A program made the translations under genes and the position numbers. From the NCBI GenBank assembly GCA_048886185.1, contig JBHLKY010000006.1, positions 177,067-209,066 of the forward strand: a DNA stretch of 32,000 nt. Reading direction: 5' to 3'. Below, piece after piece: positions 1 through 32,000 of the stretch (its first letter is position 1; each line of letters opens with the position of its first letter). Source of the stretch: Candidatus Hermodarchaeota archaeon. Lineage in GTDB: Archaea > Asgardarchaeota > Heimdallarchaeia > Hodarchaeales > Hodarchaeaceae. The notes beneath the pieces are model-generated. The model did no database searches, was not told where the DNA came from, and was given only the letters and a program-made list of their open reading frames with translations.

Positions 1-506
1 TGCTCTTGCTGCCGCTTCTTTTCAAGTTGTCGCTGCTCTTCCTCCATAGCTTGACGTTCGTTAATCCTTTCTTTTAAACTATAAATTTCTGAATCTAGAT
101 TTCGTATATCATCCTCGGCTTTCTTAATGCTATTTTCTAAGGCATTTTTCTCTCTTTGAATCATTTTAGTTGTCTCTTCTAACGAATTTATATCGTTAGA
201 TAAGCTTGTGATCGAGTTCTCTATTGATAGCTTTTTCTCCTGTGATGATACTTTAGATAATTCTAACTCTGAAATTTGATCATTAATTGAATCAATGGAG
301 GTTTTTAATTCCAGAGTTCGTGATTCAAGATCTGATTCCTCCTTTTTCAAAGTTTCTCTAAGGTGCTTTAAATCACTTTGGAGCTCCTCGATCGTTTTTC
401 CTTTAACTTCTGGCGAGTCCTCTACAAGCTGTTTGACACTTGGAGGGGAACAAACTGGACAGGGTGGACGAATATAATATGAGCCACAACGGGAACATTT
501 GGGCAT
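1..506 (-). CDS. Zn-finger (CxxC-x8-CxxC) + coiled-coil protein, 3'-truncated by window edge (not in ORF track)
   Basis: Manual translation from ATG at 506 is open to base 1: MPKCSRCGSYYIRPPCPVCSPPSVKQLVEDSPEVKGKTIEELQSDLKHLRETLKKEESDLESRTLELKTSIDSINDQISELE...EEEQRQLEKKRQQE. It starts 2 nt after the stop of 509..982, its paralog. Confidence 0.88.
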   Translation of the reverse strand, partial: MPKCSRCGSYYIRPPCPVCSPPSVKQLVEDSPEVKGKTIEELQSDLKHLRETLKKEESDLESRTLELKTSIDSINDQISELELSKVSSQEKKLSIENSITSLSNDINSLEETTKMIQREKNALENSIKKAEDDIRNLDSEIYSLKERINERQAMEEEQRQLEKKRQQE

Positions 507-508
507 CT

Positions 509-982
509 TTAAGTCACTCCTAATTCTTCTTTTAACTTAGAAACTTCAGCCTCTTTTGCTGATACACTTGATTTCAATTTTGACATTCTAAATTTTAAAT
601 CAGCTAAATCTTGTTCAAGTTTCCCTCTTTCCTGAACAAGCTGTTCTTTTCTCCCCTGTTGGCTTTCTAAAGATGATTCAAGTTCAAAAACTTGAGAATT
701 TAGCTCATCTAATTCAATTTTTAATTTCTGTTGGATTTCTTTTTGTTTAGTAAAATCTCCTGTTAAGCTTTGGATTTCAATCGATTTCTCATCTTTGAGA
801 TTTTTAATCTTTTTTTCGATCTCCTCTATAGAATCGAGCAAATCTATCGGATCAATTATCCGAACAGTTTTACTTTCTTCCTTTTCTATCGTTTTTACGG
901 GAGAATCAGGGGAATCATCAGGTGTACAAAATGGACAGGACTTTTCTGAAAAGTAGGAGCCGCATTTCTGACAAATAGGCAT
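509..982 (-). CDS. Zn-finger (CxxC-x8-CxxC) + coiled-coil protein
   Basis: N-terminal MPICQKCGSYFSEKSCPFC, a short Pro/Asp/Ser linker, then ~110 aa of heptad-like E/K/L/Q sequence. Confidence 0.88.
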   Translation of the reverse strand: MPICQKCGSYFSEKSCPFCTPDDSPDSPVKTIEKEESKTVRIIDPIDLLDSIEEIEKKIKNLKDEKSIEIQSLTGDFTKQKEIQQKLKIELDELNSQVFELESSLESQQGRKEQLVQERGKLEQDLADLKFRMSKLKSSVSAKEAEVSKLKEELGVT

Positions 983-1110
983 ATCTATTCCTCACTTGAT
1001 TTAGATCATAACAATATAACTATATTCTTTTAACAATTTTTCTTTAAATTAATTGAAAAAAAGTTTTTTCATTGTCTTTTTTTCCAACATAAAATGGAGA
1101 AAAAAAATCG

Positions 1111-3741
1111 TTGGTTTTTATGTTTTCCTTACAATCAGTGTACACTACGTTATTCCTTTCGATTAAACAGAAGGATACAATACAAATATTATGTTTTTCT
1201 CGTGGAAATCTATCCCAAAGAAAACCAATGTATCGAGGAAGAATTGAATATCGTTTTAAACAAAAAAAATTTTGGCGACCATGGAGAATTTTTTGGGAAG
1301 AAAAGGGGAAATGGAAACCATTCCCTCCTAAAGACACAATTCAAGAAATTTTACGGAAATCAAAACACATCCTATTAAGTGAAGAACTTTCATATAAAGA
1401 AAAAGAAGGTTTAAAGGGTTTTTGCGAAGATTTTAACATTACAATCCCTCTTGAAGAAAAAAAGCTCTGTCCATTCTGTTTGATACATGATAAAATAACA
1501 TTATTATCATCTAAAAATAATTATTACGTCTATAATAGGACTGTTTGCAAGGTGTGTGCGATTCAAGAGTTAGAAAATGAGTTCAAAAGTAAAAAAATTA
1601 ATGTTCTTACAAACCCAGGGTTTAAAAAGTACACAATGTCCTTGTTAGATAGATTACATGATATTGAAAAAGTTTCAGCTGTTTTTGCTGGGGATTTGGC
1701 TTCTATTGGGGATTTTACATTAGTTCAAAAAATCGAGAAGATACCCGAACGAATGTTGAATCCTTACATTAAAGATGTATCTGAATTTTCCCTACCAAAA
1801 TTCCTTCTAGATTCAATAAAAGCTCGTGGAATAGAGACTTTCCTTCCCATTCAAGTCCAAGCACTTCAAAAAGGACTGTTAAAGAATAAGAACCAGTTGA
1901 TCATTGCAAGCACTAGTGCAGGAAAAACACTTATTGGTGAAATAGCAGGAATATCTCATGTGTTAAACAAAAGGAAATTTATATTTGCTGTTCCTCTAGT
2001 AGCTTTAGCAAATACAAAATTTGAAGAGTTCAAAAGAGCTTATGGAACGAGGTTTAAAATAGGATTACGCACTGGCCGATCAAGAATTTTTAACACTCTT
2101 GCAGAAAAAATCGCCTTTTATCGCGATAGATATTCGCTCAAAGACTCTGACATTATTGTCTCGACATATGAAGGTTTAGATCTCTTGATTAGAGCTGCTC
2201 AAGTTGATTTTGATACAATTGGGTGTATAGTTATAGATGAAGTGCAATCATTAGCAGATACTGATCGAGGACCAACGCTGGATTGTCTATTAGCAAAAAT
2301 AAGGATTTATGCTCGAAATGCACAAGTAATAGCGCTCTCTGCTACGATAGGAAACCCAATACAGTTTGCGAAAGATCTTTCATTAACTTTAGTAACGTTT
2401 GATGCGAGACCTATTCCTTTAGAAAAACATCTTCTCCTTTCGCGAACTGAGAATGAGAAAACACGCCAGATCTTAAAAATAGTTCAAAAAGAACACCAAA
2501 TAATTTCCAGTTGGGGTTATCATGGTCAAACAATTGTTTTTACTAACTCACGGAGGAAAACATCAGAAATTACAGAAGCATTACGCCATGGAGGCATAAA
2601 AAATGCCCATGCTTATCACTCAGGCCTTTCTTATGCCTTACGGAGACGAATTGAAACTGAGTTTGCTACTGGAAAGTGTTCACTTTTAGTAAGTACATAT
2701 GCATTGGGGGCTGGTGTTGATTTTCCTGCTTCACAAGTCATCTTTGAATCATTAATGATGGGTAATAGACTTTTAGATCCAAATAGTTTTTCTCAAATGT
2801 TAGGGAGAGCAGGGAGATTGGGAAAACATGATCGTGGTCGAGTTATACTCCTATGTTTAGGTGAATCTGTCTCTTCCACAGATCCTAGGTCAGAGATAGA
2901 GATAGCTTTTGAGCTTCTGAAAGCAGAATTATTACCAATAGAACCAAATCATGATATAAATTCATGCAGCGAACAGATCCTTTCGATTTGTTCAACAAAG
3001 AAACATACCTCTCCAACAATAGCAAAAAAGATTTATGAAACTATGATGGGAACAAGTAATTTCGAATTTATAGATGTTACAAACAAATTAATACAAAATT
3101 CCTTTCTTAGAATTATTGATAATTCAAAAAAAAGAGTACTTGTTTTAACTCCTTTAGGTCGGTCGGCAGTTCTATCTTTTTTCTCACCAGTTAAAACATT
3201 GTCAATTGTATCTTTCCTTCGGAGTAAAAGACACTTTCTTTCCATAGCTCTTGAGATGAGTCCACCTCAAAACATTTACTTATCCAAAAAGCTTCATCGA
3301 TACCTTGAGAAAACTTATCATATAAGGTTTTCAACACGATTGATAGATAGTCCAGTTCTCGACGTAATGTCCGCCTCTTTGAAGGGAAAAGAAGCTACTG
3401 AACTCAATAAATGGTGTATGGACGTTTTTTCAAAGTGGATACAACATTTTTTCAGTTGTACATGCCTAGAAAATCCATACTGTAATCACGGACAAGAGAA
3501 TATTGGGAGATATTTAGTAAATGAACGTCTTAATCAAAGAAATATCAATCAAATATCCGCAGGCTTGTCAAGATTTGAACTCCTCATCTATCCTGGTGAT
3601 GTCCTCTCTTTTCTCAATGGAATAATTCATGAGCTTGAAGGTATTCAACGAATTGCACGTGCAATAAACGAACATAAAATTGAAAAAATGATTTCTGTTT
3701 TGATTGAAAAGATCGAGACTCCCCTACAACCAAAAGCTTAA
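1111..3741 (+). CDS. Archaea-specific SF2 DEAD/DEAH-box helicase (COG1202-type, C-terminal DUF5814-like domain)
   Basis: Q motif FLPIQ, Walker A STSAGKT, PLVALAN, DEVQ, LSAT, YHSGL, STYALGAGVDFPA, QMLGRAGR, and C-terminal CTCLENPYCNH. TTG start with GGAG upstream. Confidence 0.9.
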   Translation: MVFMFSLQSVYTTLFLSIKQKDTIQILCFSRGNLSQRKPMYRGRIEYRFKQKKFWRPWRIFWEEKGKWKPFPPKDTIQEILRKSKHILLSEELSYKEKEGLKGFCEDFNITIPLEEKKLCPFCLIHDKITLLSSKNNYYVYNRTVCKVCAIQELENEFKSKKINVLTNPGFKKYTMSLLDRLHDIEKVSAVFAGDLASIGDFTLVQKIEKIPERMLNPYIKDVSEFSLPKFLLDSIKARGIETFLPIQVQALQKGLLKNKNQLIIASTSAGKTLIGEIAGISHVLNKRKFIFAVPLVALANTKFEEFKRAYGTRFKIGLRTGRSRIFNTLAEKIAFYRDRYSLKDSDIIVSTYEGLDLLIRAAQVDFDTIGCIVIDEVQSLADTDRGPTLDCLLAKIRIYARNAQVIALSATIGNPIQFAKDLSLTLVTFDARPIPLEKHLLLSRTENEKTRQILKIVQKEHQIISSWGYHGQTIVFTNSRRKTSEITEALRHGGIKNAHAYHSGLSYALRRRIETEFATGKCSLLVSTYALGAGVDFPASQVIFESLMMGNRLLDPNSFSQMLGRAGRLGKHDRGRVILLCLGESVSSTDPRSEIEIAFELLKAELLPIEPNHDINSCSEQILSICSTKKHTSPTIAKKIYETMMGTSNFEFIDVTNKLIQNSFLRIIDNSKKRVLVLTPLGRSAVLSFFSPVKTLSIVSFLRSKRHFLSIALEMSPPQNIYLSKKLHRYLEKTYHIRFSTRLIDSPVLDVMSASLKGKEATELNKWCMDVFSKWIQHFFSCTCLENPYCNHGQENIGRYLVNERLNQRNINQISAGLSRFELLIYPGDVLSFLNGIIHELEGIQRIARAINEHKIEKMISVLIEKIETPLQPKA

Positions 3742-3926
3742 TCTTCACTCCTATTCATTGAAGATGATTTTTTATAATATTTGATGAAGAAACCTAGTCC
3801 TATGAATGCAGTAAGAAATCCACCAGCATAGAAGATAGCTTCTACTAAGGTACTCATTGTACCACCTAGAAAGGCGATCGGTAATCCAATAATGATCAGT
3901 ATTGCTCCAGTTATCCGATCGTCCAT
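3738..3926 (-). CDS. Small two-TM membrane protein
   Basis: Two hydrophobic segments followed by a basic tail. ATG at 3926 (GAGG upstream) is preferred over TTG 3947. Last gene of the minus-strand operon; its stop overlaps the helicase stop. Confidence 0.7.
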   Translation of the reverse strand: MDDRITGAILIIIGLPIAFLGGTMSTLVEAIFYAGGFLTAFIGLGFFIKYYKKSSSMNRSED

Positions 3927-3943
3927 ATTTTTTCCTCTTTTAC

Positions 3944-5356
3944 TCAAAATGTGCTCTTTTCTATCTTTTTTCTTCTTGAAACTTCCTCTATTTCATCTGT
4001 GACAAGTTTAATTATGTACTCTTTATAGTATTGCATACGTTGATTAGATATCCCTTCTGCACGAATGGATAACACTGGTTCAGTACCACTTTTTCTCACT
4101 AAAATCCAACCATCTTCAAATTCAGCTCTGATTCCATCAATTGTAATAGATTTTGATGCTTCTCCTACTAATATTTCTGTAAGATTCAAAACGACGTCTG
4201 ATATAATTTCCTCAGGACAAGATATTCGAATTTCTTCAGTAACGGGATATTTGGGGAGACTCTGAACTAGTTTAGATAGTGTTTGCTCCTGATTTGAGAT
4301 GATTTCCAGCATTCTTAAGGCTGAAAAAATCGCATCATCAAATCCATAATATTCTAAGCCAAAATAATAGTGCCCACTTAACTCACCTGCAAAAGGAGAC
4401 CCTTTTCTTAGAAGAGCTTCATGAATCCAAGAATGACCTACTTGTGTAAATGTGACCTGCGCTCCTAATTTGGAGAGATATTCAAAAGTTGCTCTGGAGG
4501 TTTTAATATCAACCAATATCTCACTCTTTGGATATTTATGTAATAAATATTCTCCAAAAAGCATTATTACTTGATCAGGACTGATTATTTCCCCTTGATC
4601 GTCCACAAAACCCACTCGGTCACCATCAGCATCAAATCCAATTCCAATATCGAGTTTATTCTGCATTACAGCCTCTTGAACGTATCTAAGACATGAAGAT
4701 TTCGCAGGATCAGGAATCATCACTGGAAAATGCCCGTCTGGTTCAGTATGAAAAGCATGAACTTTCATTTGCTTTGACCTTAATATTTCAATAATTGGGT
4801 AGCATGTTCCATTTCCAATTTCTACTGCTAAATTCAAAGATTTTAACGGTTTAAAATTATCTTTCTGATATCGCCAGTATTGTGTGACATCGATATTCTG
4901 CAATGATGCGGGCTGCCCATAGTTCGTGCTCTTAAGTGGGAGTATAGTATTTTCCTCGATCATTTTTTTGATTTTTGAAAAAAAATTGTCAATATGAAAG
5001 GAAACACCAGCTCCATCACAAACTTTGATTCCATTGTAATCAATTGGATTATGACTTGCAGTTATCATGACACCACCATCTATTTCAGGATTTCTGACTG
5101 CTAAAAAATAAATAGTTGGAGTTGTACAGACCCCCACATCCTGAATATTGCATCCTGCTTCCATGAGACCTGCAGATAGAACTGATTTAATGATTGGTGA
5201 CGAAAGTCGGATATCATTCCCTATAACAATGGTTTTGCCGGTGCCAAAAAAGACACCAAAAGCCCGACCTATATTTAGTACTGTTTCTGAGGAAAATTGA
5301 GAGGGAAATTTCCCACGGATGTCGTAAGTTCGAAATATATGTTCATGAATTTTCAT
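3944..5356 (-). CDS. pmm: Phosphomannomutase/phosphoglucomutase (alpha-D-phosphohexomutase)
   Basis: FRTYDIRG, catalytic TASHNP, metal loop FDADGDR, GELSGH, RKSGTEP. Confidence 0.95.
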   Translation of the reverse strand: MKIHEHIFRTYDIRGKFPSQFSSETVLNIGRAFGVFFGTGKTIVIGNDIRLSSPIIKSVLSAGLMEAGCNIQDVGVCTTPTIYFLAVRNPEIDGGVMITASHNPIDYNGIKVCDGAGVSFHIDNFFSKIKKMIEENTILPLKSTNYGQPASLQNIDVTQYWRYQKDNFKPLKSLNLAVEIGNGTCYPIIEILRSKQMKVHAFHTEPDGHFPVMIPDPAKSSCLRYVQEAVMQNKLDIGIGFDADGDRVGFVDDQGEIISPDQVIMLFGEYLLHKYPKSEILVDIKTSRATFEYLSKLGAQVTFTQVGHSWIHEALLRKGSPFAGELSGHYYFGLEYYGFDDAIFSALRMLEIISNQEQTLSKLVQSLPKYPVTEEIRISCPEEIISDVVLNLTEILVGEASKSITIDGIRAEFEDGWILVRKSGTEPVLSIRAEGISNQRMQYYKEYIIKLVTDEIEEVSRRKKIEKSTF

Positions 5357-5392
5357 CTGATCACTTTACTCTAGGTATCTTTTTTCATTAAT

Positions 5393-6196
5393 TTATCTTG
5401 TAAATAATTTATTGTTGAAGTAGTTTTCAAGCGTCTTAGAAGGAGATCTGATTATCTGTTGAAGTGGAGGCCACGACCAAGAATACCGAATAAATGGAAA
5501 ATCTCTGTTCTTAATCTTATCATAATAAGCTTGGAGAAAACTCATCACATTAAGATCCAGCTTATTTGGATATCCTTGTCCCAAACAAGAATGAGGAAGA
5601 TCCCAATTCCGTTCTATTTCTCTTAAATGTTCATCACGACTATATTTTGCAACACAAGATGCAGCAGATACACTTGGAAAGAATCGATCAGCCTTTTCTG
5701 AAATTACAATCTTTTTTATACTATTATCAGGTTGTTTAATGAGAAAGCTTCCTGTTTTACTTTCATTGGATTCTAATTTAATATCTAATGTCTCATCTAG
5801 TTTATTTAGGGTTCCTATAAGATGTTTTATGAAGTATTGAGGTTTCGAAATTGAATCTATTATAATTTCTTTTGTTGAAAGTTTGTTTATAATTTGGCTA
5901 ATGTACCGAATCTCTAAGTAGTTCAAGTTATCATGAGGGCGGTTCTCAAGTGCCTGATCAATCTCTTTCGCAGTGATTTCTCTTATATATAACTCTGAAG
6001 CTAAGTTTTTAATTTTCAAGGCTAGTTCGGAACGCTTTTTACGACCTTGAAGAGTAGAAAACAGCTTGGAATCTTTTAAACCATTTTTCATTAATAGCTG
6101 TAAAGATTTCTCATCCAAGGTGACCCCCACAATGAATAGGGACCCAAAAACACTCCCTCGCCCAGCTTCATCAATTCCAGAGACGTTAAAAATCAA
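5393..6196 (-). CDS. rnhB: Ribonuclease HII
   Basis: GIDEAGRGSVFG, LKDSK, KADRFFPSVSAASCVAK, GQGYP. TTG start 2 nt after the egsA stop. Confidence 0.93.
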   Translation of the reverse strand: MIFNVSGIDEAGRGSVFGSLFIVGVTLDEKSLQLLMKNGLKDSKLFSTLQGRKKRSELALKIKNLASELYIREITAKEIDQALENRPHDNLNYLEIRYISQIINKLSTKEIIIDSISKPQYFIKHLIGTLNKLDETLDIKLESNESKTGSFLIKQPDNSIKKIVISEKADRFFPSVSAASCVAKYSRDEHLREIERNWDLPHSCLGQGYPNKLDLNVMSFLQAYYDKIKNRDFPFIRYSWSWPPLQQIIRSPSKTLENYFNNKLFTR

Positions 6197-6198
6197 AA

Positions 6199-7287
6199 TT
6201 AATCGATTCCAGTCATTTCAATAGCTTTTATCGCTGCTTGCTTTGTTAAACCCTCAGTCAATATTGTATAGCGTTCTGGACGAATTTTATGCGCTTCAAG
6301 CACAGCTTCTAATAAAGTTTCACGGTCGATTCCCAAATCAATTAACGTAACTGGAGCATCAACCTCGACAAGAACATTGCGAATTCGCTTCCAATCAGCT
6401 CCATGAAGGTACATCATTAATATTGAAAGCAATCCTGTTTGATGGCCATGGGCTATTTGAAGTTCATTATTATGTGTTATTTTATCTAAAGCATGACTAA
6501 CGAGGTGTTCTGACCCACTGGCAGGACGTGAAGAGCCAGCAATACACATAGCGACTCCACTGCTCCCTAATGCTTTTATTAAAACACGAGTTCCTTTTTC
6601 AGTAAAGAAAAACTTACCTAATGACTTAACTCCATCTTCGACCATATTTGCAGTCATTTCAGAAAATGTAGCAGCATATACATCAAAGTACTCTCCTTTC
6701 AAACGATGAGCTAGTTTCCAATCCCTTACTGCAACCCATTTTGCCAGAATATCTCCCACTCCTGCTTGTAATGACTCTTTAGGACCCTGACTGATTAATG
6801 TAGTATCTCCTACGATTGCAATCGGAGAAATTGGTTTATATGGGGGAGATTTTCTTAACTTTTCTTTTCTGATGATTTTCTCCCTCAGAATGAAATTGAT
6901 ATATGGACTAGAAAAACCATCATGGCTTGCATTAGTGGGTACCGCCATATATTCAGCCTGAGAGAGACTTGCAATGACTTTCACATAGTCGATGACTTTT
7001 CCTCCTCCCACAGCCATAAGATATATTTGTTTGTTGAGAATGGCCGAGGCTTGAGAGTGAAGAAATTCTAAATCTACCTTTTCAGGAAATACTGTATGGG
7101 AAAAATTTAATTTATCCTCTAATGTAGGGATGATAAGATCTGATGTAATCTTCTTTGTGTGAGTGTTACCACTAAAGATCTTAATATTTTCAATTCCCAT
7201 GTCCTTACAGACACTTGAGATTCTTTGAACGGCATTAGGCCCAAATGCTACTCGTCTAGGAACATTTATCTCCTGAATATGCTCTAT
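6199..7287 (-). CDS. egsA: sn-glycerol-1-phosphate dehydrogenase (NAD(P)+); start extended to a probable ATA at 7287
   Basis: GGGKVIDYVK, PTNASHDGFSSP, AGVGDILAK, SRPASGSEHLVSHALD, HGHQTG, RPERYTIL. The 29 in-frame codons upstream of ATG 7200 (IEHIQEINVPRRVAFGPNAVQRISSVCKD) resemble the family N-terminus and follow a GGAGG. The product is confident; the start is less so. Confidence 0.9.
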   Translation of the reverse strand: MEHIQEINVPRRVAFGPNAVQRISSVCKDMGIENIKIFSGNTHTKKITSDLIIPTLEDKLNFSHTVFPEKVDLEFLHSQASAILNKQIYLMAVGGGKVIDYVKVIASLSQAEYMAVPTNASHDGFSSPYINFILREKIIRKEKLRKSPPYKPISPIAIVGDTTLISQGPKESLQAGVGDILAKWVAVRDWKLAHRLKGEYFDVYAATFSEMTANMVEDGVKSLGKFFFTEKGTRVLIKALGSSGVAMCIAGSSRPASGSEHLVSHALDKITHNNELQIAHGHQTGLLSILMMYLHGADWKRIRNVLVEVDAPVTLIDLGIDRETLLEAVLEAHKIRPERYTILTEGLTKQAAIKAIEMTGID

Positions 7288-7320
7288 GGTTTAATCCTCC
7301 TTTTTTTATGAAATTCTATT

Positions 7321-8457
7321 TCAGAGATTATTCTCTTCAGTCACAGTAATGGATTCTTCCACAGTCTCAATCTCTTTTTTATGTGAAGATCCATTAGCTT
7401 TTTTAGACTCAGGGAAAATTCCTTTTCTTAATCGTATAACTTCCCGTCCTCCTAGCTTAAGAGTAGCATAACCACCAAAAAATCCTAACATTACAGATTT
7501 GGCAACACGGTCGATTAGAGCTATAAGAGCAGCATCTTGACCAGGGTAATTTGGGGAATTTGTAAGTATAAATGCTAATACAACCTCATATTCTCCCATT
7601 GCGCCAGGGAGAATGGGAATAATGAAAGTTACATTTCCTGCGCAGGATGCAGCGATTACCCAAGGAAAATCGATTAATGTGAGTATAGGGAAAACAGTAA
7701 TAGCAATCACATAAATCATTATACCTTCAATGATCCATATAGAGGCAGAGGTTATAATTCCGAGGATTAAATGAAATGGTTGCGATCGAAGCCCTTTGAT
7801 TCCTGTTTGAAATGCTTGATAAGCAGAATATAATCGTTTTTCAATAAACAAGGGGAATATTTGAAATAGCTTTTCAACTAAAACAGGTTTAAATATCATT
7901 ATACATACAACTATTAACCCAACAGCTGACCCAAGAAGAACAATAATTATAAATTGTTGAATAATCTCCAAATTCTCGTTTTGTAGTAAAGAGCTACCAA
8001 TAAAGAGCATACTGCCAGTTATTACAAAAAGTAACCCCACTATACTTAAAACCTGCTCAATCACAATTGAGGAAAGGGAATCAGAGTACTTTGTGTCATG
8101 ATTTCTTTTCAAAGCATACATACGAACCGCTTCACCTGCCCGTGCAATGGTAAACAGATTGATAGCTAATGCAGACACCACAGGTAAAATTAAAGATTTC
8201 AAAGGAAGATTTACACCTTGAATATTAAGCAGAATTTGCCATCGATATATTCTTATTGACATATCTATGATGTATAGTAATAACAAAAGCAAAGACAACA
8301 CAAGGAGTCCCCAAAAACCCAAATCGATTAAATAGTCAATTAGCCGCCGAGGTTGAATAAAAAGAATGATAGCTACTAGAACAACAAGAGTGATCGTATA
8401 TATTAATACTGAAGTTATGTTTTCACGTTGTACCATCAAGACCATCTTACATCTCAA
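7321..8457 (-). CDS. UPF0104 / lysylphosphatidylglycerol-synthase-TM (flippase-like) membrane protein
   Basis: Multi-TM protein with RIYRWQILL, NLFTIARAGEAVRMYAL, SIVIEQV and PILPGAMGEYE motifs. Exact start uncertain (TTG 8457 or a downstream ATG). Confidence 0.85.
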   Translation of the reverse strand: MRCKMVLMVQRENITSVLIYTITLVVLVAIILFIQPRRLIDYLIDLGFWGLLVLSLLLLLLYIIDMSIRIYRWQILLNIQGVNLPLKSLILPVVSALAINLFTIARAGEAVRMYALKRNHDTKYSDSLSSIVIEQVLSIVGLLFVITGSMLFIGSSLLQNENLEIIQQFIIIVLLGSAVGLIVVCIMIFKPVLVEKLFQIFPLFIEKRLYSAYQAFQTGIKGLRSQPFHLILGIITSASIWIIEGIMIYVIAITVFPILTLIDFPWVIAASCAGNVTFIIPILPGAMGEYEVVLAFILTNSPNYPGQDAALIALIDRVAKSVMLGFFGGYATLKLGGREVIRLRKGIFPESKKANGSSHKKEIETVEESITVTEENNL

Positions 8458-8896
8458 TTACATTGGAATTTCTAGCTTTAGATGAAGATTTCCAAACGGA
8501 TTGGGAAAATATTTTGCCATTATCAGAATAAATTTGTGTGGTAGTTGGAGAATGCTATATTTGGTTATTACTGATTCAATTAATAAAACTCCCTCTTGAT
8601 TCAATCTTTAAACTAATTATCTTTACGAGGGATTATTATCAGAGATATATTTTTTGACTCAAATTCGAGGTAGTTCCATAATATTTTTCTCTCCCTGTAA
8701 GCCTCTAAAGCTGCGTATTAAATTATCTTTATTTATAAGGAGGAATTTTGAATATTCATCAATATCAGTCCAAGAATACTCAGGATTAACTGAAGATTAT
8801 TTAAAGTAATGCAAGAAATATGTCTACTCGAATCTCGTATAAAGTCTCAAAATATGGAGGAATAAGTGAGTAATAGTTATTTGGAGAAAGGCATAA

Positions 8897-10606
8897 ATGC
8901 AAGATGAATCTTCAGTTATCCAGCTATTGCAACAAGTCTTAAGCTTGCCACAAAAAGAAATATCAGATTTGTTAGATATTCCTCCCGACGAAAAATTGGG
9001 TGATATTTCACTTGCTTGTTTTAAATTAGCAACGGTTTTCAAAAAAAATCCCCAAATAATAGCAAAAGAATTAGAAACAACAATAGAATTACCTAAAGAT
9101 TCTATAATAAAAGAAATAAAGGCAGTTGGTGGATTTCTAAATTTTTTTTTTGATATTCCAAAACTGTCAAAAAGAACCTTAACTAAAATATGGAACGAGA
9201 AGAATTTATATGGATACAAACATAATGAAAACAAGGGAAAAACTGTTGTTGTCGAATTTCCCTCTCCTAACACTAATAAACAATTACACTTAGGTCATCT
9301 GCGAAATATGGCCTTGGGGGAATCCATCTCTAGAATTTTGGCAACTCAGGGATTTAATGTTGCAAAAGTTAATTTACTCAATGATCGGGGAATTCATATT
9401 TGTAAATCCATGCTAGCGTATAAGAATTGGGGGAGTAATAAAGAACCAGATAAGAAACCTGACCATTTCGTTGGTGACTTCTATGTTCTCTTTTCTAAGA
9501 AAATTGAAAAATACCCCACACTTGAGGAGGAAGCTCAAAGATTATTAAAGAAATGGGAAGCAAAAGATAGTGAAACAATAGCTCTATGGCAGAAAATGAC
9601 TGACTGGGCCATACAAGGGTTCAATCAGACATTTGATAGATTTGGAGTAACTTTTGATAAGATCTATAGGGAGAGTAACTTGTGGGAGAAGGGGAAAGAA
9701 ATCATTATGGATGGTTTAGAAAAGAATTTGTTTCGTAAAGATGAAATAGGAAACATTGTGGTTGATCTAGGAGAGCCTTTAGGCACAAAGGTTCTTCTCC
9801 GGGCCGACGGAACTTCGGTCTATATAACACAAGATTTATATCTTGCTAAGAAGAAATATGATGACTTTAATTATACTAAATCGATATATGTCATTGGAAG
9901 TGAACAGAATTATCATCTTAACGTCCTTTTTCAGATCTTAAAGATGATGAAATTTGAGTTTGCAGAGGGTTGTTATCATCTTAGTCATGGAATGATATCA
10001 TTACCAGAAGGTAAAATGAAATCAAGGGAAGGAACCGTTGTTGATGCTGATGATTTGATTGATGAACTCATAGAAATGGCTAAAGCAGAAATCATCTCAA
10101 GAAAACAGATTTCTGAATCAGAAATTGATAAGATAGCGGTAGAAATAGCAATGGCTGCTCTAAAGTTCTTTCTACTCAAATGGGTAGCATCAAAGGACTT
10201 TGTTTTTCAACCTAAAGAATCAATCTCATTATATGGTAAGACAGGCCCTTATCTGCAATATTCATTCGTTAGAGCAAACAAAATTCTCCAAAAAATTTCA
10301 ATTAAACCGACTTTGGAAGTGGATTTCAGTTCATTCATTGAAAAAGAAGAAATATCTTTGATTAAATCACTCAAGGATTATCCAGAGGTCTTAGAACGAG
10401 CTTCATTATTGTATTCTCCGCATCTATTGGCAGAATATTCTCATCAGTTGGCCTCTTCTTTTAATCTATTTTATGAAAAATACAGAGTAATTGGTGAATC
10501 TGACAATGAAATTCAGAAAGCAAGGCTCTTATTAGTTAAATGTTTTCGAGATGTCATGAAAAATTGTTTATACATGTTTGGTATCAATAGTGTCGAGATA
10601 ATGTGA
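8897..10606 (+). CDS. argS: Arginine--tRNA ligase
   Basis: VVVEFPSPNTNKQLHLGHLRN (HIGH), LRADGTSVYITQD, KMKSREG (KMSKS-like), GKTGPYLQY, anticodon domain FNLFYEKYRV. Confidence 0.97.
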   Translation: MQDESSVIQLLQQVLSLPQKEISDLLDIPPDEKLGDISLACFKLATVFKKNPQIIAKELETTIELPKDSIIKEIKAVGGFLNFFFDIPKLSKRTLTKIWNEKNLYGYKHNENKGKTVVVEFPSPNTNKQLHLGHLRNMALGESISRILATQGFNVAKVNLLNDRGIHICKSMLAYKNWGSNKEPDKKPDHFVGDFYVLFSKKIEKYPTLEEEAQRLLKKWEAKDSETIALWQKMTDWAIQGFNQTFDRFGVTFDKIYRESNLWEKGKEIIMDGLEKNLFRKDEIGNIVVDLGEPLGTKVLLRADGTSVYITQDLYLAKKKYDDFNYTKSIYVIGSEQNYHLNVLFQILKMMKFEFAEGCYHLSHGMISLPEGKMKSREGTVVDADDLIDELIEMAKAEIISRKQISESEIDKIAVEIAMAALKFFLLKWVASKDFVFQPKESISLYGKTGPYLQYSFVRANKILQKISIKPTLEVDFSSFIEKEEISLIKSLKDYPEVLERASLLYSPHLLAEYSHQLASSFNLFYEKYRVIGESDNEIQKARLLLVKCFRDVMKNCLYMFGINSVEIM

Positions 10607-10612
10607 TTAAAG

Positions 10613-10629
10613 TTCTTCTTTTTTCTCTT
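10613..10629 (+). terminator. Possible oligo-T archaeal terminator after argS
   Basis: TTCTTCTTTTTTCTCTT starts 7 nt after the stop; positional inference only. Confidence 0.4.
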
Positions 10630-10675
10630 AATCCCTAATTAACTTTTGCATGATACATTTTTTTTTAAAATTTAC

Positions 10676-10717
10676 ACCCAGCTGAGGGAGCTGGGTTAGG
10701 GATTAGGGTTATATATA
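10676..10717 (+). promoter_or_regulatory. 8-bp inverted repeat overlapping a G3-quadruplex motif, directly followed by a TATA-like box
   Basis: ACCCAGCT-GAGGG-AGCTGGGT (10676-10696); GGGAGCTGGGTTAGGGATTAGGG (10686-10708); TTATATATA (10709-10717), about 70 nt upstream of ATG 10787. Confidence 0.5.
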
Positions 10718-10786
10718 GATGTAATTTATTTCACTCAAAGTCTAGTTTATCTTTTTATTAATGGAGAAATCGAGGAAGTAACCCAA

Positions 10787-12043
10787 ATGAGTCCCCCTTA
10801 TTATAATAATCTAGCTGAATGGACGGAATTCGTCCCTGAAAGTGAGATCCGTCGGCTTCTTCTAATTAATACGAAATATTACTTCGGTGGAGGAAAACCA
10901 GGTAGTCTCCCTATCGAAGCATTTAGGAAGATATTGTATCAAATTGCTGATGAATTAGACATCGATGGTATCGATACATTAAATTATGGTCCCACAAGCG
11001 GTATATCATCATTAAAAGAGACTTTAGGGAGGAGAATGAAGGAAAAAGACGGAATAATTCTTCCAAATGGATCTGAAAACATCCTTATTTCTACTGGATC
11101 TCAACAAATGCTTTATGGTATTCTAGATGTTATATTAAGACCTAAAGATGTTGTTATCATGTCTCGTCCCTCTTATTTAGGATTTGTTGTGCCAGTTACT
11201 AAGCTCGGAGGAGACGTGTTAACAGTACCAACCGATATGGATGGTCTTATTCCAGAACACGTTGAGAAAGCGATTGAAATAAGTCAAAGAGAGCTAAATC
11301 GAACCCCTAAGGCTATTTATGTTGTATCTGATTCTGATAATCCAAAAGGTACAACCTTAACAGAGAAAAGACGAAAAAAACTCTTTGAATTGGTCACTCA
11401 ACATGAAATACTTCTAATCGAAGACTCAGCTTACAGAGAAATTCAGTTTTCAAAAATCCCTCCTCCAATTAAACAATATGATACTGAGAATAAATGGGTA
11501 GCATATTTACGTACAAGTAGTAAAGAAGCTGCTGTTCTTCGACTTGGCTATTCTGTTCTTCCTGACGAAGTAATGGGTCCTATGATTAAAGATAAAGGCT
11601 ATCTAGACCTTTGTACCCCCACCCTTAATCAGAAAATCCTTGATATCTATTATTCTAAGTATATTGACCAAGTTTTGGGCGATAATCTCATTGTATACAA
11701 AGAACGTCGAGATATGATGCAGAAAATGATTGATGAGCACTTTCCTTCTCAGGGCCAGCGCACTAATCCTACAGGAGGATTTTTCTTTTGGTTCCAAATG
11801 GAACATGAAGATTTTGACTCATCTAAATTTTTAGAAGATGTTGCTATTCCAAATGATGTCATGTATGTCCCTGGACAAGCTTTTTACCCAATAAAAGGAT
11901 ATTCAATAAGTTCTGCTGATTCTGAACTCCATGGAAATAGGATTAAAACGAATGGTATGCGAATAAGTTTCTCCTTTACAAAACCGCAAGAAATTGCACA
12001 AGGTATGGAGATACTTGGGAAATTACTTCAAAAAGAAGCTTAA
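10787..12043 (+). CDS. PLP-dependent aminotransferase class I/II (2-aminoadipate/aromatic aminotransferase-like)
   Basis: LNYGPTSG, STGSQQ, RPSYLG, DNPKGTT, IEDSAY, PLP lysine in TSSK, LRLGY, PTGGFFFW, VMYVPGQAFY, MRISFS. Confidence 0.92.
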   Translation: MSPPYYNNLAEWTEFVPESEIRRLLLINTKYYFGGGKPGSLPIEAFRKILYQIADELDIDGIDTLNYGPTSGISSLKETLGRRMKEKDGIILPNGSENILISTGSQQMLYGILDVILRPKDVVIMSRPSYLGFVVPVTKLGGDVLTVPTDMDGLIPEHVEKAIEISQRELNRTPKAIYVVSDSDNPKGTTLTEKRRKKLFELVTQHEILLIEDSAYREIQFSKIPPPIKQYDTENKWVAYLRTSSKEAAVLRLGYSVLPDEVMGPMIKDKGYLDLCTPTLNQKILDIYYSKYIDQVLGDNLIVYKERRDMMQKMIDEHFPSQGQRTNPTGGFFFWFQMEHEDFDSSKFLEDVAIPNDVMYVPGQAFYPIKGYSISSADSELHGNRIKTNGMRISFSFTKPQEIAQGMEILGKLLQKEA

Positions 12044-12091
12044 CTCAATAATCTTCCTCGAGAGGAGATATCTTCTCTTCCTCTCTAGGTA

Positions 12092-13759
12092 TCAAGTGAA
12101 TTTACCAGCTGTAATATACCAAGTGTGCCCAGGGAATGCCTCTTCTTTAAGCTGTCGCTGGAAAACATCACAAATATTATGGATTCCAGTAAGAACAGCA
12201 AGATCTAACCAGTTCCAAGAAACTTCCTGAGCTTTTTTTCCTGGAGCGAACCGCCCAAAATTATGTGACAACATCAGTTCGGTTGTTCTAATGTCTTTTC
12301 TTAAGTTTTGATTGCTGGGGGTGTTTTCTAGCTCTTCTTGTCGATGTTTTAACTGATTAATTCCCTTTTCATGTTTCGATTTGAGTAGAATTCTCATTTT
12401 TTCTAATGTTTTATGAACATCTGTGTTATTATTAAACTCATTGAAGATAGAATAGACCTCATCATCTAAGACTGGGCTATTATTATTTATGGCTGATTTT
12501 TCGGCCCACGGGGAATTATAATAAATTCTATTTGAGCGAATAAGAATTGGCGGGGAAATTTTCAATCGTTTCATGGCAGGAATTACTGCAGAATAGTATT
12601 GGGTTTCACCAGCCCCTCCAACATGAACAAGTAAAGGAAATGTGAAGTTATTTATTACTGCTCTAGAATCTGACCGAGGAGTAATGTTAAGCCCTATTTC
12701 ACTGAGGTCAGGGGTATGAGAATTATAAGAAAATGAAAAGGTTTCTAAACAAATTGGACACTTTCCTTTTAGCAGGCCTGGATTAGGAACATACAGCTCT
12801 ATTCGTGTTTTATTATTACAGTTTAAACATTCCAAGAAAAAAGGCACATAATCATTTTCACGATATGGAAGCCCTGGTTGGATCTTCTGTGATACAATCA
12901 GATCATGAATCTTGTTTAACGTTTCTATATAACGAATCCGGTTATCTTCAGAAAGTAAATATTCAAAAGCAGGTAAGACAACCTGACGATATCGAGAATC
13001 ACTCGAAGGGCAAAGAAATAGCCTCAGGTGATTGCGAATATTGAAAAGCTGACTCCATATCTGTTGTGTCCACAGAGAAAAATCATTTGATGATAACGCA
13101 CTATCATAAATAAGGTCAAACCAAGAAAAAAACCGTTCGATGAATAAGGGTCTATACTCGTTTCGAATCTTTGCAGTCTTCATTAATAAGCGTAAATTTT
13201 CTTGTATTTTCAGTTTAATCTCGTGAAACCAGGCCTCATCTGGGACTGGAACTTGATGCATTGGTGTTCCCTCAGGTACGCCCCAAGATGATGGGGTGAC
13301 TACTAACCCTGTATAAGAATTCGCTTGAGGGAAGCGGGTAATGGTGAGTTCATTCTGAACTGAATCATGATCACCAATGAAGAAGAAAGTTCCTGTCTCT
13401 AGTAAATTTCCTATCCATTCTGCTAATGAAACCTTATCAATTAAAAATAATGCTCCCCCAAATAATAATGGTTGGTGTCCAACATCTAAAAAACCCCGAT
13501 CGAGGCGATCAAGTGCCTCTTTTACCAAGATTGTCAAGGTACCTAATCTACGATGCCTGTCAAGAATAAGCTTCCGAAATAATTCAATATTTTCATTAAA
13601 ATTTGAGAAATTAGTAGATTGTTGTTTATACTCAATACTGCGTTTCATCAATCGGAAGGAAGAAGGAATCTCCCCCCAAAGATCCTTACTAAGCTCATTT
13701 TGATGCCCTTTTGCAGCAGTACGATAAATTTCTAATAATGAAGAAAATTGATAATCCAT
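12092..13759 (-). CDS. bshC: BshC-like (bacillithiol biosynthesis cysteine-adding enzyme family) protein with Zn-ribbon insert
   Basis: GHQPLLFGGALFLIDK, FFIGDHD, VGGAGETQYY and PILIRS are collinear with recalled BshC motifs (GQQxGLFxGPLYxxxK, FWxxxEDHD, GPGExxYW, PxxxPR). Length 555 aa fits the family. Confidence 0.7.
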   Translation of the reverse strand: MDYQFSSLLEIYRTAAKGHQNELSKDLWGEIPSSFRLMKRSIEYKQQSTNFSNFNENIELFRKLILDRHRRLGTLTILVKEALDRLDRGFLDVGHQPLLFGGALFLIDKVSLAEWIGNLLETGTFFFIGDHDSVQNELTITRFPQANSYTGLVVTPSSWGVPEGTPMHQVPVPDEAWFHEIKLKIQENLRLLMKTAKIRNEYRPLFIERFFSWFDLIYDSALSSNDFSLWTQQIWSQLFNIRNHLRLFLCPSSDSRYRQVVLPAFEYLLSEDNRIRYIETLNKIHDLIVSQKIQPGLPYRENDYVPFFLECLNCNNKTRIELYVPNPGLLKGKCPICLETFSFSYNSHTPDLSEIGLNITPRSDSRAVINNFTFPLLVHVGGAGETQYYSAVIPAMKRLKISPPILIRSNRIYYNSPWAEKSAINNNSPVLDDEVYSIFNEFNNNTDVHKTLEKMRILLKSKHEKGINQLKHRQEELENTPSNQNLRKDIRTTELMLSHNFGRFAPGKKAQEVSWNWLDLAVLTGIHNICDVFQRQLKEEAFPGHTWYITAGKFT

Positions 13760-14055
13760 CTTGGTCAGCCACGATGTACATTATGAGATTTAATGTGAAT
13801 TTTATTAGGATTGCTCTCGATTCAAATTATTTCTACAAAGGAAAGAGGAAAAAAAACCATTAGTTGCTTAGAAACACCTAAGATAAAGAAATGAAAGAAC
13901 TTTAATATAATTACTCTAGAAATAGTGTTTCAAAATTCTTTTATACCGTGGGTATATAATTCATTCAAATAAGAAAATTTCCTAAGATTTTTCCAATCTG
14001 GAATCATATGATCACCTTAAACATATTTGAAAAAGCTTACTGGAGAGACTAAAAT

Positions 14056-17000
14056 TTGAAAATATGTACTCGCTTTGTTAATAAGAAACGTGCTATCTCA
14101 CCTGTTATTTCAGTAATATTATTAATAGGGCTTGCAGTAGCCGCTGTTGCTGCAATTTTCATCTTTATTATCCCATTAATAACACCTAAACCCGACCTTC
14201 AATTAGATAGCGCAATAATTGAATATGATGACGATTTTACTACTGCAGCAGACGAGGGAGAAGGTTATGGGAAAGGACTATTGGTACTTTCCAATATGGG
14301 TGCAGCAGAAAGTAAAATAACTTCTCTCAAGGTTTTCTACGGGAATAGTATCCTAGGACCTTGGACACAAATAACTGTTCATGATAAAGTGATAATTACT
14401 ACGGATAATCCTCTAGTTATTGCACCAGCAAAAATGCAGGAGGATTTGACTGTTAGGTTTCCTATACCAACGGAAAATGATGATAATGCAATTTATTACC
14501 GAATTAGTATTAGTACTGAAGAGGGGCGTGAACTTGATACTACTACTACTGAAACAGTAATTGAAACTCAAATGAAACTAGAAAAAGACCGTCCTGACAT
14601 TTCTTTCACGGGAACACTAGGAAACATTCGACGAACCAAAGATATTGCTCCAACGGTCGTATCTGATAATTCTCAGATCAAAAATGTAACTTATCAAGTA
14701 TATAACTCAACAGGGTCGCTAGTTGTGACTAAAACTATAACAGCGCCACTGTGGAGATGGAGTTGGGCAACCTATGGTGCCATTGCTAATGGAACATATA
14801 ACATGATTATGACAGTTTATGATTATGCAGGATTATCAACGAGCACTGGCACCCCAATATCTTTCACTATTGACAATGATTACGTCAAACCAACTATTAA
14901 AAACATTGTTGGATCGAGTATCAAGAATGGGCCAGATTTAGCCGAAGTGGGTGAATCATTTTCTGTGAGGGCAACAATAACCGATAGTGGATCCGCAGTT
15001 TCTAAGGTTGCGGAAGCATATCTATATTATAAATTGAATGATTCCAGTACAACTTACTCTTCAATCGCAATGAGTGAGTTTTCAGACGATATTTGGCAGG
15101 GAAACATCCCTGCTGCCTTTATTGATTCAACTGCTCTTGAAAATAATCTTACATATTATCTTATTGCGGAGGATGATGATGATAATTTAAACACTTCAGC
15201 AAATCAGGAAGCTGGAGTCATAGATACTACAAAACCTGATATCACGGGACACACTCCCATTACCCAAGTAAATTGGCTGACAGAGGATGAGCCTGTAATT
15301 ACCATTTCTGTAACTGTAGTAGACAAAGATATTGTTGATTTAGTAACTCTAGTATGGCGCCAAGGAAATGACACTGGCCTTACAATCGCTGATCCTTGGC
15401 AAGTCGAGAATTATATCACTCAATCAGGTGACACATGGGAATTTAAAATTCCAAGAGATAATGTGACAATGGATGGTCTGGATTATTATATAAATGCAAC
15501 CGATCCTTCAGGAAATACTAATGATGGTTCCGCGAGTTCTCCATATCATATTACATTAATAGATGGATTGAGTCCAGTAATTCGATTTGATCCTGAATTA
15601 ACCTCTCCAACAGTACCAGGCCAAAATCTACCTGTTCGTGTAGCAGTAGAAGACAATGATATTTCCTTTAGTACTGAAAGGTTTATTTCAGAAACAGGTA
15701 CAGTCCAACTAAGTTATAGCGATGATGGTGTGGACTTCAGTACTCCTGTTGATCTAACTCATACGTCAGGGGACTCTTCACTTGGTCGGCTTGTAGAAGG
15801 AATTTGGCAAGGGTCGATTGATGGAATCAATATCGTAGAGGAAACAACACTATATGTTCTAGTTGAAGCAACAGACGAAAGTGACCAAACCATAGCTATA
15901 CAAAGAGAAATCGCAGTATCAAAAGCCAATGAACCTCTTTTCCGTGTATCAGGAACCACAAACACCACTGGGGCATATGATCATCAAATCGAGGTTGATA
16001 TTGAAAATTATGGACTTGGTGACGCCATAATTACTAATATGACTGTCTATCTTTATGATAACACAAAATTGTCTTATTTAGGTAGCCCATTACTCACTCA
16101 AATTGATGCTACAATTGTAAAGGGAACAGAACCAGGAGGAATAAATCCAAGATGGGCTAATGTATCAACACCTTCTGAGTTTACTAATGGAACCGAAAAG
16201 AATTTAATCAATATAATAGACATTGACAAAACTGAGATTACTAAATTCACATTTACTTACGCTAATGATAGTGGAGTCTATTTTGACGTTAATGACATGA
16301 CTATTGGAATAAAATTAGGATATACCTATGCATCGGGTTCTTCAAACGGTTATTCAGGACTGATAAAAGCAAATTCTACTATCACTACGTTTCAAACATA
16401 TACGGAAACACGGTACATGAGATCTGATTCCCAACTAGGAACAACTCAATCTACTGGGTTTCAAACTCTGAATGAACGGAATCCAAGATGGAGTGGATCC
16501 CAAACTGTTTATTGGTATATAGAAGTCTGGCAAAGAAAAATTGATTCATCCATGTATCAGATAAGTACTGGAGAAGCAGCACGGGTCTATAGAACATCTG
16601 ATGGCAACGGTCTGCAACAAGGGACTTGGAATTTAGGTTCAGATTTTAATCTTGACACCACAGATGTGATTGTTGTTCGTGTATACATGAGAATAGGATC
16701 AACGGTTTATGGCCCTGTGGAATTTGTTACAGAGCAACTAGATGCTGATAAACTAGTTGCTGGTGATTGGACAGTTTGGTACTATACAGAACGTGATTAT
16801 GAGTCACAATGGAACCAAGATAGAACCAGGGGTATCTTCTATTATGGTGATACTATCTATAATAGTAGAATTCTGAACTTTAAGTATACATCTCTACCTG
16901 GTGGAGCACCACTACTCCTCAAAGTTTCATCTCTCGCCTCTCCAATACCTCCTATAACCAAAATATACCAAAGTTCAAAACAAATAGATATTCAAATCCT

Positions 17001-17064
17001 ATCTTACTGGAAAAGGATACTCAGATCAGTACCATTAAGTACAATGGATTATCTTATAAAATAA
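14056..17064 (+). CDS. Large surface protein with archaeal type IV pilin (class III) signal peptide and multiple Ig-like beta domains
   Basis: KKRA|ISPVISVILLIGLAVAAVAAIFIFII matches the archaeal Pilin_N leader. The body is T/S/D/N-rich with repeated beta-strand motifs (YYLIAED, YYINATD, YVLVEATD). Confidence 0.85.
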   Translation: MKICTRFVNKKRAISPVISVILLIGLAVAAVAAIFIFIIPLITPKPDLQLDSAIIEYDDDFTTAADEGEGYGKGLLVLSNMGAAESKITSLKVFYGNSILGPWTQITVHDKVIITTDNPLVIAPAKMQEDLTVRFPIPTENDDNAIYYRISISTEEGRELDTTTTETVIETQMKLEKDRPDISFTGTLGNIRRTKDIAPTVVSDNSQIKNVTYQVYNSTGSLVVTKTITAPLWRWSWATYGAIANGTYNMIMTVYDYAGLSTSTGTPISFTIDNDYVKPTIKNIVGSSIKNGPDLAEVGESFSVRATITDSGSAVSKVAEAYLYYKLNDSSTTYSSIAMSEFSDDIWQGNIPAAFIDSTALENNLTYYLIAEDDDDNLNTSANQEAGVIDTTKPDITGHTPITQVNWLTEDEPVITISVTVVDKDIVDLVTLVWRQGNDTGLTIADPWQVENYITQSGDTWEFKIPRDNVTMDGLDYYINATDPSGNTNDGSASSPYHITLIDGLSPVIRFDPELTSPTVPGQNLPVRVAVEDNDISFSTERFISETGTVQLSYSDDGVDFSTPVDLTHTSGDSSLGRLVEGIWQGSIDGINIVEETTLYVLVEATDESDQTIAIQREIAVSKANEPLFRVSGTTNTTGAYDHQIEVDIENYGLGDAIITNMTVYLYDNTKLSYLGSPLLTQIDATIVKGTEPGGINPRWANVSTPSEFTNGTEKNLINIIDIDKTEITKFTFTYANDSGVYFDVNDMTIGIKLGYTYASGSSNGYSGLIKANSTITTFQTYTETRYMRSDSQLGTTQSTGFQTLNERNPRWSGSQTVYWYIEVWQRKIDSSMYQISTGEAARVYRTSDGNGLQQGTWNLGSDFNLDTTDVIVVRVYMRIGSTVYGPVEFVTEQLDADKLVAGDWTVWYYTERDYESQWNQDRTRGIFYYGDTIYNSRILNFKYTSLPGGAPLLLKVSSLASPIPPITKIYQSSKQIDIQILSYWKRILRSVPLSTMDYLIK

Positions 17065-17073
17065 TCCTAATAT

Positions 17074-17091
17074 CTCTTTCTTTTTTTCTTT
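17074..17091 (+). terminator. Possible oligo-T terminator after the pilin-like gene
   Basis: CTCTTTCTTTTTTTCTTT lies 10 nt after the stop. Confidence 0.4.
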
Positions 17092-17098
17092 ACTCGTC

Positions 17099-18376
17099 GT
17101 GAGTGCTTTTTTAATGGTAAATGAGGAACTCAATTGTGACATCGCGATTATTGGTGCTGGACCAGCAGGTTCTTTAGCTGCATGGCAAGCAGCTCAAGAT
17201 AAATCTGAGATTTCCATCTGTGTTTTTGAGGAACATCCACAAATTGGCTGGCCGCCTCATTGTTCTGGTTTAGTTTCTTGGGAGGGATTTCTTAATTTAG
17301 GATTGAAAAAGAGCGATCTAAATAATCGTCTCATTCAAAATACTATTCGTAGAGCGAAATTCATAAGTCCTGACAATAATTGTGTTGAAATCGATCGTGG
17401 GCCTGATTCAATGGTTGTACTTGATCGTCCTGCTTTAGATTCTTTTTTTGCTAATCGAGCGAAAAATAGAGGCTGCGAATTAAAGCTTGGACATCGAGTT
17501 CAAAAAATTTCGCGAAATGGGGTCACCTGGGATCTTCAAATTAGTCATAAAAAGGAAAAGAAAAAATATAACAGCACTTTAGTAATCATTGCAGAGGGAG
17601 TCCATGCTAAACTATCGAGTTCAATGGGTCTCCCAGTTCCTGATAAAAAATGGCTTTTTCCAGCCATTCAACATGAATATGATCGGGTAGAAGACATTGA
17701 AAGCGATTGTGTTGAATTATTCTTTGGAAGAAGATATGCCCCAGGTTTTTTTGGTTGGTTCATCCCCCTCAATGAGACCTCTGCACGGGTGGGGATAGCT
17801 GTTAATCGAATGTTTTCAGGAAAAACAAAGATGTTTATGAAAACATTTCTTAAAAAGCACCCCTTGATACATAATAGGATAAGAAATAGCCAAATTTCCG
17901 CCACCTTTGGTGGATATGTATCTGGGACTGGACCAGTTAAAGAGACATATAAGACTAATATAATGGTTGTAGGTGACGCAGCTGGTCAATCCAAAGCCAC
18001 AACTGGAGGTGGAGTCAATATTGGCGGATATTGTGGTCGTTTAGCTGGATTGATTGCATCAAGAATTATTACAGAAAAAATAACTACAACCCAAGGGTGT
18101 CAAGAATATCAAAAAGAATGGAAAGCTAGATTTGAACCAGAGCTCAGCATTTTAAAACTATTAAGAAGGATAATGACTCCTCTAACCGATGATTCCTGGA
18201 ATGAAATAGTGCAAATTGCTCAAAAGACTGATTTAGGAGAAAGACTGAAAACTACAGATATTGACCTTCATGGTTCTAGCATAATTAAATATGCATTAAC
18301 ACCACAAGTATTCATAAAAGGAATTAGTCTTGTCCCTCATAGCGTAGTTAGTTTACTAAGGGGATTTACTTCCTAA
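17099..18376 (+). CDS. Geranylgeranyl reductase family flavoprotein (DGGGPL reductase-like)
   Basis: DIAIIGAGPAGS, PPHCSG, YAPGFFGWFIP, VGDAAGQSKATTGGGV. Start is GTG 17099 or ATG 17114. Confidence 0.9.
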   Translation: MSAFLMVNEELNCDIAIIGAGPAGSLAAWQAAQDKSEISICVFEEHPQIGWPPHCSGLVSWEGFLNLGLKKSDLNNRLIQNTIRRAKFISPDNNCVEIDRGPDSMVVLDRPALDSFFANRAKNRGCELKLGHRVQKISRNGVTWDLQISHKKEKKKYNSTLVIIAEGVHAKLSSSMGLPVPDKKWLFPAIQHEYDRVEDIESDCVELFFGRRYAPGFFGWFIPLNETSARVGIAVNRMFSGKTKMFMKTFLKKHPLIHNRIRNSQISATFGGYVSGTGPVKETYKTNIMVVGDAAGQSKATTGGGVNIGGYCGRLAGLIASRIITEKITTTQGCQEYQKEWKARFEPELSILKLLRRIMTPLTDDSWNEIVQIAQKTDLGERLKTTDIDLHGSSIIKYALTPQVFIKGISLVPHSVVSLLRGFTS

Positions 18377-18420
18377 ATTCTCATTTAAATTTGAAATTAA
18401 AAGAATATTATACCTCAGAA

Positions 18421-19767
18421 TTATGTCAGATGTTTTTTAATTTCTTGTAATGTTTCTAAAAGGATTTTACTGTCTTTTTGCATATCTTGTAGTCCTTCCA
18501 ATAAAGACTGAGAATTTTTGTCGTATTGTGTCAAAAAATTTACAAACGGGTTAATGAAATCCTTCATTTTTTCTAACTGAACTATTCCTGATTGTGCTAC
18601 GGAAAAATCTCCTGTTTCAATGTTTTTCTCTGTTAAAGAACTTATACCTTTTAAAACTGTGTTAAAACTAGTTGCTAATGGCTGTATTTCTGAGGATGAG
18701 AGAGATTCTAAGAAGTCCATACTTTCTGATATGGACTCCCCTAATGGTTTAAGCTGATCTAACATTTTCTGAGCTTGTTTTTCCGATCTGATGGGAATGA
18801 GTGCTGCTCCTAAGGAAATCGAATTTTTATTTAACAAAACATCTTGATATTCAACATTAACTGGAATTTCTAATATTTGCTCTTCCATCCCTTCTCCGGA
18901 GGGATGGAGTAGTACAAATTCAGTTTGTGTATGAGCACCAGAGTCAAGTTGGGAAACAGAAATCGTTTCAGATCCCGTCACGACAGTAGTTATTTGGGGG
19001 ATTGTAATATTAGCTGATATTCCAGTTGCTATACCTTCCCCAACGTTCTCGATTTTAACGGTAAAGGTGAATTGTTCTCCAAAAATGATATCATGATCAA
19101 ATTCGTAAACAGCACGAATTGATGGAAATTTGACGGAATCCATTAATTTTTCTCTAGCGGTCTCTATAGCTCTTCTAATTCCCTCATAAAACATAGCTGC
19201 TGGTTTAGTATTTAGCAAATAGCTCTCTGTATAATTTGATGCCCGCTGAAGAGAACTAGGATTGGGATTTTCGGGATTTACCGCTGCAGCTAAGTCATAA
19301 GGAATATATAAGCAAGCTGTAGCCGCTTGGTTAACAGAAAAATCATGACTTTTGATAAAAACATCTAAATGTTGATTTACATTCCAATCTCCTGTTTGAA
19401 TCCTCAATAATGATGCTATTGCCATACACGCGGCCCCACCAAGTAGATCATCCCAGGAGATATGTTCCTGGGATGCTTTTGCGAGAGCATCTGCAGATGC
19501 TAGTAACCATTGATTTTCAGAGGCGACATCCAATAAAAATTGATTTATGAGTTGGGCACCTGAAAAAAATTGGTATGCAGCATTTTTATATTGTCCTCTG
19601 CCTAGAAGTTCCCGCGCGTATTTATCTACAAGAATAATGGTCTCTCGAGCTGCTCTAGCACGTTCAACAGGATCTTGAATGCTACTTAATGAGGCAAGGG
19701 CCTCTTGAACATCATTCGCTGTAGTAGATTTACTTAATCGTTCAAAAAGTTCGTTCACGAATGACAA
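18421..19767 (-). CDS. Hypothetical protein: helical (TPR/SNAP-like) N-terminus, Ig/CARDB-like domain, helical C-terminus
   Basis: Ala-rich helices over the first ~210 aa, then FTFTVKIENVGEGIATGISANITIP...IPVNVEYQD (CARDB-like), then a heptad-like tail. Confidence 0.75.
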   Translation of the reverse strand: MSFVNELFERLSKSTTANDVQEALASLSSIQDPVERARAARETIILVDKYARELLGRGQYKNAAYQFFSGAQLINQFLLDVASENQWLLASADALAKASQEHISWDDLLGGAACMAIASLLRIQTGDWNVNQHLDVFIKSHDFSVNQAATACLYIPYDLAAAVNPENPNPSSLQRASNYTESYLLNTKPAAMFYEGIRRAIETAREKLMDSVKFPSIRAVYEFDHDIIFGEQFTFTVKIENVGEGIATGISANITIPQITTVVTGSETISVSQLDSGAHTQTEFVLLHPSGEGMEEQILEIPVNVEYQDVLLNKNSISLGAALIPIRSEKQAQKMLDQLKPLGESISESMDFLESLSSSEIQPLATSFNTVLKGISSLTEKNIETGDFSVAQSGIVQLEKMKDFINPFVNFLTQYDKNSQSLLEGLQDMQKDSKILLETLQEIKKHLT

Positions 19768-20468
19768 ATTTTTTCATTCTCCTTAATTATGATTACTAAC
19801 TTGGTCTGAACGAGTTGTCCTCTTATTGACCTTAATGGTAGAATTTCACCTTTTTAATGCTTTGTTTTCCACCATACACATTTCTGTTTATAGTAAAGTA
19901 ACACAGTAAAAATGATAAAAGGTGAGAATCTAGAAGCGAAACTAATGATAAATCGGTGAAAAAAGAAGGATAGATCATAACAAGAGCGAAGGTGTACCTA
20001 GATGAAAAAGTAACTGTATTGAAGAAGGTATTAACCAAAGATGAACTCTAATTTTTAAGTTCTTTTCTAATCGAATCAGAAATCAAAGCAAAACTCAGAG
20101 AATATTCTAGAAACCACTTCTAAGTGCAGTTAGAGCTGGTAAAATAAAAGATTTAAGGTTTCATCCCATATTATAGAGTGTAATTTCGTTAAGGAGCAAA
20201 AAGATGATCTCGTTTGAATAGAACTGATTAATTTTTTTTTAATTTTACAATTCTAGCAAAATTTGTCTGAAATATGAAGCAATTTAGTTCAATTGTATAC
20301 CAAAAAATCCGAGCAGCTTCTTTTCAGAATTGATATTAATTTACACACCTTTAAAAGAAAACTTTAGTTACAGCGTTATTTGAAGAAACAACGCATAAGA
20401 TCCCCCCTCAAGTGGTACTCGTTGTTATTCAGCGCTATGAATTTTAACAACTAGATGGAGATATTATT

Positions 20469-21176
20469 ATGGTTTTCTTCCTTAGTCAAAAGGAAAATGA
20501 AATCCCTGATATTTTGAAAAGTGATCATGCAGCTAAAAAAGCTTACAATGAGATATTATCGGGACTTGAGAAAGCCCTGATGCTCTATATATATGATTCT
20601 GGACCCTACCCCCCAGATGAAGGAGTACAGATATTACCTTTTTCTGACTTATCGCACTGGGCTGAACAAGATTGGAAATCTTTATATTCAAAATTTGAAA
20701 AGAAAAGATGGATTGTAGTGTTTGTAGCTCGTGGAGGTTTTCAACTAATCGATCTTATTGAAAACAAAATCGATGATTTTACTTGGACATATATCAAACC
20801 AAAGACTGATCCTCGTGATTTCGAGGATGAAAGCATCTATTTAGAATATCGGGATCCAGTCTTTGATGAAAAATTTGCTGATTTCATGGAAGAGAATGTC
20901 TCAATCCTCTTTATCGAAGACATTATCTCAACTGGAGAGAATTTAGAGGCAGTTTTCGATCACACAATGGAAGTTGCTGAAGAATATAATGTAGAGGTTG
21001 GAGATGTTGTAACAATTGCTTTGATATCACGTGTACGAAACATTGGAACGATGCCAATATATGGAGTACAAACTGATATACAAATTGATCTCCGATGTTC
21101 TTGGGGAAATGACCTCGATGATAGAATTGATGCTCGTGATTTCTCAGAGAGTAAGGAATATGTTGATGACCATTAA
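20469..21176 (+). CDS. Type I phosphoribosyltransferase family protein
   Basis: VARGG loop and PRPP-binding motif ILFIEDIISTGENL; strongly acidic. Confidence 0.8.
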   Translation: MVFFLSQKENEIPDILKSDHAAKKAYNEILSGLEKALMLYIYDSGPYPPDEGVQILPFSDLSHWAEQDWKSLYSKFEKKRWIVVFVARGGFQLIDLIENKIDDFTWTYIKPKTDPRDFEDESIYLEYRDPVFDEKFADFMEENVSILFIEDIISTGENLEAVFDHTMEVAEEYNVEVGDVVTIALISRVRNIGTMPIYGVQTDIQIDLRCSWGNDLDDRIDARDFSESKEYVDDH

Positions 21177-21349
21177 GGATAGTTTATTTAAGATTACACA
21201 AATTAATATCGAAATATGATATGAAAATATAAACAGCTTTATCTGGAAAAAATTAGTTTTTTAAAGCCAAAAATCGCAAATAACCTAAAGAGTAAATTAA
21301 AGATAATGACAAAATTGTCTCATTAAAAGAAATTTCAGTCAACTATAGG

Positions 21350-22327
21350 ATGAATAAAGAAATGAGCATTGATCCAGCTTATATTAAATCCGCTATTGAA
21401 ACATTGGAGCTAATCCAACGTATTTTCACCTATTTAAAAGACAATAAAAAAGATAGTGAGCTTCCCAATTTCTTATCACAAATTGAAACCAAAGGCGAGG
21501 CAAGAGTAAAGTCGTCTTTAGGTCAGACTTTAGGAATAGATATTCCTATTGCCGATCAAGAAGGGAAACCAACTAAATATTGGGAAGGAGTTCGTGACAT
21601 GGCCAAACTAGCTCATAAACAATTATTAACACTTCAAGATTCTAACAAGTTTGTCCAATTTTTGGAGAAGACCCAGGCTAGTCTTTCCACTAGAATTGCC
21701 CCTGAAGAGAAACCTATATCTCCTCTTGAGGAAATGCTACAAGCAGAACCCCCTTTGAGAGAGGAAGCTCAACAAGCTTCTCCATTAGAGCACATGCTTA
21801 CAGAACCAGTTCCTTCACCGCCACCTGCCCCTGAACCCACACCAACACCTGTAGCTGAGCCTGTTCCAGCACCAAAACCTACCCCTAAACCCACACCAAC
21901 ACCTGCAGCTGAGTATGTTCCAGCACCAGAACCTAGCCCTAAACCCACACCAACACCTGCAGCTGAGTATGTTCCAGCACCAGAACCTACCCCTAAACCC
22001 ACACCAACACCTGCAGCTGAGCCTGTTCCAGCACCAAAACCCATTCCTGAGCCTATTCCAACACCTACTTACGAACCTACTCCCCAGACAGTACCTGAAC
22101 CGATTATACCAGACGTTCCTCCGCCTCCAGACAAATTTCAAGCTCTTAATGAGGCATTGAAAACAAGTGGCCTTGATCAGCCAACTGAAGAAGTAAGTGA
22201 ACCCACACCATCATTAACAAGCATGCTTTTACAGAAAGATGAAGCCAGTGATAAAGAAGAAGATGATATGTTGTCATTGTCACTTCGGGAAGCTCTGAAA
22301 ATCCTACGAGACGAAGATGAGGATTGA
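21350..22327 (+). CDS. Proline-rich repeat protein with helical N-domain and acidic C-terminal helix
   Basis: N-terminal ~110 aa helical (YWEGVRD), central P/T/A/E repeats, C-terminal DDMLSLSLREALKILRDEDED. Confidence 0.85.
   Translation: MNKEMSIDPAYIKSAIETLELIQRIFTYLKDNKKDSELPNFLSQIETKGEARVKSSLGQTLGIDIPIADQEGKPTKYWEGVRDMAKLAHKQLLTLQDSNKFVQFLEKTQASLSTRIAPEEKPISPLEEMLQAEPPLREEAQQASPLEHMLTEPVPSPPPAPEPTPTPVAEPVPAPKPTPKPTPTPAAEYVPAPEPSPKPTPTPAAEYVPAPEPTPKPTPTPAAEPVPAPKPIPEPIPTPTYEPTPQTVPEPIIPDVPPPPDKFQALNEALKTSGLDQPTEEVSEPTPSLTSMLLQKDEASDKEEDDMLSLSLREALKILRDEDED
21836..22042 (+). repeat. 54-bp coding tandem repeat (~3.8 copies; PTPTP(A/V)AE(Y/P)VPAP(K/E)P(T/S)PK)
   Basis: Units start at 21836, 21890, 21944 and 21998 (CCCACACCAACACCTG...), in frame within 21350..22327. 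Confidence 0.95.
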
Positions 22328-22338
22328 GGAAACCATAT

Positions 22339-23172
22339 ATGAGTGAAAAAAATATCATTCTTACTTGTCTTTGGAAAACTGATGATTTTATCGCCTCTGA
22401 TAGCCAAAGTCGTCCTTTAGATGACGAAGCTGCATTAATTATTGATGAAAACACCTCAAAAATAAGGGTCCAAATTCCTCGGCATTTTTCACTCATCATG
22501 AAAAAGATAATTGAACGCCGTGCCCAATCTATTGCCAAAAGTGGTTTCTTAGTTCCCAAAACTCAAGTAAGAATTGGTGCAGGATTTGATATTGAGATTT
22601 CCAAAGATGAAGTCATCCCAGAGGTTCTCCTGCAAGAAGGCCATAAATATTCATTAGATAGACCTACTCTTGCTTCAGAGGAAACTATTTCTGAGACTCC
22701 ACACCAACCAATAGTAGAACAAGAAGAAGAATATGTCCCCAGCTTTCTAACTTATGAAAAATCCATGCCAGAGACTCCTAGTCAGCCAAAAGTAAAGAAA
22801 GAGGAACCAGAATACATCCCAACGTTCTTAGCTCAAGAAAAAACGATACCTGAAACCCGTCCACATATTCAAGCAAAACCTATGGCCAGTATTCCTCAAA
22901 AATCTCCCCCTCCTGAAACAGTAGAAGTAACTAAGCAAGTTTCTGACGATACTGAAAGCATTGCAGGTCGTTTTATCATTGCTCTTGCTAAAACGGGGGA
23001 TGTGTATATTTCAAAACGAAATGATAATTTCTCTATAGAATATTCTGCTGGTGGAGTTGAATTTCGTGTCCAAAATGATGATATCGAAATATTATCAACT
23101 AGCCGCATCACCTCAGAAGATCAAACTTTACAGCAAGCAATTCTGTTTGCAACACGAAAAACTACATCCTGA
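22339..23172 (+). CDS. Divergent gelsolin-like domain protein with low-complexity linker and small C-terminal domain
   Basis: PLDDEAALIIDENTSKIRVQIPRHFSLIMKKIIERRAQSI aligns with DLANDNVFIIVDENARKIFIWKGEKAPVRRKFISAKSAQQM of the gelsolin at 29271. ATG 22339 (GAGG upstream) is preferred over TTG 22324. The CDS is confident; the fold call is moderate. Confidence 0.65.
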   Translation: MSEKNIILTCLWKTDDFIASDSQSRPLDDEAALIIDENTSKIRVQIPRHFSLIMKKIIERRAQSIAKSGFLVPKTQVRIGAGFDIEISKDEVIPEVLLQEGHKYSLDRPTLASEETISETPHQPIVEQEEEYVPSFLTYEKSMPETPSQPKVKKEEPEYIPTFLAQEKTIPETRPHIQAKPMASIPQKSPPPETVEVTKQVSDDTESIAGRFIIALAKTGDVYISKRNDNFSIEYSAGGVEFRVQNDDIEILSTSRITSEDQTLQQAILFATRKTTS

Positions 23173-23227
23173 TTAAGCTTCCAAGAGTTTTTGATAAAAA
23201 ACGAAGAAAAGATTAAAAAATTTAATT

Positions 23228-25510
23228 TTATAATACAATTTCGCGACTACGAGTCGTATATGTCATTAGTTCTTGGGAAAATAGCTCAACTAAGTTTTCG
23301 TTTGTTGTTATTACCCCGATAAGTCCTTCTTTATCTGGATGCTTGGGTTCTGGACAAACGAGTAACTCCTCAGCATCACGAATACACCCCCAAAAGTCTA
23401 CGGTGTCTAGCTGTTTCAATCTGAGATTAGCAGAAGACAAGATCTTCTTTAATGTTGACTCAGGAACCTTCCCGAAATCCCCTATGATACTCACTCGAGT
23501 CTTCATTGGCAACTTAGAAGCAATCTTCAGAGTTTGTAGCTCTGGCCGAGGCATAAGAATTGTTAACGAAGATTTAGCCCGTAAAGCTAAGTCTCGCAAC
23601 ATCATTATAATGGCAGTTTCTCCAATAACTAAACCACTTGAAAGAAACGAAGCCTCAACTTCTGAAAATTCAACTGATCGTGATAATTCGGATATTTTAT
23701 TGAGTTTTTGCTTCATTTCCTTAATAGAAAAGGTTAATGCGGATATTTCTTGTTCTAATTGTTGCTCAATTTTTGTAGTTTGGCTATTTAGTATTTCTTC
23801 TGTCTTTTTTAAAGTGGAGTTAAGACTTTGTAGTTGATTATCGGCAAAACTTACTGTGAAAGCATTAAAACTATTAACAAACAAATTAAATGCACTTTCA
23901 AGTTCAGATATCTCATCAATCATGCGTTTTAATACAATACTAAAATCATCAGCTTGTTTATCGATTTTATCGCGTATATCATTAAAACCATTTCTTTCCG
24001 CATCAAAAGCAGGTTTTTCTTCAAGAAAAGATTTTAGATTTATTATAAATTCTTCTGATGTCTCATGTACGAGGTTAGAGGTTCTATCGAGAAATTCTTC
24101 AGCTATCTCATCAATCTGTTGTTTGAAAATATCTACTTTTTCATCAAGTAAGGTTTGAATATCATCTATTTTCATTTTTATTATGTTGTTCTTAGAATCT
24201 AGAAAATCATGGAGGTTCATTTTGAATTCAGAGGATATTTTTCGTTTTATCTCTTGTAGGTCATGTGAAAGCTGTTTAACTTCTTCATCTAATACCTTTT
24301 GAAGTTCATTAAGCCCAATTTCGGTTGCTTGTACAATTTCAGTCTCTGTTTCATCCAAGGTACTATTTATTCCATTAATTTTCTCTAAGACCACTATACG
24401 TTCTCTAAGCACCTGTTGAATCGCTTTTCTATCTCGTTCTACTCCCATTAAATTTGAAATAAATGTTTCCTTTCCTTTAAACAATTTTCTACTCTGGATA
24501 TCGTCGATTGAATGTAATATCAATGGTTCCATATTATCAAGTGTTTTATCAAGTGTTTTAAATAAATCTCCCATTGAATCATCTATTTCCTTGTAGCTTT
24601 GTCTTATTTCAAGAAATTTTGACTTTTTTTGAACTGCATTCGATAGAAGGGTCTCAAGAAGAGAGTTTATCCTTTTCACTTTTTCTTCAAAGGTCTCTTG
24701 TATTTCAGTGCGATCACTGTCAAATCTATTAATTACCTCATTAACACTTGTAGAATGTTCCCTAAAATCATTATGGATTGTATCTTTTAACGAGGTAAAA
24801 TTTATCTTATATTCTCCTTTGTAATTTTTAATATCATCCTTTGTTGTTTGGGATATTATACTAAATTTTTGACTCATTTTCGCTGTGTAAGGATCGAACA
24901 CTCCTGGGATTTTCTTTAATTTCAATATATTTACTTCTATTATGTCCTCATTCAACTTTTTCAATTGTGCTATTGCCAGCTGAACCTTATCGTTCAGTTC
25001 CTCAAGGATCATCTGTGTTTTATCCTCTGAAGATTCAATAACCCATTTTAAATCATTTATTAGCTTTTTAAAATTCATGTTGATAGGAGCCAGACCCTGA
25101 GTAAAATCATCTTCAAGTTTTGATGTGTGCATCTGAATAGTTGCTGCTGTTTCAGCAAATAAATCAGAAAATTGTCTCGCCTGCACCTGAAAGGCATTTG
25201 ATGATTCTTTTCTAATATTAACAAGAGTAATAGGATCATAAGCAAGGAAAAATGCCTTCAAATATGGTTCCAAGGCAATGTAACGTCCAACTTTTCCTGG
25301 TATTCTTTTAGCTAATTTACTGCCCACTAGAACTTGGAGGGCTTCTTGGGTTGTTATGTAATCTAAGCCTGATAGTAAACTGACTTGCCCAAGAGTTGCC
25401 ATACCTAAAGAAAGTAAGCTTAAGTATACTTTCCCCTGATCTTCATCGATTAACCCAAGTATTGGAAGAATATCCTTAATTTCTTCTGAAGAAATCGTCA
25501 GTCCGACCAT
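23228..25510 (-). CDS. TrmB-family regulator: N-terminal winged HTH, ~500-aa helical/coiled-coil insert, C-terminal TrmB effector (PLD-like) domain
   Basis: LGLIDEDQGKVYLSLLSLGMATLGQVSLLSGL...LVGSKLAKRIPGKVGRYIALEP (TrmB HTH); C-terminal MLRDLALRAKSSLTILMP...IRDAEELLV...NENLVELF. Confidence 0.8.
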   Translation of the reverse strand: MVGLTISSEEIKDILPILGLIDEDQGKVYLSLLSLGMATLGQVSLLSGLDYITTQEALQVLVGSKLAKRIPGKVGRYIALEPYLKAFFLAYDPITLVNIRKESSNAFQVQARQFSDLFAETAATIQMHTSKLEDDFTQGLAPINMNFKKLINDLKWVIESSEDKTQMILEELNDKVQLAIAQLKKLNEDIIEVNILKLKKIPGVFDPYTAKMSQKFSIISQTTKDDIKNYKGEYKINFTSLKDTIHNDFREHSTSVNEVINRFDSDRTEIQETFEEKVKRINSLLETLLSNAVQKKSKFLEIRQSYKEIDDSMGDLFKTLDKTLDNMEPLILHSIDDIQSRKLFKGKETFISNLMGVERDRKAIQQVLRERIVVLEKINGINSTLDETETEIVQATEIGLNELQKVLDEEVKQLSHDLQEIKRKISSEFKMNLHDFLDSKNNIIKMKIDDIQTLLDEKVDIFKQQIDEIAEEFLDRTSNLVHETSEEFIINLKSFLEEKPAFDAERNGFNDIRDKIDKQADDFSIVLKRMIDEISELESAFNLFVNSFNAFTVSFADNQLQSLNSTLKKTEEILNSQTTKIEQQLEQEISALTFSIKEMKQKLNKISELSRSVEFSEVEASFLSSGLVIGETAIIMMLRDLALRAKSSLTILMPRPELQTLKIASKLPMKTRVSIIGDFGKVPESTLKKILSSANLRLKQLDTVDFWGCIRDAEELLVCPEPKHPDKEGLIGVITTNENLVELFSQELMTYTTRSREIVL

Positions 25511-25549
25511 TATCTTTACTTTCCAGTTTTAATAATCATTAAATTCTGA

Positions 25550-25568
25550 ATTAATGATAATCATTATC
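25550..25568. promoter_or_regulatory. Palindromic operator-like site resembling a Fur box
   Basis: ATTAATGATAATCATTATC matches GATAATGATAATCATTATC at 17/19 and lies 40 nt upstream of the TrmB-like start. Confidence 0.45.
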
Positions 25569-26196
25569 TCAAATGAAAGTGTTGTGATTTTTCAAAATTT
25601 TGAAGGTATATATAGAACTCATGTATTCACTTCCTGCGGATGATATAAGACATACTTTATTCTCTATTCACTAATCCTTTCATTATATATATTATTTCAG
25701 GTATCTAGTTACTCATTGAAACATGAATAAAGGCTTAGGGAGGATGATTTGGCGGAATGTCAAAACTATGTTGGGTAATAATATTGAAAGAAGGAAGTTA
25801 AATTTATTTTTCCAATATTCTTAATGGATACGAGAAATTTTAATTTGTGAAATATAGTCAGACCCGATTATATAGTGTCATCAAGGATATAGGAGGAAGG
25901 TATCAAGTCTATCAACCGTATTATCTTATCGGAGAAATTCTAGTGGAAAATAATTTCCTCTCCCTGATTTTCAACTCTGAGGGGAGTAAATTCTTAAGAA
26001 TCATATGAAAATACATGGAATATAGAATAGTAGCCTTCAGCATTCAGAATGGTTTGGAAGTGTTTAAAAAATAATCGAAAGAATGAGCTCATAACAGTAT
26101 TTAAGTATCTAATTTCTACTCCTGTTATTTAAAAACCTCACAATTTTTAAAATCCAGAAAACGAATGCAAATAGGAGCTGACTACAACTGCTACTT

Positions 26197-26751
26197 ATGA
26201 AAATCTGTTTGCTAGGAGACGGTGCAGTAGGGAAAACTGCTTTACGTGAACGGTATTTGGGCAAGCAATTCTCTAGTGGGTATGTGATGACAATAGGTGC
26301 AGACTTCGCTGTTAAGAAAACAAGAATAACGACAGAGGAAGGAGAAAAAGAAGTCAAATTTCAAATTTGGGATCTTGCAGGGCAGCCACGTTTCAATAGT
26401 GTCAGAGAACTTTACTATAAAGGTTCCCATGGAGGTTTACTAGTATTTGATATCACCCGACGAGATTCTTTTACCAATTTAAACGCTTGGATAGATGAAC
26501 TTTACAAAAATTCTGGAAGAGGAGCGATACCAGTCGCAGTATTGGGTAATAAGGTGGATTTAAGAGCTGACGTTGATGATTACGTCACCAGAGATGAAGC
26601 CTTAAAATATACTGAAAATCTAAAGAATAAATTTCAGTTTAATTGTAATATACCTTATTTAGAGACCTCAGCCAAAACAGGCGAAAATGTTGATGAATCT
26701 TTCATTAATTTAGCTTCTAGCATTAGATTATTCTTAACGCAACTGAAATAA
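26197..26751 (+). CDS. Rab-like small GTPase
   Basis: G1 GDGAVGKT, G2 MTIGADF, G3 WDLAGQ, G4 GNKVD, G5 ETSAK; no C-terminal Cys. Confidence 0.95.
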   Translation: MKICLLGDGAVGKTALRERYLGKQFSSGYVMTIGADFAVKKTRITTEEGEKEVKFQIWDLAGQPRFNSVRELYYKGSHGGLLVFDITRRDSFTNLNAWIDELYKNSGRGAIPVAVLGNKVDLRADVDDYVTRDEALKYTENLKNKFQFNCNIPYLETSAKTGENVDESFINLASSIRLFLTQLK

Positions 26752-26775
26752 CTCATATTTGAGAGCGACATCCGA

Positions 26776-27339
26776 TTGGTCACTATTCTTCGAATTGGTC
26801 ATCGTATAAAGCGAGATAAAAGGATAACAACACACCTAGCTCTTGTAGCTAGAGCTTTTGGAGCAGCTCGGTTAATTATTGCTGGGGATGAGGATATAAA
26901 ACTAATCAAATCGATTCAGAAGGTTAATTTGGAATGGGGGGGAAATTTCCAACTTAAAATGATTCCATATGACGAATGGAAGACTTTTGTAGAGGAATGG
27001 GGAAATGATGAAAATCATAAGATTGTTCATCTTACAATGTATGGAGAAAATCTTTCAAACTTTGAGCAATTAGAGGCCTTCAATAAAATAGAAAAACATT
27101 TAGAGAACTTATTAATTATTGTTGGGGGAAAAAAAATTCCCGGGAAAATTTTTCAATACGCAGATTGGAACATTGCAATTTCAAACCAACCACATTCGGA
27201 AGTTAGTTCTCTCGCAGTTTTTTTAGACCATATCAACTCAAATGCTTTACAGATTAATTACCCAAATGCTCTCAAACAGATCATTCCTTCATTAGAAGGA
27301 AAAAAAGGATACATTGGAAATCAACACAATGGTGATTAG
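26776..27339 (+). CDS. trm56: tRNA (cytidine(56)-2'-O)-methyltransferase aTrm56 (SPOUT)
   Basis: LRIGHRIKRDKRITTHLALVARAFGA, VHLTMYG, NQPHSEVSSLAVFLD. Confidence 0.95.
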   Translation: MVTILRIGHRIKRDKRITTHLALVARAFGAARLIIAGDEDIKLIKSIQKVNLEWGGNFQLKMIPYDEWKTFVEEWGNDENHKIVHLTMYGENLSNFEQLEAFNKIEKHLENLLIIVGGKKIPGKIFQYADWNIAISNQPHSEVSSLAVFLDHINSNALQINYPNALKQIIPSLEGKKGYIGNQHNGD

Positions 27340-27859
27340 AAAGAAAAACCAGATTGGCCTAATTGGTGACTCACAAATCCGCTCAAAATTCCAGTATGAA
27401 CTCTGTTATGAGATTGGTAGAGAAATTGCCAATTCAGACGCGATTCTCATATGTGGGGGGAGAGGAGGTGTGATGGATGCTGCTTGTAAAGGTGTTTATG
27501 ATGCAGGGGGAATTTCTGTTGGTATTCTACCAACAGATGAAAGAGATCCTGAAGTTAATCAATATACAACAATAAAAATACCCACGTTTTTATATTGGGC
27601 GCGAAATGCCTTAGTGCCTTTAGCTTCAGATGGTGTGATTGCTTGTGGAGGAAGGGCAGGTACTCTGAGCGAGTTAGCATTCACTTGTATTTATCAAAAA
27701 CCCCTTGTTTGTATTACCACTATTCCAGGTTGGAGCAAAGAGATCGGTGAGCGTGGATTTATTGAACAACGAAGTTCCAAAGTACAAATCATGACAGCAA
27801 AAACAGCAAAAGACGCTGTTAAAAAAGTTCTTGAAGCCATTTCACTGTTTAAACAATGA
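27329..27859 (+). CDS. LOG/TIGR00725 family Rossmann-fold protein
   Basis: ICGGRGGVMDAACKG, ARNALVPLASDGVIACGGRAGTLSELAF. ATG 27329 is preferred over TTG 27314. Confidence 0.88.
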   Translation: MVIRKKNQIGLIGDSQIRSKFQYELCYEIGREIANSDAILICGGRGGVMDAACKGVYDAGGISVGILPTDERDPEVNQYTTIKIPTFLYWARNALVPLASDGVIACGGRAGTLSELAFTCIYQKPLVCITTIPGWSKEIGERGFIEQRSSKVQIMTAKTAKDAVKKVLEAISLFKQ

Positions 27860-28663
27860 GAAAAGTCCAGAACTGGGTTTTTTGTGTAGAATTTCCGAAA
27901 TACCCTCACATAATGCTTTTAATAACCCATCTTTTTTTGGATTGATAAAATCAGGGTAATCAGTTACTATAAAATGAAACTCAGATTCATCAGATGCCTG
28001 TACCGCATCAAATATTCTATTAGCAATCTCAAGATAGATTTTATCATCTGACTCAATTGGTTCCTCTATCTTAAGATACTGTCCACAGTCTTCGATTTCG
28101 TAAGCATTAATTTCAGCTAAGGTTAAATATGTTCTCATTTTTGGAGATAGAACGGATAAAGTTTTGCTCCAAGAGTACAAAGTTTCAAAACATAATACAT
28201 AATCCTTTTTGTAACATAACAATCCTGCATAACAATAATAAAGGGAAGAAATTACTTCATAAGGATAGTTGGCTTCAAGAATCAGACTTTGTAATTGTGA
28301 AAGGAATTCTGACCTCTGAAAAACCTTTTCTATTATAATTCGATTACAAATTGTCTGGACACAACTATCAAGAGAGGCTTTCGTCAATTCTACTAAAGAT
28401 TCGGAGATTAATTCAGCATAAGCCCGTTCATTAACTTTCTGACTAGTCCTCATTATAAGAACAAGGACTAATTCACAAGCAAGCCTTTTTTGATTTCCAG
28501 AAGTAAAAAGAGGTACCGCCTTTGAAATTACTACTTTAGCTTGATCAGGTTTACCATAACGAAATGCTCTTTGAATAGCTCCTTGTAACATTTGAAAACC
28601 ATCAAACCAATGTCCATTTTTGATTTCATCTAGTCCTCTGCTTATCCAAGGATCTGTTATCAT
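27842..28663 (-). CDS. Alpha-solenoid protein, candidate Get4/TRC35-like
   Basis: All-helical, 273 aa from ATG 28663 (AGGAG upstream). N- and C-terminal segments resemble recalled yeast Get4 (see findings). The CDS is confident; the family call is tentative. Confidence 0.55.
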   Translation of the reverse strand: MITDPWISRGLDEIKNGHWFDGFQMLQGAIQRAFRYGKPDQAKVVISKAVPLFTSGNQKRLACELVLVLIMRTSQKVNERAYAELISESLVELTKASLDSCVQTICNRIIIEKVFQRSEFLSQLQSLILEANYPYEVISSLYYCYAGLLCYKKDYVLCFETLYSWSKTLSVLSPKMRTYLTLAEINAYEIEDCGQYLKIEEPIESDDKIYLEIANRIFDAVQASDESEFHFIVTDYPDFINPKKDGLLKALCEGISEILHKKPSSGLFSLFKQ

Positions 28664-29270
28664 TTTTGTTCTCCTATTATGCCAGATTCTGTATTCTTGA
28701 GGGATTTTTAGGATCAGCATTTTCTAAAAGAAAACAGTCCACTATGTTCTACCTCTGGTTATACATTTAGTTAAAGATCTTCATTTTAACAAAATTAATG
28801 ACGAGTTCAAAAAGTATTACCAAAGAAGAATTGAGACATTTTATCAATAAGGACTTTAAGACATAAAGAGAACTTAGTTTGATTAGACTAATCATACTAG
28901 AACTGTGATGATCCTCAACATTCGGAGTATTATATCTTGATTTAATGATATAATGCCTAAACACCTAATCGTTAATAATTTAAAACAATATTTTATCAAG
29001 GTTTTCTTTTTTAACTGCTTATAGGTTAATCCTCAAAACCTAAATGATAACTGGAAAACTGACAATCTTTCTGAACTAAGGATTAATGAATTCTAGAGAA
29101 AATTTAAATGGATACCAAAGTCTAAAGCTGAACATAGTATTTCTTTACTTAATAAGTTAAGATTTTAAAATACCGCGCGAATAGCCAAATATATTATAGT
29201 TAAATGTATTTAATTAACAAGAACAATCAAGCTTTATAAAATCGTAAAGGGTACAAAGTGTGGATAAGCC

Positions 29271-30224
29271 TTGAGCGACTCGGAATATGTTAAGAAATGG
29301 TCTGTAGAAGATGATGGCACTTTAACTCCCGTCTCTCTTTCCTCAACATCAGATCTTGCTAATGATAACGTTTTCATAATTGTAGATGAAAATGCACGCA
29401 AAATCTTCATTTGGAAGGGGGAGAAAGCACCTGTAAGGAGAAAATTCATTTCAGCAAAATCTGCGCAACAAATGAGAGCTGAGGAGTATGGAATGGTCTA
29501 CAGGATAGAAAGCCTTGATCCAGGGCTTGAAGGTGCTGATTTTCTCGCGATATTTGGGGAAACAGTTAGACCCGATGAAACAACAACAGCAGCAGGCTCA
29601 GAATCAGAGGTTTATGTCAAACCAGTAACAGCCACAACACATGCGCCAACAGCAGCGCCAGCTCGCGCCCCAACAGCAGCCCCAGCTCGCACCCCAGCAG
29701 CAGCGCCAACTCGCGCCCCAACAGCAGCGCCAACTCGCGCGCCAACAGCAGCACCAGCTCGCGCCCCAATAGCAACAACAACTCATGCCCCTGCAGCAGT
29801 TCCAACCCCTAAACAAGCTCCGACACCAGCTCATGCATCAAAAGTTGTAAAAGAAACTGAAGTCGTAGTAACTGAACCTGTTAAAGTTATTACGCCTACA
29901 ACGCTTGAGGAAGTATCTATAAAACTTAAGGACATAGAAATACCTGATAATATGGAACGTGAAATCATCATTATTGGTAACTTGGTTTTTTCTGTTATCA
30001 AAGAACATTTAGCTCTTTTTGCAAAAGATGTTGTTAAGTTAGAACCAATGGATGATCTCCCCTCAGGAATTTTCCCTGCTGCAGATTATCAAGTACGATT
30101 ATTTATAGAAAATGGAAGAGTTATCTTTACAGAACTTCTTAGACAAAAAACACGATCAGAGAGAGAAGAATTCATTGATGATATGCGTAAATCTCTCCAA
30201 GATTTATCAAAGATGGGAATTTAA
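29271..30224 (+). CDS. Asgard one-domain gelsolin + domain X (1DGelX-type) actin regulator
   Basis: Gelsolin domain LANDNVFIIVDENARKIFIWKGEKAPVRRKFISAKSA...GLEGADFLAIF, an A/P/T linker, and C-terminal IPDNMEREIIIIGN...LPSGIFPAADYQVRLFIENGRV resembling recalled domain X. Confidence 0.85.
   Translation: MSDSEYVKKWSVEDDGTLTPVSLSSTSDLANDNVFIIVDENARKIFIWKGEKAPVRRKFISAKSAQQMRAEEYGMVYRIESLDPGLEGADFLAIFGETVRPDETTTAAGSESEVYVKPVTATTHAPTAAPARAPTAAPARTPAAAPTRAPTAAPTRAPTAAPARAPIATTTHAPAAVPTPKQAPTPAHASKVVKETEVVVTEPVKVITPTTLEEVSIKLKDIEIPDNMEREIIIIGNLVFSVIKEHLALFAKDVVKLEPMDDLPSGIFPAADYQVRLFIENGRVIFTELLRQKTRSEREEFIDDMRKSLQDLSKMGI
29643..29774 (+). repeat. 24-bp coding tandem repeat (~5.5 copies; APTAAP(A/T)R)
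   Basis: Units at 29643, 29667, 29691, 29715, 29739 and a partial unit at 29763; GC-rich relative to the flanks; in frame. Confidence 0.95.
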
Positions 30225-30246
30225 GTGATTATTTGGAGAACCTAAA

Positions 30247-30783
30247 GTGACCGATGAATATTTACTCAAAATTTGTGCTATTGGGTCAGGTAGTGTAGGT
30301 AAAACCTCGTTGATTAGGAGATTTGCAGAAGGGAAGTTTACTACAAACTATTTACCTACGCTAGGGGTAGATATTACAACTAAACAGGTCCATGTAGATG
30401 GCAACAATGTTAAACTAATCCTTGTAGACACAGCAGGTCAAGAGTTTTTTGGTAAATTACGACCAAGCTATTATCGAGGGGCTTCTGCTTGTCTTATAAT
30501 GTTTGCTCTTGATGAAAAATCCTCGTTTGATGCTATCCCTGACTGGCTAGCGGAGTTTCGGAAGCATATTCCTGAACCTGCAGTTCCAATTGCCTTAGCT
30601 GGAAACAAAAAAGATCTTGTTGATAAACGGCAAATCTCTACTGACGAAGCTCATTCATTGGCAAAAGACTATGACATGACATATTATGAAACATCTGCAA
30701 AATTGGGTGGTGCTGAGATCGAAGAAATATTTGTTGGTTTAACAAGACGTGTCCTACAACAGAAACAAGAGAATATCGTTTAA
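30247..30783 (+). CDS. Rab-like small GTPase
   Basis: YLLKICAIGSGSVGKT, PTLGVD, VDTAGQE, YYRGA, GNKKD, ETSAK; GTG start; no C-terminal Cys. Confidence 0.95.
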   Translation: MTDEYLLKICAIGSGSVGKTSLIRRFAEGKFTTNYLPTLGVDITTKQVHVDGNNVKLILVDTAGQEFFGKLRPSYYRGASACLIMFALDEKSSFDAIPDWLAEFRKHIPEPAVPIALAGNKKDLVDKRQISTDEAHSLAKDYDMTYYETSAKLGGAEIEEIFVGLTRRVLQQKQENIV

Positions 30784-30821
30784 AAATCATTTACATCGAA
30801 TGAAAAACCCAGGGATTAACA

Positions 30822-31574
30822 ATGCAAGCAAACTCTGACTTTGAAGTCATAAAAAGAGACCATCAGGGTGTTCCAGTAGTTAAAATAGTGTTTTGGGGGC
30901 CGACTTTAGCTGGAAAGACTACTGCACTCACAATTACAAAGGTATTAAAGAGTCTGGAAGATCCAGAAAATGTGTACAAATTTCTAAAATTAGAAGATCC
31001 CACAGGAAGGACGTTGTTCTTCGATCAGGCCATTTTTGGAGTAGGAAGAACCTCGGCTGGATTACCCATTCTGAAGTACCATCTTTTCACTGTTCCTGGT
31101 CAGGAGCGCCATGCTGGCCAACGAAAAGTTGTTTTACGCGGAGCACATGGATTAATTGTTGTCATTGATTCGGAAAAAACTAGATGGGAAGAAAATAAGT
31201 TCTCTTTACAAGAAATTAACACTCTTGCTGGAGATAAGCTAACCAGCGGAGCTTTACCTTATCATATTATGCTGAATAAGATGGATCTCCCTAAAGAACA
31301 GCGAATATCATCCTTGGAAGTAGGGAAATTACTTAGTGAATCAGGAGTAGCTACAAGTCTAAGAGATGCAGCTGTTAGAATAGTTGAAGTGTCCTGTCTC
31401 GAAGCTAGGGATGACCTAAAGAAATTACTTTCAGAAAGCGATCGAAGCACGATTGTAGATGCCAATGGGAGATTAAAAAAAGAAATTCGTCCGCCAAGTG
31501 TTACTCGTGTTATTAAATCTGTTGAAAGTCTGATTCGTGAAATTATTATTCAGATGATGAAACAGCAAAGTTAA
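30822..31574 (+). CDS. MglA-like small GTPase
   Basis: KIVFWGPTLAGKTT, TGRTLFFD, YHLFTVPGQ, LRGAHGLIVVIDS and LNKMD match MglA signatures (TVPGQ replacing DxxGQ; RTLFFD switch I). Confidence 0.88.
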   Translation: MQANSDFEVIKRDHQGVPVVKIVFWGPTLAGKTTALTITKVLKSLEDPENVYKFLKLEDPTGRTLFFDQAIFGVGRTSAGLPILKYHLFTVPGQERHAGQRKVVLRGAHGLIVVIDSEKTRWEENKFSLQEINTLAGDKLTSGALPYHIMLNKMDLPKEQRISSLEVGKLLSESGVATSLRDAAVRIVEVSCLEARDDLKKLLSESDRSTIVDANGRLKKEIRPPSVTRVIKSVESLIREIIIQMMKQQS

Positions 31575-31688
31575 TTGAATCAATTGGTTGAGATCCTTAT
31601 AGTCAATATAATCATGCGTTTCTCCTTTTTTCTCAGATGATATTTTCAAATTTTGGGCTAGAACTCTCTATAAGGAGAAAAAATTTAA

Positions 31689-32000
31689 ATGCGAATTTCT
31701 ATAACAGATCCTAAGGTTATTCCGATCGCTGTAAAAGAGTTTCAAAAGGGGTCGATTGTAATCTTCCCAACGGATACAAGTTATGGATTGGGAACGGTCG
31801 GATTAAAGTGGAATGATAGGAACATAAGGCAAATCTATGACATCAAGTCGCGACCCCTTGATAACCCATTAAGTCTTCTCATTACTAAGGATATGTTAAC
31901 AAACTTCGTAAAAATATCCTCACAGACTCAAGAGATTTTAGCAAAAGGCTGGCCTGGAGGACTTACAGTAGTTTTGACTTGTAGATCCGAAACGTCTCAG
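31689..32000 (+). CDS. sua5: L-threonylcarbamoyladenylate synthase (Sua5/TsaC), 3'-truncated (not in ORF track)
   Basis: Manual translation: MRISITDPKVIPIAVKEFQKGSIVIFPTDTSYGLG...IYDIKSRPLDNPLSLL...WPGGLTVVL. Confidence 0.93.
   Translation, partial: MRISITDPKVIPIAVKEFQKGSIVIFPTDTSYGLGTVGLKWNDRNIRQIYDIKSRPLDNPLSLLITKDMLTNFVKISSQTQEILAKGWPGGLTVVLTCRSETSQ

Follow-up and report, generated by a model that had tools for sequence, protein, structure and literature searches.

Organization of the locus

The window, which is the whole stretch of 32,000 nt that was analysed, comes from a Hodarchaeales (Asgard) archaeon and contains on its plus strand a run of three genes encoding a gelsolin-domain protein (GelX), a Rab-like and an MglA-like small GTPase. 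Exactly 22 nt separate the first two genes and exactly 38 nt the last two; the ORF coordinates thus agree with the co-orientation and the spacing given in an earlier note on this DNA. The genes and the neighbouring signals are:

27842-28720, minus strand: neighbouring gene of 292 aa, identified as an ORF
28721-29270, no strand: AT-rich intergenic stretch separating the gelsolin gene from the divergent 292-aa gene (GC content 27-29%, ORF layout)
29233-29241, plus strand: TATA-like TTTATAAAA, about 30 nt 5' of the gelsolin TTG start (sequence reading)
29271-30224, plus strand: 1DGelX-type protein of 317 aa, TTG start; gelsolin domain, Pro/Thr/Ala-rich linker and C-terminal domain X
30235-30238, plus strand: GGAG, Shine-Dalgarno-like, 8 nt 5' of the GTG of the Rab-like gene
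30247-30783, plus strand: Rab-like small GTPase of 178 aa, GTG start; Pfam Ras (E 1.5e-49), canonical G1-G5 motifs
30822-31574, plus strand: MglA-type GTPase of 250 aa, ATG start; solved MglA relatives, invariant hallmark residues
31619-31634, plus strand: T-rich tract, 3' of the MglA-like stop codon and before the Sua5/TsaC gene

The 550 bp 5' of the gelsolin gene have a GC content of 27-29%, compared with 35-45% in the coding part. They had been described as an AT-rich leader; the AT-richness stands, but the region is a divergent intergenic one, which probably holds the promoters of both flanking genes. The position of the TATA-like element suggests that the 5' UTR of the gelsolin gene is very short or absent. 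Neither a TATA box nor a T-tract is present in the 22-nt gap or elsewhere inside the three-gene run; the only T-tract lies 3' of the third gene and is a candidate archaeal terminator of the unit. Judging from these signals, the GelX, Rab-like and MglA-like genes are probably co-transcribed; a search for RNA sequencing runs that cover the locus listed none. A sigma-70 promoter scan of the locus was set aside, as the model is not applicable to archaea. The minus-strand gene matched nothing in Pfam or in a search of PDB sequences.

The gelsolin-domain protein and its domain X

Within the GelX gene, the following features (all on the plus strand) are distinguished:

29322-29531, plus strand: gelsolin-homology domain, residues 18-87 (PF00626, 23.4 bits, cut-off 21)
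29646-29806, plus strand: tandem repeat with a 24-nt unit, 6.7 copies; each unit codes for 8 residues (Pro/Thr/Ala/Arg) of the disordered linker
29904-30212, plus strand: folded core of domain X, residues 212-314 (AlphaFold2: helix, five antiparallel strands, helix)

The protein shows the 1DGelX architecture of a single gelsolin domain, a linker and domain X. In the alignment both blocks are conserved and the linker differs in length between orthologues; these two blocks and the Pfam match bear out the earlier assignment of the first gene as a 1DGelX-type gelsolin. About 95 full-length homologues were found (E 6e-70 or better), and every one with a named source is labelled Asgard. The best solved relatives of the gelsolin domain are Thor 2DGel3 (7c2g, E 5e-11) and then ProGel (7c2f, E 5e-7); further ones are Heimdall 2DGel (7whf), villin, CapG and gelsolin. 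The tandem repeat in the linker accounts for a local GC peak of 62%. Thor 1DGelX severs actin filaments without calcium dependence, as assayed on rabbit actin (PMC7444086).

Domain X has been published as a modelled coiled coil (2020, PMC7444086) or as disordered (2025, bioRxiv 10.1101/2025.11.30.690169). Two AlphaFold2 models (pLDDT 75.2 and 82.7) have the same topology, and on this basis domain X is confidently predicted to be a compact folded α/β domain, neither coiled coil nor disordered. Its profile matches 350 of 400 Asgard genomes, and across the phylum the matches are ORFs of 280-320 aa with an N-terminal gelsolin domain. A comparison of both models with the PDB by Foldseek gave nothing at E 0.001 or better, the profile had zero matches among PDB sequences at E 10 or better, and an Atlas feature search returned no usable match. 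A PAS/Cache/GAF-like sensor fold was considered as a candidate: with VIA-align wide, the best Z values for the models were 5.0 and 3.8, reached with Cache-type chemoreceptor domains; TM scores versus bacterial sensor clusters were 0.33-0.52. Profile and structure searches matched domain X to no known family and detected no similarity to known GTPase-binding domains. Complex predictions from the alignments of domain X with the Rab-like and the MglA-like protein scored 0.00 in both runs, which were made without controls and are evidence neither way.

The identification of domain X as a Roadblock/LC7 domain was considered and rejected. The hhalign probability versus the Roadblock proteins encoded next to GelX (see below) was 0.6%, and, measured against the Roadblock topology alpha-beta-beta-alpha-beta-beta-beta, the predicted model passes from strand 2 to strand 3 with no helix in between.

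The two small GTPases

The top solved relatives of the second gene product are all Rabs (Rab30, Rab23 and Rab8A, E ~1e-35), and GKT, T38, DTAGQ, NKKD and SAK are conserved in the alignment. A prenylation-type C-terminal cysteine was not found within the last 20 residues; because this motif is absent, we call the protein Rab-like.

The best solved relatives of the third gene product are MglA of Myxococcus xanthus and of Thermus thermophilus (E 1.5e-19 and 7.7e-17); Ypt1 comes next at 0.006. Its G3 motif reads TVPGQ, with a threonine for the aspartate of DxxGQ and with the catalytic glutamine, and aligns with TVPGQ of MglA. Residue R63 in switch I aligns with the arginine of the RTLFFD segment of M. 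xanthus MglA; this switch-I arginine is the intrinsic arginine finger of MglA (PMC10933270). Across 26 sequences there is no variation at R63, T90, G93, Q94, N152, K153 and D155. A C-terminal extension of about 50 aa is conserved, whereas bacterial MglA lacks it. Both GTPases are active-looking and have intact catalytic residues. The naming of the second and third genes in the earlier note is upheld, for the former by Pfam Ras and the solved Rab relatives, for the latter by the solved MglA matches, TVPGQ and R63. MglB, the regulator of MglA, is a Roadblock dimer (PMC10933270); no Roadblock match was found in the 32,000-nt window.

Conservation of the gene linkage

The GelX-Rab-MglA triad was found on 16 named contigs, and it is kept in all 18 other genomes of the same genus in which an orthologue of the MglA-like gene was found. 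The synteny within the genus spans the whole neighbourhood, Trm56, SLOG and Sua5 included; therefore, conservation of the triad at this level alone proves little. In the sister family, locus L016 contains Roadblock, GelX, Rab and MglA in this order and co-directional, and every other neighbour differs. G025, which belongs to another class, has the X-protein followed by Rab, convergent with the MglA-like gene, so that all three genes are kept in a rearranged order. The adjacency thus extends beyond this one genome; its restriction to a single genome had been named in the earlier note among the refuting results. About 60 small-GTPase-like ORFs occur in the 4.84 Mb of this genome, and two of them behind one given gene are therefore unlikely by chance. 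The three-gene arrangement exceeds chance and recurs in other lineages.

GelX and Rab form a more conserved pair than does the linkage with the MglA-like gene. In a second sister genus, Rab comes after GelX; among further Heimdall-class families, f7 shows the same order and f3 a convergent one. When compared with the 60 GTPase-like ORFs of the genome, the Rabs linked to GelX in f2, f22 and f7 match the Rab of this locus best. The MglA-like gene does not adjoin GelX-Rab in one sister genus, and its orthologues in other families (40-58% identity) stand alone, GelX, Rab and Roadblock all being absent nearby. Its tie to GelX is thus lineage-limited, and both other genes are linked more widely. Of the three proteins, the MglA-like one shows the highest conservation, with 82-96% identity versus 56-77% for GelX.

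The usual partner gene of GelX is Roadblock/LC7, a context that is absent from the earlier note. A co-directional Roadblock/LC7 gene lies directly 3' of GelX in 28 of 39 informative loci (11 other families); nine of the 39 have no Roadblock or GTPase neighbour. The GelX-adjacent Roadblocks are a dedicated subfamily, scoring 160-180 bits on their own model versus 41-66 on the generic one. One clear orthologue exists in this genome, on contig 14 and unlinked to GelX; in this genus, Rab and the MglA-like gene occupy the usual position of Roadblock 3' of GelX. A survey of Asgard genomes, proposed in the earlier note as a check, thus finds GelX linked to GTPase-signalling genes across the phylum. 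In the GelX tree, the Hodarchaeales clade and a divergent Rab-linked group of the Heimdall class stand apart from the mostly Roadblock-linked rest; the deep branches are weak or long, and we draw no order of events from them. A published report of GelX linked to Roadblock or to a GTPase was not found in the literature.

A possible GTPase switch for GelX

On balance, we consider these results as a whole to be best explained by a coupling of GelX to a Roadblock/small-GTPase switch, which would place or time actin remodelling. The Roadblock orthologue, now unlinked, would probably tune the GTPase cycle of the Rab-like and/or the MglA-like protein in the manner of an MglB-type regulator. The docking site would be offered by domain X, an α/β module that is conserved and sits on a long flexible linker, and the switch would recruit or release GelX, leading to severing or capping of actin at a defined place or time. 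In several Heimdall-class lineages a Rab-like GTPase stands in the place of Roadblock, and in Hodarchaeales a Rab-like together with an MglA-like one. The analysis shows which genes these are, that their linkage is conserved, that the catalytic residues are intact and that domain X models as a folded unit; we infer co-transcription, any binding between the products, which partner controls which, and an effect on actin in this archaeon. The interpretation in the earlier note is supported in part; the role in Asgard protrusions that it suggests would be hypothetical.

We put forward only tentatively that GelX is a direct GTP-dependent effector, such that the Rab-like and/or the MglA-like protein binds domain X, the dedicated Roadblock serves as an MglB-type GAP, and severing is placed at one site of the cell. 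It is doubtful, though well conceivable, that the gene products merely share a pathway, e.g. protrusion or membrane remodelling, and are co-expressed without direct contact, the GTPases controlling other targets such as membrane or vesicle factors. Operons commonly group pathway members that are never in contact, Rab-like GTPases classically act as switches of membrane identity, the orthologues of the MglA-like protein in other families function without an adjoining GelX, and domain X shows no known GTPase-binding fold. A mere pathway relation fits less well with the repeated independent juxtaposition of GelX and Roadblock, Rab or MglA-type genes in varied orders and orientations, which is typical of physical partners, and with a dedicated Roadblock subfamily that tracks GelX. 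The roles might also be reversed, with GelX as the regulator: domain X and the dedicated Roadblock would then form a GAP or GEF platform for the Rab-like or MglA-like GTPase, similar to MglB/MglC or Ragulator, and the gelsolin domain would tether this platform to actin. Roadblock-type platforms are described as dimers and heterodimers which bind one GTPase (PMC10933270; PMC9481161), domain X is an α/β sandwich of about the size of a Roadblock domain, and a Roadblock gene adjoins it at most of the informative loci. We nevertheless regard such a reversal as improbable, as the predicted helix, five strands and helix of domain X lack the helix that Roadblock has between its second and third strands, the profile comparison detects no relation, and GAP or GEF residues cannot be pointed out.

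That the adjacency is an inherited gene order of no functional meaning, ordinary Asgard GTPases having landed beside a gelsolin gene, appears very improbable to us. The number of GTPase-like ORFs in the genome and the full synteny around the locus within the genus would be compatible with it, and Asgard GTPases are rarely found in informative operons (PMC10933270). But the linkage outlasts the exchange of all other neighbours at L016 and the inversion at L060, it is seen again, with orthologous Rabs, in separate families, and the phylum-wide pairing of GelX and Roadblock is far above chance given about 11 Roadblock genes per genome.

Relation to known systems

The closest published proteins are the Asgard 1DGelX of Thorarchaeota (Akil et al. 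2020, PMC7444086) and B35_GelX of L. ossiferum (bioRxiv 10.1101/2025.11.30.690169), which have the same succession of gelsolin domain, low-complexity linker and domain X; the Thor protein was compared by architecture. Both publications treat GelX alone and mention neither Roadblock nor MglA. Here, in contrast, GelX lies in a putative operon with two GTPases, and domain X is predicted to be a compact α/β domain.

With the MglA/MglB switch of M. xanthus and T. thermophilus the locus shares the threonine of TVPGQ, the switch-I arginine and the best structure matches, as well as, in the sister family (L016), a Roadblock in the same gene run. It differs in the length of the MglA-like protein (250 aa with the 50-aa C-terminal extension), in having no adjacent Roadblock, and in the Rab-like and gelsolin genes of the putative operon. 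The outputs of bacterial MglA are type IV pili and the gliding machinery, which may here be replaced by an actin regulator. Another conserved Asgard run of a Roadblock-superfamily and a Rab-like gene is the Roadblock-Rab-like-DENN operon, for which the role of a GTPase-regulatory module has been suggested (Liu et al., bioRxiv 10.1101/2020.10.19.343400). That operon encodes a DENN-domain protein and no gelsolin, whereas GelX and an MglA-type GTPase are found here.

Eukaryotic Rho, Rac and Cdc42 control actin severing and capping proteins indirectly, through kinases and lipids. The concept of a small GTPase switch combined with an actin regulator of the gelsolin/cofilin fold is alike; the analogy is a functional one only. 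A Rho-family GTPase is absent here, and the pairing with the Rab-like and MglA-like proteins would be direct and operon-encoded.

Asgard genomes contain dozens of small GTPases (about 60 in the present one), almost none of which has been matched to a regulator or target, and genome layout is rarely informative for them (Tran et al. 2024, PMC10933270). The locus brings such GTPases and a cytoskeletal protein together in a rare, testable pairing: with the phylum-wide pair of GelX and Roadblock added, it names four small soluble proteins (GelX, Rab-like, MglA-like and Roadblock), which can be expressed and tested together. If binding proves true, GTPase control of actin remodelling predates eukaryotes, domain X gains a function, and a connection arises to the actin-based protrusions and the crawling of cultured Asgard archaea (bioRxiv 10.1101/2025.11.30.690169). 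If GelX is indeed an effector, GTPase-controlled actin dynamics would have had a forerunner among prokaryotes, in the order of archaea that stands closest to eukaryotes.

A gene of 637 aa, two genes 3' of the putative operon and outside the window, is not counted in the module. It is without a Pfam match, its one lead in the Atlas, to a longin cluster, is weak (0.76), and its linkage to the operon is confined to the genus. A pairing of both MglA-like paralogues with a protein of about 630 aa was considered and rejected, since the neighbour of the paralogue is a urocanase, which is unrelated to the 637-aa protein. Roadblock/LC7 proteins regulate MglA and Rag GTPases, for which their fold provides the GAP/GEF platform. 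A separate pair of a short MglA-like gene and a Roadblock gene is located on contig 8 of the same genome.

Organization of the GelX operon

The gene of GelX, a protein composed of a gelsolin domain, a linker and a C-terminal domain X, is followed by the genes of a Rab-like and an MglA-like GTPase. According to the ORF coordinates, all three are co-oriented with gaps of 22 nt (genes 1 and 2) and 38 nt (genes 2 and 3), as an earlier note had stated. The features of this region are:

29233-29241, TATA-like TTTATAAAA, about 30 nt 5' of the GelX TTG start, read from the sequence
29271-30224, + strand, gene 1, GelX, 317 aa, TTG start
within the 22-nt gap, GGAG, 8 nt 5' of the gene 2 GTG
30247-30783, + strand, gene 2, Rab-like GTPase, 178 aa, GTG start
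30822-31574, + strand, gene 3, MglA-type GTPase, 250 aa
31619-31634, T-rich tract 3' of gene 3, ahead of the Sua5/TsaC gene

Inspection of the 38-nt gap revealed no T-tract; this layout of gaps, TATA-like element, GGAG and T-tract is consistent with a single three-gene transcript. The 550-bp stretch 5' of GelX had been described as an AT-rich leader. It is AT-rich (27-29% GC); as it separates GelX from a divergently transcribed gene, it is a divergent promoter region rather than a demonstrated leader. The divergent gene (27842-28720, - strand) encodes a 292-aa protein, which has no match in Pfam or among PDB sequences and is a conserved neighbor of GelX in this genus alone (35-70% identity).

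Two further neighbors were noted. A second Rab-like GTPase (26197-26751, + strand, 184 aa) shares about 32% identity with the Rab of the operon; its gene is located directly 5' of Trm56 and keeps this position in every same-genus locus. A 637-aa protein is encoded after Sua5/TsaC, about 370 nt past the window's end (locus L116 on contig 6 of the same genome, 840-2753); it combines a Pro/Glu-rich linker with a conserved C-terminal domain and is tied to the operon within the genus only. Its N-terminus is possibly longin-like. Pfam has no match for the protein, and the sole lead from the Atlas, a weak one, points to a Fuz_longin cluster.

Identity of the three proteins

The proposed assignments were all borne out. 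Residues 18-87 of GelX match Pfam Gelsolin above the family cut-off, and this match together with the conserved domain X identifies gene 1 as 1DGelX-type. The nearest solved structures of the gelsolin domain are Thorarchaeota 2DGel3 and ProGel, followed by Heimdall/Loki 2DGel, villin, CapG and gelsolin. The linker is rich in Pro, Thr and Ala and differs in length among orthologues; a 24-nt tandem repeat within it causes a local GC peak. Gene 2 matches Pfam Ras (E 1.5e-49), has Rab30, Rab23 and Rab8A as closest solved relatives and possesses all G motifs intact, but no C-terminal cysteine. For gene 3, the only strong solved relatives are MglA of M. xanthus (E 1.5e-19) and T. thermophilus (7.7e-17), the next being Ypt1 (0.006). 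Its G3 motif reads TVPGQ; this motif, the arginine of switch I within the segment RTLFFD, and NKxD do not vary among 26 relatives. Gene 3 also has a conserved C-terminal extension, ~50 residues long, which bacterial MglA lacks. Of the three proteins, the MglA-like one shows the highest conservation, with 82-96% identity across the genus, compared to 56-77% for GelX.

Domain X, the strongly conserved last ~128 residues of GelX, has been modelled as a coiled coil (PMC7444086) and termed disordered (bioRxiv 10.1101/2025.11.30.690169). In contrast, two AlphaFold2 models, deduced from a close and a pan-Asgard alignment, predict an identical compact topology consisting of a helix, five antiparallel strands and a helix (pLDDT 75.2 and 82.7). 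A convincing match to a solved structure was not found: Foldseek gave none, profile comparison with PDB sequences gave none, and the top structural Z values, obtained with sensor domains of the Cache/PAS/GAF type, are 5.0 and 3.8. Profile comparison with Roadblock proteins gave no similarity either. In an Atlas search, Asgard gelsolin-like clusters come first. One hit, a 52-member Asgard cluster (~387 aa) with Rho_N/SAP/HeH-type N-terminal domains, matches the modelled domain X with TM 0.56 over 103 residues, a hint that other N-terminal modules, too, may carry domain X.

Conservation of the gene arrangement

The gene arrangement is real, conserved and unusual. The earlier note had suggested looking for the operon across Asgard; the adjacency is not unique to this genome, being kept across the genus and in a sister family and rearranged in another class. 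The order GelX-Rab-MglA is kept in the 16 named contigs of Heimdall or Hodarchaeales type that extend far enough downstream to judge it, and the triad in 18 of 18 other same-genus genomes where the MglA-like orthologue was found. As the whole neighborhood is syntenic within the genus, this level of conservation alone is weak evidence. In the sister-family locus L016, Roadblock, GelX, Rab-like and MglA-like genes are co-directional and every other neighbor is different; in another genus of this family, GelX precedes Rab, and the MglA-like gene is on a different contig. In genome G025 of another class, a domain-X protein and the Rab are encoded in the same direction, with the MglA-like gene converging on them. 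Among Heimdall-class families, f7 has GelX followed by Rab-like, and in f3 the two are convergent. The window's genome contains about 60 GTPase-like ORFs; the best match of the GelX-linked Rabs of families f2, f22 and f7 is the window's Rab, that of f3 a close paralogue of it.

These comparisons indicate that GelX-Rab is the more widely conserved pair, which the MglA-like gene joins in Hodarchaeales and one other lineage. Orthologues of the MglA-like protein found elsewhere (40-58% identity) are encoded apart from such partners. The MglA-like protein of G025 (locus L060) is 63% identical to the window's, compared to 40-49% in families of the same class, which may reflect transfer of the cluster or a quirk of taxonomy.

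GelX and Roadblock genes across Asgard archaea

The domain X profile has a match in 350 of the 400 Asgard genomes sampled, and most of the matching open frames are 280-320 aa long. For 40 GelX loci from many families, 39 of them informative, neighbors were scored with profiles built for the analysis. In 28 loci (11 families), the gene immediately 3' of GelX is co-directional with it and encodes a Roadblock/LC7 protein, in most cases 130-145 aa long; a Rab-like neighbor occurs in two loci, and nine have neither. The GelX-linked Roadblocks constitute their own subfamily (160-180 bits on their own model versus 41-66 on a generic Roadblock model); for two of them, Pfam confirms the assignment. In a Helarchaeota-labelled genome (locus L020, 6820-7722), the GelX-linked Roadblock has 300 aa with a long Pro/Thr-rich tail and is located about 900 nt 3' of GelX, not abutting it.

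None of the 11 Roadblock matches of the window's genome is within the window. One of them is clearly orthologous to the GelX-linked subfamily, scoring 151 bits against 69 for the next best; its neighbors on contig 14 are unrelated genes. Thus the usual pair is split in this genus, where two GTPases occupy the place after GelX.

Possible function and relation to published work

Roadblock dimers are known to regulate MglA and to act as platforms for Rag and Rab GTPases (PMC10933270). As the gene of GelX adjoins a dedicated Roadblock or small GTPase in lineage after lineage, the simplest interpretation is that GelX belongs to a Roadblock/GTPase switch. In the likeliest mechanism, the GTPase cycle would recruit or release GelX via domain X and thereby localise actin severing or capping. 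Alternatively, GelX together with Roadblock might regulate the GTPases, or the GelX and GTPase genes might share a pathway without physical contact of their products. The arrangement narrows an open question to four small proteins amenable to bench experiments, for which we infer a switch mechanism.

GelX and the Asgard Rab-like and MglA-like GTPases are all known protein families. The window adds the Rab plus MglA-like variant of the GelX linkage and the predicted compact fold of domain X. Our literature search found no paper linking GelX to Roadblock, Rab-like or MglA-like genes. Asgard GTPases are generally located outside operons with Roadblock or longin genes (Tran et al. 2024, PMC10933270), and the Roadblock-Rab-DENN operon of Liu et al. 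(bioRxiv 10.1101/2020.10.19.343400) is a different one.

Two further MglA-like proteins were noted in the same genome. One, a paralogue of the 250-aa protein (235 aa, 54% identity), is encoded about 27 kb 5' of the window on contig 6 (locus L117, 2952-3659), next to a urocanase gene and with no GelX, Rab or Roadblock gene nearby. On contig 8 (~22170-24170, locus L056), the gene of a shorter MglA-like GTPase (~200 aa) lies between two Roadblock genes in a conventional arrangement; the genome thus has a canonical MglA/MglB-type set besides the window's 250-aa type.
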